From positions 38,593 through 102,592 of the forward strand of contig CAKOKU010000003.1 of the NCBI GenBank assembly GCA_934095865.1: a stretch of DNA of 64,000 bases, written 5' to 3'. A program made the position numbers and the translations under genes. Every line of letters starts with the position of its first letter. Positions within the stretch are counted from its first letter, which is position 1. Below the pieces are notes generated by a model. The model did not search any database. It saw only the letters and a program-made list of their open reading frames with translations, and had not been told where the DNA came from. This DNA comes from an uncultured Bacilli bacterium (lineage in GTDB: Bacteria > Bacillota_I > Bacilli_A > RF39 > UBA660). This document shows positions 1 through 64,000 of the stretch, in pieces.

Positions 1-6
1 GATAAA

Positions 7-267
7 ATGAAAAGAAATTATGATTATTCCAAATTAAGAGGAAGAATAGTTGAAAAACTAGGATCCATCAAGAAATATGCGGAATTATTGAAATTATCTG
101 ATACGTCTATCTCAAATAAATTGAGCAATAAAACACCATTTAATCAAGACGAAATATTAAAAAGTATTGAATCAGATGTATTAGATATTGATGTAACGGA
201 AATCCCTATATATTTTTTTACACAAAAAGTTGGGGAAATCCAAACTGACGAAGAATCAGATTCATAG
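7..267 (+). CDS. Cro/antirepressor-like HTH regulator (DUF739-like)
   Basis: 86 aa. 'YSKLRGRIVEKLGSIKKYAELLKLSDTSISNKLSNKTPFNQDEI' resembles the short phage HTH regulators that open early lytic operons. First gene of the + strand train. Confidence 0.5.
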   Translation: MKRNYDYSKLRGRIVEKLGSIKKYAELLKLSDTSISNKLSNKTPFNQDEILKSIESDVLDIDVTEIPIYFFTQKVGEIQTDEESDS

Positions 268-297
268 TAAATAGCACGAAAATTCTAGGAGGTAGTT

Positions 298-426
298 ATG
301 AATAGCGAAGAAACTACTAATAAAAATCTTTTAATTGATAAGAGCGAAGATATTATTAAATTTCTAATTAAGTTATATGAAAATCAAGAAAAAATTAAAA
401 TTTCTTATCAATTACAAAAATCATAA
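298..426 (+). CDS. small hypothetical phage protein (42 aa)
   Basis: ATG at 298 preceded by AGGAGG; below the ORF-track size cutoff; no recognisable family. Confidence 0.4.
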   Translation: MNSEETTNKNLLIDKSEDIIKFLIKLYENQEKIKISYQLQKS

Positions 427-478
427 GGAGGATCATCAATGAAATTAAAAAACAAAAATAAAAATAGGAGGTATCAAA

Positions 479-745
479 GTGTTTAAGATCATAATAGGAA
501 TTATCATAGGGGCTTTAATAACTTTATTAATTGTAAGCATTCAATATTACTTAAAAACTAATCATTTAAAATTAAAATGGAAAAATTTATTTATTGCACT
601 TGGATGTTTAATCATTATTGCATATTTAATTTATAGTTTCATAGGTATGGCAATAGCACCAAAATATACAAAGTCTAACGGCAATGTATGTAAAGGTTTT
701 AAATATGGAATACAAGTATGTAGTGGTGATATAAATGCCGAATAA
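479..745 (+). CDS. small membrane protein
   Basis: GTG start after AGGAGG; two hydrophobic helices (IIIGIIIGALITLLIV, LFIALGCLIIIAYLIYSFIG). Confidence 0.4.
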   Translation: MFKIIIGIIIGALITLLIVSIQYYLKTNHLKLKWKNLFIALGCLIIIAYLIYSFIGMAIAPKYTKSNGNVCKGFKYGIQVCSGDINAE

Positions 746-860
746 AAAAAGAATTATGAAAAAAACTTTTGACCCATTTCATAATTCTATAATCGTAAAT
801 TTAATAAATAAACTTACACCTTTATTTTATCAGATTTTAAGGGGTTAGTAAACAAAGTAA

Positions 861-1691
861 ATGAATTGGAGGCGATGTCTTATTAAGAAAGTAAATAACT
901 ATTTTTCTCACGATTTTAATGCGAGAAATGATATTAAATTAAAAAAAGTAATTGCTAATTTAGGAATACAGGGCATCGGACTTTATTGGTGTATCATCGA
1001 ATGCTTATACGAGAATGACGGTTATTTGTCATTCGATGATATTGATTTACTATCTTATGAATTAAGAACGGATAAAGATTTAATATTAAATTTAATTGAA
1101 AATTTTGATTTATTTAAGAAAAATAATAAGAATAAATTTTATTCTCAAAGTGTTTTAAATAGATTAGAAGAAATAGAAAGTAAATCAAGAAAAAATCGAG
1201 AAAATGCTTTGAAACGTTGGAATAAAAACGATACAAACGAAATGCAAACGGAAAGCAATAGCAATGCGACCGCATTACAACCGCAATGCTATATAAAAGA
1301 AAAGATAATAAAAGAAAATAAAAGAAAAGATAATAATATATTATTAACTACAACAGAAGATAACAATATATATAATTATGTCGAATCTAACTTTGGACGA
1401 TCATTATCACCAATAGAATTAGAGAAAATTGGTCTGTGGTCGTCAGAATACAAAGATGAAATTTTAAAATATGCAATTCAAATAGCAGTTATGAATCGTA
1501 AAGCAACTTTTGCTTATGTAGAAGGTATTTTAAAAAACTGGAAAGCAAAAGGTTTTGAAACGTTAGATGAAATAAAAGAAAATGATCTATACGGAGTATT
1601 TGCGACTCATAAAAAAGAAAAATCTTCAGAGCCAGAAATCGATACGGAAATATTTGATTACAATTGGCTTGAAGATGATGATCATGATTAA
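861..1691 (+). CDS. phage replication initiation protein (DUF4373-like N-terminus + DnaD/DnaB_2 C-terminal domain)
   Basis: N-terminus 'YFSHDFNARNDIKLKKV...GLYWCIIECLYEN'. C-terminus 'FGRSLSPIELEKIGLW...ILKYAIQIAVMNRKATFAYVEGILKNWKAKG' is typical of the DnaD domain. Confidence 0.7.
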   Translation: MNWRRCLIKKVNNYFSHDFNARNDIKLKKVIANLGIQGIGLYWCIIECLYENDGYLSFDDIDLLSYELRTDKDLILNLIENFDLFKKNNKNKFYSQSVLNRLEEIESKSRKNRENALKRWNKNDTNEMQTESNSNATALQPQCYIKEKIIKENKRKDNNILLTTTEDNNIYNYVESNFGRSLSPIELEKIGLWSSEYKDEILKYAIQIAVMNRKATFAYVEGILKNWKAKGFETLDEIKENDLYGVFATHKKEKSSEPEIDTEIFDYNWLEDDDHD

Positions 1692-1806
1692 AATAATCAA
1701 GATGGCTATATATAATATCAAAAAATTTTAAAATGTCAAATCTTTTTTCAAAAAAACGTATTTCGTTAAAAGTTCAATGTCTAGTATTGAAAGAAAGGAA
1801 ATAATC

Positions 1807-2361
1807 ATGTTTAGAAATTTTAAAGATTGGCTAGTTTTAAAAATCGATTTGATTACAGAGGCTATCGGCATTAAATTTACTAGATATAAAGGTTTATGGG
1901 AACAACAGAACAAAGAAATTGATCTAATGAGATGTTCACATAATAAAGAGATTCAAAGATTAAAAAAACTTGTTGAATCTAAAGATTTAATGATTAATAG
2001 TAAAAATATTCAAATAGATAATTTAAAAGACGAGAAATCTAAAATAAATGAAAATTATCAGAAATATAAACAAAAAACTAAAGAACAATATCTTGATCTT
2101 ATGAATAAGTATCAGGATTCAACATTAAAAGTTCAAGACTTGATAGCAGAAAAAAGAAAGTTGTCATCAAGTAAAGGGGGATTAAATACAAAAGTAAGAT
2201 ACCAGGATAAAAGAATTAAACAACTTGAAACAGAAAATGCAAGTATTAAAAAATTAATTCAACAAGTTGTTAAAGAAAGTGGTAGAAAATTAACTCCACC
2301 AACAATCCAGGAATTACGAAATTACAATTTATACGGAAATAAGAAAGGAAAAAGAAAATGA
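1807..2361 (+). CDS. coiled-coil hypothetical protein
   Basis: In-frame ATG 1807 with an AAGGA RBS (track ORF opens at 1777); Lys/Glu/Gln-rich heptad-like sequence. Confidence 0.45.
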   Translation: MFRNFKDWLVLKIDLITEAIGIKFTRYKGLWEQQNKEIDLMRCSHNKEIQRLKKLVESKDLMINSKNIQIDNLKDEKSKINENYQKYKQKTKEQYLDLMNKYQDSTLKVQDLIAEKRKLSSSKGGLNTKVRYQDKRIKQLETENASIKKLIQQVVKESGRKLTPPTIQELRNYNLYGNKKGKRK

Positions 2362-2654
2362 GTAAATTTGAAATAACATCTATCAGAGTTCATAAACTAC
2401 CAAAATCAGAAGATAGCAACATAGTAGGTATAGCAAGCATTGTTTTAAATAATGCATTCCTAGTAAATGATATTAGGGTAATTCAGGGAAAAGAAAAATT
2501 ATTTTGTGGGATGCCGTCAAGAAGATTAGAAGATAAATCTTTTATGGATATATGCCATCCATTAAATAACGAGGTTAGAAAGTATTTAGAAAATGCAGTA
2601 TTAGCAGAATATATCAATGCAGAAGAATTAAAGGAGGATCCAAAGAATGAATAG
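2358..2654 (+). CDS. spoVG: SpoVG-family protein (phage-encoded)
   Basis: 'ITSIRVHKL...IVGIASIVLNNAFLVNDIRVIQGKEKLFCGMPSRRLEDKSFMDICHPLNNEVRKYLENAVLAEY' is colinear with bacterial SpoVG (…IRVI.G..GLFV.MPS.R…DI.HP.N…). Confidence 0.75.
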   Translation: MSKFEITSIRVHKLPKSEDSNIVGIASIVLNNAFLVNDIRVIQGKEKLFCGMPSRRLEDKSFMDICHPLNNEVRKYLENAVLAEYINAEELKEDPKNE

Positions 2655-2901
2655 TGATTTCAATAAAGAATTAATTGATACTAATGTTGATTTAGAAACA
2701 TTAAAAGAAGAAATTACTTCAAGAATAAATAAACTTGATGATCCAATGTTTAATGTATCGGTTAAAACTACCGAATTATTGCAAATAACAGTTGCAACAC
2801 AAGATAAGACAACAACGTTTGATGTATTCGATGTAACACCAGAAGCAATAGATGTTACATTAAAAAAAATAAATGAATATGTGGAGGGTATTAAAAAATG
2901 A
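2647..2901 (+). CDS. hypothetical protein
   Basis: 84-aa ORF, start overlaps upstream stop (coupled); no recognisable family. Confidence 0.4.
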   Translation: MNSDFNKELIDTNVDLETLKEEITSRINKLDDPMFNVSVKTTELLQITVATQDKTTTFDVFDVTPEAIDVTLKKINEYVEGIKK

Positions 2902-3188
2902 ATTTTTTAATCGGAATATTAGTATGTATACTTGGTTTCTTACTAGGGAAAAAAAGTGCAAATGATGAAATATTAAAATATTATCAACAGTCAGTAGAAT
3001 CGGAAATAAAAGCAGCAAGAGTAAATATGGTAATTAGATCATATAGAAATCAATTATTAAGAGAAGAAACAAAAATTCGTGCTCTATCAAAGTCAAAACA
3101 AGAAATGAATGCTCTTAATTATATCGATGTAAAAGCAAAATTAGAATTAATAAGAAAAATTGAGGAGGATGTCGCAAATGAAATGTAA
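2898..3188 (+). CDS. membrane-anchored hypothetical protein
   Basis: N-terminal TM helix 'FLIGILVCILGFLLG' followed by a coiled-coil region. Confidence 0.4.
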   Translation: MNFLIGILVCILGFLLGKKSANDEILKYYQQSVESEIKAARVNMVIRSYRNQLLREETKIRALSKSKQEMNALNYIDVKAKLELIRKIEEDVANEM

Positions 3189-3438
3189 GAAATATGATCA
3201 AGCATGGTTTGATAATAAATATATCCAATTACTAAATATGAATTGTGGAACATCAGAAAAGAAATTACAAAAATTGAATAGTTTTATGAAACTAGCAAAA
3301 GAACATAATATTAAGCCACAGGCTACTAAAGAATCAAAAGTAAAATTCGTAAGGGAAGATTATGGAATACCAAAAACAGAACGTGCAATCAGAGCGAGAA
3401 AAGCAAAACTCAAAAGAAAACAAGAAGCAAGAGTATAA
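3160..3438 (+). CDS. basic hypothetical protein
   Basis: 92-aa Lys/Arg-rich ORF in the early operon. Confidence 0.35.
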   Translation: MRRMSQMKCKKYDQAWFDNKYIQLLNMNCGTSEKKLQKLNSFMKLAKEHNIKPQATKESKVKFVREDYGIPKTERAIRARKAKLKRKQEARV

Positions 3439-3586
3439 ATTCAAAGATCAATGTGATGGATGTAATAACTTTGATTATTGCAGAGGCTATAACGGTAAAG
3501 TTCTATGTAAATCATGCATTGAAAAAGAAACACCAGAATCAAATATCACAATCAAAGGACAATTAACTATATTCGATTTAATATGA
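3362..3586 (+). CDS. Cys-rich (zinc-finger-like) small protein; start uncertain
   Basis: 'CDGCNNFDYCRGYNGKVLCKSC' gives two CxxC-type pairs. The 5' 77 nt overlap the previous ORF. Confidence 0.35.
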   Translation: MEYQKQNVQSEREKQNSKENKKQEYKFKDQCDGCNNFDYCRGYNGKVLCKSCIEKETPESNITIKGQLTIFDLI

Positions 3587-3597
3587 GGTGATGATTT

Positions 3598-3924
3598 ATG
3601 GATTTTTCCAGGAAAGGCAAAACATCTGTAACAGTTAAAATTTTAGGACTTGATGTTGTTATAGATAAACACTATATCACAATTAAAGATTCATCAAAAG
3701 TAAAAGATAAAAAATCAATGGAGTCTATCTTGAAAATAGCAAGAAACATGGCACTAAAAAAAGGCTGCCATTATAAAAGAACTAATAAAAGTTGGATTCA
3801 GGAATGGCGAGCACATAATCTGCTTTATAAATTACATTTATTTGAAACTCATACAAAAGATACTGATTTAGAAGAATGCGAGAGTAAATTTAGATTATTT
3901 TGTTATAAAATTCTTGGAAGATAG
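3598..3924 (+). CDS. hypothetical protein
   Basis: 108-aa ORF with GAGGTGA RBS. Confidence 0.4.
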   Translation: MDFSRKGKTSVTVKILGLDVVIDKHYITIKDSSKVKDKKSMESILKIARNMALKKGCHYKRTNKSWIQEWRAHNLLYKLHLFETHTKDTDLEECESKFRLFCYKILGR

Positions 3925-3934
3925 CGGAGGACTT

Positions 3935-4285
3935 ATGAATAAAAAATTAAGAAAGATTATTAATCATTATGGATTAAATAAACAATTAAAATATTTTCAA
4001 AGTGAGGTATTTGAGTTAAATGAGGCTATTATATCAGAGCGAAATAATGGCTGTTTAGAAAATGCAATTGATAGTGTATTTACAGTATTATCACCATTAA
4101 TGGGAACAAAGCATGTTAACTATAAAAAAGAGCATATAAAAGAGGAAATCGCTGATGTAATGGTTATGTTAAAACAAATTCAACTTTTCTATAATTTTTC
4201 AACAAATGAAATTCAAGACATTATGAAATCTAAAATTGAAAGACAAATAAAAAGAATCGAGGAGGGTGACAATGGCAAAGAATAA
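3935..4285 (+). CDS. MazG-like nucleotide pyrophosphohydrolase
   Basis: 'FQSEVFELNEAI' (ExxE..EA) and 'IKEEIADVMVMLKQI' (EExxD) four-helix MazG motifs. ATG 3935 follows GGAGGA. Confidence 0.6.
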   Translation: MNKKLRKIINHYGLNKQLKYFQSEVFELNEAIISERNNGCLENAIDSVFTVLSPLMGTKHVNYKKEHIKEEIADVMVMLKQIQLFYNFSTNEIQDIMKSKIERQIKRIEEGDNGKE

Positions 4286-4544
4286 ATTGGTAGATCTAAA
4301 TGATCATCTATTTGCAGAATTAGAACGTCTTGGCGATGAAGATTTAAAAGGCGATGAACTAAAAGAAGAATTGGATCGTGCTAAGGCATTATCAGATGTT
4401 AGCGAAAAAATAATAAATAATGCAAGTTTAATGCTTAAAGCAATTCATGAGCAAAATGAATATGGTACGGTTTCAAGAGATGTTCCAAAAATGTTATTAG
4501 GAGTCACTCAAAATGAGGAAGATTTGGAATCAAGAAAAAGATAA
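4272..4544 (+). CDS. hypothetical protein
   Basis: ATG 4272 after GGAGGG; acidic helical protein. Confidence 0.4.
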   Translation: MAKNKLVDLNDHLFAELERLGDEDLKGDELKEELDRAKALSDVSEKIINNASLMLKAIHEQNEYGTVSRDVPKMLLGVTQNEEDLESRKR

Positions 4545-5334
4545 TTATTTAAAAGAAATTCATAAAGGACGTTCTAATCAAGAAATAGCAGACTTAATGA
4601 ATATGAAATTTGATACTAATTTTACTAAATTATCAATAAATAGTAGAAAAAGAGTATTAAAACTCATATCGAATTATAAATATATGCCTAAATATTCGCC
4701 AGAAATAATTAATTATATAAAGAAAAATCATAAAGGAAAATCTACGATTGAATTATCTGATGAGGTAAATAAAGTATTTAATATAGATACTAATCCCGAT
4801 AGTATTCAAAACCTTAAAAGCAGGATCAAAAGAACAGAAGGATTTATATTCGAGCCAGCTAAAAACGACGGTTGTATCAAAAAGGGTAATATTCCAATGA
4901 ATAAAGGTAAAAAGTGGGATGATTACTTATCTAAAGAAAAACAAGAACGTTGTAGAAAAACAACTTATAAAAAAGGAAATAAATCGTCTAATGCAGTTGA
5001 TATTGGCGAAGAACACATGAGATATTCAGGGAGTAAGCCTGATGATTTAGGATATTTATATGTAAAAGTATGCGATGGCAAAGGCAATAAGAATTGGAAG
5101 CCTAAACAACAGATAGTATATGAACAACATTATGGTCCAATACCTCCAAAGCATAAAGTGATATTTGCTGATGGTGATAGATTTAATTTTAATCCGGATA
5201 ATTTAATTTTAGTATCTAATTCAGAGGAATTAATCATGAATAAAAGAAAATTAAGATATAAAGATAAAGAATTAACTAGGACAGGATCAATAATAGCAAA
5301 GGTTATTGATAAAACTAATAAAATCAAAAAATGA
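4513..5334 (+). CDS. HNH_3-like homing-endonuclease-family protein, apparently degenerate, with N-terminal Myb/SANT-like HTH
   Basis: 'GYLYVKV...WKPKQQIVYEQHYGPIPPKHKVIFADGDRFNFNPDNL' follows the HNH_3 layout. Both canonical His positions look substituted (KQ, IFADGD). Confidence 0.5.
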   Translation: MRKIWNQEKDNYLKEIHKGRSNQEIADLMNMKFDTNFTKLSINSRKRVLKLISNYKYMPKYSPEIINYIKKNHKGKSTIELSDEVNKVFNIDTNPDSIQNLKSRIKRTEGFIFEPAKNDGCIKKGNIPMNKGKKWDDYLSKEKQERCRKTTYKKGNKSSNAVDIGEEHMRYSGSKPDDLGYLYVKVCDGKGNKNWKPKQQIVYEQHYGPIPPKHKVIFADGDRFNFNPDNLILVSNSEELIMNKRKLRYKDKELTRTGSIIAKVIDKTNKIKK

Positions 5335-5525
5335 AAGATTACGAACAGTTATACTATGATTCTCAATATGAGATTAAAAAATTAAAACAGAGAATCCAAG
5401 AATTAGAAAACGATTTAATGCTTGTTAAAAAATCAGATAAGAAAAAATTAGATATAAAAAAAGAAATCTTAAAAGAATTTAAAAATTATAAAAGCAAAGA
5501 GGTGAGTAAAAGTGAGAAAGTATAG
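5331..5525 (+). CDS. small coiled-coil protein
   Basis: 64-aa ORF, ATGA overlap with upstream gene. Confidence 0.35.
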   Translation: MKDYEQLYYDSQYEIKKLKQRIQELENDLMLVKKSDKKKLDIKKEILKEFKNYKSKEVSKSEKV

Positions 5526-5817
5526 CGGTAGTTGGAATGCCGAGGAAATGAAAATCAATTTCAATCAAAAACAATGGCGACAAGATTTAGCAGCATTTAT
5601 TAGTAAAAAAAGATATTGGTTTCAAACAAGAGTAAGCAGATCAAGAACTATTGAAAAGAAAACTAACTATAATGACGCAGTTAAAGAATTTAGTATTTAT
5701 AATCCACATGGTGGTGAAGAAATTATTAGGTATATGAATAAAAATGAAATAGTTTATACAACCAATGAACAACTATTGTCAGAGTATTACGAAACAAAAG
5801 GATTTAAAAGAGATTAG
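5512..5817 (+). CDS. hypothetical protein
   Basis: GTG start after GAGGTGA; 101 aa. Confidence 0.35.
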   Translation: MRKYSGSWNAEEMKINFNQKQWRQDLAAFISKKRYWFQTRVSRSRTIEKKTNYNDAVKEFSIYNPHGGEEIIRYMNKNEIVYTTNEQLLSEYYETKGFKRD

Positions 5818-5825
5818 GAGGAATT

Positions 5826-6080
5826 ATGAATTCTGGTAAAGATTTAATCGAGGAATTAAAAAAACGAGGATTTACCGAGAAAATGTATTTTGAATTAGGT
5901 AATTCGTTAATAAAAGAATATAAGGGTAAAGAATATCATTATTCAATTATACTTTCCTTCAAAGGAAATGTATATTTAACAAATTATGATGAAAATAATT
6001 CAGGAACATTTTGTTTGAATTTAGATAAAGAATTTACGGATGATTTATTATTCATAGTTCCATTTGTAAATAAAGAATAA
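5826..6080 (+). CDS. hypothetical protein
   Basis: ATG after AGGAGGA; 84 aa. Confidence 0.4.
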   Translation: MNSGKDLIEELKKRGFTEKMYFELGNSLIKEYKGKEYHYSIILSFKGNVYLTNYDENNSGTFCLNLDKEFTDDLLFIVPFVNKE

Positions 6081-6108
6081 AAAGGGATTATTTTTATAGG
6101 AGGATGTT

Positions 6109-7266
6109 ATGGAAATTGTAAATAAAAATATCGAAGAAATCAAAATGTATGAAAATAATCCTAGAAATAATGACGGTGCAGTTGAGTATGTTGCTAATTC
6201 AATAAAAGAGTTTGGATTCAAAGTTCCAATAGTTTTAGATAAAAACAATATTATTGTAGCAGGGCATACTCGATATAAAGCCGCAAAATTATTAAATATA
6301 ACAGAAATACCATGTATTATTGCTGATGATTTAAGTGATGAACAAGTAAAGGCATTTAGATTAATTGATAATAAAGCCGCAGAATTAGCATCATGGGATA
6401 TTGACTTATTAAACCTTGAATTAGAAAACATCAAAGATATAGACATGGAATTATTTGATTTTCAAATAAGCAATATTTTAGATAATGTTGTCGATGATGA
6501 GTATGAGGTAGAATTACCAGAAGATCCAAAAACAAAAAACGGAAATATTTATAAATTAGGAAATCATTATTTGATGTGTGGTGATAGTACCAATGCAGAA
6601 GATGTTAAAAAATTAATGAATAATCAATTAGCAGATTTAATTGTTACCGATCCACCATACAATGTCAATTACGAGGGAAAAACTGATAATAATTTAAAAA
6701 TTATGAATGACAATATGGAAGATAATCAGTTTTATAGTTTTTTAGAATCAGCATTTATAAATCTATACGATTCAATAAAAGCAGGAGGATCCATTTATGT
6801 ATTTCATGCAGATACAGAAGGATTAAATTTTAGAAAAGCAATGATGAGTTCTGGATTCAAATTAGCAGAGTGTTTAGTATGGGTAAAGAATGCATTTGTA
6901 ATGGGACGTCAAGATTATCATTGGAAACATGAGCCAGTACTATATGGATGGAAGCCAGGAGCAAGTCATTATTTCATAAATGATAGATCACAAAGCACAG
7001 TATTAGAGTTTGATAAGCCAATAAGAAACGAAGAACATCCTACTATGAAACCTATCGATTTAATTGCTTATTTGATAAATAATTCAAGTAAAAAAGATGA
7101 AATTGTATTGGACCTTTTCGGAGGTAGTGGAACAACGATGATTGCTTGTGAGCAGACTAATAGAAAAGCCTTTATTATGGAATTAGATCCAAGATATTGC
7201 GACGTTATTGTTGATAGATGGGAAAAGTTTACTAATCAGAAAGCCGAACTAATCAACGAGGAATAG
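6109..7266 (+). CDS. ParB-like nuclease domain fused to a beta-class N6-adenine/N4-cytosine DNA methyltransferase
   Basis: N-terminus 'ENNPRNN...VAGHTRYKAAKLL' (ParB/Srx fold). Catalytic 'VTDPPYNVNY' and SAM-binding 'VLDLFGGSGTT' appear in permuted (beta) order. Confidence 0.85.
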   Translation: MEIVNKNIEEIKMYENNPRNNDGAVEYVANSIKEFGFKVPIVLDKNNIIVAGHTRYKAAKLLNITEIPCIIADDLSDEQVKAFRLIDNKAAELASWDIDLLNLELENIKDIDMELFDFQISNILDNVVDDEYEVELPEDPKTKNGNIYKLGNHYLMCGDSTNAEDVKKLMNNQLADLIVTDPPYNVNYEGKTDNNLKIMNDNMEDNQFYSFLESAFINLYDSIKAGGSIYVFHADTEGLNFRKAMMSSGFKLAECLVWVKNAFVMGRQDYHWKHEPVLYGWKPGASHYFINDRSQSTVLEFDKPIRNEEHPTMKPIDLIAYLINNSSKKDEIVLDLFGGSGTTMIACEQTNRKAFIMELDPRYCDVIVDRWEKFTNQKAELINEE

Positions 7267-7268
7267 TT

Positions 7269-7562
7269 ATGAATGATAATTTCATAAAAAAAGATACTTT
7301 CGAGAGATTATGTGCATTACAATGTGAATTAAAAGAAATTGCGGGAGCCTTTGGAGTATCAGAAGAACAGGTAAGAGTGTGGTGCAAGAATGTTTATCAT
7401 AATGATTTTGAGGAGGTATATAGAAGGTTATCTAATAAAGGCAAAATATCAATTAGAAATTTACAATTCAAATTAGCAGAAAAAAGTCCGACAATGGCTA
7501 TCTATCTAGGAAAAGTTTATTTGAATCAAGATGATAAAGTGAATCAAGAAAATAAAGATTAG
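7269..7562 (+). CDS. HTH DNA-binding protein (small-terminase-like fold)
   Basis: 'LKEIAGAFGVSEEQVRVW' HTH, and 'ISIRNLQFKLAEKSPTMAIYLGKVYLNQ' as seen in small-terminase/regulator proteins. It is not adjacent to terL. Confidence 0.4.
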   Translation: MNDNFIKKDTFERLCALQCELKEIAGAFGVSEEQVRVWCKNVYHNDFEEVYRRLSNKGKISIRNLQFKLAEKSPTMAIYLGKVYLNQDDKVNQENKD

Positions 7563-7566
7563 GAAG

Positions 7567-7770
7567 GTGAAAAAAATGAAAAATAAAAAAATATTAGAAA
7601 TTGCTACAATAATGATATGTGTCGCTATTTGTTTAGCTTTAATAATATTTTTCTGTACTTTTTTAGAAATGCTAAATGATTATAGATGCTATAATTTACC
7701 ATTAAACGAATTTTTTAAAGATAAGAGATGTGAAAGATACTGGGATATGAAAAAATGGAGTGAAAAATGA
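7567..7770 (+). CDS. small membrane protein
   Basis: TM helix 'ILEIATIMICVAICLALIIFFCTF'. Confidence 0.35.
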   Translation: MKKMKNKKILEIATIMICVAICLALIIFFCTFLEMLNDYRCYNLPLNEFFKDKRCERYWDMKKWSEK

Positions 7771-7883
7771 TTATGATTTATATTTTAATGATTTTGTTAA
7801 TTATATTAATTTTATTTATTTATAGTTGTTTAAAAATATCTAGTATATGTGAGGATATAGAAAATGAAAAAAATAGTAAATGA
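7767..7883 (+). CDS. possible 38-aa membrane peptide
   Basis: ATGA overlap with the upstream stop; 'MIMIYILMILLIILILFIYSCL'. Below the track cutoff. Confidence 0.3.
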   Translation: MIMIYILMILLIILILFIYSCLKISSICEDIENEKNSK

Positions 7884-8166
7884 TAAATTATATGATACCA
7901 ATAAAGCAACAATTATATTTGAATTTAGAAAAAAATTAAAGGGAGAAGACTGTTGGTTTAAAAAAGGATATGCCTTTTATTATTGGACTGATGCACAAGT
8001 ATACAAAACTTCCAAGGGCAATTATTTTTATCATTATAATGCTAAAGAAGAATATAACGAAATTATCGAGCCAACAACACTTGATAATGTAAAAAAACTA
8101 ATTAAAATTTTAAATCCAGATAAATATATAGAATTATTTGGTGTAAATGATATTGAGGAGGCATAA
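7864..8166 (+). CDS. hypothetical protein
   Basis: 100-aa ORF in the early/accessory block. Confidence 0.4.
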   Translation: MKKIVNDKLYDTNKATIIFEFRKKLKGEDCWFKKGYAFYYWTDAQVYKTSKGNYFYHYNAKEEYNEIIEPTTLDNVKKLIKILNPDKYIELFGVNDIEEA

Positions 8167-8378
8167 TGAAAGTAAATGATATTAAATTTGGAGATATAGT
8201 TATATATAGAAATGGTAAAGTAAATAATGTTAATAATCCATATAGATATAATAAATATTTTAATGATAATTTTGAAAATGTATCAAAAGGTACTGATTTT
8301 GATATTATGAGAATTCAAAGATATATAAAAATATTTGGATTTTATAAATTGAAAACAATTTATAGGAGGTACAAATGA
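8166..8378 (+). CDS. hypothetical protein
   Basis: 70-aa ORF, TAATG overlap with upstream gene. Confidence 0.4.
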   Translation: MKVNDIKFGDIVIYRNGKVNNVNNPYRYNKYFNDNFENVSKGTDFDIMRIQRYIKIFGFYKLKTIYRRYK

Positions 8379-8521
8379 AATATTTATTATTAGTATATTT
8401 AAAAAAAGGGCATACGGAATCTTATTATTCTAATGAACTTAAAGGTTTGAAAGAATATGCAGAATTTAGAAAATTCGATAATTTTAAACTGTTTGAACTA
8501 AAAGAGGTGGAAGAATGTTAA
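8375..8521 (+). CDS. small hypothetical protein (48 aa)
   Basis: ATG 8375 after AGGAGG, ATGA overlap upstream, and overlaps the next start. Below the track cutoff. Confidence 0.45.
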   Translation: MKYLLLVYLKKGHTESYYSNELKGLKEYAEFRKFDNFKLFELKEVEEC

Positions 8522-8769
8522 GCAACGATGAAATGAAATTATTAAATGAAATGAAAGATAATTGTATTAAACAAGCGAATTATGTAGATCCAAATGCAAT
8601 GTTAAAATATAATTTATTGACAAAATTAAGTTTTATATCTCAAAAGATAGAAAATATACAAAAAATATTAGTTAATAGTAAAGAATATGCAATGGCGGTA
8701 GCAATGGAATTAAACGATAAGCAAAGTGTATTAATTGAAATTATTAACGAAATTGATAAGGAGGTATAA
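8515..8769 (+). CDS. hypothetical protein
   Basis: 84-aa ORF after GAGGTGG. Confidence 0.4.
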   Translation: MLSNDEMKLLNEMKDNCIKQANYVDPNAMLKYNLLTKLSFISQKIENIQKILVNSKEYAMAVAMELNDKQSVLIEIINEIDKEV

Positions 8770-8771
8770 AG

Positions 8772-9206
8772 ATGGATGTTGTAGACTTAAAAACAAAAGT
8801 AAAAAATAAAGAAATCAATTTTTTCTTAAATGATGGTTATATTTATTGCAAAAATAATAAAACAGAAGAAATTGCTATTGTTGGAAATTATTATTGTGTA
8901 GAAGTATCAGCAAAAGAAATAAAGATAATAGACGAGAATCATAATGTAATGCATCTTAATGAAATAAACGAAAAGCCTAATTTGATTTATATTAGCAAAA
9001 ATACGGATTTAGCATTATTAAAATCATTAGGATTTCATTTATGTAGAGATGGACATTATGTTAAAAGAGTATATTTATGTAATGAAAATGATGATAAGAA
9101 TTTTTATGACATAGATCCAAAAACACGAATATTGAAATTAACTAGATTAGATGGTGATTTAGACGATACAATAATTAAATTAGTAAAGGCGGGATTTATA
9201 AGATGA
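8772..9206 (+). CDS. hypothetical protein
   Basis: 144-aa ORF after AGGAGG. Confidence 0.4.
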   Translation: MDVVDLKTKVKNKEINFFLNDGYIYCKNNKTEEIAIVGNYYCVEVSAKEIKIIDENHNVMHLNEINEKPNLIYISKNTDLALLKSLGFHLCRDGHYVKRVYLCNENDDKNFYDIDPKTRILKLTRLDGDLDDTIIKLVKAGFIR

Positions 9207-9439
9207 AATTTACATTCGGTGATATAGTAGTTGTCGATAAAATAGAAATTGGTGTCATTGTTAAGTGTTGGATACACAATGCCGATGCCGGTAAAGAGTT
9301 TAATTATGATGTTTATGTAAGAGAATATAACGGGATTAAAAACTATAAAGAAAATGAAATCGAAAGATATATGGTAAGACATAAGTATTTATCAGAAGAA
9401 GAACAAGAGTATCAATATAATGCCATAAACGGCTTATAA
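9203..9439 (+). CDS. hypothetical protein
   Basis: 78-aa ORF, ATGA overlap; last gene before a 152-nt non-coding gap. Confidence 0.4.
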   Translation: MKFTFGDIVVVDKIEIGVIVKCWIHNADAGKEFNYDVYVREYNGIKNYKENEIERYMVRHKYLSEEEQEYQYNAINGL

Positions 9440-9591
9440 ATTGACCTCAAAAATATTAAAAAGTATCATAGATATAAAATAGGCATTAAAGCCTTATAAA
9501 TACTAGCATTAGACTATATTAGTTAGGTGCAATATAATATAGTACATATCTTGCATCGAATATATAGGGTGAAAAGAGGTGAATATATGGC

Positions 9592-10449
9592 ATGAATAAA
9601 GAAGAATTAAAAACTAAATTAGATGAATTTATCGAAAATATAGAATTAGAAGAATTGGCAGACAAAACAATTCAGAGTTATAGAAATGCAGTTAATAAGT
9701 TTATAGATTATTTGCCTAATGAATTTGAAATCAATAAAAAATTGGTTATGGATTGGAAAAAGAAAATGCAAGAAGATGGATATGCCTTAAAATCAAGAAA
9801 TCAATTTATTGTAGTTGTAAATAAGTTCTTATATTATCTAGGTTTAGAAGAATGTGTTGTTAAATTATTTAAAGAACAAGAAAAATCTAACTTAGAAGAA
9901 TATATCGAGCCACAAGAACATAAGCGAATGTTAAGATGGGCTAAAAAATTAAATAATATGGAAGCTTATTATATAATTAAAGTTTTTGCAACATCTGGAG
10001 CAAGGGTAAGTGAATTAAAATATTTTACTGTTGAAAATTTAGATAGTAATTATATTAAAGGTGCTTATAACAAAGGTAAAGAAAGAATTTTAATTATGAC
10101 AAATGAATTAAGGCGAGAATTAAAGCATTATTGCAAAGATAAAAAAATTAAAACAGGTCAAATATTCAGAAGTACAGATGAAAAATTTATAAATGATCCT
10201 AATAAGATGATAAATGTATCGACAATTTGGCGATGGTTGAAAAAGATAGCACGTGCAGCAAAGATTAATCCTAATAAAATCCATGCACACGCATGGCGAC
10301 ATTTATTTGCAAAACAATGTAAAGAAAATGGCATCGATTTAGACGAATTAGCTGATATATTAGGACATAAAAATATAAACACAACGGCTATATATACAAA
10401 AACCTCAATGAAAGAGAAAAAACAAAAATTAGAAAAAATAAGGTATTAA
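9592..10449 (+). CDS. tyrosine site-specific recombinase (XerC/D-like, 285 aa) internal to the prophage
   Basis: SAM-like N-domain 'TIQSYRNAVNKFIDYL'. Catalytic signature 'ATSGARVSEL' (R), 'HAWRHLFA' (HxxR), 'LGHKNINTTAIYTK' (H..Y). Confidence 0.85.
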   Translation: MNKEELKTKLDEFIENIELEELADKTIQSYRNAVNKFIDYLPNEFEINKKLVMDWKKKMQEDGYALKSRNQFIVVVNKFLYYLGLEECVVKLFKEQEKSNLEEYIEPQEHKRMLRWAKKLNNMEAYYIIKVFATSGARVSELKYFTVENLDSNYIKGAYNKGKERILIMTNELRRELKHYCKDKKIKTGQIFRSTDEKFINDPNKMINVSTIWRWLKKIARAAKINPNKIHAHAWRHLFAKQCKENGIDLDELADILGHKNINTTAIYTKTSMKEKKQKLEKIRY

Positions 10450-10466
10450 AAATTGGAGGTATTTAT

Positions 10467-10685
10467 ATGAAAGATGAAATAATAGTTATCGAAAATCAAG
10501 CATCTCAATTATTATCAGAAAAAGATGCTATCATAGAACAAATCAAAAAGAATAATGTTGCTAGGAGTATGGTTTCAACAGAGCATTTAATTTGTACAAT
10601 TTCAATTATGAAAATACCAGATGATCAAGAAAGAAAAATTAGATTATTTGAAGAATTAGACAAATTAGCAGGAGTTATGGAATGA
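10467..10685 (+). CDS. hypothetical protein
   Basis: 72-aa ORF after GGAGG. Confidence 0.4.
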   Translation: MKDEIIVIENQASQLLSEKDAIIEQIKKNNVARSMVSTEHLICTISIMKIPDDQERKIRLFEELDKLAGVME

Positions 10686-10819
10686 TAATCTACTTTCTAA
10701 TAGGTTTCATAATTGGTTATGTTGGCTTAGATCTATATTGCAAATTTAATGAAGAAAAGGTGATAAAATGGAAGGAAAAATGGAGTTCGAGGAATTCGAA
10801 GAAAAATATCAAACATTAA
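10682..10819 (+). CDS. possible 45-aa membrane peptide
   Basis: ATGA overlap, AGGAG RBS, 'MIIYFLIGFIIGYVGLDLY'. Its 3' end overlaps the next ORF. Confidence 0.3.
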   Translation: MIIYFLIGFIIGYVGLDLYCKFNEEKVIKWKEKWSSRNSKKNIKH

Positions 10820-11040
10820 CAACAAAAGAGCAAGAAAAAGTTGCTATTGAATTAGTAAAAAGTGTTTTGCAAGATAAAGACCAGGTAAATTCAACAGTTT
10901 TTTCTAAAATGGTAGATATTCATTTAATCCAAAATTATCCAGATACAGAATATTATGAAATAATACCATTACAACGAAATACGATTGTAGAAAATCGATA
11001 TTCGTATGAAGAATTTTTAATCAGAAAGAAAAAAGCTTAA
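10768..11040 (+). CDS. hypothetical acidic protein
   Basis: 90-aa ORF after AAAGGTGA. Confidence 0.4.
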   Translation: MEGKMEFEEFEEKYQTLTTKEQEKVAIELVKSVLQDKDQVNSTVFSKMVDIHLIQNYPDTEYYEIIPLQRNTIVENRYSYEEFLIRKKKA

Positions 11041-11090
11041 TAAATATCAAAATAGTAATCATAACTTACATGAATTATAGAAAGTAAGGG

Positions 11091-11546
11091 GTGATGCTTA
11101 TGTATGAAAAATACCACAGAAGTTGGTATTTGATGATTTTATCACAAAGAGATTTAGAAGATTCACAATCAAAATTAGATCAGATAGAAGAAGAATTAGT
11201 CAAAACAACAATATCGATGAAATCAGATATTACAGGAAAAGGTGGTTTTTCTGATAAAATGGCTTCATTGATTGCTAAAAAAGTTGATTTAGAAGATATT
11301 ATCAAAGCACAGAGGACTTTATATAATACTCGTAAAAAAAGAATGAAAAAAGATTTAAGAAAACTTAAAGCAAGCGATGATGTTATGGATGACATTTATA
11401 GACGTAAATTTGTAGACAAAGAAAAAGTAAAAAATATCGCTAGGGGGGTAAACTTTTCGAGAGAATACACTTACGACTTAATATCGAGAATTCGCCGTAA
11501 AATTGACGAAATTCAAGACGAATTGAGGACAAAAAATAAAAAGTAA
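11091..11546 (+). CDS. putative late-gene transcriptional activator (sigma-70 region-4-like HTH; RinA/ArpU-like position)
   Basis: C-terminus 'DDIYRRKFVDKEKVKNIARGVNFSREYTYDLISRIRRKI' looks like a region-4 HTH. It is the last gene before the packaging module. Confidence 0.4.
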   Translation: MMLMYEKYHRSWYLMILSQRDLEDSQSKLDQIEEELVKTTISMKSDITGKGGFSDKMASLIAKKVDLEDIIKAQRTLYNTRKKRMKKDLRKLKASDDVMDDIYRRKFVDKEKVKNIARGVNFSREYTYDLISRIRRKIDEIQDELRTKNKK

Positions 11547-11548
11547 AC

Positions 11549-11582
11549 ATCTTACAAAATCTTACAAAACTTGTGTTATAAT
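11549..11582 (+). promoter_or_regulatory. candidate late promoter: two tandem ATCTTACAAA boxes + extended -10 (TGtTATAAT), no good -35
   Basis: 11549-11568 = ATCTTACAAA x2. TGT+TATAAT at 11574-11582. No TTGACA-like hexamer at 17 nt, as expected for an activator-dependent promoter. Confidence 0.4.
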
Positions 11583-11721
11583 GTTATTGTGAGATTATTA
11601 TAAAATGGCTTACATCTGTTAGTTCTTTACTCACAGTTTGGAACTTATAGAGGTTTTGAGTGTTGCACCAATTAAGCAATGCTTTTTTTTTAATTTTTTT
11701 TTGAAAGGTGGTGCGAAAGTT

Positions 11722-12093
11722 ATGAGTAAGAAAGATGCAAAGAATACACCAGCTAAAAAGGATGATTCAATGGTAGAGGTAAGAGTAATCAACAATTTCC
11801 TAGACAAAACAAAAAATAAAAAGTTCATGTCAGTTGATACTGTTTATAAGACAGATAAAGACAGAGCTGATGAATTAGTTAGACTAGGTTATGTTGTATA
11901 TGTTGCCGAAGATCCAAATGCTAATGGTAATGTAGATCCAAATGCTGATGGAAACGAAGATCCAAATGCTAATGGTAATGTAGATCCAAATGCTGATGGA
12001 AACGAAGATCCAAATGCTGATGGAAACGAAGATCCAAATGCTGATGGTAATGTAGATCCAAATGCTGATGATTCAAATGTCCCAAACGAATAA
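11722..12093 (+). CDS. repeat-containing protein with DPNA(N/D)GN(V/E) octapeptide array
   Basis: ATG 11722 after GAAAGGTGG (track ORF opens at 11638 within the leader). The C-terminal half is ~7 tandem octapeptides. Confidence 0.6.
11911..12078 (+). repeat. 24-bp coding tandem repeat, ~6.7 copies, two alternating unit variants
   Basis: GATCCAAATGCTAATGGTAATGTA / GATCCAAATGCTGATGGAAACGAA, read directly; order a-b-a-b-b-a'-partial. Confidence 0.95.
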
Positions 12094-12185
12094 CAGATGA
12101 TAGTTTCTATCATACAACCGCTTGGAAAAAGAAACGTCTTGAAATATTAAGACGTGATAACTATGAGTGTCAACGATGTAAGTCA

Positions 12186-12392
12186 ATGGGTAGAGTTACA
12201 ACTAATAATCCACATGGCAAAGGGAAGAAGGTCAAGATAGAAGTTCACCACAAGAAAGAACTTAAAGACTTTCCAGAACTTGCACTTGTAAATAGTAATT
12301 TAATTACTTTATGCACGAGATGTCACAATGAAATTCACGAAAGGTTTAAATATCAAGTATCAAAGAAATTTACTAATGTCGAACGTTGGTAA
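12186..12392 (+). CDS. HNH endonuclease (packaging-associated); homologous frame is open from 12072 but has no canonical start before 12186
   Basis: 'VHHKKEL...NLITLCTRCHNEIH' is the HNH core. The first zinc pair and the 'FYHTTAWKKKRLEILRRDNYECQRC' box lie upstream of the only ATG. Confidence 0.75.
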   Translation: MGRVTTNNPHGKGKKVKIEVHHKKELKDFPELALVNSNLITLCTRCHNEIHERFKYQVSKKFTNVERW

Positions 12393-12496
12393 ACATATCC
12401 CCCCCGGTCAAAAAATTCACCATCAATTTGGGGGTGAAGTAAACGTGAGGGGGCAGTGACTTTGGAGGAATTTCAAAAAAATTCATGTGAAGGGGG
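12393..12496 (+). other. candidate cos / packaging-recognition region
   Basis: C7 (12399-12405), G5 (12430-12434), G5 (12449-12453) and G6 (12492-12497) runs in an otherwise AT-rich phage. Located between HNH and terS, as in HNH/cos phages. Confidence 0.35.
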
Positions 12497-12505
12497 GTGG
12501 TGTAT

Positions 12506-12874
12506 ATGGCAGCCGCTCAAGAAACTAAAAAATCAAAAAAGAGATTATCCGGTACAAGAGGGAAAATCTATAAAAGTTTAAAAGAGCAATTAGAACTTGC
12601 TGATAATTATAACGATTACACAGAGGATCTATTAAGAGATTACATTACGATGTATGATACCAAATGCAAACTCGCCCAGGACATCGAAGATAGAGGTGTA
12701 TCTTTGGAATATGACAACGGCGGTGGACAAAAAGGTCGTAAGAGCAATCCTAGTATTGATCTTATGAATCGTACGAATGCACAAATGCTAAAACTACTTG
12801 ATGCACTTGGATTAAAGCCGTCAAAGATGCTTACAAAATCGCCAGATGATGGTGATGATGATGACGAGTTGTAG
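12506..12874 (+). CDS. terminase small subunit, P27 family
   Basis: 'EDLLRDYITMYDTKCKLAQDIEDRGV...GGGQKGRKSNPSIDLMNRTNAQMLKLLDALGL' is typical of P27 terS. ATG 12506 is 8 nt after the G-rich RBS. Confidence 0.8.
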   Translation: MAAAQETKKSKKRLSGTRGKIYKSLKEQLELADNYNDYTEDLLRDYITMYDTKCKLAQDIEDRGVSLEYDNGGGQKGRKSNPSIDLMNRTNAQMLKLLDALGLKPSKMLTKSPDDGDDDDEL

Positions 12875-14519
12875 TAATAAGTATGTACAAGAATATTTTG
12901 ATTTAGTAGAATCTGGTAAGATTATAGTTTGCAACAAAGTCAGACAAAATATTGAGTTAGTTAAGGCTAAACTCAATGAAGATGTTTACTTTGAAGATGA
13001 GAAAATCGAAAAATCGATAAGAGCCATTGAAAAATATTTTTTTAAATTATTTCCGTTCCAAAAATACATCTTAGCATGTATTTTTTTACGTTATAAAGCC
13101 GATAATAAATTGGTTTTTAAAGAATTTTATCTTAAATTAGGACGTGGAAATGGAAAAAATGGTTTAATATCCGCTCTTGCTTTTATTCTGATTTCAAATA
13201 TCAATAATGTTATGAGTTATAATGTTGAAATCATAGCAAATAGTGAAGAACAAGCAATGACATCTTTTGAAGATGTTTACAATGTAATTGATGATCCTCA
13301 CAATGCTAAATTAGCAAGTAAATTTGTTTATACAAAGGAAAAAATCACATTTAAAAAAACACGATCAAGGCTAAAATTCTATACATCCAATCCAAAAACT
13401 AAAGATGGTGGTCGTCCAGGCTGTTTAATTTTCGATGAGATTCACGCTTACGAAAGTTTTAAGAATATTGACGTTCATACATCAGGTTTTGGTAAGAAGC
13501 CAGATAGTCGTACATTTATGATTACGACTGATGGTAATGTAAGAGATGGAGTTTTAGATTCATACGATGGTGAAGCCGCTTGTGTTTTAGATGGCTCAAT
13601 ACCGAATTCAAGAATGTTCCCGTTCGTATGTGAACTAGATGATCCAGAAGAAGTTGATAATCCAAAGATGTGGGAAAAGCCATGTCCAGCGATTAACTAT
13701 TTACCAGAATTAAAACAAGAAATGCTTGATAAATATCAATCAATGCAAATTCGTCCTCACGAAAGAAATGAATTCATGACTAAAAGAATGAATTTACCAC
13801 ATCGTGATGAAGCAACCGCAGTTGCTAAATGGGAAGATATAGAGGCTACCAATCAAGAAATACCAAATTTAGAGAATTATACCGCAGTCGGTGGAATCGA
13901 CTATGCGGAGGTACGAGATTTTTGTGCAGTAGGACTATTATTCAAGAAAGATAATAAATATATCTGGTTACATCATACTTTTATTTGTGGCAAAAGCCCT
14001 AATTTAAAGGCTATTAAGTTCGATATTGATTTAGCAATTGATAAAGGCATAGCAGAGATTACTAATGGAAATACAATAGATCCGGAATTAGTCGTATGTT
14101 GGTTTTTAAATGCTCTAAAAAAATATGGAATTAAAAGAATTGCGATGGATAGATTCCGTTATAATGTATTAAAAGATACATTTAATAAATACGGTATTTA
14201 TCCGCAAGACAAAGAACATCCAGACGGACTACTCGTGTTGATAGGTAATGGTTACATTACACATAACAAAGTTGCCCCACTAATTGATGAGATATTTGCT
14301 AATCACAAAATAATTTATGGCGATGATCCGATGATGAGATGGTACACCAACAATACCTATGTTGATGTTGATAAAAAAGGTAATAAATCTTATAAAAAAA
14401 TCGAGCCTAAATTAAGAAAAACAGATGGTTTCATGGCACTTGTTGCAGCAATTAGTATTGAAAATGAAATTCCGTTTGATACAAGCGGAGCAGAATTACT
14501 TGGTGCAATAACATTTTAG
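12846..14519 (+). CDS. terminase large subunit (Terminase_1 family)
   Basis: 557 aa. P-loop-like 'LGRGNGKNGL', Walker B 'CLIFDEIHAYE', C-terminal nuclease region. Follows terS; exact start uncertain. Confidence 0.85.
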   Translation: MMVMMMTSCSNKYVQEYFDLVESGKIIVCNKVRQNIELVKAKLNEDVYFEDEKIEKSIRAIEKYFFKLFPFQKYILACIFLRYKADNKLVFKEFYLKLGRGNGKNGLISALAFILISNINNVMSYNVEIIANSEEQAMTSFEDVYNVIDDPHNAKLASKFVYTKEKITFKKTRSRLKFYTSNPKTKDGGRPGCLIFDEIHAYESFKNIDVHTSGFGKKPDSRTFMITTDGNVRDGVLDSYDGEAACVLDGSIPNSRMFPFVCELDDPEEVDNPKMWEKPCPAINYLPELKQEMLDKYQSMQIRPHERNEFMTKRMNLPHRDEATAVAKWEDIEATNQEIPNLENYTAVGGIDYAEVRDFCAVGLLFKKDNKYIWLHHTFICGKSPNLKAIKFDIDLAIDKGIAEITNGNTIDPELVVCWFLNALKKYGIKRIAMDRFRYNVLKDTFNKYGIYPQDKEHPDGLLVLIGNGYITHNKVAPLIDEIFANHKIIYGDDPMMRWYTNNTYVDVDKKGNKSYKKIEPKLRKTDGFMALVAAISIENEIPFDTSGAELLGAITF

Positions 14520-14534
14520 GAAAGGTGGGATTTT

Positions 14535-15683
14535 ATGGGATTTTTTAATTGGTTAAAATTTGCTTTTACCAAAGATGGAATCGCCGATTTATCCGAAACC
14601 TTTGATTCAGATGTTTTGCTTGAAGTGTATTATAAAGAATTGGCTATATTTAGTGCAATCAATCTTATTTCTAAAGGTTTAGCGAATAGTACATTTAAGA
14701 CTTATCACAAAAACAAAGAAATTAAGAAGGATAATTATTATTTATTTAATATTGAGCCTAATCCAAATCAAAATGCACAGGAATTCTGGAATCAAGCAAT
14801 ATATAACCTCGTTTATAACAACGATGTTTTAATTATCCAGGCTAATGGATATTTTTATGTTGCAGATTCATTTATTAAAGGCGATAAAGTGTTATATCCT
14901 AATGATTTTACTGATGTTCAAATCGGTACATTAACGATGAGAAAAAAATATTTTCAAAATGAGGTATTTTATACAAAATTAAATTATCGTAAAGTGTCGG
15001 AACTTATTGACGGTTTATATTCTTCTTACGGAAAACTATTATCTCATGCAATGAAAGATTATAGTAAAAGGGGAGGTATAAAAGGTCAAGTTAAATTATC
15101 AACGGCTTTTTCGCAAAGGTTTAATGACCAAGAAAAGTTAAGACAATATATTCACGATAAATTTAAGAGTTATTTTGATTCTACTAATGCAGTAATGCCA
15201 GTTGAAGACGGATTCCAATTTATTGAATCAGATAAATTGAAATCGACAACTAATAGTGAAGAAATTAACAAACTTATTGATGAAATATTTTCTATAACAG
15301 GAATTGCTTTTAATATTCCAAAAGGTTTACTTATGGGAAATCTAGCAGATTTAAAAAGTTCTATCGAGAGTTTTCAAACTTTTTGTTTAGATCCAATATC
15401 AAATATGTTTGAAGATGAAATCAATCGTAAATTATATGGAAAAGATGCATATTTATCTGGAACATGTTTAAGAATTGATACATCGTCATTAAAACACATC
15501 GACATATTAGAAACGGCATCTAATCAAGAGGCACTTATTAGGAATGGTTATAGTCCTAATGAGGTAAGAAAAATTGTAAAATTCGATCAGGTAGATGAGG
15601 AATGGGCTAATACACACTATATAACTAAAAATTATAGTGCAGATTTAAGCAAAGAAAATGAGAAAGAAGGTGAACAGGCATGA
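14535..15683 (+). CDS. portal protein (HK97-type)
   Basis: 382 aa, placed between terL and the prohead protease; 'NPNQNAQEFWNQ...' portal-like features. Confidence 0.8.
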   Translation: MGFFNWLKFAFTKDGIADLSETFDSDVLLEVYYKELAIFSAINLISKGLANSTFKTYHKNKEIKKDNYYLFNIEPNPNQNAQEFWNQAIYNLVYNNDVLIIQANGYFYVADSFIKGDKVLYPNDFTDVQIGTLTMRKKYFQNEVFYTKLNYRKVSELIDGLYSSYGKLLSHAMKDYSKRGGIKGQVKLSTAFSQRFNDQEKLRQYIHDKFKSYFDSTNAVMPVEDGFQFIESDKLKSTTNSEEINKLIDEIFSITGIAFNIPKGLLMGNLADLKSSIESFQTFCLDPISNMFEDEINRKLYGKDAYLSGTCLRIDTSSLKHIDILETASNQEALIRNGYSPNEVRKIVKFDQVDEEWANTHYITKNYSADLSKENEKEGEQA

Positions 15684-16408
15684 AACAAACATTTATGAAA
15701 TTCATAGATAACGAAGAAACCGAAGAAGCAGAATTATTTATCTATGGTGATATAGTAGATTTTGCTTGGTGGGATGAAGATGTATCAGCAAATGATATTC
15801 GTAAAAAACTAGACGAAACAAATGCAAAAACAATCAACGTGCACATCAATTCGTTAGGTGGAGATACTTTCACAGGTGTAGCAATTTATAATTTGTTAAG
15901 AGAAAAAAGCAAGACATCAAAAATAGTAACGTATGTTGATGCCATTGCCGCTTCCGCAGCATCTATAATTGCAATGGCAGGTGATGAAATTGTCATGCCA
16001 AGTAATACTCTTATGATGATTCATAATTGTTGGACTCTTGGTGTCGGAAATGCTAACGAATTAAGAAAAGTTGCTTCTGATATGGATAAGATAATGGATG
16101 CGGTAATTCAATGTTATTTATCAAAAGTAAAAATAACAGAAGAAGAATTGCGAAACTTACTTGATGAGGAAACTTATTTAACCGCTCAAGAAGCATTAGA
16201 AAAAGGCTTCTGTGATAAAATTATCGAGCTAAAAGAAGATAGCAAAGAGATTCAACAAAATGCTCTTTCAAGTCTAGTAAGAATCGTAAAAAATTCAAAA
16301 GAAAAATCAAAAGTGGTAAATGAAACAAATTTAATTGTTTCAAATAAAATAGTTGAAAATAATAGCAAAGAGGAAAGTGATATTAAATCACTTTTTAATT
16401 TGAAGTAA
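15680..16408 (+). CDS. ClpP-family head maturation protease
   Basis: 'INSLGGDTFTGVAIYNLL...VDAIAASAASIIAMAGDEIVMPSNTLMMIHN' carries the ClpP Ser/His context. Confidence 0.85.
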   Translation: MKQTFMKFIDNEETEEAELFIYGDIVDFAWWDEDVSANDIRKKLDETNAKTINVHINSLGGDTFTGVAIYNLLREKSKTSKIVTYVDAIAASAASIIAMAGDEIVMPSNTLMMIHNCWTLGVGNANELRKVASDMDKIMDAVIQCYLSKVKITEEELRNLLDEETYLTAQEALEKGFCDKIIELKEDSKEIQQNALSSLVRIVKNSKEKSKVVNETNLIVSNKIVENNSKEESDIKSLFNLK

Positions 16409-16422
16409 TTGGAGGGATTTTA

Positions 16423-17538
16423 ATGAAAAACAAGGATTTAGAAACTATTACAAAAGATGAATTAAAAAGTAAAGCATTAAATGCTATCAGAGAAGGAAAA
16501 GCCGAAGAATTCGTGGATGAAATCACAAGTTATTTTAATGTATTAGCAGATGAGGTTAAGGCAGAATATGAATCAGCAATCGCAAGTAATGACAAAGAAA
16601 TATTATCAAAAAGAGGTGTTAGAGTATTAACATCAGTCGAGGAAAAATATTATAAATCATTAGCAAATGCTATGAAAACAAAATCAGCATTAACTGATAT
16701 TGAAATGCCAAGAACAATTATTGATAGTGTGTTCGATGAATTAGAACATGATCATGAATTGTTACAAAAAATTAATTTCCAAAATGTTACAGGTATTACA
16801 GAAATCATTGTTCGCAATGGTGATGTAGAAGCAGCATGGTGGGGTGCTTTAACAGATCAAATCAAAAAACAATTAGCAGCAGCATTTAAGAAAATTACAA
16901 CTGATGCTAAAAAGTTATCAGCATATATTCCTGTTGCTAAAGCACATTTAGATCTTGGACCTACATATCTTGATATGTTTGTAAGAAGATTCTTACTAGA
17001 ATCATTATCAATTGGTCTTGAAAATGCTATTGTTACAGGTGATGGTAAAGATAAGCCAATCGGTATGGATAGAGACCTAAAAGGTAGTGTTGTAGAAGGT
17101 GTATATCCACAAAAAACAGCAAAAGAAATTACTGATTTAGATTTAGTTACATTAGGTGGTTTAATGGCTGATTTAACTAATGATGGTAAGAGAAAAGTTG
17201 CAAGTGCTTTATTTATCGTTAACCCATACGATTATTATTCTAAAGTATTACCTAAAATTTATTATCGTACAGATGATGGACGTTGGGTAAACAATTTACC
17301 ATTCCCTATCGAATTTGTACAATCATGCGAAGTTGCTAAAGGTAAAGCAGTTATCGGTATTGGCAAAAAATATTTCCTAGGTTTAGGCTCACAAAACAAA
17401 ATTGATAAATCAGAAGAATATCATTTCCTAGAAGATGAAACTGTATATCTTGCTAAATTATATGGTACAGGTATGCCATTAGATAATACATCATTCATCT
17501 ATCTTGATATTTCTAAAATTGCAACACCAACTGTTTAA
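16423..17538 (+). CDS. major capsid protein, HK97 family
   Basis: 371 aa after the protease; N-terminal delta-like coiled region followed by an HK97-like core. Confidence 0.8.
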   Translation: MKNKDLETITKDELKSKALNAIREGKAEEFVDEITSYFNVLADEVKAEYESAIASNDKEILSKRGVRVLTSVEEKYYKSLANAMKTKSALTDIEMPRTIIDSVFDELEHDHELLQKINFQNVTGITEIIVRNGDVEAAWWGALTDQIKKQLAAAFKKITTDAKKLSAYIPVAKAHLDLGPTYLDMFVRRFLLESLSIGLENAIVTGDGKDKPIGMDRDLKGSVVEGVYPQKTAKEITDLDLVTLGGLMADLTNDGKRKVASALFIVNPYDYYSKVLPKIYYRTDDGRWVNNLPFPIEFVQSCEVAKGKAVIGIGKKYFLGLGSQNKIDKSEEYHFLEDETVYLAKLYGTGMPLDNTSFIYLDISKIATPTV

Positions 17539-17559
17539 TGAAATGCGAGGTGATAGATC

Positions 17560-17877
17560 ATGGAAAAATCGCTAAAAGAGAAATTTCCATATTTTGAAGA
17601 AATCAAAAGACACTTGGCTATCACTTGGGATGATGAGGGCACTAACCTTACAATAAGAGATTATATAATTGATGGACAGAATCACCTTAAAACTATTAGT
17701 GGTGATTCCGCCATCGATTTTAATACCGATATAGAAGCAAAAAGATTATTAAAAGAATATTGTAGATACGCCAGAAATTATAGTATTGAAGCATTTAATC
17801 ATAATTTCCAGGACGATCTATTGAGGTTTCAAATAGCACATGCCGTTGACGATTATGGTAAAACACCAGACGTATAA
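17560..17877 (+). CDS. gp6-like head-tail connector protein
   Basis: 'IKRHLAITWDDEGTNLTIRDYIIDGQNHL...LLKEYCRYARNYSIEAF' pattern; position after the capsid gene. Confidence 0.6.
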   Translation: MEKSLKEKFPYFEEIKRHLAITWDDEGTNLTIRDYIIDGQNHLKTISGDSAIDFNTDIEAKRLLKEYCRYARNYSIEAFNHNFQDDLLRFQIAHAVDDYGKTPDV

Positions 17878-18175
17878 CGATGGTATTTTGAAATATTATT
17901 CTTTGACACCAAAATATAATGCTTCTAAAAAGAAAATCGGTGATGAAAAAACTTATAAAGGCAAATTAAATTATGAATTAGCATATAAAAGGCAGCAAGA
18001 TTATGACTTTGCAGAATCTAAAAGTAAAAAGCTTGATATGAAAGTAAAGACACCTAAAATTGCATTTAATACAGATTATATTATTGAGTTAAATAATGAA
18101 TTCTATGAGTGTTATTTATGCGAAGATAGTGACAAATTTAGTAATTATCTTTATTTACAGAAGGTGACATTATGA
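17855..18175 (+). CDS. head closure / head-tail adaptor protein
   Basis: Position and size (about 106 aa). An alternative ATG at 17840 would overlap more of the upstream gene. Confidence 0.5.
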   Translation: MVKHQTYNDGILKYYSLTPKYNASKKKIGDEKTYKGKLNYELAYKRQQDYDFAESKSKKLDMKVKTPKIAFNTDYIIELNNEFYECYLCEDSDKFSNYLYLQKVTL

Positions 18176-18516
18176 CAGATGAAAAAATAGTTAATAAGTT
18201 AATAGAAATCGGATACGAGCCATTTCAATATGATGCGGATCCAGATGAATTAAAAGGCTATAACAAATATTGTGTTTATTATCCTCATAGCTTGAGAAAA
18301 CAAGATAAACACATATTTCATCAAATAATAGAGTTTGTTTTTGTTAATGAAACAGAAGATTTTGACGAAGTAGCAATAATCGACGCATTGGAAGAAACGG
18401 GTCTTTTCTTTGACGATGGTGATTATGGAAGATTAAAAAAAGTTGCAGGTGGCGATATAGTTAATTCATTAAATTTAAGGTTTGCACGTCCTAAAAAAAG
18501 AAAGTGTGTTTATTAG
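18172..18516 (+). CDS. neck/tail-completion-position hypothetical protein
   Basis: 114-aa ORF, ATGA overlap, within the connector block. Confidence 0.4.
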   Translation: MTDEKIVNKLIEIGYEPFQYDADPDELKGYNKYCVYYPHSLRKQDKHIFHQIIEFVFVNETEDFDEVAIIDALEETGLFFDDGDYGRLKKVAGGDIVNSLNLRFARPKKRKCVY

Positions 18517-18519
18517 TTA

Positions 18520-18960
18520 ATGGAAACAATATTCAAATTAAAGGATGATGATCTTCAAAAATTAGTTGATTCTATCATGAAGATTCCAGATCTTGCAGAG
18601 AGCATCATGAATGATTATTTACATAATCAAGGTGCTAATATTGTCATTGACAAAATAACAGAAAGGATGCCAGTAGGTGTCAACAATAACAAAAAATATA
18701 AAGGCTATCCTCGAACTCATGCAAAGTATTCGTTAAGTTTAACTTTTACTAAAATGAATTTAGGATTCGCAATTAAAACATCACGATCACCATTTTTCGG
18801 GTATTTATATTTCCCAGCTTTTGGTGAAGGTACATCGAAACACAATGCACCTAACTTATTTTTTGAAGAAGGAGCAGAAAGTGCAAGAGAGCCAATCGTT
18901 GATGAATTAGCAAAATTGCTTGAAGGAAAAATTAAGGAGGGATTAAGCAATGGCAAGTAA
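18520..18960 (+). CDS. HK97 gp10-like tail-component protein
   Basis: 146 aa; 'ERMPVGVNN...' and position just before the major tail gene. Confidence 0.5.
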   Translation: METIFKLKDDDLQKLVDSIMKIPDLAESIMNDYLHNQGANIVIDKITERMPVGVNNNKKYKGYPRTHAKYSLSLTFTKMNLGFAIKTSRSPFFGYLYFPAFGEGTSKHNAPNLFFEEGAESAREPIVDELAKLLEGKIKEGLSNGK

Positions 18961-19546
18961 TACATTACAAGTTTTTGATGAATGTAAAATCACAGAAACA
19001 CATGTTAAATCATACGATCGTAAAACCGGTGCTTTAGCAACAGAAAAGGCTACAAAATTAGGATGCACAGGTAAACTAGAAATTTCATCAGAATATAAAA
19101 CAATAGTTAAAAATTGTGAAGGAGTAGAACAAAAAAGTGTTAAGAAAATTACTAAATTAACAGGTACTATTTCAGTTCACATGCCTTTAGCAATTGCCAG
19201 AACTGTATTTGGCTTAAACAATGAAGGATTAAAACCAGGTGTTTATGGTATTTCTGATACAACTAATACACCAGATATGTGCTTAACTACTAAAGCAATT
19301 GATTTATTTACTGATGAAGAAAAGTATATTTGTTTACCAAAAATTGCATTCACAACTGGTTTTGCAAAAACTATTGATAATACATCAGAGGAAGTTGCAG
19401 AGGTTGAATTAGAATTCAATGCTTATAAAGATGAAAATAACGAATTCTACTATGAAGCATGTGCTAGTGAAGTTGATAAGACATCAATTGGTGATAAATG
19501 GTTAGAAGAATTTACACCATCAATGGTTAAAGCTCCAACTGCGTAG
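18950..19546 (+). CDS. major tail protein
   Basis: 198 aa, followed by a strong terminator and then the G/GT chaperone and tape measure. Confidence 0.65.
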   Translation: MASNTLQVFDECKITETHVKSYDRKTGALATEKATKLGCTGKLEISSEYKTIVKNCEGVEQKSVKKITKLTGTISVHMPLAIARTVFGLNNEGLKPGVYGISDTTNTPDMCLTTKAIDLFTDEEKYICLPKIAFTTGFAKTIDNTSEEVAEVELEFNAYKDENNEFYYEACASEVDKTSIGDKWLEEFTPSMVKAPTA

Positions 19547-19552
19547 TAAGTA

Positions 19553-19584
19553 GAGCCCTACATTATGTAGGGCTTATTTTTTTT
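19553..19584 (+). terminator. rho-independent terminator/attenuator after major tail gene
   Basis: GCCCTACA-TTA-TGTAGGGC, an 8-9 bp GC-containing stem followed by T8. Confidence 0.8.
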
Positions 19585-19601
19585 AAAAGGAGGTATTTCA
19601 G

Positions 19602-20039
19602 ATGCAAGAAAACATTACTAATACAGAATCGGTTGTTAATGAAACACCAATTCAAAACGTAGAAACAAATGTTGAAAATAAAGAAATATCAAAAGAAGAA
19701 ATTACGGAAACACCAAAAGTTGAAACAGAAAAATTACCTAAAAGGGCTATTAGATTAGAAGATGGCACTATAATCAATAATCTAAAAATCACTTATAAGA
19801 ATTTATTTGATTTTCAAAATCATTATGAAAATTCAAAGGATTTAATGGAAGCATTAGTTAAGAAGCAAACCTTTGAGCATGAGGTTATGGTCCAACTAAT
19901 TTATGTTGGTTATTTAGGGACTAATCCAACTAATAAAATGTCGTATTTTGATTTTATAGATGCAATTCCTTTTGATTACAAAAGAGATATGACATTATTT
20001 AAAGAATTAACAGGATTAAATGCTGATTCAAAAAACTAA
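19602..20039 (+). CDS. tail assembly chaperone (gpG-like)
   Basis: 145 aa directly upstream of the tape measure; ends in the slippery A_AAA_AAC. Confidence 0.75.
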   Translation: MQENITNTESVVNETPIQNVETNVENKEISKEEITETPKVETEKLPKRAIRLEDGTIINNLKITYKNLFDFQNHYENSKDLMEALVKKQTFEHEVMVQLIYVGYLGTNPTNKMSYFDFIDAIPFDYKRDMTLFKELTGLNADSKN

Positions 20040-20260
20040 AATTCCAAAAGTCTTTAAGAAAGGTAACCGCTAATAAGAAAGATAAATATCTTACAGCGAC
20101 ATTAGATATATGTACGATTGCAGATATTTATACACTTTATGTGCTCAATGCGAAAATACCTAGTGAGGACTTTTGGAATCAAGATATTAACTTTTTAGAA
20201 TCTGTATATTTTAACAAAATGACATTTAATAAGTGGGAAAACAATCCGAAAGAGAGGTGA
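20030..20260 (+). CDS. -1 frameshift extension giving gpGT-like chaperone (19602..20036 joined to 20036..20260)
   Basis: In-phase heptamer A AAA AAC at 20030-20036. The -1 frame is open for 76 codons and stops (TGA 20258-20260) just before the tape-measure GTG at 20265. Confidence 0.75.
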   Translation, partial: KKLKFQKSLRKVTANKKDKYLTATLDICTIADIYTLYVLNAKIPSEDFWNQDINFLESVYFNKMTFNKWENNPKER

Positions 20261-20264
20261 TTTT

Positions 20265-23078
20265 GTGGCGAGTAAAAAAACCGGAGTAGAATTGGAATTT
20301 AGTATTCTCGATGATGGTTTTACTAAATCTATTAGAGAAATGAATACCGCATTATCATCAATGAAAAAGGAACTTAATCTTGAGAACGAGGTTTTAAAAA
20401 ATTCTGGTTCAACTGTTAATGACTATAAAAATAAATTACAGACATTAAAAGAACAAGAAGAATTATCAAGACAAAAGGTTGAAGAAACTAGAGTAGCATA
20501 CGAAAAAGTTAAAAATATAATGGGTGAAAATTCAGCAGAGGCAGCAAAGTATAAAAATAAACTTACTGATGCGGAATTGGAACATCAAAAGATAACAAAT
20601 GCTATTGATAAAACAGAAAAAGCCTTAGTAGAACAGGAAGAAGCCTTAAAAGATAATGAAAGGAAAAGTCGAGAATTAAACTCTGCATACGGGACATTAA
20701 CAACAACTATAAGCGACCAAAAAAGTCGTTTAGAAAGTTTAAAAAGGCAATATATTAGTACCGTTTTGGAACAGGGAAAAGGCTCTACTCAAGCAAAAAA
20801 TCTAAAAAGTGAAATTAAAAATTTATCAGCAGAAATAAATAATAACGAATCGAAACTTAATTCCGCAACTAAAGAGGTTGAGAAATTTGGAGAAGCCGAA
20901 GAAGATGCGGGAAAAAAATCAATAACCTTTAAAGATCTAATTAAAGCCAATCTATTAAGTGACTTTATTAAATCGGGATTAAAGGAAATTGTTAATCTTG
21001 CAAAATCTATTGGAAGTACGTTTGTAAATATAGGAAAGCAAGCTCTTACAAGTTATGCTGATTATGAGCAACTAATCGGTGGAGTCGAAACTTTGCTTGG
21101 TGCTAAAGGTGCAAAGTCAATTGAAGAATACGCCGAATTAGTAGGTAAATCAGTCGATGATGTAAGAGGGGAATATGCTAAACTAGAACAATCTCAAAAA
21201 TTAGTTGTAGAAAATGCAAATAATGCATATAAAACATCTGGATTAAATGCAAATCAATATATGGAAACAATCACAGGTTTTAGTGCAAGTTTGCTTCAAT
21301 CATTAGGTGGCGATACCATTGAAGCCGCAAAAGTTGGTGATATGGCAGTTACTGATATGAGCGACAATGCTAGTAAAATGGGTACATCAATAGAAAATAT
21401 CCAAAATGCTTACCAGGGATTTGCTAAACAAAATTATACTATGTTAGATAACTTGAAATTAGGGTATGGTGGAACTAAAACCGAAATGGAGCGTTTGCTT
21501 TCTGATGCCGAGAAACTAACTGGTGTTAAATATGATATTAATAATTTAAGCGATGTATATAATGCTATTCATGTTATACAGGGAGAATTAGGAATAACAG
21601 GAACAACGGCAAAGGAAGCAATGTTTACTATTTCAGGATCTGCATCAGCAACAAAATCAGCATGGAGTAATTTAATTACTGGAATTGCAGATGATAATGC
21701 CGATTTCGATCAATTAGTAAATAATTTAATTGATTCATTAATTGGAACAGTAGATGAATCTGGTGAGAGAGTTGGAGGACTATTGAATAATATTCTTCCA
21801 AGAGTAAGCACTATAATTACAGGTATTAGTGATTTAGTTTTATCTTTTATTAATACCGTATTACCAGAATTGTTGGCTCAAATAGGTCCAATAATCATTC
21901 AATTAATCCCACAATTGATGACAACTATAAATACTATAATTTCATCTATTATTACTTATATTTCTACTAATGCCACAAGTATATCAAATACAATTGTTAC
22001 TATCGTCACTCAATTAATTACAATAATTGCGAATAATCTTCCAGGGTTTATTACGGCGATAATTCAAATAATCACTGGTCTAGCACAATGTCTTGGGGAG
22101 CAATTACCTACATTAATTCCTATTATTATCCAGGGACTTATAGATGCAGTAATGGCTTTACTTGATAACATTGATCTTATAATAGATGCAGGAATACAAC
22201 TAATTATTGGTTTAGCAGATGGGCTTATCCAGGCTCTTCCAATTTTAATAGAGAAAATTCCTATAATAATTGATAAGCTAATAAATGCAATAGTCAATAA
22301 TTTACCTAAAATTATTGAAATAGGAATTGTACTTATTATAAAATTAGCAGCAGGATTAATACAGGCGATTCCACAATTGCTTGCAGCAATTCCTAAAATA
22401 ATAGGATCATTGATAGATGGTGTTAAAAAATGGTATAGTAATATATTTAATTTAGGAAAAGAATTATTAGGCAAATTAATAAGTGGAATAGGTGGTATGC
22501 TTGGATCATTAGCAAATAAAGCGAAAGAAATAGGTAGTACTGTAATAAATGGTATTAAAAATGTTCCAGGTCAAATGCTAAATTGGGGTAAAGATATGAT
22601 TAGTGGTCTTGCAAATGGAATTAAATCTATGGCTAATAAAGTTAAAGATGCAGTTAGTGGTATTGCAAATAAAATCAAAAGTTTCTTGCACTTTTCAAGA
22701 CCAGATGAAGGTCCATTGAGAGAATATGAAAGTTGGATGCCAGATATGATCAGCGGATTAACATCTTCATTAAAAAAGGCTAGTCCAGATTTAATTGAAG
22801 AAACAAAGCAAATTGCAAGTTCATTAAATGATGCTATTCATTCGGGTGTATCTACTGATTTGAAATTTGATACAAGCATGTATAATGCTTATTCTAATGA
22901 ATCAAATAGACCAACTAATAATATTACTGATACCTCATCATACGATCCAGGACAAGTTGCACCAATTTATCTAAATATCGAAAACTTTAATAATAACAGA
23001 GAACAAGATATTGAAGATTTATCAGAAGAATTAGAATTTTATAGAATGAAAATCAACTATGGAAAGGGGAATGCTTAA
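20265..23078 (+). CDS. tail tape measure protein
   Basis: 937 aa; coiled-coil N-terminus, long Ile/Leu-rich central repeats; position after G/GT. Confidence 0.9.
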   Translation: MASKKTGVELEFSILDDGFTKSIREMNTALSSMKKELNLENEVLKNSGSTVNDYKNKLQTLKEQEELSRQKVEETRVAYEKVKNIMGENSAEAAKYKNKLTDAELEHQKITNAIDKTEKALVEQEEALKDNERKSRELNSAYGTLTTTISDQKSRLESLKRQYISTVLEQGKGSTQAKNLKSEIKNLSAEINNNESKLNSATKEVEKFGEAEEDAGKKSITFKDLIKANLLSDFIKSGLKEIVNLAKSIGSTFVNIGKQALTSYADYEQLIGGVETLLGAKGAKSIEEYAELVGKSVDDVRGEYAKLEQSQKLVVENANNAYKTSGLNANQYMETITGFSASLLQSLGGDTIEAAKVGDMAVTDMSDNASKMGTSIENIQNAYQGFAKQNYTMLDNLKLGYGGTKTEMERLLSDAEKLTGVKYDINNLSDVYNAIHVIQGELGITGTTAKEAMFTISGSASATKSAWSNLITGIADDNADFDQLVNNLIDSLIGTVDESGERVGGLLNNILPRVSTIITGISDLVLSFINTVLPELLAQIGPIIIQLIPQLMTTINTIISSIITYISTNATSISNTIVTIVTQLITIIANNLPGFITAIIQIITGLAQCLGEQLPTLIPIIIQGLIDAVMALLDNIDLIIDAGIQLIIGLADGLIQALPILIEKIPIIIDKLINAIVNNLPKIIEIGIVLIIKLAAGLIQAIPQLLAAIPKIIGSLIDGVKKWYSNIFNLGKELLGKLISGIGGMLGSLANKAKEIGSTVINGIKNVPGQMLNWGKDMISGLANGIKSMANKVKDAVSGIANKIKSFLHFSRPDEGPLREYESWMPDMISGLTSSLKKASPDLIEETKQIASSLNDAIHSGVSTDLKFDTSMYNAYSNESNRPTNNITDTSSYDPGQVAPIYLNIENFNNNREQDIEDLSEELEFYRMKINYGKGNA

Positions 23079-23767
23079 TGAATTATTTTATATTTATCAA
23101 GAATGGTAAGATGTACGATTCAAGGGACTATGGAATAGGTTGCGGTGGCTTCCCCGATATAGTTATTCCAAGAAAAAGAATAACAATTGAGTCATTACCT
23201 GGAAGGAGTGGATCCTTAACAAGTACAGACGATTGTTATGATAGTTATACAAAAGCCATTGAATGTTACATGGAGGACGATGTATATAAAGATTTATCCT
23301 GGTTAAGTGGTAGTGGCAAGTTAGTATTATCAAATGAGTTAGAACGTGAATATGATGTGACTTTGAAAAATAATATTGAATTATCACAAATTGCTACATA
23401 TTGGCGAAACTTTATTTTAAATTTTGAAGTTCAGCCATTTAAAAAGAGTAGAGATAAAAAGACTCTAATCTATCGAGATAAAGAATTTATGTTTAGAATC
23501 GGTGGCAATGCGAGAGCATTACCAATTATCTATTTAACAGGTACTGGTGATATTGATTTAACTATTAATGGAAAAACATTTAAAATAAAAAATTTAAAAA
23601 CTACTATTATGATTGATTCCGAGTTACAAGTTGTGATGGAGGGTGAGGAAAATGCTCTTCCTAAAACAAATGGCGACTTTCCAGAATTAATTCCAGGTCT
23701 TAATAAATTTCAAATTACAGGTAATTTATTAAATATTAAGATCAAATATCAGGAAACTTATTTATGA
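23078..23767 (+). CDS. distal tail protein (Dit, Sipho_tail family)
   Basis: 229 aa immediately after the tape measure (ATGA-type overlap). Confidence 0.7.
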   Translation: MNYFIFIKNGKMYDSRDYGIGCGGFPDIVIPRKRITIESLPGRSGSLTSTDDCYDSYTKAIECYMEDDVYKDLSWLSGSGKLVLSNELEREYDVTLKNNIELSQIATYWRNFILNFEVQPFKKSRDKKTLIYRDKEFMFRIGGNARALPIIYLTGTGDIDLTINGKTFKIKNLKTTIMIDSELQVVMEGEENALPKTNGDFPELIPGLNKFQITGNLLNIKIKYQETYL

Positions 23768-25575
23768 TAAGAATTTATAAAAATGATTGTGATGATTTTA
23801 ATAATAATGGTCTTGGTATTCTATCAGACTTTAAAACATCACCTAAGATTAAAGAATCATTAAATGGTAGTTTTGAATTATCTTTTGATTATGCCTTAAA
23901 AGGGCAAAATGCTGAATATCTTGTTGTAGATAACGTTATCAAGGCACCATACGATAGCAGTTATCAGTTATTTAGAATCAAAAAAGTAAAACCTACTTTA
24001 ACAAAGATAAATGTATATGCGGTGCATATATTTTATGATTTATCAGAAAACTTTTTAATGGACGTTGCACCAACTAAAAAGACAGGAGTTAATGCTATTG
24101 CTTGGCTTTTAGAAAATGCAATGTTTCCGACAAAGTTTAGTGTAACTGGTGATTTAATTCCAGATAATTCGGCAAGATATGTTCGTAAGAATATTGTCGA
24201 TGCTATTTTAGGAGCCGATAACTGTGTTGTTAAAAGATGGGGTGGCGAAATTGAAAGAGATAATTTTAGAATTATCTATCATAAACAAAGAGGCGAAGAT
24301 AAAGGTGTTTATATCAAACATGGTAAAAATATCAAAGATATTGAAATATCAATTGATTTCACCTCTGTTATAACTCGTGTAGTCCCACAGGGTGCTAACG
24401 AGTTATTATTACCAGAATATTATGTCGATTCACCATTGATTAAAACTTATAGAAATCCAATTGTTGCTAAATATGAATTTGGCGATATTAAGGTGGATGA
24501 AGATACGACAGAAGAACAGGCTTATCAAAAATTAAGAGATGCAGCCAATGAATTATTTACTAAACAGGGAATAGATAAGCCATCAATTAGTGTTAGAGTC
24601 AATTGGCTAGAACTATCTAAAACAGAAGAATATAGGTATAAATATAGTAATTTTGAGTCTGTAAGACTTGGTGATACTGTTACAGTACAAGCATTAGGAT
24701 ATGAATATAAAATTCGTGTTATTACAGTTGAATATGATTGCTTATTAAATAGATATACATCTTTTGAAATTGGTGATCCTAAAGCCGATTATGTATCTAA
24801 TCAAACTCAAAGTATTACTTATGAGATTCAAAAGAGCACGTCTAGTTTATTAGATCAAGCAAGACAAGCAGCAACGGCTTTGATTAATAACGGATTTGGA
24901 GGACATGTTAGAATCTATCCAGATAGAATTTTAATAATGGATACCGAAGACGAATCAACAGCACGTAATGTTTGGCAATGGAACTTAAATGGATTTGCTC
25001 ACTCTAAAACGGGAATTAACGGCGATTATGGGACCGCAATAACTATTGATGGTCAAATAGTAGCCGATAAAATCACATCAGGAACAATGGATGTTCAAAG
25101 AATCAATGGACTAGCAACAGAACTTGGAAGAATCAATGCTTCAATAGAATTAAATGAGAATAATATTCAAGCATGTGTTAAGGCATCTGATTTCAATCAT
25201 GATAAGCAGATATTAAATGAAAATATGGAATTATTAAAGCAACAACAATTAGATCTAGTTGCAACAAGTGAATCATTATCAATCAATATTAGATCATTGG
25301 TTGAAAATGGTATGAATCGATTAAAGAATACTATGTTTGAAATTACAGATGAAGGTATGAGAATTGCAAATGATCAAGACGAATTCAATGCTTTATATAA
25401 TAACAAAGGATCTTATTTATATTCTTATGACAAGTTAGTTGCTAAATATGATAAAGACGGAGGCGAGAGTCCCGTTTTTGCAGTTACAGAAGAATTTAAT
25501 ATGTTAGGTATTAAATTTGAAAAAGAAATCGAAAATATCGAACAAGTTATTATGGGACATTGGCAAGGATGGTGA
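23764..25575 (+). CDS. tail-associated/prophage-tail endopeptidase-family protein (Tal)
   Basis: N-terminus 'MIRIYKND...FNNNGLGILSD...ESLNGSFELSFDYALKG' is typical of Siphoviridae Tal N-domains. Confidence 0.75.
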   Translation: MIRIYKNDCDDFNNNGLGILSDFKTSPKIKESLNGSFELSFDYALKGQNAEYLVVDNVIKAPYDSSYQLFRIKKVKPTLTKINVYAVHIFYDLSENFLMDVAPTKKTGVNAIAWLLENAMFPTKFSVTGDLIPDNSARYVRKNIVDAILGADNCVVKRWGGEIERDNFRIIYHKQRGEDKGVYIKHGKNIKDIEISIDFTSVITRVVPQGANELLLPEYYVDSPLIKTYRNPIVAKYEFGDIKVDEDTTEEQAYQKLRDAANELFTKQGIDKPSISVRVNWLELSKTEEYRYKYSNFESVRLGDTVTVQALGYEYKIRVITVEYDCLLNRYTSFEIGDPKADYVSNQTQSITYEIQKSTSSLLDQARQAATALINNGFGGHVRIYPDRILIMDTEDESTARNVWQWNLNGFAHSKTGINGDYGTAITIDGQIVADKITSGTMDVQRINGLATELGRINASIELNENNIQACVKASDFNHDKQILNENMELLKQQQLDLVATSESLSINIRSLVENGMNRLKNTMFEITDEGMRIANDQDEFNALYNNKGSYLYSYDKLVAKYDKDGGESPVFAVTEEFNMLGIKFEKEIENIEQVIMGHWQGW

Positions 25576-25581
25576 TAGATA

Positions 25582-27207
25582 GTGAATGGTGGGACAGCAG
25601 TATTAGTCAAAAGCGGTAGATCTAACTATGGTAGTGGATTTAACATTAACTTATATGTTTATCATAAACAAGTCTATCAAGATATAGCCAATAACTACAC
25701 TAGAGTCGGTTTAGGAATGTATGTTCAAACACCAGGAACAAATTATACGATTGCATGGACTGATTTTGGTTCTTATATTGGAATTAGTGGTGTCGGAACA
25801 AATAATTTTTCAGCAGGAGTTAACTACCAAGGTGGAACTATTTGGCTTATTACCAATCAGGAATTTAATGTTTATCACAATTCAGATGGTACAAGATGGA
25901 TAGATATTATATGGTCTTGGGGAGTTAATTCATCTTGGGGACAATTCGTTAAACCTAGTGGTAGTTTTGGAACAGGATTAAATAGAATACCAAGAACATC
26001 ATCAGTATCATGTACTGATTTTAATATCGGTAGTGCAGCAACAATAAATATTAATAGAAATTCAAGTTCATTTACTCATACACTTACTTATTCGTTTGGT
26101 AATCAATCAGGAACGATTGCTAATAAAACGGGAGCCACGAGTGTTGGATGGCAAACACCAACATCTTTATTCTCACAAATACCAAATACAACAAGTGGAT
26201 GGGGAACAATAACATGCTATACATATTCAGGTGATACTTTAATAGGTACATCAACTTGTAGATTTAATGCTTATGTTGTTAATAGTAATCCTAGTGTATC
26301 AGTATCAATAGTTGATGCAAATGCAAAAACGAAGAATTTAACAGGTAATGAAAATAAACTTGTTAAATATTATAGTAATGCAAAAATTACTATAAATGCG
26401 ACCGCATTAAACTCATCATCTATCAAAAGTTATTCTATAAAATGTGATGATGGTAAAAATTCTACATCATCATCAGCAACGTTTAATAAAGTTGAAAGTG
26501 GTAAGTTTACAATTGTGGTAACAGATAGTAGAGGACTATCCACGACTCTAAACGTTTCTAAAACATTGATAGACTACATTAAGTTAGCCTTTACAGACGT
26601 AAAAGTTAAGAGAGAGTCATCTACATCGTCAAAAGTATATTTAACTTATACAGGGCAGTATTTTAGTAAATCATTTGGTGAATTATTAAATACATTATTA
26701 GTTCGTTATAGAACTAGAATAAAAGATGGAACTTGGAGTGCATATAAAGAATTAAATCCAACAATTAATGATAAAACTTTTTCACAATCCAATTTCTTAA
26801 TTGGCAGTGATTTTTCATATCATAATAATTATGAATTTGAAATTGTCGCATCTGATAAATTAATAAGTGATAGTGAAACACTTATTAAAAGAGATATTAA
26901 AATGGGTGAGGGATTATTTGAAATAAGAAAAGAATTATTTGGTATTCATGGAACATTTGAATCCGATTCTAAACCGTTAACTCAAAAGGATCTAAATAGT
27001 TGTATTTCAAGAACATATTTTGCAACATGTATAAAATGTCATAATACACCAAATAATAGCGAATTTGGTTATTTACTTAATATATCGAGAAATGGAACAG
27101 ATGAAAGAGAATTGTATAACAAACAATTCTTTTTTGATGGGACATCTAACGATATTTATGTAAGAACTATGAATAATAAGTCCTGGTTAAATTGGATAAA
27201 AGTATAG
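25582..27207 (+). CDS. baseplate/host-specificity structural protein (DUF859-like N-terminus)
   Basis: 541 aa, GTG start, Ser/Thr/Asn-rich beta-type sequence downstream of Tal. Confidence 0.55.
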   Translation: MNGGTAVLVKSGRSNYGSGFNINLYVYHKQVYQDIANNYTRVGLGMYVQTPGTNYTIAWTDFGSYIGISGVGTNNFSAGVNYQGGTIWLITNQEFNVYHNSDGTRWIDIIWSWGVNSSWGQFVKPSGSFGTGLNRIPRTSSVSCTDFNIGSAATININRNSSSFTHTLTYSFGNQSGTIANKTGATSVGWQTPTSLFSQIPNTTSGWGTITCYTYSGDTLIGTSTCRFNAYVVNSNPSVSVSIVDANAKTKNLTGNENKLVKYYSNAKITINATALNSSSIKSYSIKCDDGKNSTSSSATFNKVESGKFTIVVTDSRGLSTTLNVSKTLIDYIKLAFTDVKVKRESSTSSKVYLTYTGQYFSKSFGELLNTLLVRYRTRIKDGTWSAYKELNPTINDKTFSQSNFLIGSDFSYHNNYEFEIVASDKLISDSETLIKRDIKMGEGLFEIRKELFGIHGTFESDSKPLTQKDLNSCISRTYFATCIKCHNTPNNSEFGYLLNISRNGTDERELYNKQFFFDGTSNDIYVRTMNNKSWLNWIKV

Positions 27208-27218
27208 GAGGATAGAAA

Positions 27219-27557
27219 ATGCTTATAGAATTTCCTAGAGGCGATTATAAATCGTTATCGATAACTATTACCGGTTATGTAGGAAAAATTGAGGAGTTGT
27301 ATTTCACAGTAAAAGAAAATGCGAATTCAAGTAATGTTATCTTGCAAAAGAAAATTGGTGATGGGATCGAGTATTCAGAAGAAATCAAAAAGTATGTTTT
27401 AAAGTTCGAGCCTGGCGATACAGACAAATTAGAAATGAATAAAATATATGGTTTTGATTTTGAGGTTGTAGCAGAAAAGAAAAAACTAAAGAAAACATTT
27501 ACAGGGCAATTTCATTTAACAAATGAATATACCCATACGAAAGATGAGGTGGAGTAA
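27219..27557 (+). CDS. small tail-fibre-associated protein
   Basis: 112 aa, AGGAGGA RBS, stop adjoins the fibre gene start. Confidence 0.45.
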   Translation: MLIEFPRGDYKSLSITITGYVGKIEELYFTVKENANSSNVILQKKIGDGIEYSEEIKKYVLKFEPGDTDKLEMNKIYGFDFEVVAEKKKLKKTFTGQFHLTNEYTHTKDEVE

Positions 27558-29255
27558 ATGGAAGATCTTAATTTATCATTCGACGATATAGAGTTTTATA
27601 AAGGTACAAGTTTTTATGTTGCGGGTACTTGGAACAACACAACAAAGTATCATAATAACTCTAGCAGAATCGATGTAGTATCTCATAATGGTAATTCTTA
27701 CACGGCTTTAAAGGATAATACAAATATAGAGCCCGGAACAGATGACACAGTATGGCAATTGATGGCAAAAGCTGGTGATGCTGGAACGATTGAGGTTGGG
27801 ACAGTAGAAACAGTTGCAGCAGGTCAAAAAGCCACAGTAACAAACGTAGGAACGGCTCATAAAGCAAGATTAAACTTCAAAATACCAAAGGGCGAAGATG
27901 GCTCAACAGAAATTACTAATATCGACGAATTAGAAAATTATGTATATTATGGTGTAAGACGTAGAGTCAATCAAAATAGTTCAAGTGCCTGGGAAAGAAC
28001 AGGAAGTGGAATTGGTAAAATAGCAAATGCTACTAAAAATGGCGATGCAGTAGTTAATGACTTTGATAATATTTATCCATGGTCAGATATAATTACTTGT
28101 AATGTAGATCCAAGCACAAATGAGGTCAAAGCATTTATTGGTGATCCAACCTTTGATTTTACAGGTAATAATGGCGAGGTAATGACACGAATTCCAGAGT
28201 TTTATTGGAAACGTTATGTAAAAGATGGATACGAATATATCAACATTTCAAGACACCATTTAGCAGATTATATTAAAAGTCCAGAATTCTTTGTTGGAAG
28301 ATATGATGCAAGTTATGATGGAACATCGTTACATAGTGTTACTGGTCAAGTTCCAGAGGTACTAAGAAATATTGCAGCATTTAGATCTTTGGCAAAAGCA
28401 AAAGGTGATAAATGGTGTCAAATGGATTATCATTATTTCTTATTGCAAATGCTATATTTAGTAGAATATGCTGATTATAACTCACAAAGTAAACTTGGTA
28501 ATGGTATTGTAGGATGTAGAGTTAGTGATGCTGATAAGGCATTAGTTGCAGAGAACAATACAAATAGAATTATTATTAATACAAGTGCTGCTAATAGTTT
28601 TATTGTAGGTCAGCAAGTGAGCATAGGTACAAGTTCAGCATGGAATTGGAGTGTAGCAAAAAATAGAACAATTTTAAGCAAAGAGGCTTACAATAGTGGT
28701 GGAATAACAGGTACCGCAATAACCTTTGATGGAGATCCAGTAAATATTGCTTTAAATAACGTTTTATGGACGACAGGACAAAAATCAGGGCAATGTGATA
28801 GTTTAGGAATGAAATCAGGATGCTTGAATAATGATAGTAAACATGCTATAATATATCGTGGAATCGAGAATATATTCGGTAATATATGGCAATTTGTTGA
28901 TGGTATTAATATAAAAGAAAATCAGTCTTATGTATGTACTAATCCAAGTGAATATGTATCTGATACTTTTGCAGCTCCATATAAGGAGTTAGGATATGCA
29001 AATTCAAACACAAATGGGTATGCGATGTCACTTGGATATGATAAAGAAAATCCTTTATTTGCATTAACAACAGAAGTTGGAGGTGCAAGTTCTACTTATA
29101 TGACTGATTATTATTATCAAAATACTGGGAATAGAATTGCTTTGGTCGGCGGCAATTATGATAATGATGCTACTGGTGCCGGCTTGTGGTCTTGGAATAT
29201 GAACAATACATCTAGTAATACGAATTACAACATCGGGGCTCGTCTACTTATATGA
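27558..29255 (+). CDS. tail fibre / receptor-binding protein with C-type-lectin (FGE-sulfatase-like) C-terminal domain; putative DGR target
   Basis: 'IYRGIENIFGNIWQFVDG' plus terminal 'NRIALVGGNYDNDATGAGLWSWNMNNTSSNTNYNIGARLLI' match the CLec fold used by DGR variable proteins. An RT gene lies 156 nt downstream. Confidence 0.75.
   Translation: MEDLNLSFDDIEFYKGTSFYVAGTWNNTTKYHNNSSRIDVVSHNGNSYTALKDNTNIEPGTDDTVWQLMAKAGDAGTIEVGTVETVAAGQKATVTNVGTAHKARLNFKIPKGEDGSTEITNIDELENYVYYGVRRRVNQNSSSAWERTGSGIGKIANATKNGDAVVNDFDNIYPWSDIITCNVDPSTNEVKAFIGDPTFDFTGNNGEVMTRIPEFYWKRYVKDGYEYINISRHHLADYIKSPEFFVGRYDASYDGTSLHSVTGQVPEVLRNIAAFRSLAKAKGDKWCQMDYHYFLLQMLYLVEYADYNSQSKLGNGIVGCRVSDADKALVAENNTNRIIINTSAANSFIVGQQVSIGTSSAWNWSVAKNRTILSKEAYNSGGITGTAITFDGDPVNIALNNVLWTTGQKSGQCDSLGMKSGCLNNDSKHAIIYRGIENIFGNIWQFVDGINIKENQSYVCTNPSEYVSDTFAAPYKELGYANSNTNGYAMSLGYDKENPLFALTTEVGGASSTYMTDYYYQNTGNRIALVGGNYDNDATGAGLWSWNMNNTSSNTNYNIGARLLI
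29079..29252 (+). other. variable-region-like segment (last 58 codons of fibre gene)
   Basis: 19 of 58 codons are NAY (10 Asn, 6 Tyr, 3 Asp), plus many ACN/AGY codons. This is the composition expected of AAY codons diversified at adenines. Confidence 0.55.
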
Positions 29256-29411
29256 AAAAATAAATTTTATTACATGTCATCTTCCTTACCACTTGGTAAA
29301 AATTAGTCGTTCTGGGCTGGGCTAGTAGGTTTATCTCTTGAATATAGAATTTCTCGAAAACTCGGCAGACAAATATAAGAATTCCAGAAATATCAGAGGA
29401 AAAGATCAAAA

Positions 29412-30470
29412 ATGAAAAGAGTAGGTAATATTTACGAAAAAATAATTCAATTAGGAAATATTGAATCAGCAGTAATGCATGCCGCAAAGGGTAAATCAAA
29501 AAGAAAAAACGTAGAGAAAATATTAGATTCCCCAACTTATTATGCTATGCAAGTTCAAAAGATGCTAAAAGAACACACTTATATTCCATCGCCTTATGTT
29601 GAAATGAAAATACTGGACGGAGCAAGAAAAAAGGAAAGGATTATATATAAGCCTCAATTCTATCCTGATCAAGTAGTACATTGGGCTTTGATGCTTCAAC
29701 TGGAGCCAATACTTATGAAAGGAATGTATGAATTCTGTTGTGCATCAGTTAAAAATAGGGGAATATTGTATGGTAAAAGGCATCTTGATAAGATCCTGGT
29801 AGATGATCGTAAATATACCAAATATTGCTTGAAACTTGATGTAAAAAAGTTTTATCCATCAATTGATAAGACTATATTAAAACAAAAGTTTAGAAAAAAA
29901 ATAAAAGATCGAGAAACATTATGGCTTATTGATTTAATAATTGATAGTTCTGATGAGGGTGTTCCGATTGGAAATTATACATCACAATGGTTTGCTAACT
30001 TTTATTTGAGTGATTTGGATCATTTTATTAAAGAAGAATTAAAAGTTAAATACTATGTTCGTTATATGGACGATATGGTGCTATTTTCTAATAATAAAAA
30101 GCAATTGCATAAAATAAAATTATCAATCGATGATTTTCTAGCAAAAGAACATTTAAGAATTAAAGAAAACTGGCAATTATTTAAAACAGATAGTCGTCCG
30201 TTAGACTTTTTAGGATATAGATTTTATCGAGGGTATTCTACTTTAAGAAAAAGTAACTTTTTACGAATCAAAAGGCGAGCAAAGAAAATATCGAAAAAGA
30301 AAGAACTTAATTTTCATGATGCGGCATCAATGTTATCCTATTCTGGATGGTTGAAACATTGTAATTCATACAATTATCAGCAAAAATACATTAAGCCGTA
30401 TATCAATTACAATAAATGTAAGGAGGTCGTTAGTAATGAAAGTAAGAAGCGACAGGCTTCCTCAAAATGA
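29412..30470 (+). CDS. reverse transcriptase, diversity-generating-retroelement (DGR) clade
   Basis: 'VPIGNYTSQWFANFYLSDLD' (IGxxxSQ rather than QGxxxSP), 'YVRYMDDMVLF', 'LDFLGYRF', tail 'SYSGWLKHCNSYN'. Colinear with Bordetella phage BPP-1 Brt as I recall it. Confidence 0.85.
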   Translation: MKRVGNIYEKIIQLGNIESAVMHAAKGKSKRKNVEKILDSPTYYAMQVQKMLKEHTYIPSPYVEMKILDGARKKERIIYKPQFYPDQVVHWALMLQLEPILMKGMYEFCCASVKNRGILYGKRHLDKILVDDRKYTKYCLKLDVKKFYPSIDKTILKQKFRKKIKDRETLWLIDLIIDSSDEGVPIGNYTSQWFANFYLSDLDHFIKEELKVKYYVRYMDDMVLFSNNKKQLHKIKLSIDDFLAKEHLRIKENWQLFKTDSRPLDFLGYRFYRGYSTLRKSNFLRIKRRAKKISKKKELNFHDAASMLSYSGWLKHCNSYNYQQKYIKPYINYNKCKEVVSNESKKRQASSK

Positions 30471-30945
30471 TTTTGAAATCAATAATATTCAAGGCAACGA
30501 ATGCAACGTTGTCTTTTTTGATACTAAAAATCATAAAGAGGAAAAAGATGAAAATGAAAATATATCATACGAATATGATGCATACAATATCAAAACAACT
30601 TATAGGAGCACGTTAGGAGCAGATATAAGCAAAAATTACGAAAAATGGTACAATTATGCTATCCAGTATGAAAAAGATGTTCTAGCAACAGAAATAAGGG
30701 CGAAAAGAAACGAATTATTGAATGAAAGCGACAAAGAATTGGCTATTGACAGATTTTCATTTGAATTTCCCGAAGAAATAACAATGTTAAACATCTTACA
30801 AGTAATCAAAAGTTTTTTCTCTGTTTTATCAAGTATAACTAATGGTAAATGGGCTAAATATCGTCAGCAATTAAGAGATATTACTAAACAGGAGGAATTT
30901 CCATATAATGTCGAGTTCCCTAAAAAGCCCACAGATAATGAATAA
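30436..30945 (+). CDS. tail-fibre assembly/chaperone-like protein (XkdW/Tfa-like)
   Basis: 'IRAKRNELLNESDKELAIDRF' resembles the R..R..LL..SD motif of fibre assembly proteins. Start overlaps the RT 3' end by 35 nt. Confidence 0.45.
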   Translation: MKVRSDRLPQNDFEINNIQGNECNVVFFDTKNHKEEKDENENISYEYDAYNIKTTYRSTLGADISKNYEKWYNYAIQYEKDVLATEIRAKRNELLNESDKELAIDRFSFEFPEEITMLNILQVIKSFFSVLSSITNGKWAKYRQQLRDITKQEEFPYNVEFPKKPTDNE

Positions 30946-31292
30946 TGGATACCATTATTGTAACGGCTATTACGACTGTTGGAGTTGTAATAACAACTCT
31001 TATTCAAAGTTCTAATGCACGAAAAAAGGATAATATAGAGGCGAAATTAGATAATATCAGAAAACAATTTAATGACAAAATAGATTCATTGAAAGAAAAC
31101 TTAAATCAAGAAACACTAGCAAGATGTAAAGCAGATTTAGTTTCATTAATGTCAAAAATTAAAAATGGTTATACCCCAACAGTAGAAGAAAAATTAATAT
31201 TACATGAATCAAAGAAAAAGTATAACGATCTAGGTGGAGATAGTTATGTTGATGAAATGTTTGATAATTTAGTGAAAGAAGGTAAGATATAA
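30945..31292 (+). CDS. membrane-anchored protein of the lysis module
   Basis: N-terminal TM 'IIVTAITTVGVVITTLI' followed by a coiled coil. Confidence 0.4.
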   Translation: MDTIIVTAITTVGVVITTLIQSSNARKKDNIEAKLDNIRKQFNDKIDSLKENLNQETLARCKADLVSLMSKIKNGYTPTVEEKLILHESKKKYNDLGGDSYVDEMFDNLVKEGKI

Positions 31293-31609
31293 TGGATACT
31301 TTTCTAACCTGGGAAGTTCTACTAACATTTAGTGGGTTAGTAGGAGCAGTCTACATGGTCGTTGAATTCACAAAAGAAATAAAGTTTATAAATAAAATTC
31401 CAACTAAATATTGGAGTTTTTTTATTGCAGCATTTCTAATAATGATGACGAATGTAGTTACAGAATCATTTAATTATAAAGATATAGTTCTTTATCTTTT
31501 AAATTCAATAGTAGTTAGTTTGAGTTCTAACGGCTTAAATGACTTTAACAAGGGCAAATCAAAAGAAACATCAGAAAAACATGAGAATGATATAAAAGAG
31601 GGCGAATAA
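31292..31609 (+). CDS. holin
   Basis: 105 aa, three hydrophobic segments, charged C-terminus, immediately upstream of the endolysin. Confidence 0.65.
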   Translation: MDTFLTWEVLLTFSGLVGAVYMVVEFTKEIKFINKIPTKYWSFFIAAFLIMMTNVVTESFNYKDIVLYLLNSIVVSLSSNGLNDFNKGKSKETSEKHENDIKEGE

Positions 31610-31641
31610 GCCCTTTTTTGTATAGATTGGAGGTTTTATCT

Positions 31642-32775
31642 ATGGAAGATGAAAAAAATGTTGAAATCGTAGAAGAAAATACAGAATTAGAAATCCAAAC
31701 TACATTTAATGAGGATGGATTAGATGTATTAGTCGAAGACGGTACAATAGAAAATGAAAATGCAGAGGAGCCAGAAGGTATTGGAGCCGGCGAAAACTTT
31801 TCAATGAGAACAAGTAAGCCAGGTGCAGGTAATAAGTTCTTTATTACACGAAGCAGAGGCGGATATTCTACATGTATTCAGGGAAGCCCAACAGATAGTA
31901 AATGTAATGTACTTGCTAACTGTGTAGGATATGCTTGCGGACGTTTCAATGAAATAATTGGAGCAATGAAATATCCATCATTAAATTGTAATGCAGAAAA
32001 CTTTATTGAAAGAGCAAGAAATACCTATGGATTAGAAATATCACCAGTTCCTACATTAGGTGGTATTATGGTATGGCAAAAAGGATCTACATTATCAGGT
32101 GGTGATGGTGCAGGACATGTTGCTATCGTTGAAAAGATTATTGATAGTAATACTATTTATACAAGTGAATCAGGTTATGGATCAAGTGCTTTCTGGAATA
32201 GTACAAGAAGCAATAGTAATGGTAGATGGGGATTAGGTAGTGGTTATACATTTAGAGGATGTATTGTTAATCCCACTATTGGTAAAGTAACCGCTCCAAC
32301 ATCTAATAGTGCGAATCCATTTCCAGGTGTATCTGATGAGGAACTAGCAAGACGTGTTTGGTCCGGTGAATTTGGAAACGGCACAACTAGACAAGAGAGA
32401 TTAGGATCAAGATATGCAGCAGTTCAAGCACTTGTTAATAGAGGTGTAGGAAAGCCAGGAACAACAAGTAATGTACCTTATGCAGGTGTATCTGACGAGG
32501 AATTAGCACGTCGTGTTTGGCGAGGCGAATTTGGAAATGGAGCAACTAGAAGACAAAAACTAGGATCAAGATATGCAGCAGTTCAAGCACTTGTTAATAG
32601 AGGTGTAGGAAAGCCAGGAACAACAAGTAATGTACCTTATGCAGGTGTATCTGACGAGGAATTAGCACGTCGTGTTTGGCGAGGCGAATTTGGAAATGGA
32701 GCAACTAGAAGACAAAAACTAGGATCAAGATATGCAGCAGTTCAAGCACTTGTTAATAGAGGTGTAGGTAGATAA
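31642..32775 (+). CDS. endolysin: CHAP peptidase/amidase + three CW_7 (Cpl-7-type) cell-wall-binding repeats
   Basis: CHAP Cys 'NCVGYACGRF' and His 'GAGHVAIVE'. Three copies of 'VSDEELARRVW.GEFGNG.TR...LGSRYAAVQALVNRGVG'. ATG 31642 after GGAGG. Confidence 0.85.
   Translation: MEDEKNVEIVEENTELEIQTTFNEDGLDVLVEDGTIENENAEEPEGIGAGENFSMRTSKPGAGNKFFITRSRGGYSTCIQGSPTDSKCNVLANCVGYACGRFNEIIGAMKYPSLNCNAENFIERARNTYGLEISPVPTLGGIMVWQKGSTLSGGDGAGHVAIVEKIIDSNTIYTSESGYGSSAFWNSTRSNSNGRWGLGSGYTFRGCIVNPTIGKVTAPTSNSANPFPGVSDEELARRVWSGEFGNGTTRQERLGSRYAAVQALVNRGVGKPGTTSNVPYAGVSDEELARRVWRGEFGNGATRRQKLGSRYAAVQALVNRGVGKPGTTSNVPYAGVSDEELARRVWRGEFGNGATRRQKLGSRYAAVQALVNRGVGR
32404..32768 (+). repeat. 159-bp perfect tandem repeat (~2.3 copies) encoding CW_7 modules
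   Basis: 32404-32562 and 32563-32721 read identical. A partial third copy runs to 32768, and a diverged copy lies upstream (~32310-32403). Confidence 0.9.
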
Positions 32776-32781
32776 GAAAAA

Positions 32782-32817
32782 AGGTAATGACACAAATGTC
32801 ACTACCTCTTTTTTTTT
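32782..32817. terminator. bidirectional terminator between endolysin and the leftward moron
   Basis: AGGTAATGACA-CAAA-TGTCACTACCT (11-bp stem, one mismatch) flanked by A-run and T9. Confidence 0.7.
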
Positions 32818-32996
32818 GCCTTTAAATCCTCTATGGCATTTCTAATAAATTGAGTTTGAGTTAATCCTTCCTCGGCTAATAATTTATCAAGTTCTTCCTT
32901 TTCTTCTTTCTTTAAATTGATTTTAAGTGGTGAGTAGTGTTTCTTTTTATATTCATTAACATACTCATTTTGATTAAATTTCTTTTCTTCTTTCAT
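32802..32996 (-). CDS. ribbon-helix-helix (CopG/Arc-like) protein
   Basis: 64 aa; 'YSPLKINLKKEEKEELDKLLAEEGLTQTQFIRNAIEDL' fits a beta-strand plus two helices. RBS GGGAGGG. Confidence 0.55.
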   Translation of the reverse strand: MKEEKKFNQNEYVNEYKKKHYSPLKINLKKEEKEELDKLLAEEGLTQTQFIRNAIEDLKAKKKR

Positions 32997-33050
32997 AATC
33001 CCTCCCTATATACTACCATTGCATTATTTTTCAATTTAGTATATAATAAT

Positions 33051-33081
33051 TAGTGAGAGAGGAATTAATCCTCTTTCACTA
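33051..33081. promoter_or_regulatory. 13-bp inverted repeat (operator or internal terminator) between the two moron genes
   Basis: TAGTGAGAGAGGA-ATTAA-TCCTCTTTCACTA (one G.T pair); overlaps the stop of the 37-aa gene, 55-85 nt upstream of the RHH start. Confidence 0.4.
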
Positions 33082-33178
33082 ATAGGATATTTCCGTTTTT
33101 GTAGATTACGGCAAATCCTAATTCATAAAGTTGGTATGCTGTTTCAAGGCTCATATCAACTTTTTTAATTTGTAGCAT
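33065..33178 (-). CDS. 37-aa protein (MLQIKKVDMSLETAYQLYELGFAVIYKNGNILLVKED)
   Basis: Hand-translated. ATG 33178 lies 6 nt after AAGGAGGTGA. Below the track cutoff. Confidence 0.5.
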   Translation of the reverse strand: MLQIKKVDMSLETAYQLYELGFAVIYKNGNILLVKED

Positions 33179-33200
33179 TCTCTCACCTCCTTACATATTA

Positions 33201-33229
33201 AGTATATCACATTGGGGGGACAATGTCAA
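33201..33229 (-). promoter_or_regulatory. near-consensus sigma-A promoter with embedded dyad, driving the leftward moron
   Basis: Minus strand reads TTGACA-17 nt-TATACT with TGa extension. The spacer contains ACATTG-N6-CAATGT. Confidence 0.6.
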
Positions 33230-33264
33230 CAAAAAAGTAAAAAAATTATTTTTTTTAAATAAAA

Positions 33265-33894
33265 TTGGTAAGGACATTAATGTCCTTACCTTTTATGTAT
33301 GTGCATAAAAATAAATCACCACATGGTGATTACGATCATATGGGGAATGCTAAATTTTTAGTTGATAATATAAAAGTTAGGAATGTTTTATTTAACTGTG
33401 GTGAATTCAATGAAATCGAAAAGAATTTAAAAAAGACTTTGGAAACTAAAAATATTATGTTTGATAGTTGTGTTCAGAGATTGAATATAGGAAAAGATAA
33501 TAAGTTGCAATTTTTAAAAACTAAAGAGTATAACAATGAAAATGATAATTCAAATGTCATTTATTTTAATTATAATAATTATAAATTTTTATTTATGGGT
33601 GATGCTGGAATAGAAAGAGAAAATTATATAATGTCAATGTATAATTTAGAAAATGTTGATTTTTTAAAAGTAGGCCATCATGGTTCGAATACAAGCAGTG
33701 GGAAATCATTCATTGATGTTATTAATCCTAAGTATAGCATTATAAGTGTCGGAAAAAATAATCGCTATGGTCATCCTAAATCAACAGTATTAGATAATTT
33801 GAGCGACAGTATAATTTATAGGACAGACGAAGTTGGGAGTATAGAAGTAATAATAAATAAAACAACCATTAATATTCATACATATGCTCCTTAA
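33265..33894 (+). pseudogene. comEC: comEC 3' fragment (metallo-beta-lactamase domain only)
   Basis: 'SPHGDYDHMGN', 'FMGDAG', 'LKVGHHGSNTSS', 'NRYGHPKSTVL', 'IYRTDEVGSIEV' are ComEC/Rec2 C-terminal motifs. Only ~200 aa remain; the first codons of the track ORF are the hairpin. Confidence 0.8.
33267..33294. terminator. perfect 24-nt palindrome + T4 at the prophage/comEC junction
   Basis: GGTAAGGACATT/AATGTCCTTACC (12+12, perfect) followed by TTTT and preceded by AAAATT. Confidence 0.6.
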
Positions 33895-33985
33895 AAAAAC
33901 TAGAAGTTATCTTTTAGGTAAAATTATATAGAATAAAAAGTTGTTCAAGATTTAATTTTGTGTTATATTTTTCTTGGTGGTAAAT

Positions 33986-34906
33986 ATGAATTACTTAGTA
34001 GCAGGAACATCCAGATATTTAGTAGAGAAAGAAATTAAAAGAATTCTAGGCACTGGGGCATATACTAAAATTGATTATAACGAAATTACAATGGAAGAAA
34101 TTGTAACTGAAGCTTCATATAACGATTTATTTGGAGATAAGAAGAATATTATAGTTAAGAATGCTAATATTTTTAATGAAAAAGATGAGAAATCTACTAA
34201 GATTTTAGAAAAATATTTACAAAATTCTAATGAAAATACTACTTTGATCTTTGTCTGTGATAAGGTTAACGAGAGATTAAAAAGTGTTACTTTATTTAAA
34301 GATTATGGTCATGTTATAATCATGAAGATTATGTATGCTAATGAAGCAACAACAAGACTAATGGAAGAAGTAAAAGGTTCTGGGTATACAATAAGTTATG
34401 AGGATGCAAAATATATATTAGATTGTTCATTAAATAATTTTGATATTGCTATGCAGAATGTAGAAAAGCTTTTTATTTATTATGGTAAGCCTTGTAAAAT
34501 AGAGACTAGTGATGTTCGTAATTTGACTTCTTCGTCTTTAGAAGATAATCAATTTAAATTTGTCGATGCTGTAATAGGTCGTAATTATGCTTTAGCATTT
34601 AAGATGATTAATGATTTTAAAGTTCAAAAACTAGAGCCTTTTGTTCTTTTTAATATGTTAGTGCGTGAATTTCGAAATATGCTTTTTATAAAGAAATCTT
34701 TAACAGATTCTTCAGAAAAGAACGCTATTCTAAATAATTTAGGTCTTGCTAAATGGCAGCTTGATAAATTAGTAAGAAATTCAGCTAATTATAAAGAGAA
34801 AGAATTACAAGAAGAATTAATAAAATTAGCAAAAATAGATTTAGATATTAAATGTGGTAATATTGATAAATACTTAGCTTTAGAAATGTATTTGCTTGGT
34901 AGATAA
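33986..34906 (+). CDS. holA: DNA polymerase III delta subunit
   Basis: About 306 aa, conserved position after comEC. 'LFGDKKNIIVKNANIF', 'NQFKFVDAV' and 'LLGR' end are typical of HolA. Confidence 0.8.
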   Translation: MNYLVAGTSRYLVEKEIKRILGTGAYTKIDYNEITMEEIVTEASYNDLFGDKKNIIVKNANIFNEKDEKSTKILEKYLQNSNENTTLIFVCDKVNERLKSVTLFKDYGHVIIMKIMYANEATTRLMEEVKGSGYTISYEDAKYILDCSLNNFDIAMQNVEKLFIYYGKPCKIETSDVRNLTSSSLEDNQFKFVDAVIGRNYALAFKMINDFKVQKLEPFVLFNMLVREFRNMLFIKKSLTDSSEKNAILNNLGLAKWQLDKLVRNSANYKEKELQEELIKLAKIDLDIKCGNIDKYLALEMYLLGR

Positions 34907-34981
34907 GGACTTTTAGGGCCTTTTTTTCTTTTAGTACGTAGATAATTACGCTATAATACACTAAGAAATGAGGTAATATTT

Positions 34982-35503
34982 ATGAGTAATTTTTATCCTG
35001 ATAAATATTGTCAAAATATTTATAAAATAGATTATAAAAAACTTAAAGAACTTGGAATTAAATGCTTAATATTTGATTTAGACAATACCTTGGTTCCAGT
35101 CAAAGCGAAGGAGCCATCTAAGCAAGTAAAAGAGCTATTTTCTTATTTAGACGGTTTGGGTTTTTTTCTTATTTTAATGAGTAATAGCCCAAAAGCTCGT
35201 GTTGAACCATTTAAAGAGCAATTAAATATTGATTCTTGTTATTCATCTAAAAAACCTTTGAAAATAAAATATAAAAAAATATTAAAAACTTATGGTTATG
35301 ATATTAGTGAAGTTGCCTGCATTGGTGATCAGATAATGACTGATATTTGGGGAGCAAACAGAATGGGATTTACTTCTATATTTTTAGATCGATTAACAAC
35401 AGAAGATTTCGTTTGGACAAAGTTAAATCGTCTAATAGAAAGTGCTATTTTAAAGTATTTTCATCATAAGAAGATGTTTACTAAAGGAGAGTATTATGAA
35501 TAA
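34982..35503 (+). CDS. yqeG: YqeG-family HAD-IIIA phosphatase
   Basis: 'IKCLIFDLDNTLV' and 'GDQIMTDIWGANRMG' HAD motifs; upstream of yqeH. Confidence 0.85.
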   Translation: MSNFYPDKYCQNIYKIDYKKLKELGIKCLIFDLDNTLVPVKAKEPSKQVKELFSYLDGLGFFLILMSNSPKARVEPFKEQLNIDSCYSSKKPLKIKYKKILKTYGYDISEVACIGDQIMTDIWGANRMGFTSIFLDRLTTEDFVWTKLNRLIESAILKYFHHKKMFTKGEYYE

Positions 35504-36461
35504 AAGATGTATTGGATGTGGGGCTGTTTTACAGGATACAGATAAAAAAGCCTTAGGTTATACCCCTAAATTAAATAATAAGTATTGTATGCGCTGTTTT
35601 CGCCTAACTAATTATAATGATTTGACTGTAAGTGATGTAGCCAAAGACAATAATAAAATAATAGATATAGTTAATAAATCTGGTATTTATAGTTTTTTTC
35701 TTATAGATAGTTTAACTATTAATAAAGAAATAATAGATATTTATAGTAAGATTACTACTAAAAAATGTATTTTATTAACTAAAGTTGATTTGCTGCCAAG
35801 AAATATTAACTTAAATAATTATGTTAATAATATTAAATATGTTTATAAGATAAAGGAAGAAATTTATCCATTAAGTGTTAAAAGTAAATTAAATACAAAT
35901 AAAATAGTATGTATAATGGATGAAAAAAATATTAAGAAAGCTTATGTATTAGGATGTACTAATGCTGGTAAGTCAACAATGATAAATATGTTATTAAATA
36001 ATAATACTATTACTACTAGTAGAATGCCTAATACCACAATTGACTTTATTAATATTAATTTAGAAGATAAAATAATTACTGATACTCCTGGTTTTATGGT
36101 GGAAGCTAGTCCTTTTATTACGAATAACAATTATATTAAGAAAAATGATTATAAAGAACCTTTAAAACCTCTTACTTATCAAACTAAAGATAATACAAAT
36201 TTAATAATAGAAGAGAGATTTGCTCTTGGTTCATTTGGTTTTAATAGTGTTACTACTTATTTTAATAATAATATTGTTGTAAAAAAATCTTATAAAAATA
36301 TTACAGACTATACTGGTTTTAATATTTTAGATAATACTGATATTGTGATAAAAAATTTAGGATTTATTAATATAAAAAAGAAGGCCAGTATTAAAGTTGC
36401 TAATGAATTAGTTCCTTTTATAGAATTTAGACCTTCTTTAGTAGGAATTTCTTATGAGTAA
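35496..36461 (+). CDS. yqeH: ribosome biogenesis GTPase YqeH
   Basis: N-terminal zinc finger 'CIGCGAVLQ...YCMRCF'. Circularly permuted G-motifs 'LLTKVDLL' then 'GCTNAGKST' then 'DTPG'. Confidence 0.85.
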   Translation: MNKRCIGCGAVLQDTDKKALGYTPKLNNKYCMRCFRLTNYNDLTVSDVAKDNNKIIDIVNKSGIYSFFLIDSLTINKEIIDIYSKITTKKCILLTKVDLLPRNINLNNYVNNIKYVYKIKEEIYPLSVKSKLNTNKIVCIMDEKNIKKAYVLGCTNAGKSTMINMLLNNNTITTSRMPNTTIDFININLEDKIITDTPGFMVEASPFITNNNYIKKNDYKEPLKPLTYQTKDNTNLIIEERFALGSFGFNSVTTYFNNNIVVKKSYKNITDYTGFNILDNTDIVIKNLGFINIKKKASIKVANELVPFIEFRPSLVGISYE

Positions 36462-38286
36462 GATTCATGTAATGAGCGAAATTTTAGCCAATAAAATTGC
36501 AGCAGGCGAAGTTGTTGAACGTTGTGCTTCGGTTGTTAAAGAATTAGTAGAAAATGCAATTGATGCTAAAAGTACAATTATTAATGTTGATCTTGTAGAT
36601 GGTGGCTTAAAAGGAATAACAGTAACAGATAATGGTATTGGTATGGAACATGATGATGCTGTTTTATCATTTCAACGTCATGCAACATCGAAGTTAATTA
36701 GAGAAGATGATCTTTTCTTTATTTCGACTCTGGGTTTTAGGGGTGAGGCTTTACCATCTATTGCTTCAGTTTCGGAAGTTGATTTAGTAACGTGTGCTAG
36801 TGAAATTGGTACTCATCTTCATATTAAAGGTGGCGTTTTACAGGTAGAAGAAAATGCTCTTAAAAAAATTGGCACCATGATAAGTATTAAGAATTTATTT
36901 TTTAATACACCAGCTAGATTAAAATATCTAAAAAGCGAACAAACTGAATTAGCTAATTGTGTTTCTTATATTGAAAAGCTATCATTGTCTTATCCGGCTA
37001 TTAAGTTTGTTTTGACTAATAATGAACGAGTACTAGTAAAAACTAGTGGTTCCGGTAACTTAAAAAAGACTATTCATGAAATTTACGGCTTACAGGTTTC
37101 TTCTAACTTAATTGAAATTAAGGCAAGTAATGACGATTATGATATTTATGGCTTTATTTGCAAACCTCAGATTTTAAAATCAAGTAGGTATCATATGACT
37201 ACTATTGTTAATGGTCGTGTTGTTAGAAATAATGAACTTAATCGCGCTATTAACGATGCTTATTATACTTATAAACCCGATGGTAAATATCCAATTTGTA
37301 TAATCAATATAAATACTGATCCAACATTAATAGATGTCAATATTCATCCTACTAAGCAAGATATTAAGTTTAGTAAAGTAGATATGCTTTATGGTCTTTT
37401 AAATAAGACGATTAAAGAAGCTTTATACCAGAGCTTGTTATTGCCAAGTGCTATGGAAAGAATGAAGGCGACTAATGATATCTTATCTAAAGAAGAGATA
37501 AACTCTATAATTGAAGATAAGATTCGTTTAGATGATGCCGTAGATACAGTTGGGACAATGCCAGATGTAAGTAATCAAATACCAAATAATAGTAAGCAAG
37601 ATGAGCAAATAGCATTAGAATTTGGTGAAGTAAGAGAAGAGCCAGTTTTATATAATAAAGCCGAAGTAGATGAGAAAATAGAGAATAAAAATAAAATTAA
37701 GATTCTTAATTTGCAACCTATTGGTACGATTAATTTGACTTTTATTGTGGCTCAAGGCGATGATGGTTTATATTTAATTGACCAACATGCTGCCCATGAA
37801 CGTGTTAATTACGAAAAAGTCTTAAAAGCTTTTGAATCAGAAAAAATAGTAACTACCCCTTTATTAGTGCCAATTACTTTAGAATTAACACCAACTGAAT
37901 ATATTTTAGTCCAAAAGAATTTAGATTTATTACGAAGTATGGGATTTATTTTAGAAGAATTTGGTATTAATACCTTTATTTTTAAAGAACATCCAATTTG
38001 GTTTAAAGAAGGCTTTGAAGAAGAGGGACTACGTCGTGTTATTGATATGGTAATTGAGAGTGGTAGTTCTTTTGATGTTGTTAAATTTAGAGATCGAGCC
38101 GCAGCCATGCTAGCTTGTAAAATGTCTATCAAAGCCAATATGAGTATTTCCTTAGATGTTTGCAAACACTTATTAGAAGAATTAGCAGAGTGTGATAACC
38201 CTTATAACTGTGCTCATGGTAGACCAACAATCATAAATTTTTCTAGTTATGATTTAAATAGAATGTTTAAACGAATTATGAATTAG
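36454..38286 (+). CDS. mutL: DNA mismatch repair protein MutL
   Basis: 'LANKIAAGEVVERCASVVKELVENAIDA', 'DNGIGM', 'GFRGEAL'. C-terminal 'DQHAAHERVNYE' endonuclease motif. Confidence 0.95.
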   Translation: MSKIHVMSEILANKIAAGEVVERCASVVKELVENAIDAKSTIINVDLVDGGLKGITVTDNGIGMEHDDAVLSFQRHATSKLIREDDLFFISTLGFRGEALPSIASVSEVDLVTCASEIGTHLHIKGGVLQVEENALKKIGTMISIKNLFFNTPARLKYLKSEQTELANCVSYIEKLSLSYPAIKFVLTNNERVLVKTSGSGNLKKTIHEIYGLQVSSNLIEIKASNDDYDIYGFICKPQILKSSRYHMTTIVNGRVVRNNELNRAINDAYYTYKPDGKYPICIININTDPTLIDVNIHPTKQDIKFSKVDMLYGLLNKTIKEALYQSLLLPSAMERMKATNDILSKEEINSIIEDKIRLDDAVDTVGTMPDVSNQIPNNSKQDEQIALEFGEVREEPVLYNKAEVDEKIENKNKIKILNLQPIGTINLTFIVAQGDDGLYLIDQHAAHERVNYEKVLKAFESEKIVTTPLLVPITLELTPTEYILVQKNLDLLRSMGFILEEFGINTFIFKEHPIWFKEGFEEEGLRRVIDMVIESGSSFDVVKFRDRAAAMLACKMSIKANMSISLDVCKHLLEELAECDNPYNCAHGRPTIINFSSYDLNRMFKRIMN

Positions 38287-38297
38287 GAGGCTAAAAG

Positions 38298-39155
38298 ATG
38301 ATTTTATGTATTGTGGGACCAACAGCGGTTGGAAAAACAAAATTATCCATTGAATTAGCTAAAAAATATAATGCTATTATTATAAATGTTGATGCAATGC
38401 AAGTGTATAAGGATATGAATATTGGAACAGCTAAAGTAACAACCGAAGAAATGGCAGGAATAAAACATTATTTATTAGACTTTGTGCCTGTAAATACTAA
38501 CTATACTGTTTTTGATTATCAACGCGATGCAAGAAAAGTAATAGCTGAAAACAAAGATAGAAATATTATTTTTGTAGGTGGTACTGGATTGTATTTAAAA
38601 GCAGCTCTTTATAATTATAAGTTTTCTCTTGAAGAAAATACAACTAATACTTATGATGATTTATCTAATGAAGAATTAAAATGTTTATGCCTAAAAAAAG
38701 ATAATACTTGTGATATTCATGTTAATAATCGGAAGAGATTAATACGCTTTTTAAATCGAGATGATTGTGATAAAGAAGAATGCAGGCCGTTATATGATTT
38801 TATAACTATTGGTCTTACCACAGATAGAAAGAATCTTTATGATAAAATAGATAAAAGAGTAGATATCATGATTGAAAATGGCCTTGTAGGTGAAGCTAAG
38901 AAATTTTATGATGATGGTATTTTTAGTAAAGCATTAACTACGGCGATTGGTTATAAAGAATTATATGAATATTTTAAAGGTAATATCAGTTTAGAAGATG
39001 CGGTTTCCTTAATAAAGAAAAATAGTAGACATTATGCCAAAAGACAGTATACTTGGTTTAATAATCAAATGAATGTTACTTGGTTTGATACTGATTATAA
39101 TAATTTTAATAATACTTGTTTAGAAGTAGAAAAATTCATTGAGGAAAATAAATAA
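38298..39155 (+). CDS. miaA: tRNA dimethylallyltransferase
   Basis: 'IVGPTAVGKTKLSIELAK', 'DAMQVYKDMNIGTAK', 'GGTGLYLKA'. Confidence 0.95.
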   Translation: MILCIVGPTAVGKTKLSIELAKKYNAIIINVDAMQVYKDMNIGTAKVTTEEMAGIKHYLLDFVPVNTNYTVFDYQRDARKVIAENKDRNIIFVGGTGLYLKAALYNYKFSLEENTTNTYDDLSNEELKCLCLKKDNTCDIHVNNRKRLIRFLNRDDCDKEECRPLYDFITIGLTTDRKNLYDKIDKRVDIMIENGLVGEAKKFYDDGIFSKALTTAIGYKELYEYFKGNISLEDAVSLIKKNSRHYAKRQYTWFNNQMNVTWFDTDYNNFNNTCLEVEKFIEENK

Positions 39156-39213
39156 CAAAAAGATAGTAAAGTTTCTTTAAAAAGAGTAAAATAAAAGATG
39201 AGGTGAATAGAAA

Positions 39214-39738
39214 ATGCGACTATTTGTTATAGGGGGAAAAAGTGGCAGTGGTAAAAATACATTAGCTAAAATGATAAAAGATTATTATGATAAAAAGAAT
39301 GAAAAAACAATTATAACCGAATTTTCTAAGTATTTAAAATTATATGCTTATGAAATGATAAATTGGCCATGGGATTTAGAACATAAACCTCGTTTATTTT
39401 TACAGAATATGGGAGAGAAAGTAAGAAGAGATTTTGGCTATGACTTTTTTATTAAAAGAGTTTTTGATGATGTAGAAATATTTAAAGATTATTTTGATAA
39501 TATAATTATTTGTGATGCTAGATTAGTAGAAGAAATAAAAGAAAGTAAATTTAGATATCCTGACTGTATTACTATTTATATAGAAAGTACTAAAGAAAAT
39601 GATTTAACAGAAGAAGAAAGAAGCCATATAACCGAGAAAGCTCTTGATGATTATTATGATTTTGATTATAATATAAGGTACGTTTCCCAAGAAAAACTAG
39701 AGAAAGAATTAAATGAAATATTGGAGGAAGTAAAATGA
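39214..39738 (+). CDS. P-loop kinase (dNMP-kinase-like)
   Basis: Walker A 'GGKSGSGKNT'; 'LQNMGEKVRRDFGYDFF' resembles the dNMP-kinase family. Stop overlaps the alaS start. Confidence 0.5.
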   Translation: MRLFVIGGKSGSGKNTLAKMIKDYYDKKNEKTIITEFSKYLKLYAYEMINWPWDLEHKPRLFLQNMGEKVRRDFGYDFFIKRVFDDVEIFKDYFDNIIICDARLVEEIKESKFRYPDCITIYIESTKENDLTEEERSHITEKALDDYYDFDYNIRYVSQEKLEKELNEILEEVK

Positions 39739-41474
39739 ATTTAAGAGAAGAGTATATTAATTTTTTTGTTAGTAAAGGACATAAGCAAATTCCTAGTGCT
39801 CCTGTTGTGCCTGAAAATGACCCATCAGTTTTATTTAATACTGCTGGTATGCAACCATTAGTGCCATATCTTATGGGAGAGGCACATCCTTATGGTAAAA
39901 GATTATGCGATTATCAAAAGTGTGTTCGTACAAATGACCTTGAAGAAGTAGGAGATACAACTCATCATACTTTCTTTGAAATGTTAGGCAACTGGTCTTT
40001 AGGCGATTATTTTAAAGATGAAGCTATTAGCTGGAGTTTTGAGTTCTTAACTAAAGTATTAAATATTCCTGTTAACCGTTTAGCTGTTACTGTCTTTGCT
40101 GGTAATGAAGAGATTCCATTTGATTCAGTAAGTTATAATAAATGGTTAAGTTTAGGTATTCCAGGATCAAGAATTGTTAAAACCGTTGATGATAATTTCT
40201 GGATAGCGGGAGAAGCTGGTCCTTGTGGTCCGGATACAGAAATCTTTTATTTCCGTAGTGAAGAAGAAATTCCTGAAAGTTATGATTTAGAAGATAATCG
40301 TTGGGTTGAAATTTGGAATAATGTCTTTATGCAATATTATAAAGATAAAAATGGAATAAGAGAATTATCTCAAAAGAATGTTGATACTGGTATGGGTATA
40401 GAAAGAACAACGGCTATCTTAGAAGGCGTATGTGATAATTACTTATCATCAATTTGGATAGATATTATTAAAAAGATTGAAGAAATAACAAAACTTCCTT
40501 ATGAAGGTAATGAAAAATCAATGCGCATTATAGCTGACCACATTAGAACAGCTGTCTTTATTGCGGCTGATCCAGCAGGCATTAAACCAAGTAATACTGA
40601 TCAAGGCTATATTCTTAGAAGATTAATTCGTCGTGCTATTCGTCATGCTAAAAATCTAAATATAGATATTAATAGTGATTGGGATAAAGAAATAGCTTCC
40701 TTAATATTAAAGAAATATCAACCATATTATCAAGAATTAGTTACTAATGAACAAGCTGTTTATGATTGCTTAGCCGAAGAAAAAAATAAATTTAGCAAGA
40801 CTTTGGAAAAAGGATTACGTGAATTTTCTAAAATGACTAAAGATAAAACTGTCGTTACTGGCGAAATGGCTTTCCACTTATTTGATACCTATGGTTTTCC
40901 TTTAGAACTAACGGTAGAAATGGCTAAAGAAAATAATATGACAGTTGATTGTGAAGGCTATGAGAAAAAATTTAGAGAACATCAAGAATTATCTAGAACA
41001 GCCTCTAGTGGTAAATTTAAGGGCGGTTTAGCTGGCAATAGTGAAATTGAAACAAGATATCATACTGCAACTCATCTTTTAAATGCCGCCTTAAAAGTAG
41101 TAGTAAGTAAAGATGTTCATCAAAGAGGCTCTAATATTACCGATGAGAGAATGCGTTTTGATTTTAGTTGTGATCATAAGTTAACTGATGAAGAAAAACG
41201 TAAGACCGAAGAATTAGTTCAAAAATGGATTGATGAAGATTTACCAGTTGTTTGTAAAGAAATGAAAAAAGAAGAAGCAATCAAAAGTGGCGCTGAATGT
41301 ATGTTTATAGAGAAATATCCTGATGTTGTAACTGTTTATGAAATTGGTGATGTATCTCGTGAATTATGTGGTGGACCACACGTTAAACATACTAAAGAAA
41401 TAGGTAAATTTAGGATTGTAAAAGAAGAAGCTTCCAGTGCTGGTGTTAGAAGAATTAAAGCTGTTATTGAATAA
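39735..41474 (+). CDS. alaS: alanine--tRNA ligase, short form (579 aa; no C-Ala domain)
   Basis: 'LFNTAGMQP', 'HHTFFEMLGNWSLGDYFK', 'GPCGPDTEIFY', 'VDTGMGIER'. Editing motifs 'HTATHLL' and 'CGGPHV'; ends right after 'GVRRIKAV'. Confidence 0.85.
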   Translation: MNLREEYINFFVSKGHKQIPSAPVVPENDPSVLFNTAGMQPLVPYLMGEAHPYGKRLCDYQKCVRTNDLEEVGDTTHHTFFEMLGNWSLGDYFKDEAISWSFEFLTKVLNIPVNRLAVTVFAGNEEIPFDSVSYNKWLSLGIPGSRIVKTVDDNFWIAGEAGPCGPDTEIFYFRSEEEIPESYDLEDNRWVEIWNNVFMQYYKDKNGIRELSQKNVDTGMGIERTTAILEGVCDNYLSSIWIDIIKKIEEITKLPYEGNEKSMRIIADHIRTAVFIAADPAGIKPSNTDQGYILRRLIRRAIRHAKNLNIDINSDWDKEIASLILKKYQPYYQELVTNEQAVYDCLAEEKNKFSKTLEKGLREFSKMTKDKTVVTGEMAFHLFDTYGFPLELTVEMAKENNMTVDCEGYEKKFREHQELSRTASSGKFKGGLAGNSEIETRYHTATHLLNAALKVVVSKDVHQRGSNITDERMRFDFSCDHKLTDEEKRKTEELVQKWIDEDLPVVCKEMKKEEAIKSGAECMFIEKYPDVVTVYEIGDVSRELCGGPHVKHTKEIGKFRIVKEEASSAGVRRIKAVIE

Positions 41475-41489
41475 AATAGAGCAAAAAAA

Positions 41490-41518
41490 TTGACAAGTTT
41501 AAAATAAAGAATTAAAAT
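41490..41518 (+). promoter_or_regulatory. sigma-A promoter of the aspS-asnS leader
   Basis: TTGACA (41490-41495), 17 nt, TAAAAT (41513-41518). Confidence 0.6.
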
Positions 41519-41535
41519 GACAATATAAATATTTT

Positions 41536-41730
41536 GGAACGAGTAGAAAGATTAGTTTATGAAGAGAATTTGCGGTTGGTGTAAGCAAACTAAACTGACT
41601 TTTGAATAACAACCAAGAAGATAATATTTCGTTAAATCGCGTTAAGATTAAAATAAGGTAGAAGAATTTCTATAAAGTAGGATGGCACCACGTTTTAAAC
41701 GTTCCTATAATTATGGAAATTCTTTTTGTT
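41536..41730 (+). promoter_or_regulatory. T-box riboswitch leader, specifier GAU (Asp)
   Basis: Stem I with AGAGA and GGUGUAA elements. Specifier context AAGAA-GAU-A (41620-41622). T-box 'UAGGAUGGCACCACG' (UGGC fits a G73 discriminator). 13-bp terminator stem 41662-41674/41712-41724 followed by a U-run. Confidence 0.8.
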
Positions 41731-41745
41731 TATAAAGGAGAAAGT

Positions 41746-43059
41746 ATGGAAAAAGTATATGTTAAAGATTTAAATAACTATTTAGAAAAAGAAATAACAT
41801 TTATGGGTTTTGTAGATACCGTAAGAGATAAAAAATGGGTGATGTTTGTTATTTTAAGAGATTCAACGGGTAAAATTCAGATGACAATTGAAAAGAGTGA
41901 AGAAGCTAATAAAGAACTCTTGGAAATTATGAGTAATATTACAGTTGATAGTGTTATTAAAGTAAAAGGATTACTAAAAGAAAATAGTGCTGTTAAATTA
42001 GGCGGAATGGAATTAATACCTAGTAGTATTGAAGTTATGAGTAGGGCTGAGGCTTTACCATTTGATTACAATAATTTAGATGGGGTAAATATAGATACCA
42101 GATTAGATTACCGTTTCTTAGATTTGCGTAATGAAAAGAATATGCTAGTTAGACAAATTGAATCATGTTTAGTTGGAGCTATGCGTGCATACCTTTATCA
42201 AGAAGACTTTACTGAAATACATACACCAAAATTAATTGGGGCTGCATCAGAATCTGGTAGTGAAGTTTTTGAAGTAAAATACTTTGATAGAAAAGCATAT
42301 CTTGCTCAATCACCACAATTTTATAAACAAATGGCGATGGCTGCTGGTATGAGTAAAATCTTTGAAGTAGCACCAGCTTTTAGAGCTGAAAATTCTAATA
42401 CTAATAGACATGCGACTGAATTTACTTCTTTTGATTTAGAATTTAGTTATATTGACTCTTATTTAGATGTTATGGATATGGAAGAAAATTTACTTATAGC
42501 AGGTCTTACTAAAGTTAAAGAACTATATGGAGAAAAGATAAAAGAAGTGTTTGGTAAAGAAGTAATTGTTCCAACTAAACCATTCCCTCGTATTAAGTTA
42601 CAAGATTTATATCAAGAATTAAAAGAAAGATATAATTTTGTAATTCCTAGTGAAGATGTTGGGGATTTAAATGCGGAAGCAGAAAAATTAGCATATCAAT
42701 ATGCTATGGAAAAATATAATAGTGAATTCTTATTTATAACTGATTATGCTAAGACTAAGAGAGCTTTCTATCATATGCGTAAAGATGATATTCCTCAAGG
42801 TTATGATTTAATTTGGAGAGGTTCAGAGATTACTACTGGTGCTCAAAGAGAACATCGTTATGATATCTTAAAGGCACAAGCTCAAGAAAAAGGCTTAGGA
42901 GAAGATGTAAAGTTCTATTTAGAATTCTTCAAATATGGTTGTCCTCCTCACGGTGGTTTTGCTGTTGGCGTTGATAGATTAACTATGTTATTACTTGGTT
43001 TACCTTCAGTTAAAGAAACCCAATTCTTATTTAGAGGGCCAAACCGTTTAGAACCATAA
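41746..43059 (+). CDS. aspS: aspartate--tRNA ligase, archaeal/type-2 (about 437 aa, no GAD insertion)
   Basis: 'FRAENSNTNRHATEFTSFDLE', 'GGFAVGVDRL'. ATG 41746 after AAAGGAGA; the track ORF start at 41713 lies inside the terminator. Confidence 0.9.
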   Translation: MEKVYVKDLNNYLEKEITFMGFVDTVRDKKWVMFVILRDSTGKIQMTIEKSEEANKELLEIMSNITVDSVIKVKGLLKENSAVKLGGMELIPSSIEVMSRAEALPFDYNNLDGVNIDTRLDYRFLDLRNEKNMLVRQIESCLVGAMRAYLYQEDFTEIHTPKLIGAASESGSEVFEVKYFDRKAYLAQSPQFYKQMAMAAGMSKIFEVAPAFRAENSNTNRHATEFTSFDLEFSYIDSYLDVMDMEENLLIAGLTKVKELYGEKIKEVFGKEVIVPTKPFPRIKLQDLYQELKERYNFVIPSEDVGDLNAEAEKLAYQYAMEKYNSEFLFITDYAKTKRAFYHMRKDDIPQGYDLIWRGSEITTGAQREHRYDILKAQAQEKGLGEDVKFYLEFFKYGCPPHGGFAVGVDRLTMLLLGLPSVKETQFLFRGPNRLEP

Positions 43060-43088
43060 GAATATAGTTTAAGAAAGGAATAAAGAAA

Positions 43089-44456
43089 ATGGATATAAAA
43101 GATGTTACAAAAGAATTAATCGGAAAAGAAATAACTATTTGTGGATGGGTAAAAAATCATCGTAAGCAGGCAACATTTGGTTTTATTAACCTATTTGATG
43201 GTACTTGTCAAAAAAACTTACAAGTTGTTTATGACAATTCATTAGCAGATTTTGATAGTATTGGTCGTATTCATATTGGCTCTTCTATCAAGGTTACAGG
43301 TTTAATTAAAGAAAGTGAAGGCAAAGGCCAAGATATAGATTTAGTTGCTAGTAGGGTTGAATTATTAGGAGATTGTCCTGAAGATTATCCTATTCAACCA
43401 AAAAGACATACTTTAGAATATTTAAGAAGTATTGCTTATTTAAGACCTAGAACAAATATTTTTCAGTCAGTTTTTAGAATTAGAAGTGCTGCTGCCCAAA
43501 GTATACATGAATATTTTCGCAAAAATAACTATTTATATGTACATACACCTTTAATTACAACAGCTGATTGTGAAGGTTCAGATCAAATGTTTAAGCTTAC
43601 AACTTTTGATTTAAATAGTGTACCAATGAAAGACGGCAAGGCAGATATGACGAAAGATTTATTTGGTCGTACAGCCTTTATTACCGGTAGTGGTCAATTA
43701 CATGGAGAAACATTTGCTCATGCTTTTAAAAAGATTTATACTTTTGGTCCTACATTTAGAACTGAAAACTCTAATACAAAGACTCATGCAAATGAATTCT
43801 GGATGATTGAACCAGAAATATGTTTCTGTAATTTAGATGAATTAATGGATATTGAAGAAGATTTCTTAAAATATATTGTTAATTATTGTCTGACTAATTG
43901 TCGTGAAGATATTGAATTTTTAGATAAATTTGCTTCTAAAGGATTATTGGATAAATTAGAAAAATTAGTAAGTAGTAAATTTGTTAGAATTGATCATAAA
44001 GATGTAATTGATATTTTAAAGAAAGCCCCAGTTAAATGGGAATTTACACCAGAATATGGTGAAGATATTGCTAAAGAACATGAAAAGTATATTACTGAAT
44101 ATTTTGGGTGTCCAGTATTTATTAAAAACTGGCCAAAAGATATTAAAGCATACTATATGAAAGTTAATGCTGATAATGAAACTGTTGCGGCTGTCGACTT
44201 AGAAGTTCCTGGTTGTGGTGAACTTATGGGTGGCTCACAAAGGGAAGAAGACTATAACAAATTATTAGAACGTATGCATGAATTTAATATCAATACAGAG
44301 GAAATAGAATGGTATTTGAACTTGAGAAAATATGGTACTACTGTTCATTCTGGTTTTGGTATGGGCTTTGAACGTTTAATTATGTATCTAACTGGTATGG
44401 AAAATATTCGTGATGTTATTCCATATCCTCGTACACCTGGTTCTTGTGAATATTAA
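43089..44456 (+). CDS. asnS: asparagine--tRNA ligase
   Basis: 'FRTENSNTKTHANEFWMIEPE', 'HSGFGMGFERL'; 455 aa. Confidence 0.9.
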   Translation: MDIKDVTKELIGKEITICGWVKNHRKQATFGFINLFDGTCQKNLQVVYDNSLADFDSIGRIHIGSSIKVTGLIKESEGKGQDIDLVASRVELLGDCPEDYPIQPKRHTLEYLRSIAYLRPRTNIFQSVFRIRSAAAQSIHEYFRKNNYLYVHTPLITTADCEGSDQMFKLTTFDLNSVPMKDGKADMTKDLFGRTAFITGSGQLHGETFAHAFKKIYTFGPTFRTENSNTKTHANEFWMIEPEICFCNLDELMDIEEDFLKYIVNYCLTNCREDIEFLDKFASKGLLDKLEKLVSSKFVRIDHKDVIDILKKAPVKWEFTPEYGEDIAKEHEKYITEYFGCPVFIKNWPKDIKAYYMKVNADNETVAAVDLEVPGCGELMGGSQREEDYNKLLERMHEFNINTEEIEWYLNLRKYGTTVHSGFGMGFERLIMYLTGMENIRDVIPYPRTPGSCEY

Positions 44457-44461
44457 AAAGA

Positions 44462-44514
44462 AAAAGATTAGAACTTTCTAAACTAAGTAATTAGAATAGA
44501 AGTTTTAATCTTTT
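44462..44514. terminator. possible bidirectional terminator between convergent asnS and the ATPase gene
   Basis: AAAAGATTAGAACTT ... AAGTTTTAATCTTTT (one mismatch, long loop) followed by a T-run. Confidence 0.4.
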
Positions 44515-44515
44515 T

Positions 44516-45544
44516 TTATAAGTTTATATTATTTGGATTAATGTATTTATTTTTTCTTGGTGTTATTTCTGGCAGTAAGTTATAGTTACCAACTTGGTTA
44601 GAGCTTAAAGGCTCTTTAGCCGTATCTATGATAATATTAAATTTAGTAATTATATCTTCGCCATATTTTTTTTCTATACTATGATAAGTTCTACTAATAT
44701 AGAAAGTATTTGTATTAGCTATTTTACTATTTTCTAAAATTGAATCTAGGCGTACTATTTTATTTAAGGTATCTGCATTATCAATAATTAAGTTGTAATT
44801 GGCTAGATAAAGACCAATCTCATCAATAATAGCATTAGTTAGGCCACAATAATCTTCGTTATCAAAGACAAAAATAGCGTATGGTATATCTAAATCAGTT
44901 AAAGAAATATCTTCAGTACAAATTAAATTTAAGATACTTTCACTACCAATATAAAGGCATAATCTTTCTTTGATTGTAGCCATAATACCACCACGAGTAT
45001 CAATTGGGGCTAGGACGGTACCTGATAAATAAGAATATAGACTATTAGTTACTGATAAACTTTCTAGATAGTCTTTTAATTTGTCAAAGCTTTTCTTTTC
45101 ATATTTCATCATTAAAACATAGATACTACCTAAATTGATTTCTTCTTTAGTTCCTTTTGAAAATAATAAGATAGTTAAACCTACTAGATAATTGGCAGCT
45201 GAATTAATCCAAAAGCTATCTCCTTGATAATCCTTAGTTGATAAAAGTTCTTTATAAATAGAGTTAAGCATTCTAAGACTTAAATCTCTTTTATTGTTTT
45301 GATATAGTTCATATGGTAACTCTAAAATATTAAAACCATTACTTTTTTCAGGTTCATTTAAGTTAATTATTAATGTTCTATATCCTTTTTTATTTAATTC
45401 TTTACCGAATGTTTGATAGTATTCTTTTTTTCTATCAATTATTACTAGATTTTCTTCTTTTTCAAGGGCTTTTTTTATTTGATTAAACATATAACCGGTA
45501 GTTTTGCCACTTTCACTTTTACCAAAAATTAATGTATTTTGCAT
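44516..45544 (-). CDS. soluble VirD4/TraG/TraD-like (type IV coupling protein-like) P-loop NTPase without TM domain
   Basis: Walker A 'GKSESGKT', 'LVIIDRKKEYY...GYRTLIINLNEPEKSNGFNIL', 'DSFWINSAANYLVGLTILL' follow the T4CP layout. The Walker-B position reads 'FVFDNED'. Confidence 0.55.
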   Translation of the reverse strand: MQNTLIFGKSESGKTTGYMFNQIKKALEKEENLVIIDRKKEYYQTFGKELNKKGYRTLIINLNEPEKSNGFNILELPYELYQNNKRDLSLRMLNSIYKELLSTKDYQGDSFWINSAANYLVGLTILLFSKGTKEEINLGSIYVLMMKYEKKSFDKLKDYLESLSVTNSLYSYLSGTVLAPIDTRGGIMATIKERLCLYIGSESILNLICTEDISLTDLDIPYAIFVFDNEDYCGLTNAIIDEIGLYLANYNLIIDNADTLNKIVRLDSILENSKIANTNTFYISRTYHSIEKKYGEDIITKFNIIIDTAKEPLSSNQVGNYNLLPEITPRKNKYINPNNINL

Positions 45545-45546
45545 TT

Positions 45547-45942
45547 TTACCTCAATCTTTCTAAACGTTTTGGATCTGCACTAATATTACCGTCAAGAAT
45601 AATTTTATTGTCTTTAATTCTACTGCGTAAATAATCTATTTTTTTAATTTGTTCTTCAATAACTTTTTCTTTGGCTATTAGTTCAGTTTTTTTATGACGC
45701 ATTAACTCGTCACTATAATTATTTTTATTCTTTTTAATTTCTTCTAAGCTAAAACCAACTTCTTTTAGACTTAAAAATAATTTTAAGTCTTTTAGCTGTT
45801 CTTCTCTGTAATAGCGGTAGCCACTAAATAAATCTATTTCCTTAGGTTTAAAAAGATTTATTTCGTCATAATAACGTAAAGTCTTAATGGGAATGTTGGC
45901 TAATTTAGAGAATTCTCCAATCTTATATAACATATTTTTCAT
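45547..45942 (-). CDS. MerR-family transcriptional regulator
   Basis: 'YKIGEFSKLANIPIKTLRYYDEINLFKP' HTH-wing plus a coiled-coil dimerisation helix; no obvious effector domain. Confidence 0.85.
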   Translation of the reverse strand: MKNMLYKIGEFSKLANIPIKTLRYYDEINLFKPKEIDLFSGYRYYREEQLKDLKLFLSLKEVGFSLEEIKKNKNNYSDELMRHKKTELIAKEKVIEEQIKKIDYLRSRIKDNKIILDGNISADPKRLERLR

Positions 45943-46214
45943 TATTGAAATACGCCTAAAATTAAACCTAAGATAATAAGGAATAATAACAAAAGAAAGT
46001 ATAAAGATACGGGAATACCATTATCATAATTGGTACCGTCATTAATAATGTCAGTGATTTTGTCTTTTGGTCTTTTAGTATCTTTCTTGAAGTTATTACA
46101 TCCTTGGTTATTGCCATAGACATATTCTTTTAAGTATTCACAATAATATTTTTTGCCACCACCATTTCCTTCTTTGCAATATTTTTCTTTTAAAAAAGCA
46201 CATTGTCCACACAT
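45942..46214 (-). CDS. Cys-rich, C-terminally membrane-anchored small protein
   Basis: ATG 46214 after AAAGGAGGAG. 'MCGQCAFLKEKYCKEG...YYCEYL...QGCNNF' then TM 'LYFLLLLFLIILGLILGVF'. TAATG overlap with merR. Confidence 0.55.
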   Translation of the reverse strand: MCGQCAFLKEKYCKEGNGGGKKYYCEYLKEYVYGNNQGCNNFKKDTKRPKDKITDIINDGTNYDNGIPVSLYFLLLLFLIILGLILGVFQ

Positions 46215-46237
46215 GATAACTCCTCCTTTTAAAAAGT

Positions 46238-46268
46238 AAGTTATCATTCCAGCTAGCTGGAGAGTCAA
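46238..46268 (-). promoter_or_regulatory. MerR-type promoter: -35 TTGACT, 14-nt perfect dyad in the spacer, weak -10
   Basis: Minus strand reads TTGACT-c-TCCAGCTAGCTGGA-atGATAACtt. The palindrome occupies 46248-46261. Confidence 0.55.
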
Positions 46269-46291
46269 TGGCTAAATATTATTAATCTTTT

Positions 46292-46663
46292 TTAGAAAGC
46301 ATCTTTTAGTAGGTTATAAGCTTCTTCTTGGCTCATAGTTGCTTTTTTGATGTGGTAATTTGGAAGCAGGTGCATATGATAATGCTTAATTGCTTGGGAC
46401 TTACCATAGTTTACCATGATGCTTATTCCTTCTGAATTGGTTTTATCCATTAAAGTTGGAATTAATTTTTGAGCAACCTTATGAATATGACCTAAAGTTT
46501 TTTCATCCATCTCATTAATATCTGTAATATGTTTTTTAGGAATAATTAGCGTATGGGCATCGCTATTGGGATAAAGATCTAAAATAGCAATGACTGTGTC
46601 GTCTTCATATATTTTTTTACAAGGTACATTTCCTTTAATCATTTCACAAAATAAACAATCCAT
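46292..46663 (-). CDS. HIT-family (histidine triad) nucleotide hydrolase
   Basis: 'CLFCEMIKG' and 'HYHMHLLP' histidine triad. Confidence 0.9.
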   Translation of the reverse strand: MDCLFCEMIKGNVPCKKIYEDDTVIAILDLYPNSDAHTLIIPKKHITDINEMDEKTLGHIHKVAQKLIPTLMDKTNSEGISIMVNYGKSQAIKHYHMHLLPNYHIKKATMSQEEAYNLLKDAF

Positions 46664-46738
46664 TTATAATCATCTCCGTTTTTAGTATATCATGGATAAT
46701 CTTAAATAGAAAGATTTCCTTATTTTTAGTAAGTAAAA

Positions 46739-47887
46739 TTATTCTTCTTTTTTCTTCTGGGAAAAATAAATTAATTTTCTTTGTCTTTTTTTGGCTGGTG
46801 TATCATTTTTGAGAACTTTTTTAGCTGGTCTATCATCAGTATCAGGCAGATTCAATACTATTTCTTTAGCTAATCTTGAGAGACTAGTATTAGCTTCTTT
46901 CATGGAATCAACGTAGATAATATTGCCTTCTAAATTTGTATATTTAGCACCCTTTATAAATAAAAGTTCAGGATTATAATGGAATATGCTGTTTTCTTGG
47001 TAAGATTCTCTAATTAAACCTAGAAGTTCAATATCCATAGGAATATTTTCTTTAATTAAAGCTCTTAAGTAGCACGTACGGTTAGTGATTTTTCGCTTAG
47101 TTAATTCATCTTCTGGATCTATGAAAACGGGAGTAATGGTGTGTTCATAAGAATAACAGTAATAATGATTTAAAACAATAAGGGCACATAGGGCTTCTTT
47201 GTCAATTAAGGTACGGCCATTAATTTTAGTATATAGATTTTCGGCATCAGTAAAACCAAAAGTAATAGTAAACCAATCTTGATTTTTATACCTGACATAT
47301 AATTTAAGAGATTTACCTAAAAAAGGGAGATTATTTAATAGGACAATAATATTGGTATCTATTTTTTCTTTTTCAATCGAAGTTTTCAGATTAATTGTGG
47401 ATTTTCTAAAACTGTTGAAATTATAGTGAACAATTAAGTTGCCAAGAAAACTTGAATTTAACATATTAGATAAAAGGGTAACCATTGTTTCAATGCTAGT
47501 GGTAGTAGCAAGAACATCTCTTACTTCACTCGTGAATATTCTACTGGTTAGTCTTTTTATTTCTCTTAATATTTTTTTCGACTGAACTTGGTATTCTTCA
47601 GTTTGCAATTTTTCATCATTAGGAATCTGCGTAATACTTAGTTTACAATCTTGATAACAAGGTAGGTTAGGATGCTCATTATCACTATAAATAAGACTAA
47701 AAACGGTTAGATAACAAATAAATGACTCAAAAGATATAGGAGTATTATTTAAGAAAAAGATAAATTCTTTAATTGAACAGTCATAAAAGTATTGAAGGTT
47801 ATATGGAGCGTTGTATTTATTAGTCAAGGTTATTTCTAACCCATGATTATTATTTATATTTTCTGCAAGTATACTTATCAAATCCAT
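46739..47887 (-). CDS. 382-aa protein of unknown function with Lys/Arg-rich C-terminal tail
   Basis: Long ORF with coding-like composition. No motif I recognise. Ends 'PAKKVLKNDTPAKKRQRKLIYFSQKKKEE'. Confidence 0.5.
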   Translation of the reverse strand: MDLISILAENINNNHGLEITLTNKYNAPYNLQYFYDCSIKEFIFFLNNTPISFESFICYLTVFSLIYSDNEHPNLPCYQDCKLSITQIPNDEKLQTEEYQVQSKKILREIKRLTSRIFTSEVRDVLATTTSIETMVTLLSNMLNSSFLGNLIVHYNFNSFRKSTINLKTSIEKEKIDTNIIVLLNNLPFLGKSLKLYVRYKNQDWFTITFGFTDAENLYTKINGRTLIDKEALCALIVLNHYYCYSYEHTITPVFIDPEDELTKRKITNRTCYLRALIKENIPMDIELLGLIRESYQENSIFHYNPELLFIKGAKYTNLEGNIIYVDSMKEANTSLSRLAKEIVLNLPDTDDRPAKKVLKNDTPAKKRQRKLIYFSQKKKEE

Positions 47888-48092
47888 AAATCTTCACCGT
47901 ATTAATTATTTTACCATAATGTGTGTTGAATGCAATAAAATAGTTATATATTTATTTAATTTATTTTCTAAAAAATCACTTTACTTATATTTAACAGAAA
48001 AATGTAATATTCTTGTAAAGTAATGTCGAAATATGGTAAAAGAGAGGATTTATATTGTAAAATTTTATTAAATTATGGTACTATTAAAATAG

Positions 48093-48644
48093 GTGATAGA
48101 TAGTATGGATAAGATAATGGTAATTGCTCGTGAAATTATGGAATATTTTAGTTCTTTAAATGTATATGATATTGTATTTTTAACTGCCAATATATTGTTA
48201 ATGCTATTATTAGTAACGTTTATATATGTATTAAAGATTAAAGATAATAAAGAAGATAAAATAGATGCCGTAGAAATTGATAATAGTGATATTTCTCTTA
48301 ATGATTTAACTCTTAAAGTAGAAAAAGAAGTAGTTGTTCGTTCTGATTTAACTAAGTTTGAAAATGAAGAAGAAACTAAGGCTATTATTAGTTATGATGA
48401 ACTTGTTAATACTCAAAGTATTCCTGTTTTAAAGTATAAGGAAGAAGAAGAAATTGAAGGGTTATTAGTTAAGGCTATTGATGTTAATAATTTGATTGAA
48501 ACTATGGATCCTAAACCAATTAGTCATCCAGCAAGTTATAATGTTAATAAGACTAAAAGACATACTGCTATTAGTGATTCTAAAGAAGAAGAATTTTTAT
48601 TAACTTTGAAAAAGTTAGAGAGTATGGTAAATAAGGAGATTTAA
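48093..48644 (+). CDS. single-pass membrane protein, acidic C-terminal region
   Basis: TM 'IVFLTANILLMLLLVTFIYVL'. An alternative ATG lies at 48105. Confidence 0.5.
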   Translation: MIDSMDKIMVIAREIMEYFSSLNVYDIVFLTANILLMLLLVTFIYVLKIKDNKEDKIDAVEIDNSDISLNDLTLKVEKEVVVRSDLTKFENEEETKAIISYDELVNTQSIPVLKYKEEEEIEGLLVKAIDVNNLIETMDPKPISHPASYNVNKTKRHTAISDSKEEEFLLTLKKLESMVNKEI

Positions 48645-48681
48645 AGTCTTCTTTTTTTGTATGGAAGAAATTTTGCTTAAA

Positions 48682-48716
48682 AAAGACTCGTTTTATAATT
48701 TGATTAACGAGTCTTT
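48682..48716 (-). terminator. terminator of the priming-transferase gene
   Basis: AAAGACTCGTT-13 nt-AACGAGTCTTT, a perfect 11-bp stem; the A6 on the plus strand gives a U-run on the minus transcript. Confidence 0.7.
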
Positions 48717-48720
48717 ATCA

Positions 48721-49383
48721 TTATTTTGCACCTTTTTCAAATAATACAGCAGCAATAGTTAAGAATACGCATTTAATATCTAAAATAAGATTGCAATTTT
48801 TACAATAGAAATATTCTAATTCTAATCTCTTTTCGTATGTTGTAGCACTTCTACCATTGGCTGCCCACCATCCAGAAATTCCGGGACGTACACTTTCGTA
48901 GATTTCATGGTTGCCATTGTGAGCATCAAGTTCGCCATCGACAAGTGGTCGTGGTCCAATCATTGACATATCACCTTTAAGGACATTAATGAATTGTGGT
49001 AATTCATCTAATGATGTTTTTCTTAAAATTGCTCCAATTTTGGTTATTCTTGGGTCATTTTCAAATTTTTGATTTAAATCCCATTCTTTTTTATAAACTG
49101 GATCCTTTAGTAATTCTTTTAAAACTTCATCAGCGTTATATACCATGCTTCTAAATTTGTATATGTATATATATTTTCCGTTTTTTCCAATTCTTTTTTG
49201 TTTATAAAATATTGACTTTTTATCTCCAGTAATTACATAACATATTTTTGTTATTATGGCTACTGGAATTAATACTATAATTCCGATTAGTGAACAGATT
49301 ATATCAAATAACCTTTTAATGCCTAAATATGTTATTTTTCTAATTGATACAGTATTTTCTTTTTCTAAAACTTCGCTATTCAT
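48721..49383 (-). CDS. undecaprenyl-phosphate sugar phosphotransferase (initiating PGT, small WbaP/CpsE/PglC type)
   Basis: 'KRLFDIICSLIGIIVLIPV', 'YKFRSM', 'DPRITKIGAILRKTSLDELPQFINVLKGDMSMIGPRP'. ATG 49383 after GGGAGA. Confidence 0.9.
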   Translation of the reverse strand: MNSEVLEKENTVSIRKITYLGIKRLFDIICSLIGIIVLIPVAIITKICYVITGDKKSIFYKQKRIGKNGKYIYIYKFRSMVYNADEVLKELLKDPVYKKEWDLNQKFENDPRITKIGAILRKTSLDELPQFINVLKGDMSMIGPRPLVDGELDAHNGNHEIYESVRPGISGWWAANGRSATTYEKRLELEYFYCKNCNLILDIKCVFLTIAAVLFEKGAK

Positions 49384-49577
49384 AATATTCTCCCATAATA
49401 CACAATAAACTTTCAAACAAGCAAAAGTATTATAACATATATGATAATAATTTGGTATTCCTTTTTATGGAAAAATATATTTTTTATCAATATCATATTT
49501 TTTGTGATAGAGTATTGCTTATAGATTGTTTTTTTGGGCGTAGTGGGCGTAGATTAATTAGAAAGTAGTGATAAATA

Positions 49578-50081
49578 ATGGCTATAAAGTGGAACTTTAA
49601 TACAAAATATGACTTCAATAATAAGAATTTTCAAAAAATATTTGATTTTTATGTTATTAAGTGTCCTGTTAAAGCTACTAGTTGTAGAGGCATCTCTTTT
49701 AAGGAGAGAGGCATTGAACTAAAGAGTTTGATTAGTAAAATTAAAAAATCTTCAGATGAGTTCAGTAAGAATTGGGAAGTAATTGATACAAAGGATCTTG
49801 TAGCGTTTTTGTTAGATAAAAAGATATATGCTAATCTTAATAAGATTTATGAATTTGGCTATCATACAAAGAGTGGTAACTTAGGTAAGTTAGAATCTTT
49901 ATTTTACGCAATAAGATGTGCATTTGCACATGGCTCTTTTGCCATACACAAATGCAATGGAAAAGTATACTATTTATTAGAAAATAAGTATAATAGGACT
50001 TTAAGAGGAAGAATTTGTATTAAGGAAGATACATTATTAGATTTTATTAAAATAATCGAAGTTAATAGCCAAAAAAATTAA
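49578..50081 (+). CDS. hypothetical protein with possible HEPN-like Rx4H motif
   Basis: 'LESLFYAIRCAFAHGSFAI' resembles the R-x4-H (…RNAxAHG…) signature of HEPN RNase families; nothing else recognisable. Confidence 0.3.
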   Translation: MAIKWNFNTKYDFNNKNFQKIFDFYVIKCPVKATSCRGISFKERGIELKSLISKIKKSSDEFSKNWEVIDTKDLVAFLLDKKIYANLNKIYEFGYHTKSGNLGKLESLFYAIRCAFAHGSFAIHKCNGKVYYLLENKYNRTLRGRICIKEDTLLDFIKIIEVNSQKN

Positions 50082-50160
50082 TAGAATTATATTTATATAT
50101 ATGGTAATATATTTATGACTTATTAAACTAGTCTTTTTTTAAAAGTCAATAATTTAGGGT

Positions 50161-50188
50161 TTGACTTTGATAGTAATACTAGTATAAT
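50161..50188 (+). promoter_or_regulatory. sigma-A promoter of the EPS biosynthesis operon
   Basis: TTGACT (50161-50166), 16 nt, TATAAT (50183-50188). Confidence 0.55.
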
Positions 50189-50251
50189 AATATTGTTTTA
50201 TGAGTTATTTTGTTTGTATGTATTTATTTAGATAGTAAGGAAGTAGATGTA

Positions 50252-51100
50252 ATGAAAAAAGTTGACATAATTTGTCCATTATATAACGCAGAAAGTTATA
50301 TAGAAAATTTGCATAAATCATTTCTTATGCAAAAAAAAGTTAAAATAGGTGAGATAAGATACGTTTTAACTGAATGCAATGATGGTACAGAGGCTTATTT
50401 AACAGATAATAATATTGAATATAAGAAAATTAAAAAAAGTGAATTTTCACATAGTCTAGTTAGAGAAAAAGAAGCTATGGAAAGCGATTCTGATGTAGTT
50501 GCATTTGTTACACAAGATGTAGTTATTGATGATGAGCTTTGGCTTTATAATTTAACTAAAGACATTGGCAAAGATGGTATAGTTGCTGCCTATTCAAAAC
50601 AAGTTACTAAATATAACAATATTGAAAAATATACAAGAGAAGCAAACTATCCATCAGAATCTAAAGTTGTGTCAAAAGATGATATCCCTGTATTAGGATT
50701 AAAAACATTTTTTTTCTCAGATGCTAGTTCTGCGATTGATACTAAAGTGTTCAAAAAATTAAATGGTTATGATGGAAAAAATTTACCAATAAGTGAAGAC
50801 ATGTATATTGCTTATAAGATTATTACTGGTGGTTATAAGATAAAATACTGTGCAGAATCAGTAGTTCATCATTCTCATAATTTTACTTTAAAGGAAGTTT
50901 ATGATAGATATAAACTAACTGGCAAGTTTTTTAGAGAAAATAGTTATTTAGATAATTATGGCACAAATAAATCTGGTGGTGGCCTTGCAAAATATGTATT
51001 GAAAAGGGCAATTCAAGAGAAAAATATTAAAGTTTTATTAAGATTTTTACCTGACATGGGTGCTAGATTTATTGGAATGAAAGTAGGAAAAAGAAAATGA
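50252..51100 (+). CDS. glycosyltransferase family 2
   Basis: 'VDIICPLYNAESYI', 'DASSAI', 'ISEDMYIAYKI' GT-A features. ATG 50252 after AAGGAAG. Confidence 0.75.
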   Translation: MKKVDIICPLYNAESYIENLHKSFLMQKKVKIGEIRYVLTECNDGTEAYLTDNNIEYKKIKKSEFSHSLVREKEAMESDSDVVAFVTQDVVIDDELWLYNLTKDIGKDGIVAAYSKQVTKYNNIEKYTREANYPSESKVVSKDDIPVLGLKTFFFSDASSAIDTKVFKKLNGYDGKNLPISEDMYIAYKIITGGYKIKYCAESVVHHSHNFTLKEVYDRYKLTGKFFRENSYLDNYGTNKSGGGLAKYVLKRAIQEKNIKVLLRFLPDMGARFIGMKVGKRK

Positions 51101-52068
51101 ATAATGAGTTAATATCAATTATTGTTCCAATCTATAATGTTGAAAATTATCTTGAAAGGTGTATCAAATCATTATTATCACAAGATTATGAAAATATTGA
51201 GATAATTTTAGTTGATGATGGCTCTACTGATAATTCGGCCCGCATTTGCCAAAAATATTTAGAGGACAATAGGGTAAGATATTTCTATAAAAAAAATGGT
51301 GGCTTATCAGATGCAAGAAATTTTGGAATGTCTAAGATGAATGGACAGTATGTTACATTTGTAGATAGCGATGATGCTATTTCGAATGATTTTATTTCGT
51401 ATAATTACAAAAGTTTAATGAATAGTGGGGCAGATATATCAGTATGTAACATGGAATTCGTATATGATGATAAAGTGAGAAACATTAGTAAAAGGGATGT
51501 CAATTTTGTTTTAACGAAAGACGATGTTATAGAAAAAATGTTATATGGTAAACATTATTTTATATCTGCGTGTGGAAAATTATATCACAAAAAAGTGTTT
51601 GAAAATGTTATGTTTCCGGTAGGGCAATCTTTTGAAGATATTAATACAACATATAAACTATATTTGAATTCGAATAAAATTGTATGCAGTCAATACCCAA
51701 GATACTATTATTTTATTAGAGAAAATTCAATAACAACGGCTAAGTTCTCAAAAAAGAATTTGGAACAAATATATGCAACTGATTCAATGTGTGATCACAT
51801 AAAAAATATTAATAGTAAATTTTCTACTGCTTGTTTAAGAAGAAAAATATATGCTAGAATAAGCACTTATTGTAAAATGCTTAATTGTAATTATAGAGAT
51901 AAAGATTTAGAAGACAAAATAATTGAGTATATAAAATGTAATAAAAATAGTGTAATGAAAGACAAAAAAGTGTCTTTAGAAGATAAGATGTCAATTATTT
52001 TGATAGTTTATTTTAGAGTTATTTTTGATAGTGCTTGGAAATTTAGAAATAAAATAAGAAGGAAGTAA
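51097..52068 (+). CDS. glycosyltransferase family 2
   Basis: 'ISIIVPIYNVENYLERCIKSLLSQDYENIEIILVDDGSTDNS', 'FVDSDD'. Confidence 0.9.
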   Translation: MNNELISIIVPIYNVENYLERCIKSLLSQDYENIEIILVDDGSTDNSARICQKYLEDNRVRYFYKKNGGLSDARNFGMSKMNGQYVTFVDSDDAISNDFISYNYKSLMNSGADISVCNMEFVYDDKVRNISKRDVNFVLTKDDVIEKMLYGKHYFISACGKLYHKKVFENVMFPVGQSFEDINTTYKLYLNSNKIVCSQYPRYYYFIRENSITTAKFSKKNLEQIYATDSMCDHIKNINSKFSTACLRRKIYARISTYCKMLNCNYRDKDLEDKIIEYIKCNKNSVMKDKKVSLEDKMSIILIVYFRVIFDSAWKFRNKIRRK

Positions 52069-52073
52069 CTGAT

Positions 52074-52994
52074 ATGAAAAATTGTATGTTAAGTGTTATT
52101 ATTACAACATATAAACGTAGTGATACCTTGGATAGAGCTATAAACAGTGTGTTATGTGAAAATGGAGATTATGAGGTAATTGTTGTTGATGATAATGATG
52201 AAAATTCTGAGTATAGAATTAGTACTGAAAATGATATGCAAAAGTATTTAAAAAATAATAATTTTCTTTATTTAAAACATAAAAAAAATAAGAATGGTGC
52301 TGCTGCTAGAAATACTGGAATTAAAGCTGCACATGGTAAATATATTACATTTTTGGATGATGATGATGAATTCGTTAAAGATAGAATTCCAATGATTATT
52401 GAGGCAATGGAAAATGGGGCTGACTTTGTTTGTACGGGAATTATATATAAGAAAAATGGCCAAAAAGTTGGTGCGAAACATCCAAATATTTCTGACAAAA
52501 ACGTACAAAAATTACAGTGCGACATTCTTAGTCAAAAATCTTTTATAGGTACTGGCAGTAATATGGTTTGCAGAACCAAACTTGTAAGAGAAATTGAAGG
52601 CTTTGATGAAGAATTTATTAGACATCAGGACTTAGAATTCTTAATTAGATATTTAGAAAAATGCAAAAAAGTTGTGGAATTAAAAGAAAAGCTTGTAGTT
52701 AAAAATATAGATAGTAGTATTAATTTTCCTAGCTTTGATAAATTATATAGTGTCAAAAAAATGTTTTTTTCAAAATTTCAATCTCTTATTTCTTCGCAAG
52801 ATTTAAAGATTCAAAAGGAGATTTATAAAAGAAATATTAATGAGTTAATAAAAGCAGCATGTAATTCTGCAAAAAAAGAAAATATAGTAGAATCGATTAA
52901 ATTCGCAAAAAAGTATAATGTTTATTCTTTTATTGATTTTAACTATATTTATTTTAGAGCTTGTGTAAAGAGACTAGTGAAAGGAGCGAAATAA
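52074..52994 (+). CDS. glycosyltransferase family 2
   Basis: 'LSVIITTYKRSDTLDRAINSVL', 'VIVVDDND', 'FLDDDDEF'. Confidence 0.85.
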   Translation: MKNCMLSVIITTYKRSDTLDRAINSVLCENGDYEVIVVDDNDENSEYRISTENDMQKYLKNNNFLYLKHKKNKNGAAARNTGIKAAHGKYITFLDDDDEFVKDRIPMIIEAMENGADFVCTGIIYKKNGQKVGAKHPNISDKNVQKLQCDILSQKSFIGTGSNMVCRTKLVREIEGFDEEFIRHQDLEFLIRYLEKCKKVVELKEKLVVKNIDSSINFPSFDKLYSVKKMFFSKFQSLISSQDLKIQKEIYKRNINELIKAACNSAKKENIVESIKFAKKYNVYSFIDFNYIYFRACVKRLVKGAK

Positions 52995-52999
52995 TTAAA

Positions 53000-53854
53000 A
53001 TGAAGCAAAGAATTTTAATGTTTGTTTTAAGTTTATTACCACATGATATTGCTCATAAAATATTGTACAGAATTTATAGTGGAAAAAAATTAAATTTGAA
53101 TGAACCTGTTACCCTTAACGAAAAAATTCAATGGCTTATTGTGAATGAATATGGTGCGAATGAAGCAATCTTAACTGATAAATATCTGGTTAAAGAAAAA
53201 ATTGCTAATATGAAATTACCAAATTTAAATATTCCAAAAACGCTTTTTGTTTTAAAAAGTACTAACGATTTAAAGAATATAAATTTTGATAGTTTGCCCA
53301 ATAAATTCGTTATAAAGTGTAATCATGGTTCTGGTAATGTGTTTGTTTGCAGTAGTAAGACTGATTTTGATAAAAAAATAAAAATTTTATTTAAAGATTT
53401 AAAAAAAGATTTCTCAAAAAAAACATTGGAATATCATTATAAATATATAAAACCAGTTATTTTGATTGAAGAATTTTTAGAAACCAAAAGTGGTAGTTTG
53501 CCAGAAGATTATAAATTTTTTTCGTATAATGGCAAAACCAAATGCGTAATGGTGTGTACTGATAGAGAAAATGGTTATAAAGCAACTTTTTTTGATAAAA
53601 ATTGGAATAGATTAAATTATTCAACCCATGAGGAAACGAAAAACATGCCAAGGCCACAAAATTTTGAACAAATGTGGGACATATCTGAAAAACTTTCTCT
53701 AAATCACAAGTTTGTTCGAGTTGATTTATATAACATAAATGGAAAAATATATTTTGGCGAATTAACTTTTACACCAGCAGCTGGGCTGAGTAAAACGTAT
53801 ACAGAGCAGGCTGATATTGAATTAGGCTCTTATTTGGATATTGGTGATAATTGA
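53000..53854 (+). CDS. TupA-like ATP-grasp enzyme
   Basis: 'LNEKIQWL', 'KCNHGSG', 'EDYKFFSYNGK', 'VRVDLYNINGKIYFGELTFTPAAG'. ATG 53000 after AAAGGAG. Confidence 0.75.
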   Translation: MKQRILMFVLSLLPHDIAHKILYRIYSGKKLNLNEPVTLNEKIQWLIVNEYGANEAILTDKYLVKEKIANMKLPNLNIPKTLFVLKSTNDLKNINFDSLPNKFVIKCNHGSGNVFVCSSKTDFDKKIKILFKDLKKDFSKKTLEYHYKYIKPVILIEEFLETKSGSLPEDYKFFSYNGKTKCVMVCTDRENGYKATFFDKNWNRLNYSTHEETKNMPRPQNFEQMWDISEKLSLNHKFVRVDLYNINGKIYFGELTFTPAAGLSKTYTEQADIELGSYLDIGDN

Positions 53855-55017
53855 TGAAGAAGATTTGTTTTTTTATGGATAGTCCATTTACTTTGGGCGG
53901 TGAGCAAAGAGTAGTAACAAACTTAGTTAATTATCTTAGTGATAAATACAAGGTGTCTTTCTTATTGACTTGTAAACATAAAGAAGAAAATTATAGCATG
54001 TATAATTTAAAAGAAAATGTTGAATTCTTTTACTTAAAAAAATATCATTTCTTTTTTCATAAATTGATCAGAAAAATTTATAAATCTTTAAGATATATTT
54101 TCGGATTTTCTTTAGCAATGACAAAAGATAGTTATTGTAACTTATTAGATAAGGAAGAATTAGTTAATATTATAAATGAAAATGAATTTGATATAGTAGT
54201 TGGTGTTAGTTCTGATTTTTATAGTGCATTAGCTTCTATAAAACATTGTTTAACAAAATGTAGGGTTTACGCTTGGCAACATAGCACTTTTGAGGCTTAT
54301 TTTAATACCGTGAATCATAGATTGTACAATCAAAGAAAATTTGTGAATTTTATGTTTAGTAATATTGATAAATATATTTGCCAGACGACTGATGATGCCA
54401 ATAAAATTTTTAATACTTATGGTTTCCATGCTGATGTTATAAATAATCCAAATACTTTCTCTGATTATAGCATTTGTACTAAAAAAAATAATACTTTTTT
54501 GGCAGTTGGAAGGCTAGTAAAAGTTAAAAATTTTGCTGATGTTATAAAGGCATTTAATTTATTTAATAAAGCAAATAAAAATTGGGATTTGAAAATTGTT
54601 GGAGATGGGCCAGAAAAAGAAAATTTAATTCAATTGGTTTCTGATTATCATTTAGAAAAATATGTTGAAATATGCCAAAGTACTTCTAATATAAAGCAAT
54701 ATTATAATCATTCTAAAGTTTATTTAATGACTTCTTCTTGGGAAGGCTGGGGAATGGTTGTTACAGAAGCTATGCAAAATGGTTTGGCTATAATTAGCTA
54801 TGATATCCCATCATCAAGGGAAATTTTTGGAAAATATAATGTTGGAATTATAGTAACAAAAGGCGATGTTGAAAAATTAGCAGCATCGATGCTTCAATTA
54901 GCAAAAAATTCTGATTTATTAGATGAGTGTTCCAAAACGGCTATTGAACGAGCGAAGATGTTTGATATTTCTGTTATTGGAAAAAGATGGGAGGAATTAA
55001 TAAATGAAGAAGAGTGA
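53851..55017 (+). CDS. glycosyltransferase family 4 (GT-B)
   Basis: 'SSWEGWGMVVTEAMQNGLAIISYD' is the E-x7-E motif. Confidence 0.85.
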   Translation: MMKKICFFMDSPFTLGGEQRVVTNLVNYLSDKYKVSFLLTCKHKEENYSMYNLKENVEFFYLKKYHFFFHKLIRKIYKSLRYIFGFSLAMTKDSYCNLLDKEELVNIINENEFDIVVGVSSDFYSALASIKHCLTKCRVYAWQHSTFEAYFNTVNHRLYNQRKFVNFMFSNIDKYICQTTDDANKIFNTYGFHADVINNPNTFSDYSICTKKNNTFLAVGRLVKVKNFADVIKAFNLFNKANKNWDLKIVGDGPEKENLIQLVSDYHLEKYVEICQSTSNIKQYYNHSKVYLMTSSWEGWGMVVTEAMQNGLAIISYDIPSSREIFGKYNVGIIVTKGDVEKLAASMLQLAKNSDLLDECSKTAIERAKMFDISVIGKRWEELINEEE

Positions 55018-56569
55018 TAGCGTTAGTTCAAGAACAAAAAATTCTGTTTACAATATGATTGCTTCGATGTTAGCAAATTCTCTTTCTATTATAATTGGAT
55101 TGATTGCTCGTGTATTTTTTATTAGATATTTAGGAAACGAATATTTAGGATTAAATGGACTTTTTTCAAATATTATAAGTATGCTTAGCATAGTCGAATT
55201 GGGGATGGGAAGTACAATAATCTATAATTTATATAAACCGATAGCAAATAATGATATAGATACAATAAAATCGTTGATGCAATTTTATAAAAAAAGTTAT
55301 CATTTGATCGGGATTACTATACTTATTCTTGGCATTGTACTGATACCTTTTTTGCCCAGCATTATAGGTAATACAGAAATACCAGTTAATTCAACAATAA
55401 TTTATTTATTATTTTTAGCTGATTCTGTTTTTTCGTATTTTCTTTCATATAAAAGAAGTATGTTATATGCACAACAAAAGGATTATGTTGTGCAATATGT
55501 CAATATGTTTTATTTAGTAACTTTAAATCTTGTTCAAATAATTATATTAATGATAACAAAAAATTATTATTTATATTTATCAATTAAGATTTTATTTAGA
55601 GTTGTTGAAAATGTAATTATAAATATTATTGCAAATAGATTGTACCCATATTTAAAGGATGATCAAGTTAAACCATTAGAACAAAGTATACAAAAAGATA
55701 TCTTTAAAAAGATAAAAGCTTTATTCTTTCATCAAATTGGTTCATTTGTAATAAATGGGACTGACAATATAATAATTTCAAGATATTTGGGAATAGCTGT
55801 TGTAGGATTATATTCAAATTATTATATGATTATAAATGCTGTAAGGACTGTAACGAAACAAATTATAAGTGCTACTACACCAAGTGTTGGAAATTTATTA
55901 GTTACTGAATCTAAAGATAAGCAGTATTCTGTATTTAAAAAGATAAGATTTGCAAATTTTTGGATAGCTTGCTTTTGTGGAGTTTGCATATATGTATTAA
56001 TGGAACCTTTTATCACAATTTGGATAGGTAATGAGTATATACTTGATAATTTTGTATTATTGGTATTAAGTATAAATTTCTTTCAGAAAACTATGCGTGA
56101 TACATATGGGGCCTTTAAAAATGCAGCAGGGATATTTTATGAGGATCGATTTGTACCAATAATTGAATCTGTTATAAATATAGTTGTAAGCATTTTCTTA
56201 GTAAAAAGAATAGGCTTGGCCGGTGTATTTGTTGGTACTATTGTAAGTGGTCTTGTTTTATGGTTATACAGTTATCCTGTGTTAGTTTATAAAAAGATAT
56301 TTAATAGAAATTATTTGCAATATTTAAGAGAAACGATAGGCTATATTCTTGCATTTTTAATTGTTTTATTCTTAACTAATTTCTTATCAACTAAAGTTTT
56401 AGTTAGTAGTGCTTTTATCTCGTTAATTTTAAAATTTTTGGTATGTTTAGTTGTCCCAAATTTGGTAATGTTTATTGTTTTTGGTAAAACTTCTGATTTT
56501 AAATATTTTTTATCAAATTTAAATATACTATTAAAAAAAATAAAAAGAAAAACTGTTAAAAAGGGGTAA
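55004..56569 (+). CDS. wzx: Wzx-type oligosaccharide flippase (MOP superfamily)
   Basis: 521 aa, about 12-14 TM segments; N-terminus 'SVYNMIASMLANSLSIIIGLIARVFFIRYLG'. Confidence 0.8.
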   Translation: MKKSDSVSSRTKNSVYNMIASMLANSLSIIIGLIARVFFIRYLGNEYLGLNGLFSNIISMLSIVELGMGSTIIYNLYKPIANNDIDTIKSLMQFYKKSYHLIGITILILGIVLIPFLPSIIGNTEIPVNSTIIYLLFLADSVFSYFLSYKRSMLYAQQKDYVVQYVNMFYLVTLNLVQIIILMITKNYYLYLSIKILFRVVENVIINIIANRLYPYLKDDQVKPLEQSIQKDIFKKIKALFFHQIGSFVINGTDNIIISRYLGIAVVGLYSNYYMIINAVRTVTKQIISATTPSVGNLLVTESKDKQYSVFKKIRFANFWIACFCGVCIYVLMEPFITIWIGNEYILDNFVLLVLSINFFQKTMRDTYGAFKNAAGIFYEDRFVPIIESVINIVVSIFLVKRIGLAGVFVGTIVSGLVLWLYSYPVLVYKKIFNRNYLQYLRETIGYILAFLIVLFLTNFLSTKVLVSSAFISLILKFLVCLVVPNLVMFIVFGKTSDFKYFLSNLNILLKKIKRKTVKKG

Positions 56570-56573
56570 TAGT

Positions 56574-57770
56574 ATGAATTTGAAAATCTCAAAAAAAAAT
56601 TTGAAGAGTTTAATAATTTATTTCTTTCTACTGTTACCGTTTTTTGGGCCTCGTGGAACGACAATAATTAGTATTAAAATTGATAATGTGATTTTTAAAT
56701 TAGTTCCAGTTTTAATTTCAATGGTTTTAATGATACAGTTGATAAAGACTAAAAGGATTCAGAAGATAAATGTTTATGTTATATTATTCTTTTTATGTAT
56801 TGGGTTTACTACCATTTTTAATGGCGGCGATGTAGTTTCTTTAATAGAAATAATAGGTAAAACTCTTGGTTTGTGTTTATTAATAAATTATGGAATGAAA
56901 GATAATCCAAAATATTTTTTAAAGTCTTTAGAGATATTACTAAAATTCTTGCTTTTTGTAAATTTTATAACAATACTTTTGTATCCAAATGGAATGTATA
57001 TAAGTGATACTGATTTTACAGGTAATTGGTTTTTAGGTTATAGAAATGTTCATATTTTATTTATTTTTCCAGCAATAATTGTTGATGTAATAAATTCTTT
57101 TATAGCTAAAAATAAAATAGAGATAAAAAATATTCTTTTTATAATTTTCTGTATAATTTCCTTGCTTATGGCTGGAAGTGCTACTTCGTCATTTGGCGTT
57201 ATTTGTTTATTATTTATTGTAATTTTGTTAAAGAATAATAGTAATAAGTTAAAAGTAAATTCATTATTACTGACTGTAATATATATATGTTTATTTTTAT
57301 CCGTTGTGATTTTTAGACTTCAAAATTTGTTTGAATTTCTAATTGTTGATGTTTTACATAGAAATTTAACACTTACTGATAGAGTATTTATTTGGGATTG
57401 CGTTATTGAATATATTAAACATAAGCCATTATTTGGCTATGGCTATGAATACAAGTCAATTAGACTGTTGAAGACAAATCCTATTAGCTATCATGCGCAT
57501 AATCAAATATTAGAAATAATTTATCAAACTGGCTTTCTTGGATTAATTTGTATTTCTCTAATTGTTTATGAAAGCATTAAGTCTTTAAATAAGTATAAAA
57601 GTTATAAATTATCAAAATTTTTAATTTTATCTTTGTTTATACTGCTAATTATGATGTTGACAGAAGCATATGCATATAATACATTTATATATATTTTTGT
57701 ATTATGTTCTAATTTTAATTATATTGAAGAATTTTTAAGGGGAAAGTGTTATGAAAGGATTGATTTATAG
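56574..57770 (+). CDS. wzy: Wzy-type polymerase / O-antigen-ligase-like membrane protein
   Basis: Polytopic. 'GYGYEY...YHAHNQILEIIYQTGFLG' is Wzy_C-like. Confidence 0.7.
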   Translation: MNLKISKKNLKSLIIYFFLLLPFFGPRGTTIISIKIDNVIFKLVPVLISMVLMIQLIKTKRIQKINVYVILFFLCIGFTTIFNGGDVVSLIEIIGKTLGLCLLINYGMKDNPKYFLKSLEILLKFLLFVNFITILLYPNGMYISDTDFTGNWFLGYRNVHILFIFPAIIVDVINSFIAKNKIEIKNILFIIFCIISLLMAGSATSSFGVICLLFIVILLKNNSNKLKVNSLLLTVIYICLFLSVVIFRLQNLFEFLIVDVLHRNLTLTDRVFIWDCVIEYIKHKPLFGYGYEYKSIRLLKTNPISYHAHNQILEIIYQTGFLGLICISLIVYESIKSLNKYKSYKLSKFLILSLFILLIMMLTEAYAYNTFIYIFVLCSNFNYIEEFLRGKCYERIDL

Positions 57771-58937
57771 ATGAAAATAGCAGTGGCAGGAACTGGTTAT
57801 GTTGGCTTATCTTTAGCCACGTTACTCAGCCAGAAAAATGAGGTATATGCTTTGGATGTAATACCGGAAAAAGTGGAGAAAATAAACAATAGAATTTCTC
57901 CTATTCAAGATAAAGAAATAGAAGAGTATTTTAAAACTAAAAAGTTAAATTTAAAAGCTACTTTAGATTATAAAGAAGCATTCGCTGGAGCAAAATATAT
58001 AATTATTTCAACCCCAACAAATTATGATGAGAAAACACATTTTTTTGATACTTCTTCTGTTCAAGATATTATAGAAAAAGTAATAGCAATTAATTTAGAT
58101 ACTACGATGGTGGTAAAAAGCACAATACCGGTTGGATTTATTGAAGAAATGAAAAGAAAATATGGTATTGATAACATAATGTTTAGTCCTGAATTTTTAC
58201 GAGAAGGTAAAGCTTTATATGATAATTTATATCCATCTAGAATTGTAGTTGGTGAAAAATCAGCTAGAGCTGAAGAGTTTGCTAATCTTTTGAAAAGTTG
58301 CAGCTTAAAAGAAAATGTTACGATTAAATATATGAATTCAACTGAAGCCGAGGCTGTAAAACTATTTGCAAATACTTATTTGGCTTTAAGAGTCGCATAT
58401 TTTAATGAATTAGATACTTATGCGGAATTGAAAGGGTTAAATACAAAAGATATTATTGATGGCGTTTGTTTAGACCCTAGGATAGGTAATTTTTATAATA
58501 ATCCATCATTTGGATATGGTGGTTATTGCTTGCCTAAGGATACAAAACAATTATTAGCAAATTATAAGGATATTCCTGAAAACCTTATTGAGGCAATTGT
58601 TAAATCTAATGATACTAGAAAAGCTCATATTACTGATATGATTTTATCTCATAATCCTAATATTGTTGGGATATATAGGTTAACGATGAAAAGTAATTCT
58701 GATAATTTTAGAGCAAGTGCTATTCAAAGTATCATAAAAAATCTTAAAGCAGAAAATATAAAAGTAGTTATTTATGAACCGACTCTTACTACTAGTACAT
58801 TTGAAGGGTTAGAGGTTATAAGTAATTTAAGCGATTTTAAAAAAACTAGTGATATTATTGTTGTCAACAGAGTCGATGATAATTTACTCGATGTTAAGGA
58901 CAAAATATATACTCGTGACTTGTACAGCAGAGATTAA
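57771..58937 (+). CDS. ugd: UDP-glucose 6-dehydrogenase
   Basis: '[14 protein letters not shown]', '[24 protein letters not shown]', '[10 protein letters not shown]'. Confidence 0.95.
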
Positions 58938-59164
58938 AAAACTATTATTAAAAGTTGGCTTTTAGTGACATTTTGCGCTAATCTTGTATAATTGATTGTT
59001 TAAATTTAACTTTAAATCAATTTAATTATAATTGTGTCTAGTACAGTAAATGTTTACTTGCTATAAACTTATGCCAAAAAAAGACAAAATAAATAGAAAA
59101 AATGACGAAGAAATCTTGAAAAATATAAATGTTAATAGTAGAATATCAATAGAAGAGAGGAAAG

Positions 59165-59707
59165 ATGAATATGAAAAATATTAGAAAAGTATTATTCTTA
59201 TTTGTAGCAGTTTTACTTACAACAGTAAATGTTAATGCTATGTCTAAGAGTGAATTAGAAACTAAGTTAACTAAATCATATACTGTTAATGGTACTACAT
59301 TTAAGTTATCAACAGGTGATGCTAATAAAGTAAAGAGTTACCTAGAACAAAATGAAATTAGTGAAACTGATTGTGATTATATTGCTGCTCAATTAGATAA
59401 GGCAATTGAAATCGTTGAGAACTCTGGTGTTAAAGATTTATCTAAATTATCAAGTAGTTCAAAAAATGAAATTAAAGCATTAGTAAATAATGTGGGTGCT
59501 AATACTGCTGTACCAGTTAGTATTAAGAATGGTAACCTATTTGTAGGTTATGTAGATGAACCAACAAAAGCTTTCTATAATGATAAAGTAAATGTAAAAA
59601 CTGATGTTAAATACACTAGTGGAAACATAGTTCTTACAGTTGCTGCTTCAATTGCAGTCATCGGAATCGTTGCAATTGCTGCAAAAGCTAAAAAACAAAA
59701 TGCTTAA
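59165..59707 (+). CDS. secreted surface protein with C-terminal hydrophobic anchor + basic tail but no LPXTG
   Basis: Signal peptide 'KVLFLFVAVLLTTVNVNA'. C-terminus 'VKYTSGNIVLTVAASIAVIGIVAIAAKAKKQNA'. Confidence 0.6.
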   Translation: MNMKNIRKVLFLFVAVLLTTVNVNAMSKSELETKLTKSYTVNGTTFKLSTGDANKVKSYLEQNEISETDCDYIAAQLDKAIEIVENSGVKDLSKLSSSSKNEIKALVNNVGANTAVPVSIKNGNLFVGYVDEPTKAFYNDKVNVKTDVKYTSGNIVLTVAASIAVIGIVAIAAKAKKQNA

Positions 59708-60350
59708 TTCAATTAAGAAATGTGGGAAAGTGATTGCCAAGGAATTAGCAATCGCTTTTTTCTTTGTTTCATTGGTAATATTAGCACTCAATTTTATATT
59801 TAAAGATACAACATCGACATATATAAAACTATTTAATAAAGTAGCAGTTGCTAATACAGACAATAAACAAACAAACAATACTTTACCAAAAATAGATTCC
59901 GAAACTAAAAAATTAACTAATATACCAGCATATGGAGAGTCCTTTGGAACTATTACTATTCCAGATATAGATATAACTATTAACTTTTATAATGGAGATT
60001 CATTAGCTATCTTAAAAAAAGGTGCAGGACGTTATATTGGATCTTATTTTCCAGGGGAAGGTAAACCAATAATAGTAGCGGCGCATAGTAATTTGACAAG
60101 ATTTGGCTATCTTTATAAACTTAATACTGGTGCTAAAATAAATGTAGACACTTATTATGGAAAATATGTTTATGAAGTAGTAGAAGGCAAAATAATTAAT
60201 GCTAATGTTTTAAATCAATCATTTAATGAGTTCTTAGAACAAGATGAAGAAATAATAATGTTATATACTTGCTATCCTTCAGTTGGTATACAATTTAAAA
60301 CAGATAGATATGTAGTGTATGCAAAGAAAGTTAGTGGTAGTAGCTTATGA
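59700..60350 (+). CDS. sortase-family transpeptidase
   Basis: 'IIVAAHSN' (His), 'IIMLYTCYP' (TLxTC Cys), 'DRYVVYA' (Arg). ATG 59700 overlaps the substrate-gene stop; N-terminal TM. Confidence 0.75.
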   Translation: MLNSIKKCGKVIAKELAIAFFFVSLVILALNFIFKDTTSTYIKLFNKVAVANTDNKQTNNTLPKIDSETKKLTNIPAYGESFGTITIPDIDITINFYNGDSLAILKKGAGRYIGSYFPGEGKPIIVAAHSNLTRFGYLYKLNTGAKINVDTYYGKYVYEVVEGKIINANVLNQSFNEFLEQDEEIIMLYTCYPSVGIQFKTDRYVVYAKKVSGSSL

Positions 60351-61624
60351 AAATATGGATTAGTTATTTTATGAAGTTTATTCAAAGCATTAGTTTATTT
60401 ATTATCACATTAACAAGTATTATGTTAATAACTATCTATAATAAAAATTATGTTTTAGATTTATTAGAAAATAATAATTATTATCAAGAATTATATGATG
60501 TATCTAAAGAAGAAGTGTCTTATTATTTAATACAGTCAGGGTTACCAGAAGATATTACTGATGATATTTTTGATGTAAAAGAATTAAAAACAACGGTTGA
60601 TAAAACTATTAATAGTTTATACTCTAATACTCAAATTACTTTAGATACAGAAAATATAAAAACGAAGCTTACAGATAAAATTAATCAATATATAGAAGAT
60701 AATAAAATTAATGTAAAAAATAAAGATAAGACAATAAAAGAATTAGTAGAGAAATTAGTTAATGTATATGAAGAAGAAATTTCTTATAATAATTTGTTAG
60801 AAAATGTAAGAGGTATTTTTAATAAAAGTTATAAAATAGTTAAAATATCTTTAATATTAGCCGTAGTTAGTTTTCTAGTAACGTATTTAATTAATAGACT
60901 TTTATTTAGAGAAAGAAATATTATTGTTTCTTTATTTACTAATGGTCTTTTACTTATTGGTACTGTTTTATATACTAAATTTAGTATAGATATAGATAAT
61001 ATAAGTTTTTATAATACTTCTATAAGCAATATTTTGAAAGAATTTATAAATAGTGTTTTAGCTAATATTAATTTGGTTGGTGTAATATCAATAGTCTTAG
61101 GAATATTACTGGCAGTTACTGTTAGCGGTGTTTTAAGTAATCTAAAGAAGAATAAAAGATTATATAATTCTATTTTAGTTGTTATTTGGATGATAGTTAT
61201 ATTCTGTTTTTCTGCTCAAACGGGAGTAAAATCAACGAAAACTAGTAATGTAGTAACTAGTATGGTTGTTAATGTTACGACTAATGTTAGTAAACAGGAA
61301 ATTACAAGAGAAGAGGCTAAAAAAAAGGTAGAAGATAGTACATTTCTAATTAGAAAGCTAGCTCATTTTACCGAGTATTTAATTTTAGGTATTCTAATAA
61401 TAAGACTTTTAAGAACTTATGGTAAATTGAATGTAAGAATGATAGTTACCGCTATTGTTATTTGTTTTTTATATGCTGCAAGTGATGAGATTCATCAAAT
61501 CTTTGTACTAGGAAGAACTGCTAAAGTATTAGATACGTTAATTGATACTAGTGGGGCTAGTATTGGTATTATATTTTATTGTATTTTTAAAAATAAATGG
61601 CGAAATTTGTCGAATGATAATTAG
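60347..61624 (+). CDS. polytopic membrane protein with C-terminal VanZ-like domain
   Basis: 'KLAHFTEYLILGILI...AASDEIHQIFVLGRTAKVLDTLIDTSGASIG' is VanZ-like. The N-terminal ~260 aa are unrelated. Confidence 0.65.
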   Translation: MKIWISYFMKFIQSISLFIITLTSIMLITIYNKNYVLDLLENNNYYQELYDVSKEEVSYYLIQSGLPEDITDDIFDVKELKTTVDKTINSLYSNTQITLDTENIKTKLTDKINQYIEDNKINVKNKDKTIKELVEKLVNVYEEEISYNNLLENVRGIFNKSYKIVKISLILAVVSFLVTYLINRLLFRERNIIVSLFTNGLLLIGTVLYTKFSIDIDNISFYNTSISNILKEFINSVLANINLVGVISIVLGILLAVTVSGVLSNLKKNKRLYNSILVVIWMIVIFCFSAQTGVKSTKTSNVVTSMVVNVTTNVSKQEITREEAKKKVEDSTFLIRKLAHFTEYLILGILIIRLLRTYGKLNVRMIVTAIVICFLYAASDEIHQIFVLGRTAKVLDTLIDTSGASIGIIFYCIFKNKWRNLSNDN

Positions 61625-61671
61625 TTAAAATAAATAGGGTATTTGTTATAATTTATTTATAAGGAGATACC

Positions 61672-61782
61672 ATGTTATTAATGATATTAATATGTATAAT
61701 TCTTTTTGTTCTTTGGTGTATGTTAAGAGTGAGTGCAATGGCATCAAGGCATGAAAAAGAAATGCAAAGAAAGCATAAATAA
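61672..61782 (+). CDS. 36-aa membrane peptide
   Basis: AAGGAGA RBS; 'MLLMILICIILFVLWCMLRV...' followed directly by a terminator. Confidence 0.45.
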   Translation: MLLMILICIILFVLWCMLRVSAMASRHEKEMQRKHK

Positions 61783-61804
61783 AATTAAAAATTTATGCTT
61801 TTTT
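61773..61804 (+). terminator. rho-independent terminator
   Basis: GCATAAAT-10 nt-ATTTATGC followed by T6. A second weak hairpin lies at 61811-61838. Confidence 0.55.
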
Positions 61805-61890
61805 CAGTGCAAAAAGCCACAATTTAAGGCTTTTTTTCCTTGCTAACCATAATAAAGTATTATATAATATTGGGAGTTAAGAGGGAATAT

Positions 61891-62595
61891 ATGGAAGAGA
61901 TTAATTTAAAAGAGTTATTCGATTATTTTATCAGTAAATGGTTTATAATCGCTGCTACTTGTTTAGTGTTTGTTATCTTTGGCGCTGTTTATACATTATT
62001 CATTCAAACTCCAATGTATAATTCATATACTACTATGGTTTTAACAATGAATAATGATAATGCAAGTAGTAATCAGACAATTACAACTAGTGATATTACA
62101 TTGAATAAAAACTTGATTTCAACTTACCGTGGTATTATGAAGAGCCGTCGTATTTTAAATCAAGTTATTAGTAATTTAGATTTGACAATGAGTGTTGATC
62201 AACTAAAGAAAGAAATAACAGTTACTACTGACGATGATACGGAGCTTATTCGTATATCAGTAAATAATCCGGATGGTGAGGTTGCTAAAGATGTTGCTAA
62301 TGAGATAGCAAGAGTATTTAGTAATGATATTGTTAATATTTATAGTATTAAGAATGTAAGCATTATTGATTATGCAGAAGTATCAGCTAATCCATACAAT
62401 ATTAGTTTATTAAAACAAGTTGTTTTAATGTTATTAGTTGGACTTGTGTTATCAATGGCTGTTGTCTTTGTTATGTTCTATTTTGATACAACAATTAAGA
62501 GTACAGAAGAAATCGAAACAAAGATTGGCTTACCAACACTTGGGGTTGTACCAATTAAGTATGTACCTAAGGATAAGAAAGGAAAAAGAAAATGA
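61891..62595 (+). CDS. cpsC: Wzz/CpsC-type chain-length determinant (tyrosine-kinase modulator)
   Basis: 'INLKELFDYFISKWFIIAATCLVFVIFGAVY', plus a second TM near the C-terminus. ATG 61891 after GGGAG. Confidence 0.85.
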   Translation: MEEINLKELFDYFISKWFIIAATCLVFVIFGAVYTLFIQTPMYNSYTTMVLTMNNDNASSNQTITTSDITLNKNLISTYRGIMKSRRILNQVISNLDLTMSVDQLKKEITVTTDDDTELIRISVNNPDGEVAKDVANEIARVFSNDIVNIYSIKNVSIIDYAEVSANPYNISLLKQVVLMLLVGLVLSMAVVFVMFYFDTTIKSTEEIETKIGLPTLGVVPIKYVPKDKKGKRK

Positions 62596-63260
62596 ATAGT
62601 GAACTTATAGTTGCTAATAATCCAAAGAGTGGAATAGCTGAAGCAGTTAAAACAATTCGTACTAATTTATTATTTTCCTCTATTGATAATCCAGTAAGAA
62701 GTATTTTAATGACTAGTTCATCAACCGGTGAAGGAAAATCATTTATTAGTGCTAATTTGGCCGTTGCTTTTGCACAAGCTGGGGTTAAAGTTTTAGTTGT
62801 TGATTGCGATTTAAGAAGAGGTAGACAACATAAAATATTTAACATTGATAATGAAAAAGGGTTGTCTAATTTACTTTTAGATGATGTCGAAAAAAATTAT
62901 AAAAAATATATTAAAAAAACAAGATACGAAAATATATATGTTTTACCAATGGGCATTGTGCCACCAAACCCAAGTGAGTTGTTAGCATCAGCTAAAAACA
63001 AACAACTTGTAAAATTACTAAAAAATAATTTTGATTTAGTTATTTATGATGGCGTTCCTATTGGTGGACTTACAGATTCAATTATAATGGCTGATTTGGT
63101 AGATAAAATTGTAATAGTATCAGCATATAAATCAACACCAGTAGAATTTTTACAAAATACTAAAAAAGCTTTAGAAAAATTTAATGATAAGATTGCTGGG
63201 GTTATATTAAATAAATTCCCATCTTCAAAAGATAATTATTATAGCAGATATTATCAATAA
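62592..63260 (+). CDS. cpsD: BY-kinase (CpsD/Wze-type protein tyrosine kinase)
   Basis: Walker A 'SSSTGEGKSF', A' 'VLVVDCDLR', B 'LVIYDGVP'. C-terminal Tyr cluster 'DNYYSRYYQ'. Confidence 0.9.
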   Translation: MNSELIVANNPKSGIAEAVKTIRTNLLFSSIDNPVRSILMTSSSTGEGKSFISANLAVAFAQAGVKVLVVDCDLRRGRQHKIFNIDNEKGLSNLLLDDVEKNYKKYIKKTRYENIYVLPMGIVPPNPSELLASAKNKQLVKLLKNNFDLVIYDGVPIGGLTDSIIMADLVDKIVIVSAYKSTPVEFLQNTKKALEKFNDKIAGVILNKFPSSKDNYYSRYYQ

Positions 63261-63277
63261 GATAGGTAGGTAAAATA

Positions 63278-64000
63278 ATGATAGATATTCATAGTCATAT
63301 TTTACCTAATATAGATGATGGAGCTCGAGAACTTAGTGAATCTATTAACATTATAAAAAAAGCAGTATCTAATGGAGTAACTGATATTGTAGTTACTCCT
63401 CATTTTATATTAGGTAGTAGTTATAGTAGTAAAAAAAGTCAAAATAAAAAATTACTTGCTACATTAAAAAAAGAATTAAAAGATGTTCCTGTTAATTTAT
63501 ATCTAGGCAATGAAGTATTCGTTGATAATGATATGGTAAATATGCTAAAAAAAGGTGTTATTTCTACCATGAATGATAGTAGATATGTTCTATTTGAATT
63601 GCCAATGAATAATGAATTTAACGGAATAAAAAATTTGATTTTCGATTTAAAATTGAATGGGTATGTTCCAGTAATTGCTCATCCTGAAAGATACCGCTTT
63701 ATAAAAAAAGATCCGACAAAGATTTTAGAACTTATTGAAGCAGGGGCTTTGTTTCAGAGTAATATTGGTTCAGTTATGGGTAGATATGGTAAAGAAGCCA
63801 AAAAAACTCTGCTATTATTACTAAGACATCATGCTATAACTTTTATGGGTAGTGATACTCACCATTCGACTGATTCTTTTTATGATAATAAAAAAGAGTG
63901 TCAAAAAATATTAAGCAAAATAATTGATTCAGAGTATATTACTGCTTTATTTGAAGGAAATGCTAGAAAAGCTTTAAATGATGAATTTATAGATATAGAA
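63278..64000 (+). CDS. cpsB: PHP-family phosphotyrosine phosphatase (CpsB/YwqE type), 3' end beyond window
   Basis: 'MIDIHSHILPNIDDGA', 'VVTPHF', 'IAHPERY', 'GSDTHH'. Open to the window edge; not in the track because no stop is present. Confidence 0.9.
   Translation, partial: MIDIHSHILPNIDDGARELSESINIIKKAVSNGVTDIVVTPHFILGSSYSSKKSQNKKLLATLKKELKDVPVNLYLGNEVFVDNDMVNMLKKGVISTMNDSRYVLFELPMNNEFNGIKNLIFDLKLNGYVPVIAHPERYRFIKKDPTKILELIEAGALFQSNIGSVMGRYGKEAKKTLLLLLRHHAITFMGSDTHHSTDSFYDNKKECQKILSKIIDSEYITALFEGNARKALNDEFIDIE

What the first reader, a model, noticed from the sequence alone, without database searches (positions are those of the whole stretch)
12072..12392. Packaging HNH endonuclease lacks a start codon for its essential N-terminal half and lies -1 to the upstream gene, across an in-phase C_CCA_AAC heptamer
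The HNH-homologous frame is open from 12072 and encodes 'FYHTTAWKKKRLEILRRDNYECQRC', which holds the first CxxC of the zinc site. Between 12072 and the ATG at 12186 that frame has no ATG, GTG, TTG or CTG, only ATA codons. The upstream repeat-protein gene stops at 12091-12093 in the +1-neighbouring frame. Its last codons read GT[C CCA AAC] GAA TAA, so an X_XXY_YYZ slippery heptamer (12081-12087) is correctly phased two codons before the stop. A -1 slip would fuse the repeat protein to a complete HNH domain. The alternatives are a frameshift pseudogene, an assembly error, or a truncated 68-aa HNH with half a zinc site.
Basis: seen in the sequence. Interest (0 to 1): 0.6.

Follow-up and report, generated by a model that had tools for sequence, protein, structure and literature searches.

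The report
Frameshift-made phage packaging HNH nuclease
In a family of gut-bacterial prophages, the small nuclease that helps cut phage DNA for packaging has no start codon and is most likely made only when ribosomes slip back one base at a strictly conserved C_CCA_AAC site, which joins it to the protein encoded just upstream; programmed frameshifting has not been reported for this kind of gene.

Summary
The HNH frame is open from 12072 to 12392. It has no ATG, GTG, TTG or CTG before the first CxxC of the zinc site. It lies -1 to the upstream gene (11722-12093), whose last codons are gtC CCA AAC GAA TAA.

This is not an assembly error or a pseudogene. Sixteen distinct relatives from independent assemblies (HNH 77-100% identical) have the same layout. 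Five of them have no canonical start anywhere in the HNH frame. All HNH relatives at 55% identity or less have their own start.

The heptamer CCCAAAC is invariant, while the sequence immediately upstream cannot be aligned. The zero-frame codon before CCA is GTC, GCC, ATC, AAC, GAC or AGC: six amino acids, always ending in C, where only 10% of tail codons end in C. About 55 distinct upstream proteins all end xPN(E/K).

The same phage uses A_AAA_AAC for its tail-chaperone frameshift. No in-frame fusion was found anywhere.

Best reading: a conserved -1 programmed frameshift makes N-domain, acidic linker and HNH as one protein (about 0.7). The main rival is weak initiation or re-initiation at the ATA that overlaps the stop (about 0.2).

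A first-reader note (e1-4726888) reports the same site in another genome.

The parts
11722..12093 (+). Zero-frame gene (123 aa). It has an N-terminal beta-plus-helix domain, an Asp/Asn-rich low-complexity tail and the C-terminus ...VPNE. This would be the product of ribosomes that do not slip.
   Evidence: ORF with SD site AAAGGTGGTG 8 nt before the ATG. The family is recovered, and about 55 distinct members all end xPNE, xPNK or xPN.
11722..11904 (+). Conserved N-domain, about 45 folded residues after a basic leader. It is a small phage protein fold of unknown function.
   Evidence: Alignment A2. AlphaFold2 mean pLDDT 79, with four short strands, one helix and a final strand. Best Foldseek matches are uncharacterised small phage proteins, including DUF7210, and a weak match to the lambda gpFI C-domain. 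It hits phrog_5279. Stand-alone 54-75-aa versions exist, and one lies 3 nt upstream of a TerS gene.
11905..12080 (+). Acidic low-complexity tail or linker (DPNA[N/D]GN[V/E] 24-nt repeats at 11907-12070). Its length and sequence are hypervariable between lineages, but it always stays in frame with the heptamer.
   Evidence: Tandem Repeats Finder: period 24, 6.8 copies. Tails of 42-85 codons cannot be aligned between lineages. Composition is D 25%, N 21%, E 11%.
12081..12087 (+). Slippery heptamer C_CCA_AAC, the proposed site of tandem -1 slippage (P-site CCA to CCC, A-site AAC to AAA).
   Evidence: In phase and invariant in 16 lineages. The preceding codon is GTC, GCC, ATC, AAC, GAC or AGC, whereas only 10.4% of tail codons end in C. 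AAC is 14% of Asn codons in this phage. The host has a single tRNA-Pro (UGG) and tRNA-Asn (GUU).
12091..12093 (+). Zero-frame stop codon TAA, one codon after the heptamer.
   Evidence: In relatives it is TAA (12 of 16) or TAG (4 of 16) and never TGA, which would create an ATG in the HNH frame. In L147 the stop follows the heptamer directly.
12090..12092 (+). ATA codon in the HNH frame, overlapping the zero-frame stop (cgaATAa). It is Ile under the frameshift reading and the rival non-canonical start under the re-initiation reading.
   Evidence: Invariant, but its three bases are the third base of GAA and the first two bases of the stop, so dual coding alone explains the invariance. There is no SD site upstream.
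12097..12113 (+). Hairpin ATGATAG-ttt-CTATCAT, starting 9 nt after the heptamer. It is a possible weak stimulator.
   Evidence: It is part of the minimum-free-energy fold of most lineages; the folded 60-nt segments have -4.4 to -9.0 kcal/mol. 94% of cells are paired across 15 sequences, but there is no compensatory change in the 7-bp stem. The 3-bp outer helix is only 67% paired.
12087..12392 (+). HNH endonuclease reading frame as decoded after the slip (101 codons plus TAA). With codons 11722-12087 it gives a 223-aa fusion protein.
   Evidence: Invariant residues are the FY..W motif, CxxC, HH, N, CxxCH and H. The closest solved relative is the GVE2 HNH 5h0m. Among 56 invariant-residue columns, 34 carry synonymous changes, which indicates purifying selection.
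12506..12874 (+). Small terminase subunit (Terminase_4), the next gene. TerL (12846-14519) and portal (14535-15683) follow.
   Evidence: The same gene order is seen in all related loci.
20030..20036 (+). Reference site in the same phage: tail-assembly-chaperone slippery heptamer A_AAA_AAC, followed directly by TAA. The -1 frame (20027-20260) runs up to the tape-measure gene.
   Evidence: This shows that an A_AAC A-site slip next to a stop is the form this phage uses for its canonical G/GT-type frameshift.

Best explanation
This is a conserved -1 programmed ribosomal frameshift. The late operon begins with a gene for a small protein made of a folded N-domain and a long acidic, hypervariable tail.

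Most ribosomes read ...C CCA AAC GAA and stop at TAA, giving the 123-aa protein. A minority slip back one base while tRNA-Pro(UGG) sits on CCA and tRNA-Asn(GUU) on AAC, and the two tRNAs re-pair with CCC and AAA. These ribosomes continue with CGA ATA ACA GAT GAT..., producing a 223-aa protein in which the acidic tail links the N-domain to a complete zinc-binding HNH nuclease.

The HNH frame has no start codon and no ribosome-binding site. All HNH made by these phages would therefore be this tethered form, in an amount set by slip efficiency.

The HNH is of the type that sits beside terS/terL in cos phages and assists terminase cleavage (HK97 gp74, GVE2 HNH).

Shown here: the anatomy, its conservation, the constraint on synonymous positions and the absence of initiation signals.
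Inferred: that slippage actually occurs, its efficiency, the role of the weak hairpin 9 nt downstream, and the function of the N-domain.
For: 1. Clade dichotomy. Every HNH locus at least 77% identical to the window lacks ATG, GTG or TTG ahead of the FY..W..CxxC segment and carries CCCAAAC. The roughly 80 loci at 55% identity or less all have their own start. L008, L018, L019, L147 and L151 have no canonical start in the whole frame.

2. Sixteen distinct lineages from independent assemblies (human and rabbit gut metagenomes, MAGs, IMG/VR) keep CCCAAAC invariant and in phase. Conservation begins exactly at its first C, after tails that cannot be aligned.

3. The zero-frame codon before CCA is GTC, GCC, ATC, AAC, GAC or AGC: six amino acids, with C in third position in 16 of 16. 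C3 is 3-20% for those residues in the tails and 10.4% over all tail codons. The product for six independent contexts is about 3e-7. AAC is invariant although it is only 14% of Asn codons.

4. For comparison, only 19 of 53 invariant-residue codons outside the heptamer region are invariant in HNH.

5. About 55 distinct upstream proteins, from clusters spanning less than 50% identity, all end xPNE, xPNK or xPN with x = V, A, I, N, D or S. It is never E, K or Q, which make up 14% of tail residues and cannot end in C.

6. The invariance of the rival ATA is fully explained by dual coding (third base of GAA plus the TA of the stop). The heptamer's invariance is not.

7. There is no SD site before the HNH frame, whereas the upstream gene and terS have strong ones. 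No + strand promoter or terminator lies between the two genes.

8. The same phage's tail chaperone uses A_AAA_AAC followed by TAA. In L147 the HNH site is C_CCA_AAC followed by TAA.

9. The host has a single tRNA-Pro(UGG), which must read both CCA and CCC. It also has tRNA-Lys(CUU) as well as UUU, which fits use of A_AAC rather than the E. coli-type A_AAG. C_CCA_AAG is a known highly shift-prone heptamer (PMC5009743).

10. A hairpin 9 nt downstream is present in most lineages.
Against: - No trans-frame protein, ribosome-profiling or reporter data exist.
- No relative with an in-frame N-domain-HNH fusion was found. This held for a 5.8-billion-protein word search with the fused sequence, a 1.84-billion-protein HMM search with the N-domain, and a profile search. 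Occasional fused relatives often accompany genuine frameshifts.
- The heptamer never changes to another valid slippery heptamer, so there is no covariation-like proof.
- The downstream hairpin is short and AU-rich, lies in conserved codons (DD.FYH) and shows no compensatory change. The consensus fold energy is only -4.6 kcal/mol.
- X_XXA_AAC is a modest shifter in E. coli (from my recollection of the literature; PMC4066793 was opened but held no figure for this heptamer).
- An ATA codon overlapping the stop is present in every lineage, and HNH relatives with only 2-5 residues before FY exist. An ATA-initiated protein would therefore be structurally viable.
Confidence: 0.72

Rival explanations
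1. The HNH is translated on its own from the non-canonical ATA codon (12090-12092) that overlaps the upstream stop (cgaATAa). This would happen either by inefficient direct initiation or by termination-reinitiation of ribosomes finishing the upstream gene. The product would be a free HNH of about 100 aa at very low level, and the heptamer would be incidental.
For: - ATA is invariant and abuts or overlaps the zero-frame stop in all 16 lineages.
- NCBI table 11 lists ATA as a possible start.
- The host belongs to small-genome Bacilli labelled 'Tenericutes' in some records. From general knowledge, unusual starts are more frequent in such organisms.
- HNH relatives with only 2-5 residues before FY exist, for example L057 and L094.
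- The stop is never TGA, which would turn ATA into ATG. This could mean that very low expression is selected.
- No in-frame fusion relatives were found.
Against: - The invariance of ATA is fully accounted for by the overlapping zero-frame GAA and TAA/TAG codons, so it carries no independent information.
- This model does not explain why CCCAAAC is invariant, including the third base of a preceding codon that encodes six different amino acids (about 3e-7 by chance) and the rare AAC codon.
- There is no SD-like sequence upstream, while neighbouring genes have strong ones.
- ATA supports initiation only at about the 0.1-1% level in E. coli (recalled from the literature, not checked here).
- A single A-to-G change would give the standard ATGA overlap, yet no lineage has it.
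Confidence: 0.18
2. The conserved block CCCAAACGAATAAC is an RNA or DNA signal unrelated to slippage, for example a packaging-related or regulatory site. HNH expression would then occur by some other unrecognised route.
For: - The region lies about 300 nt upstream of the conserved C/G-rich candidate cos region.
- Conservation alone cannot distinguish a nucleotide motif from a slippery site.
Against: - The block coincides exactly with a correctly phased X_XXY_YYZ pattern. It sits at the only place where the start-less -1 frame opens, which is 0-3 codons upstream in every lineage.
- It lies at the end of an ORF whose variable-length tail is always kept in frame with it.
- No other route for HNH expression is apparent.
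Confidence: 0.05
3. The HNH gene is broken (a one-base indel or lost start, whether a pseudogene or an assembly error). Alternatively, only the 68-aa C-terminal piece from ATG 12186 is made.
For: - Public gene callers annotate only 68-78-aa fragments, or nothing at all, at this position.
- An out-of-frame ATG (12097) lies just before the FY codons.
Against: - The same arrangement occurs in 16 lineages from many independent assemblies and samples.
- The full-length frame is under purifying selection, including the part upstream of ATG 12186. Of 56 invariant-residue columns, 34 carry synonymous changes.
- Five lineages have no ATG, GTG or TTG in the frame at all.
- A 68-aa product would lack the first CxxC of the zinc site.
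- Reading TGA as Trp does not supply a start. TGA ends 8 of 29 phage ORFs, and the host has only tRNA-Trp(CCA).
Confidence: 0.03

Closest known systems
Tail-assembly-chaperone -1 frameshift of tailed phages (lambda G/GT type; Levin 1993, Xu, Hendrix and Duda 2004, as reviewed in PMC5009743)
   Same: - An in-phase X_XXY_YYZ heptamer lies at the very end of a short upstream ORF, with the zero-frame stop 0-1 codons later.
- The -1 ORF has no start or SD site of its own.
- The two products share an N-terminus, and the longer one is presumably the minor form.
- The same phage has such a site, A_AAA_AAC followed by TAA at 20030-20039, with the same A-site codon.
   Different: - The genes are different: a packaging-module protein and an HNH nuclease, not tail chaperones.
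- The extension is an autonomous enzymatic domain that in other phages is a free-standing gene.
- The P-site codon is CCA (C_CC), not A_AA or G_GG.
Capsid-protein -1 frameshifts of phages T3 (gene 10) and Lactobacillus phage A2 (PMC5009743; the T3 heptamer C_CCA_AAG and the A2 heptamer C_CCA_AAA are recalled from memory)
   Same: - A C_CCA_AAN-type slippery sequence is used by phages, including a Firmicutes phage, to add a C-terminal domain to a fraction of a protein.
- C_CCA_AAG is listed as highly shift-prone in E. coli.
   Different: - The last base is C (an Asn codon).
- The added domain is a nuclease, not an Ig-like decoration.
- Here the downstream domain has no other route of expression.
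Terminase-associated HNH endonucleases of cos phages (HK97 gp74; Geobacillus virus E2 HNH, PDB 5h0m/5h0o; zinc-ribbon HNH endonucleases, PMC3592412)
   Same: - The HNH has the CxxC...HH...N...CxxCH...H pattern and is encoded directly upstream of terS (Terminase_4), terL and portal.
- The profile matches 5h0m at 3.4e-11, and PHROG HNH families match at up to 6.5e-23.
   Different: - Those are free-standing genes with their own starts, and many have an N-terminal extension of 15-50 residues.
- Here the N-terminal extension is supplied by another gene through a frame change.
- Some PHROG 'small terminase' families contain an HNH segment (phrog_4581), so HNH fused to a packaging protein is not unprecedented. 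Fusion by frameshift is.
Translational coupling by overlapping stop and start (ATGA/TAATG) and termination-reinitiation
   Same: A potential start-like codon (ATA) overlaps the upstream stop, in the same geometry as the common ATGA overlap.
   Different: - The codon is ATA, not ATG, GTG or TTG.
- There is no SD site.
- The one-base change to ATGA is never seen in 16 lineages.

Membership tests
-1 programmed ribosomal frameshifting (tandem slippage, X_XXY_YYZ) | A slippery heptamer in phase with the upstream frame that allows both tRNAs to re-pair in the -1 frame | tested here: met
   C_CCA_AAC at 12081-12087 is phased with the 11722-12093 ORF. The host's only tRNA-Pro is UGG, which must read CCA and CCC; tRNA-Asn is GUU.
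-1 programmed ribosomal frameshifting (tandem slippage, X_XXY_YYZ) | Heptamer and phase conserved in diverged relatives beyond what the encoded protein requires | tested here: met
   Invariant in 16 lineages. The third base of the preceding codon is C in six different codons (about 3e-7 by chance). The rare AAC codon is kept. Conservation starts at the first C.
-1 programmed ribosomal frameshifting (tandem slippage, X_XXY_YYZ) | A downstream -1 ORF that lacks its own initiation signals, is open from the shift site and is under purifying selection | tested here: met
   No canonical start before the essential N-terminal part in any clade member, and none at all in five lineages. No SD site. The frame opens 0-3 codons before the heptamer. 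Synonymous changes occur at 34 of 56 invariant-residue columns.
-1 programmed ribosomal frameshifting (tandem slippage, X_XXY_YYZ) | A stimulatory element (downstream hairpin or pseudoknot 5-9 nt away, or an upstream SD-like sequence) | tested here: inconclusive
   A 7-bp AU-rich hairpin lies 9 nt downstream and is 94% paired across lineages. It has no compensatory changes and sits inside conserved codons. The outer helix is weak (67% paired). No upstream SD-like element is conserved.
-1 programmed ribosomal frameshifting (tandem slippage, X_XXY_YYZ) | A demonstrated trans-frame protein product | not testable with these tools
Terminase-associated HNH endonuclease (HK97 gp74 / GVE2 HNH type) | An HNH beta-beta-alpha-metal motif with catalytic His/Asn/His and a four-Cys zinc site | tested here: met
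   PF01844 at 4e-9 over the full profile (1-47). Invariant residues C30, C33, H56, H57, N73, C78, C81, H82 and H86 in alignment A1. Match to 5h0m at 3.4e-11.
Terminase-associated HNH endonuclease (HK97 gp74 / GVE2 HNH type) | A gene placed next to terS/terL and portal of a cos-type packaging module | tested here: met
   The order HNH, Terminase_4, TerL_ATPase/nuclease, portal is seen in the window and in all related loci.
Terminase-associated HNH endonuclease (HK97 gp74 / GVE2 HNH type) | Nuclease activity that stimulates terminase cleavage at cos | not testable with these tools
   This needs biochemistry.
Non-canonical initiation or termination-reinitiation at ATA | A start-like codon with a ribosome-binding site, or conservation not explained by other constraints | tested here: not met
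   No SD site lies within 20 nt upstream. All three ATA bases are fixed by the overlapping zero-frame GAA and TAA/TAG codons.

The most novel reading that the evidence does not exclude
These phages never make a free HNH. A frameshift-set fraction of a packaging-module protein carries the nuclease on a long acidic, DNA-mimic-like tether. The N-domain may be related in fold to small phage proteins such as the prohead-binding C-domain of lambda gpFI. It would dock the nuclease on the terminase-prohead assembly, and the tether would keep it silent elsewhere. This would be a new, translationally programmed way of delivering and restraining the cos-cleavage helper nuclease.
Probability: 0.2. Interest if true: 0.8.

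Novelty: new variant of a known kind. Interest (0 to 1): 0.68.

Why it matters
Programmed frameshifting in tailed phages is textbook for tail chaperones and is known for some capsid and tail proteins. I found no report of it for the packaging HNH nuclease.

If the reading is right, three things follow:
- An essential packaging enzyme is made only as a recoded fusion. Its dose would be set by slip efficiency, and it would be permanently tethered to a small protein of unknown function that in other phages stands alone next to terS. This gives a direct experimental handle on what that widespread small protein does.
- C_CCA_AAC would be a working slippery site in small-genome gut Bacilli, which carry tRNA-Lys(CUU).
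- There is a systematic annotation error to correct. Public gene calls for this phage family give either a 68-78-aa HNH stub or no gene at all.

Tried and rejected
- Alternative genetic code (TGA = Trp). It extends the HNH frame by only about 10 codons, to a TAA/TAG, and supplies no start. TGA ends 8 of 29 phage ORFs, and the host has only tRNA-Trp(CCA).
- Transcriptional slippage. There is no homopolymer longer than three bases at the site.
- A start at the out-of-frame ATG 12097 followed by a later shift on GGAAAAAG. This was rejected because HNH homology and conservation already run in the HNH frame from 12096.
- Search for in-frame fusions. None was found with the fused 223-aa query, the N-domain profile or the family profile.
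- Annotated phage genomes (INPHARED, blastn). There were no relatives, only a low-complexity hit to a Maribacter phage.
- IMG/VR scan with the N-domain. It returned only loci already held.
- Search of 401 genomes of the host's class with the N-domain. It found only the window's own copy and one distant stand-alone homologue.
- Covariation in the downstream structure. There is none in the 7-bp stem. The outer 3-bp helix shows AU, CG and GC at one pair but is unpaired in 8 of 15 sequences, so the result is inconclusive.
- Fold search of the N-domain against the PDB. It gave only weak matches (E of at least 0.13): GINS B-domains and lambda gpFI.
- Read-level support and RNA evidence.
- The Lactobacillus phage A2 paper PMC355979 is not held.
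Full report
**Observation.**
- The HNH-homologous frame is closed by TGA at 12069-12071 and open to TAA at 12390-12392.
- It encodes [36 protein letters not shown]... and contains no ATG, GTG, TTG or CTG before ATG 12186.
- Pfam HNH (PF01844, 4e-9) spans residues 33-91 of this 106-residue translation. PHROG HNH families align from residue 9, i.e. from 12096.
- The 68-aa ORF from ATG 12186 would lack the first CxxC of the zinc site.
- The upstream gene (ATG 11722 behind AAAGGTGGTG, stop 12091-12093) is in the +1 neighbouring frame and ends GTC CCA AAC GAA TAA. This puts C_CCA_AAC (12081-12087) in phase.
- The gene encodes a 61-residue conserved N-terminal part followed by a 24-nt-repeat Asp/Asn-rich tail.

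**Context.** This is the start of the late operon of a siphovirus-like prophage. The gene order is: a tyrosine recombinase and small genes; the tail-bearing protein; HNH; a C/G-rich gap; TerS (Terminase_4); TerL; portal; ClpP-like protease.
- No + strand promoter-like or terminator-like site separates the two genes.
- The host genome is a 1.2-Mb, 79%-complete member of the Bacilli. Related prophages lie in MAGs labelled uncultured Bacilli or 'Tenericutes'.

**Error, pseudogene and truncated-product readings are excluded.**
- A protein search with the full frame returned only 68-78-aa calls at 77-100% identity. Full-length HNH proteins with their own start appeared only at 55% identity or less.
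- I fetched DNA for relatives from ENA, Logan, IMG/VR, GTDB genomes and JGI/ENA metagenomes.
- A local tblastn over all loci shows a clean split. Every locus at least 77% identical has no canonical start ahead of FY..W..CxxC. Every locus at 55% identity or less has one.
- In L008, L018, L019, L147 and L151 the HNH frame has no ATG, GTG or TTG anywhere. An internal start therefore cannot be the general solution.
- The HNH is under purifying selection. Among 11 sequences, 56 of 103 columns keep the residue, and 34 of those carry synonymous differences.
- Reading TGA as Trp does not help. TGA ends 8 of 29 phage ORFs, and the host has only tRNA-Trp(CCA).

**The junction is conserved in a way that points to slippage.**
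- In 16 distinct lineages the sequence is ...N C CCA AAC (G/A/T)AA TA(A/G)....
- Upstream of the first C the tails cannot be aligned. They are 42-85 codons long and differ in their repeats.
- The zero-frame codon ending in that C is GTC, GCC, ATC, AAC, GAC or AGC. That is six different amino acids, always with C in the third position.
- In the same tails only 10.4% of codons end in C. For those residues the figures are V 5%, A 3%, I 4%, N 16%, D 17% and S 20%. The product for six independent contexts is about 3e-7.
- The phage as a whole has 29% G+C and 7.7% third-position C. AAC, which makes up 14% of Asn codons, is invariant.
- Baseline for comparison: only 19 of 53 invariant-residue codons elsewhere in HNH are invariant.
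- At the protein level, about 55 distinct upstream proteins all end xPNE, xPNK or xPN with x = V, A, I, N, D or S. These include 18 representatives of clusters defined at 50% identity. The residue x is never E, K or Q, which together make up 14% of tail residues and have no C-ending codon.
- The -1 frame opens only 0-3 codons before the heptamer in every lineage.
- In L147 a G-to-T change turns GAA into TAA, so the stop directly follows the heptamer while the -1 frame keeps its length.

**The rival start codon.**
- An ATA in the HNH frame (12090-12092) overlaps the stop and is also invariant.
- Its first base is the third base of GAA or AAA, and its last two bases are the TA of the stop. Dual coding therefore explains its invariance fully.
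- No SD-like sequence precedes it, whereas the upstream gene and terS have strong ones.
- A single A-to-G change would create the ordinary ATGA overlap, since TGA is a normal stop in this phage. Yet the stop is TAA in 12 lineages, TAG in 4 and TGA in none. The absence of a proper start therefore looks maintained rather than accidental.
- ATA initiation or re-initiation remains possible. HNH relatives with only 2-5 residues before FY exist. But this model leaves the heptamer unexplained.

**Plausibility of C_CCA_AAC in this system.**
- The same phage's tail-chaperone pair uses A_AAA_AAC followed immediately by TAA (20030-20039). The -1 frame there runs up to the tape-measure gene. An A_AAC A-site slip next to a stop is therefore the phage's own canonical form.
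- The host encodes a single tRNA-Pro (UGG), which must read both CCA and CCC. It has tRNA-Asn(GUU). It has both tRNA-Lys UUU and CUU, so A_AAG should lack the special slipperiness it has in E. coli.
- C_CCA_AAG is cited as highly shift-prone in E. coli, and X_XXA_AAC sites are used in archaeal virus g-t genes (PMC5009743). A_AAA_AAC is a proven IS frameshift site without an established stimulator (PMC4066793).

**Stimulator.**
- A hairpin ATGATAG-ttt-CTATCAT starts 9 nt after the heptamer. It is part of the predicted fold in most lineages, and 94% of its cells are paired.
- It is short and AU-rich, lies in the conserved DD.FYH codons and shows no compensatory change.
- A 3-bp outer helix shows AU, CG and GC at one pair but is unpaired in more than half of the sequences.
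- I regard the stimulator as unproven. Efficiency may be low, which would suit a nuclease needed in small amounts.

**The partner protein.**
- The N-domain models as four short strands, a helix and a final strand (mean pLDDT 79).
- Its best structural neighbours are uncharacterised small phage proteins, including DUF7210. PDB matches are weak and include the lambda gpFI C-domain (E 0.2). I treat that only as a lead.
- A whole-library profile search found 28 relatives. The 18 hits with E below 1e-10 are 99-156 aa with the domain at the N-terminus and an acidic tail. The more distant ones are 55-75-aa stand-alone domains.
- One stand-alone copy, in a prophage of a genome of the same host family, lies 3 nt upstream of a TerS gene (phrog_309, 2.8e-54). 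The domain therefore appears to belong to the packaging module.
- No in-frame fusion of this domain to HNH was found anywhere. This is the main negative point for the frameshift reading.

**Comparison with known systems.**
- Mechanistically the site matches the G/GT-type and capsid-extension frameshifts of tailed phages.
- The HNH itself matches the terminase-associated class. Its closest solved relative is GVE2 HNH 5h0m (3.4e-11), in which 48 residues precede the aligned core.
- Literature searches for frameshifting in HNH or packaging-nuclease genes found nothing. The large recoding review does not mention HNH in the 300,000 characters held.
- Within this scan, a first-reader note on another genome (e1-4726888) records the same start-less HNH and C_CCA_AAC with the same two readings and no follow-up. 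The lineages analysed here show that this is a family trait.

**Verdict.**
- Most likely (about 0.7) this is a conserved -1 programmed frameshift that yields a 223-aa N-domain, acidic linker and HNH fusion as the only source of HNH.
- ATA initiation or re-initiation is the main rival (about 0.2).
- The case rests on comparative sequence evidence. No product has been observed, and read-level data could not be consulted.

Noticed in passing
window 20027-20260 (heptamer 20030-20036): Canonical tail-assembly-chaperone -1 frameshift: A_AAA_AAC is followed directly by TAA, and the 77-codon -1 frame ends just before the tape-measure gene start.
   Followed up: partly
window 12393-12496; L001 3220-3330; L004 3238-3348: The HNH-terS intergenic region, with C7 and several G5-G6 runs, is conserved in diverged relatives in an otherwise 29% G+C phage. 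It is a plausible cos or terminase-recognition region.
   Followed up: no
L145 895-2141 (a genome of the same host family): Another prophage has a 54-aa stand-alone homologue of the N-domain (phrog_2616) 3 nt upstream of a TerS gene (phrog_309). A gene with an HNH-like H..N..H pattern lies just before it, although no Pfam or PHROG family hit that gene. This suggests the small domain is an ordinary packaging-module component.
   Followed up: partly
window 11907-12070 and the equivalent tails in L001-L151: The acidic tail varies from 42 to 85 codons, with lineage-specific repeats (24-nt units here, and EEPKTDGEPNVDD or KELEED units elsewhere). It always remains in frame with the heptamer.
   Followed up: partly
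host genome G000 (36 contigs, 1.2 Mb): The tRNA set found (35 genes in a 79%-complete genome) has a single tRNA-Pro(UGG), three tRNA-Asn(GUU), both tRNA-Lys(UUU) and (CUU), and only tRNA-Trp(CCA).
   Followed up: partly
L133, L134, L138, L146-L151 (public gene calls): Gene callers leave a gap of about 400 nt with no gene between the acidic-tail gene and terS, or call a 68-78-aa HNH stub. The HNH of this phage family is systematically missed or truncated in public annotation.
   Followed up: yes
L003 2926-2931: One lineage has GAT AAT (Asp-Asn) instead of GAT GAT. This removes a G-C pair of the downstream hairpin and leaves its 60-nt segment with the weakest predicted fold (-4.4 kcal/mol).
   Followed up: no

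Follow-up and report, generated by a model that had tools for sequence, protein, structure and literature searches.

An Avd-less DGR of an uncultured Bacilli bacterium, probably inactivated by recombination between its VR and its TR

Introduction

The homing of the BPP-1 DGR needs a VR-type 3' end and a hairpin. In the same element the leader strand upstream of the template repeat (TR) is essential for making cDNA, and its deletion abolishes reverse transcription (bioRxiv 10.1101/2023.10.23.563531). Not all the elements of this kind have accessory genes: Wu et al. (2018) described an Architecture A, consisting of a TR-RT core with no accessory gene, which accounts for 29% of DGRs, and also an avd-less lineage (PMC5758913). 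The so-called RT motifs adjoin RT genes, and it has been speculated that some of them serve DGRs (Weinberg et al. 2017, PMC5737381).

The locus considered here belongs to a prophage in a stretch of 64,000 nucleotides (the window), in which a first-pass annotation had recognised a reverse transcriptase (RT) of the DGR clade behind a tail fibre, with neither template nor Avd. It is probably an ordinary Avd-less phage DGR of the target-TR-RT type from which one repeat period of 248 nt is missing. The most likely reading of the locus is a recently inactivated DGR, recombination between VR and TR being favoured as the cause, and of the three explanations originally proposed the right one is that of a DGR which has decayed while its RT stayed intact.

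The reverse transcriptase and its target gene

The RT gene (29412..30470, forward strand) encodes an intact protein of 352 aa, as indicated by the ORF listing and by Pfam, PHROG and structure matches. The protein contains VPIGNYTSQWFANFYL, which is of the IGxxxSQ type, and YMDD, and its best match among solved structures is BPP-1 bRT (8ub7; E 5.6e-34, residues 2-317 on 3-313), followed by a group II RT (E 2.8e-10). The reading frame, both motifs and the colinearity with BPP-1 Brt, all of them noticed previously, were thus confirmed by an ORF check and by an alignment to 8ub7 over about 315 residues. The profile phrog_1423 matches the protein with E 1e-112. Membership of retron, group II intron or DRT families finds no support, every model scoring well under its curated cut-off: 80 bits against 300 for TIGR04416 (group II), 75.5 against 200 for Drt3a, 61.8 against 235 for retron St85 and 33 against 550 for Drt5. 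Nearly all the relatives of the RT with enough flanking sequence have adenine-specific TR/VR pairs, and the protein itself is the same, residue for residue, as that encoded by contigs with diversifying VRs; matches in the phages collection are only distant (67-70% DNA identity). From these comparisons the RT can be placed in the DGR clade, an assignment made at first sight with which both the structure matching and the comparison with HMM cut-offs agree.

The next gene (30436..30945, forward strand) encodes a tail-fibre assembly chaperone (Pfam PF16778) and overlaps the RT stop by 35 nt, as had been stated; the same arrangement is also seen in intact sister contigs. The related proposal that the RT sits inside the late operon, without a cassette of its own, holds for the deleted copy but not for the intact form, whose TR has a terminator-like hairpin, promoter-like site and conserved RNA leader before it.

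The target gene (27558..29255, forward strand) encodes a tail fibre of 565 aa, recognised from the ORF listing, a match to the tail protein family phrog_5302 and a fold match, and it is separated from the RT gene by 156 nt. The C-terminal 438 residues of the fibre have one significant fold match, the TaqVP protein 5VF4 (E 4e-4, probability 1.0), with a TM-score of 0.37-0.41 and 12% identity; the variable part of the fibre was modelled with a pLDDT below 55. Pfam found no domain in the window's fibre protein; some of its homologues carry PF18454, which we take to be the Mtd N-terminal domain. The position of the gene 156 nt upstream of the RT agrees with the first-pass annotation, and its description as a DGR-type C-lectin-like fibre is plausible, with a TaqVP match at a TM-score of about 0.4 and a poorly modelled variable part. 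The count of 19 NAY codons (10 N, 6 Y, 3 D) in the last 58 codons was reproduced, the enrichment in AAY at the fibre end being mild (17% against 9.7% elsewhere in the gene). This end had been taken for a VR written from a template, whereas from 29192 onwards it is template sequence joined in frame to the fibre gene.

The complete cassette and the single repeat of the window

At least ten contigs encode an identical 352-aa RT. Eight of them have a fibre of 567 aa and a gap of 395 nt that holds VR, hairpin and TR, and the remaining two of the ten listed have a fibre of 564 aa and a gap of 156 nt, as in the window. The order of the complete cassette is fibre with VR, GC hairpin, terminator-like and promoter-like sites, leader, TR of 107 nt, spacer of 156 nt and RT. 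VR and TR follow each other at a period of 248 nt in the eight intact contigs, where each VR is different and all the mismatches (115/115) fall at TR adenines; these sisters have one VR and one TR, both beside the RT. The intact sister L161 has hairpin, leader and promoter-like site, and the full cassette includes the VR tail and hairpin CTTCTTAAATACCAGGATTAAGTGGGGGAATGGGGGCGACCAGCCCCC and the leader GGGATTTGACATGTAGAG. In relatives, changes in the stem of the GC hairpin that follows the VR are compensatory.

The window contains one repeat copy, and its two parts, both on the forward strand, were delimited by comparison with the TRs of sister contigs. The 5' part (29139..29191) is of VR type: it contains the invariant anchor GCTTTGGTCGGCGGC and after it differs from the sister TRs by AAT>GAT, AAT>GAT, an extra codon GCT, AAT>GGT and TAT>TCT, so that the four substitutions of the copy (4/4) are at TR adenines and within the 5' 53 nt. 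The 3' part (29192..29255) is identical to the TR, the identity extending from 29192 to the stop codon and beyond. Every intact VR is changed in its 3' half (19/19), whereas the window copy is unchanged there; at the diagnostic position 29246 it has A, where VRs have T. The crossover can accordingly be placed, from these differences, within 29192-29245. The C-terminus of the fibre (...GARLLI*) corresponds to template-type coding, in contrast to ...GARLLKYQD* in the intact 567-aa sisters, and in the alignment with the closest relatives the end of the fibre gene falls on the TR, not on the VR, and the 156-nt gap on the TR-to-RT spacer.

The signals of a target site, namely a VR-type 3' end and a downstream GC hairpin, are missing from the window: the repeat copy has the TR-type tail CTACTTATATGA at its 3' end, the hairpin is absent when up to 3 mismatches are allowed, and the leader and the promoter-like site are absent as well. 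No second repeat copy was found in the 64 kb, GCTTTGGTCGGCGGCAAT occurring once with 3 mismatches allowed, and an adenine-tolerant diagonal scan, a blastn self-scan and a local-score scan gave no TR/VR pair in the window, although the last two recovered such pairs in most related loci. The scans and the mismatch search therefore uphold the first-pass statement that the invariant strings have no second copy, and the view that the 156-nt gap is unable to hold a TR was borne out. The window thus lacks a TR/VR pair differing solely at template adenines. As it has one copy, and contigs with an identical RT have pairs of this adenine-only kind, the window copy is, to judge from the sequences, a deleted derivative and not a complete DGR.

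Spacer RNA, leader duplex and absence of Avd

The interval between the fibre and the RT (29256..29411, forward strand) has the same sequence in the intact sisters, where it lies between TR and RT, and Rfam RF03021 (RT-18) matches it at 29287-29379 over the full model (61.9 bits, gathering threshold 41.3, E 2e-10). The 156-nt "gap" can thus be identified by sequence as a DGR spacer RNA region. It includes the spacer strand of a long-range helix, TTACATGTCATCTTCC (29270..29285, forward strand), assigned by covariation in relatives; its partner is the leader strand GGGATTTGACATGTAG, which is found upstream of the TR in relatives and is missing in the window. When scored by pair counting on a fixed-register alignment, the helix has 14 bp with 94% of cells paired and 7 pairs with compensatory changes across 25 distinct relatives, a result that none of 500 shuffles reached; a shuffle test of helix length did not discriminate (mean 9.2 against 8.0). 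The spacer strand is followed by a stem-loop, TTACC-ACTT-GGTAA, and then adenosines (29286..29302, forward strand), as in the 'cPRT Stop' layout of BPP-1 (bioRxiv 10.1101/2023.10.23.563531). Of the paired flanks of the template RNA, the window therefore has the spacer and lacks the upstream strand.

Related to the accessory protein, an HMM of bAvd was built from Pfam-verified bAvd proteins located beside distant relatives, and it detects Avd next to L056-L079. It gave no match over the six frames of the window, and none within 10 kb on either side of the close-clade loci. Avd among the small ORFs was ruled out by the same six-frame search together with Pfam on the neighbours of 112, 115 and 105 aa. 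The absence of Avd reported previously was thus confirmed, but it is not unusual as had been claimed, given that Avd-less DGRs have been described (PMC5758913). A TR-RT core with an adjacent target and no accessory gene, as in Architecture A, is found in the intact sisters and throughout the close clade, and the gene order of the window is that of Architecture A minus a separate TR.

Origin of the fused copy

VR and TR form a pair of direct repeats, each about 107 nt long and situated 248 nt apart, and a crossover or slippage between them would account for the structure of the window. Such an event would have removed the 3' half of the VR, the VR tail with the GC hairpin, the terminator-like hairpin, the promoter-like site, the RNA leader and the 5' half of the TR, and it would have left one hybrid copy in frame with the fibre, immediately before the spacer RNA region and the RT gene. 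The RT would still be intact because the event is recent. A deletion bridged by cDNA of the DGR itself was considered and dismissed, since about 20 adenines in the last 54 nt of the hybrid are unmutated and this part is hence not cDNA-derived. Fibre diversification by this element has presumably been lost, since no separate invariant template remains and both the VR-type 3' end with its hairpin and the upstream strand of the duplex are gone, an argument that leans on BPP-1, an Avd-bearing system, for a clade that is Avd-less.

The main rival to a real deletion is an assembly collapse, in which the genome would have VR, hairpin and TR and the assembler would have jumped from VR to TR through shared k-mers, dropping 248 nt. 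This is unlikely on balance, yet it deserves serious consideration, because VR and TR are near-identical repeats and the VR may be heterogeneous within the sample. Besides, about a fifth of the contigs with an identical RT are collapsed (2/10 among the matches listed), which is high for a deletion, and the collapsed contigs that end in pure TR (L170, L174 and L175) are SPAdes assemblies with a coverage of 4.1-4.6x, for which mis-joining of a hypervariable repeat is conceivable. Every collapsed copy found keeps an intact RT nearly identical to that of an intact sister, and these intact RTs would fit very recent events and artefacts equally well. Against a collapse, a Logan contig of run ERR7738216, based on k=31 unitigs, is 100% identical to the window at 22877-29628 and crosses the hybrid copy unbroken, whereas a separate TR at full depth would be expected to break it. 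The same allele is found in NCBI, ENA and Logan records, as judged from the fibre protein, the DNA having been retrieved for the Logan contig only. Furthermore, the k-mers in which at least 20-30 unmutated template-type bases adjoin the VR-type TCT codon must derive from actual reads, and none of the intact VRs seen lacks mutations downstream of that codon. Similar collapses occur in unrelated DGR phages, namely L158 compared with L157 (99.9% identical, 236-nt deletion) and L093 compared with L089/L097, all the compared sequences being metagenome-derived assemblies judged at contig level; in L158 the shared stretch is just 31 nt, far below read length. We infer that the deletion is a true DNA event rather than an assembly error. 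Pattern scans for fused against intact forms elsewhere gave 0 and 1 matches in Viral_contigs, where the first pattern was non-specific because plain TRs would match it as well, and nothing in two scans of metagenome_contigs. The full-text literature searched gave no direct precedent for VR-TR recombination as a route of DGR loss, or for multi-TR arrays.

It is very improbable that the single repeat works as a DGR, the 3' end of the fibre mRNA and the spacer acting as template RNA and the cDNA homing to the same copy. The RT and the spacer RNA are intact, read-through from the fibre places the hybrid repeat directly 5' of the spacer, and the collapsed allele L168 shows one A>C substitution in a 3' half that is otherwise of template type. 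Nevertheless, the four collapsed alleles have 1 change in roughly 80 adenine positions of their 3' halves, where all intact VRs are changed; the copy has a TR-type 3' end and no hairpin; the leader strand that closes the duplex is gone, and in BPP-1 no cDNA is made once this strand is lost; and the scaffold would erode without an invariant template. There is a slight chance that the fused copy is alive as a self-templating diversifier or, in a weaker version, that fusion is a recurrent natural off-switch for phage tropism switching. A use of the RT with a template or target elsewhere in the genome, or in another role such as defence, is likewise hardly probable. The search covered 64 kb, and the host genome beyond may hold a copy; on the other hand, the usual place of the TR is explained, since the 3' half of the TR and its flank lie at 29192-29255, directly before the spacer and the RT, the intact sisters hold a single VR and a single TR beside the RT, the window scans give no further copy, and the scores of the RT are far under the retron, Drt and group II cut-offs. 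A remote or cryptic TR, as initially suggested, is thus not needed: what follows the fibre stop is the 3' flank of the TR and the spacer, identical to those of the TR-bearing sisters.

Read as a recent recombination between VR and TR, an apparent anomaly (DGR RT, no template, no Avd) becomes a clear example of DGR loss, in which one crossover between the element's own repeats would take away template, target signals and RNA leader at once and leave an RT gene that seems entirely sound. In annotation work, DGR RTs that look 'orphan' beside AAY-rich target ends should be checked for fusion or assembly collapse before invoking remote templates or new RT functions. For DGR specialists there are two by-products: Rfam RT-18 can be assigned to the spacer RNA in a DGR clade that has no Avd, and the covarying leader-spacer duplex indicates that the 'cPRT Stop' layout of BPP-1 exists without Avd too.

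Comparison with known systems

The locus resembles the BPP-1 DGR in several aspects. The two RTs share a clade (match to 8ub7, with colinearity along about 315 residues), the intact sisters show adenine-specific transfer from TR to VR at the 3' end of the fibre gene and have a GC hairpin just past the VR, and the duplex between the TR-upstream strand and the spacer, followed by stem-loop and adenosines, has the 'cPRT Stop' layout. It differs from BPP-1 in that Avd is absent from the window and from the close clade, the TR follows the target immediately and has a promoter-like site and a leader to itself, the spacer RNA corresponds to Rfam RT-18 whereas the motif of BPP-1 is RT-10, and the window has VR and TR merged in a single copy. 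The full model of RF03021 fits 29287-29379, the assignment of RT-18 to a DGR spacer being one that was not made in PMC5737381. The one significant fold match of the target's C-terminal part is TaqVP from the Thermus aquaticus DGR (PDB 5VF4, C-type-lectin fold), with a TM-score of 0.37-0.41 and 12% identity. The Avd-less DGRs of Wu et al. 2018 (PMC5758913) share the order target-TR-RT, and throughout the close clade accessory genes are absent within 10 kb; unlike Architecture A and the avd-less Lineage 3, to which the locus is likened by gene order and not by tree, the window has no separate TR. Finally, the window resembles the products of direct-repeat deletion, by homologous recombination or slippage, a mechanism suggested here by sequence: exactly one period is lost, and the hybrid consists of the 5' part of the first repeat and the 3' part of the second.

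The fibre and reverse transcriptase genes

The open reading frames described in the first-pass annotation were reproduced: a fibre gene of 565 aa (27558..29255, + strand; a tail protein by PHROGs) is followed, after a gap of 156 nt, by the gene of a 352-aa reverse transcriptase (RT) with the motifs IGNYTSQ and YMDD (29412..30470, + strand), whose last 35 nt overlap the gene of a tail-fibre assembly chaperone (PF16778). The assignment of this RT to the clade of diversity-generating retroelements (DGRs) also holds. Its best solved-structure match is bRT, the RT of the Bordetella phage BPP-1 (8ub7, E 5.6e-34, colinear over ~315 residues), with a group II RT in second place (E 2.8e-10); phrog_1423, a family of phage RTs, is a further match (E 1e-112), and the scores of this RT against the group II, retron and Drt models fall far short of their curated cut-offs. 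As for the NAY codons, 19 are indeed present among the last 58 codons of the fibre gene, but their enrichment with respect to the rest of the gene is only mild.

No second copy of the repeat was found on either strand of the 64 kb by an ungapped adenine-tolerant scan, by a short-word blastn self-comparison with an A-specific mismatch filter or by a local-score scan seeded upstream of the RT. The last two are sensitive enough, since they retrieve clean pairs of template repeat (TR) and variable repeat (VR) in most related loci. An invariant string for which no second copy had been seen by eye occurs once in the window, even at three mismatches. The reported lack of Avd was borne out as well: an HMM built from ORFs adjoining distant RT relatives, which were verified as PF22296 bAvd, matches only beside those distant relatives, and gives no match in the window or in the 10-kb flanks of any of the close relatives.

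The single repeat copy of the window

The identical 352-aa RT is encoded in contigs from many public assemblies, and two forms occur among the 10 listed. The intact form (8/10) has a 567-aa fibre, a 395-nt gap and 248 nt from VR start to TR start; the window-like form (2/10) has a 564-aa fibre and a 156-nt gap. The VR differs in each of the eight intact contigs and all of its mismatches with the TR (115/115) fall at TR adenines; therefore, this same element, with the identical RT, diversifies in nature.

Compared with the intact sisters, the window lacks one 248-nt period. Its single repeat copy opens with the anchor GCTTTGGTCGGCGGC, common to the sisters; an extra codon and four changes of template adenines (two AAT>GAT, AAT>GGT and TAT>TCT) come next. 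The TR and TR flank of the sisters are then reproduced without any difference from 29192 to the end of the spacer, stop codon included, and the diagnostic tail is of the TR type CTACTTATATGA, not of the VR type CTTCTTAAATACCAGGATTAA. The fused fibre ends in ...GARLLI, instead of the ...GARLLKYQD of intact sisters, because the TR reads into an in-frame stop. In the alignment with its two closest relatives, the fibre end of the window matches the TR, not the VR, and the 156-nt gap matches the TR-to-RT spacer.

The extra codon is not unusual for this element. It lies in an AAT AAT AAT run (29154-29177) that is one codon shorter in a sister allele (P0014, 566 aa; the fibre proteins compared were P0014 and P0001), and such whole-codon changes fit the three-base-step slippage posited for BPP-1 bRT in AAC repeats (PMC12875486).

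Weighed from assembled contigs, a real deletion of the 248-nt period is the probable origin of the window copy. Run ERR7738216 yields a Logan contig that matches window 22877-29628 at 100% identity and continues unbroken through the repeat; as an independent assembly it argues for the deletion. Logan contigs are k=31 unitigs, and a separate full-depth TR would cause a branch at the repeat. The record of the window allele in NCBI, ENA and Logan also counts in its favour, as does the VR-type TCT codon joined to a long unmutated stretch, which must come from real reads. On the other hand, VR and TR could have been collapsed by the assembler with no such fusion in the real genome: the pure-TR collapsed contigs belong to assemblies at ~4x coverage, about 1 in 5 of the identical-RT contigs listed is collapsed, and a perfect RT is kept in all collapsed copies. 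For the window this artefact is considered rather unlikely. Under the favoured deletion, the VR x TR fusion is a simple repeat-mediated event, and it would be recent because the RT is undamaged and does not differ from that of active copies. No paper in which a DGR is lost through such a fusion was found in the literature.

Other DGR phages show this collapse too. L158 (9700-10003) lacks 236 nt with respect to L157 (9480-10003), at 99.9% identity, and the switch point falls in a 31-nt shared stretch; ~1.19 kb are missing in L093 compared with L089 and L097, and L105, L099 and L094 are possible further cases.

Elements of the missing period and present activity

As described from L161, an intact sister with the full cassette, the missing 248 nt contain the VR tail, absent from the window, a GC hairpin (GGGGGC-GACCA-GCCCCC) conserved throughout the clade with compensatory stem changes, a terminator-like hairpin, a promoter-like site (TCGATA-17-TAAAAT) and a strongly conserved leader GGGATTTGACATGTAG. 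Neither the GC hairpin nor the leader was found in the window, and no promoter-like or terminator-like site was found between its fibre and RT genes. A conserved G run (GTGGGGGAAT...) precedes the GC hairpin 3' of the VR (L161:5605-5660 and equivalents in relatives); in many relatives it is followed by another hairpin, richer in AT and with a T-run, resembling a terminator of the fibre gene.

The window DGR is most likely non-functional now. It has no separate invariant template, its target is devoid of the VR-type end and the hairpin, counterparts of which BPP-1 needs for homing, and in its RNA the duplex around the template is missing one of its two strands. This agrees with the counts in the template-type 3' half, where one change in total is found across four collapsed alleles whereas 19/19 intact VRs seen are changed.

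Other features of the prophage

The endolysin gene (32317-32793) contains three tandem 159-nt repeats (100/87/76% identity). Its orthologues in sister contigs carry Pfam CHAP and CW_7, and lengths of 271, 324 and 377 aa in identical-RT contigs indicate that repeat number varies among otherwise near-identical phages. In the related contig L163 (9940-13059), a lysis module, a serine recombinase and a repressor-like HTH gene precede a 99.9% match to window 1-853, which suggests that the window begins within the prophage, shortly after the lysogeny genes. The right end seems to lie near 33.3 kb (about 33300), and the sequence beyond it differs among contigs.

Arrays of template-like cassettes in a sister subclade

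The most interesting observation of this analysis lies outside the window. In an RT subclade at 76-81% identity to the window RT, 3-10 template-like cassettes stand in a row between the fibre VR and a single spacer and RT (L083:8148-9853; L006:8559-9853; L095:8396-9855; L002:9032-9852; L090:411-1877). The cassettes, of 98-101 nt with a period of ~150-160 nt, share conserved ends (TGTCGGCGG...GGTGCTCGAC) and a TR-type tail, have very different internal sequences, and each carries its own copy of the spacer-pairing leader. The source of the L006 VR is a cassette other than the spacer-adjacent one (9/11 mismatches at A); in L002, A-mutagenesis of one cassette has given another (10/10 at A), which seems to lie outside the fibre ORF; the L083 VR, judged by eye, has the appearance of a mosaic of two cassettes. 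In these arrays, alternative templates seem to form the library of a DGR, and no description of them was found in the literature.

Comparison with known systems

Among the 160 related loci compared, nearly all those with enough upstream sequence show the order fibre-VR, ~130 nt, TR of ~110 nt, ~150 nt and RT, a layout too tight for an accessory gene. It has already been described as Architecture A, a TR-RT core without accessory gene that accounts for 29% of DGRs, and an avd-less lineage was also noted (Wu et al. 2018, PMC5758913). Both mechanistically and by membership, the intact element is an Avd-less DGR of this known target-TR-RT type. For the copy in the window the defining TR/VR comparison is negative, because this copy would be a deleted derivative.

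The modest novelty concerns the RNA. The leader pairs with the spacer start (window 29270-29285) in a 14-bp helix which, over 25 distinct relatives, is paired in 94% of cells and has seven pairs with compensatory changes; 0/500 shuffles match the observed score or percentage of paired cells, and slid registers reach at most 66%. A stem-loop and adenosines come directly after the helix strand (29286-29302), and the following 93 nt match Rfam RT-18 above the gathering score. RT-18, on which Weinberg et al. offered only speculation, is placed here as this clade's spacer RNA, and a covarying leader-spacer duplex is found in a clade without Avd. The layout, helix followed by stem-loop and adenosines, is the same as that of the 'cPRT Stop' of BPP-1, where the spacer forms a duplex with an upstream segment and no reverse transcription takes place once that upstream strand is deleted (bioRxiv 10.1101/2023.10.23.563531).
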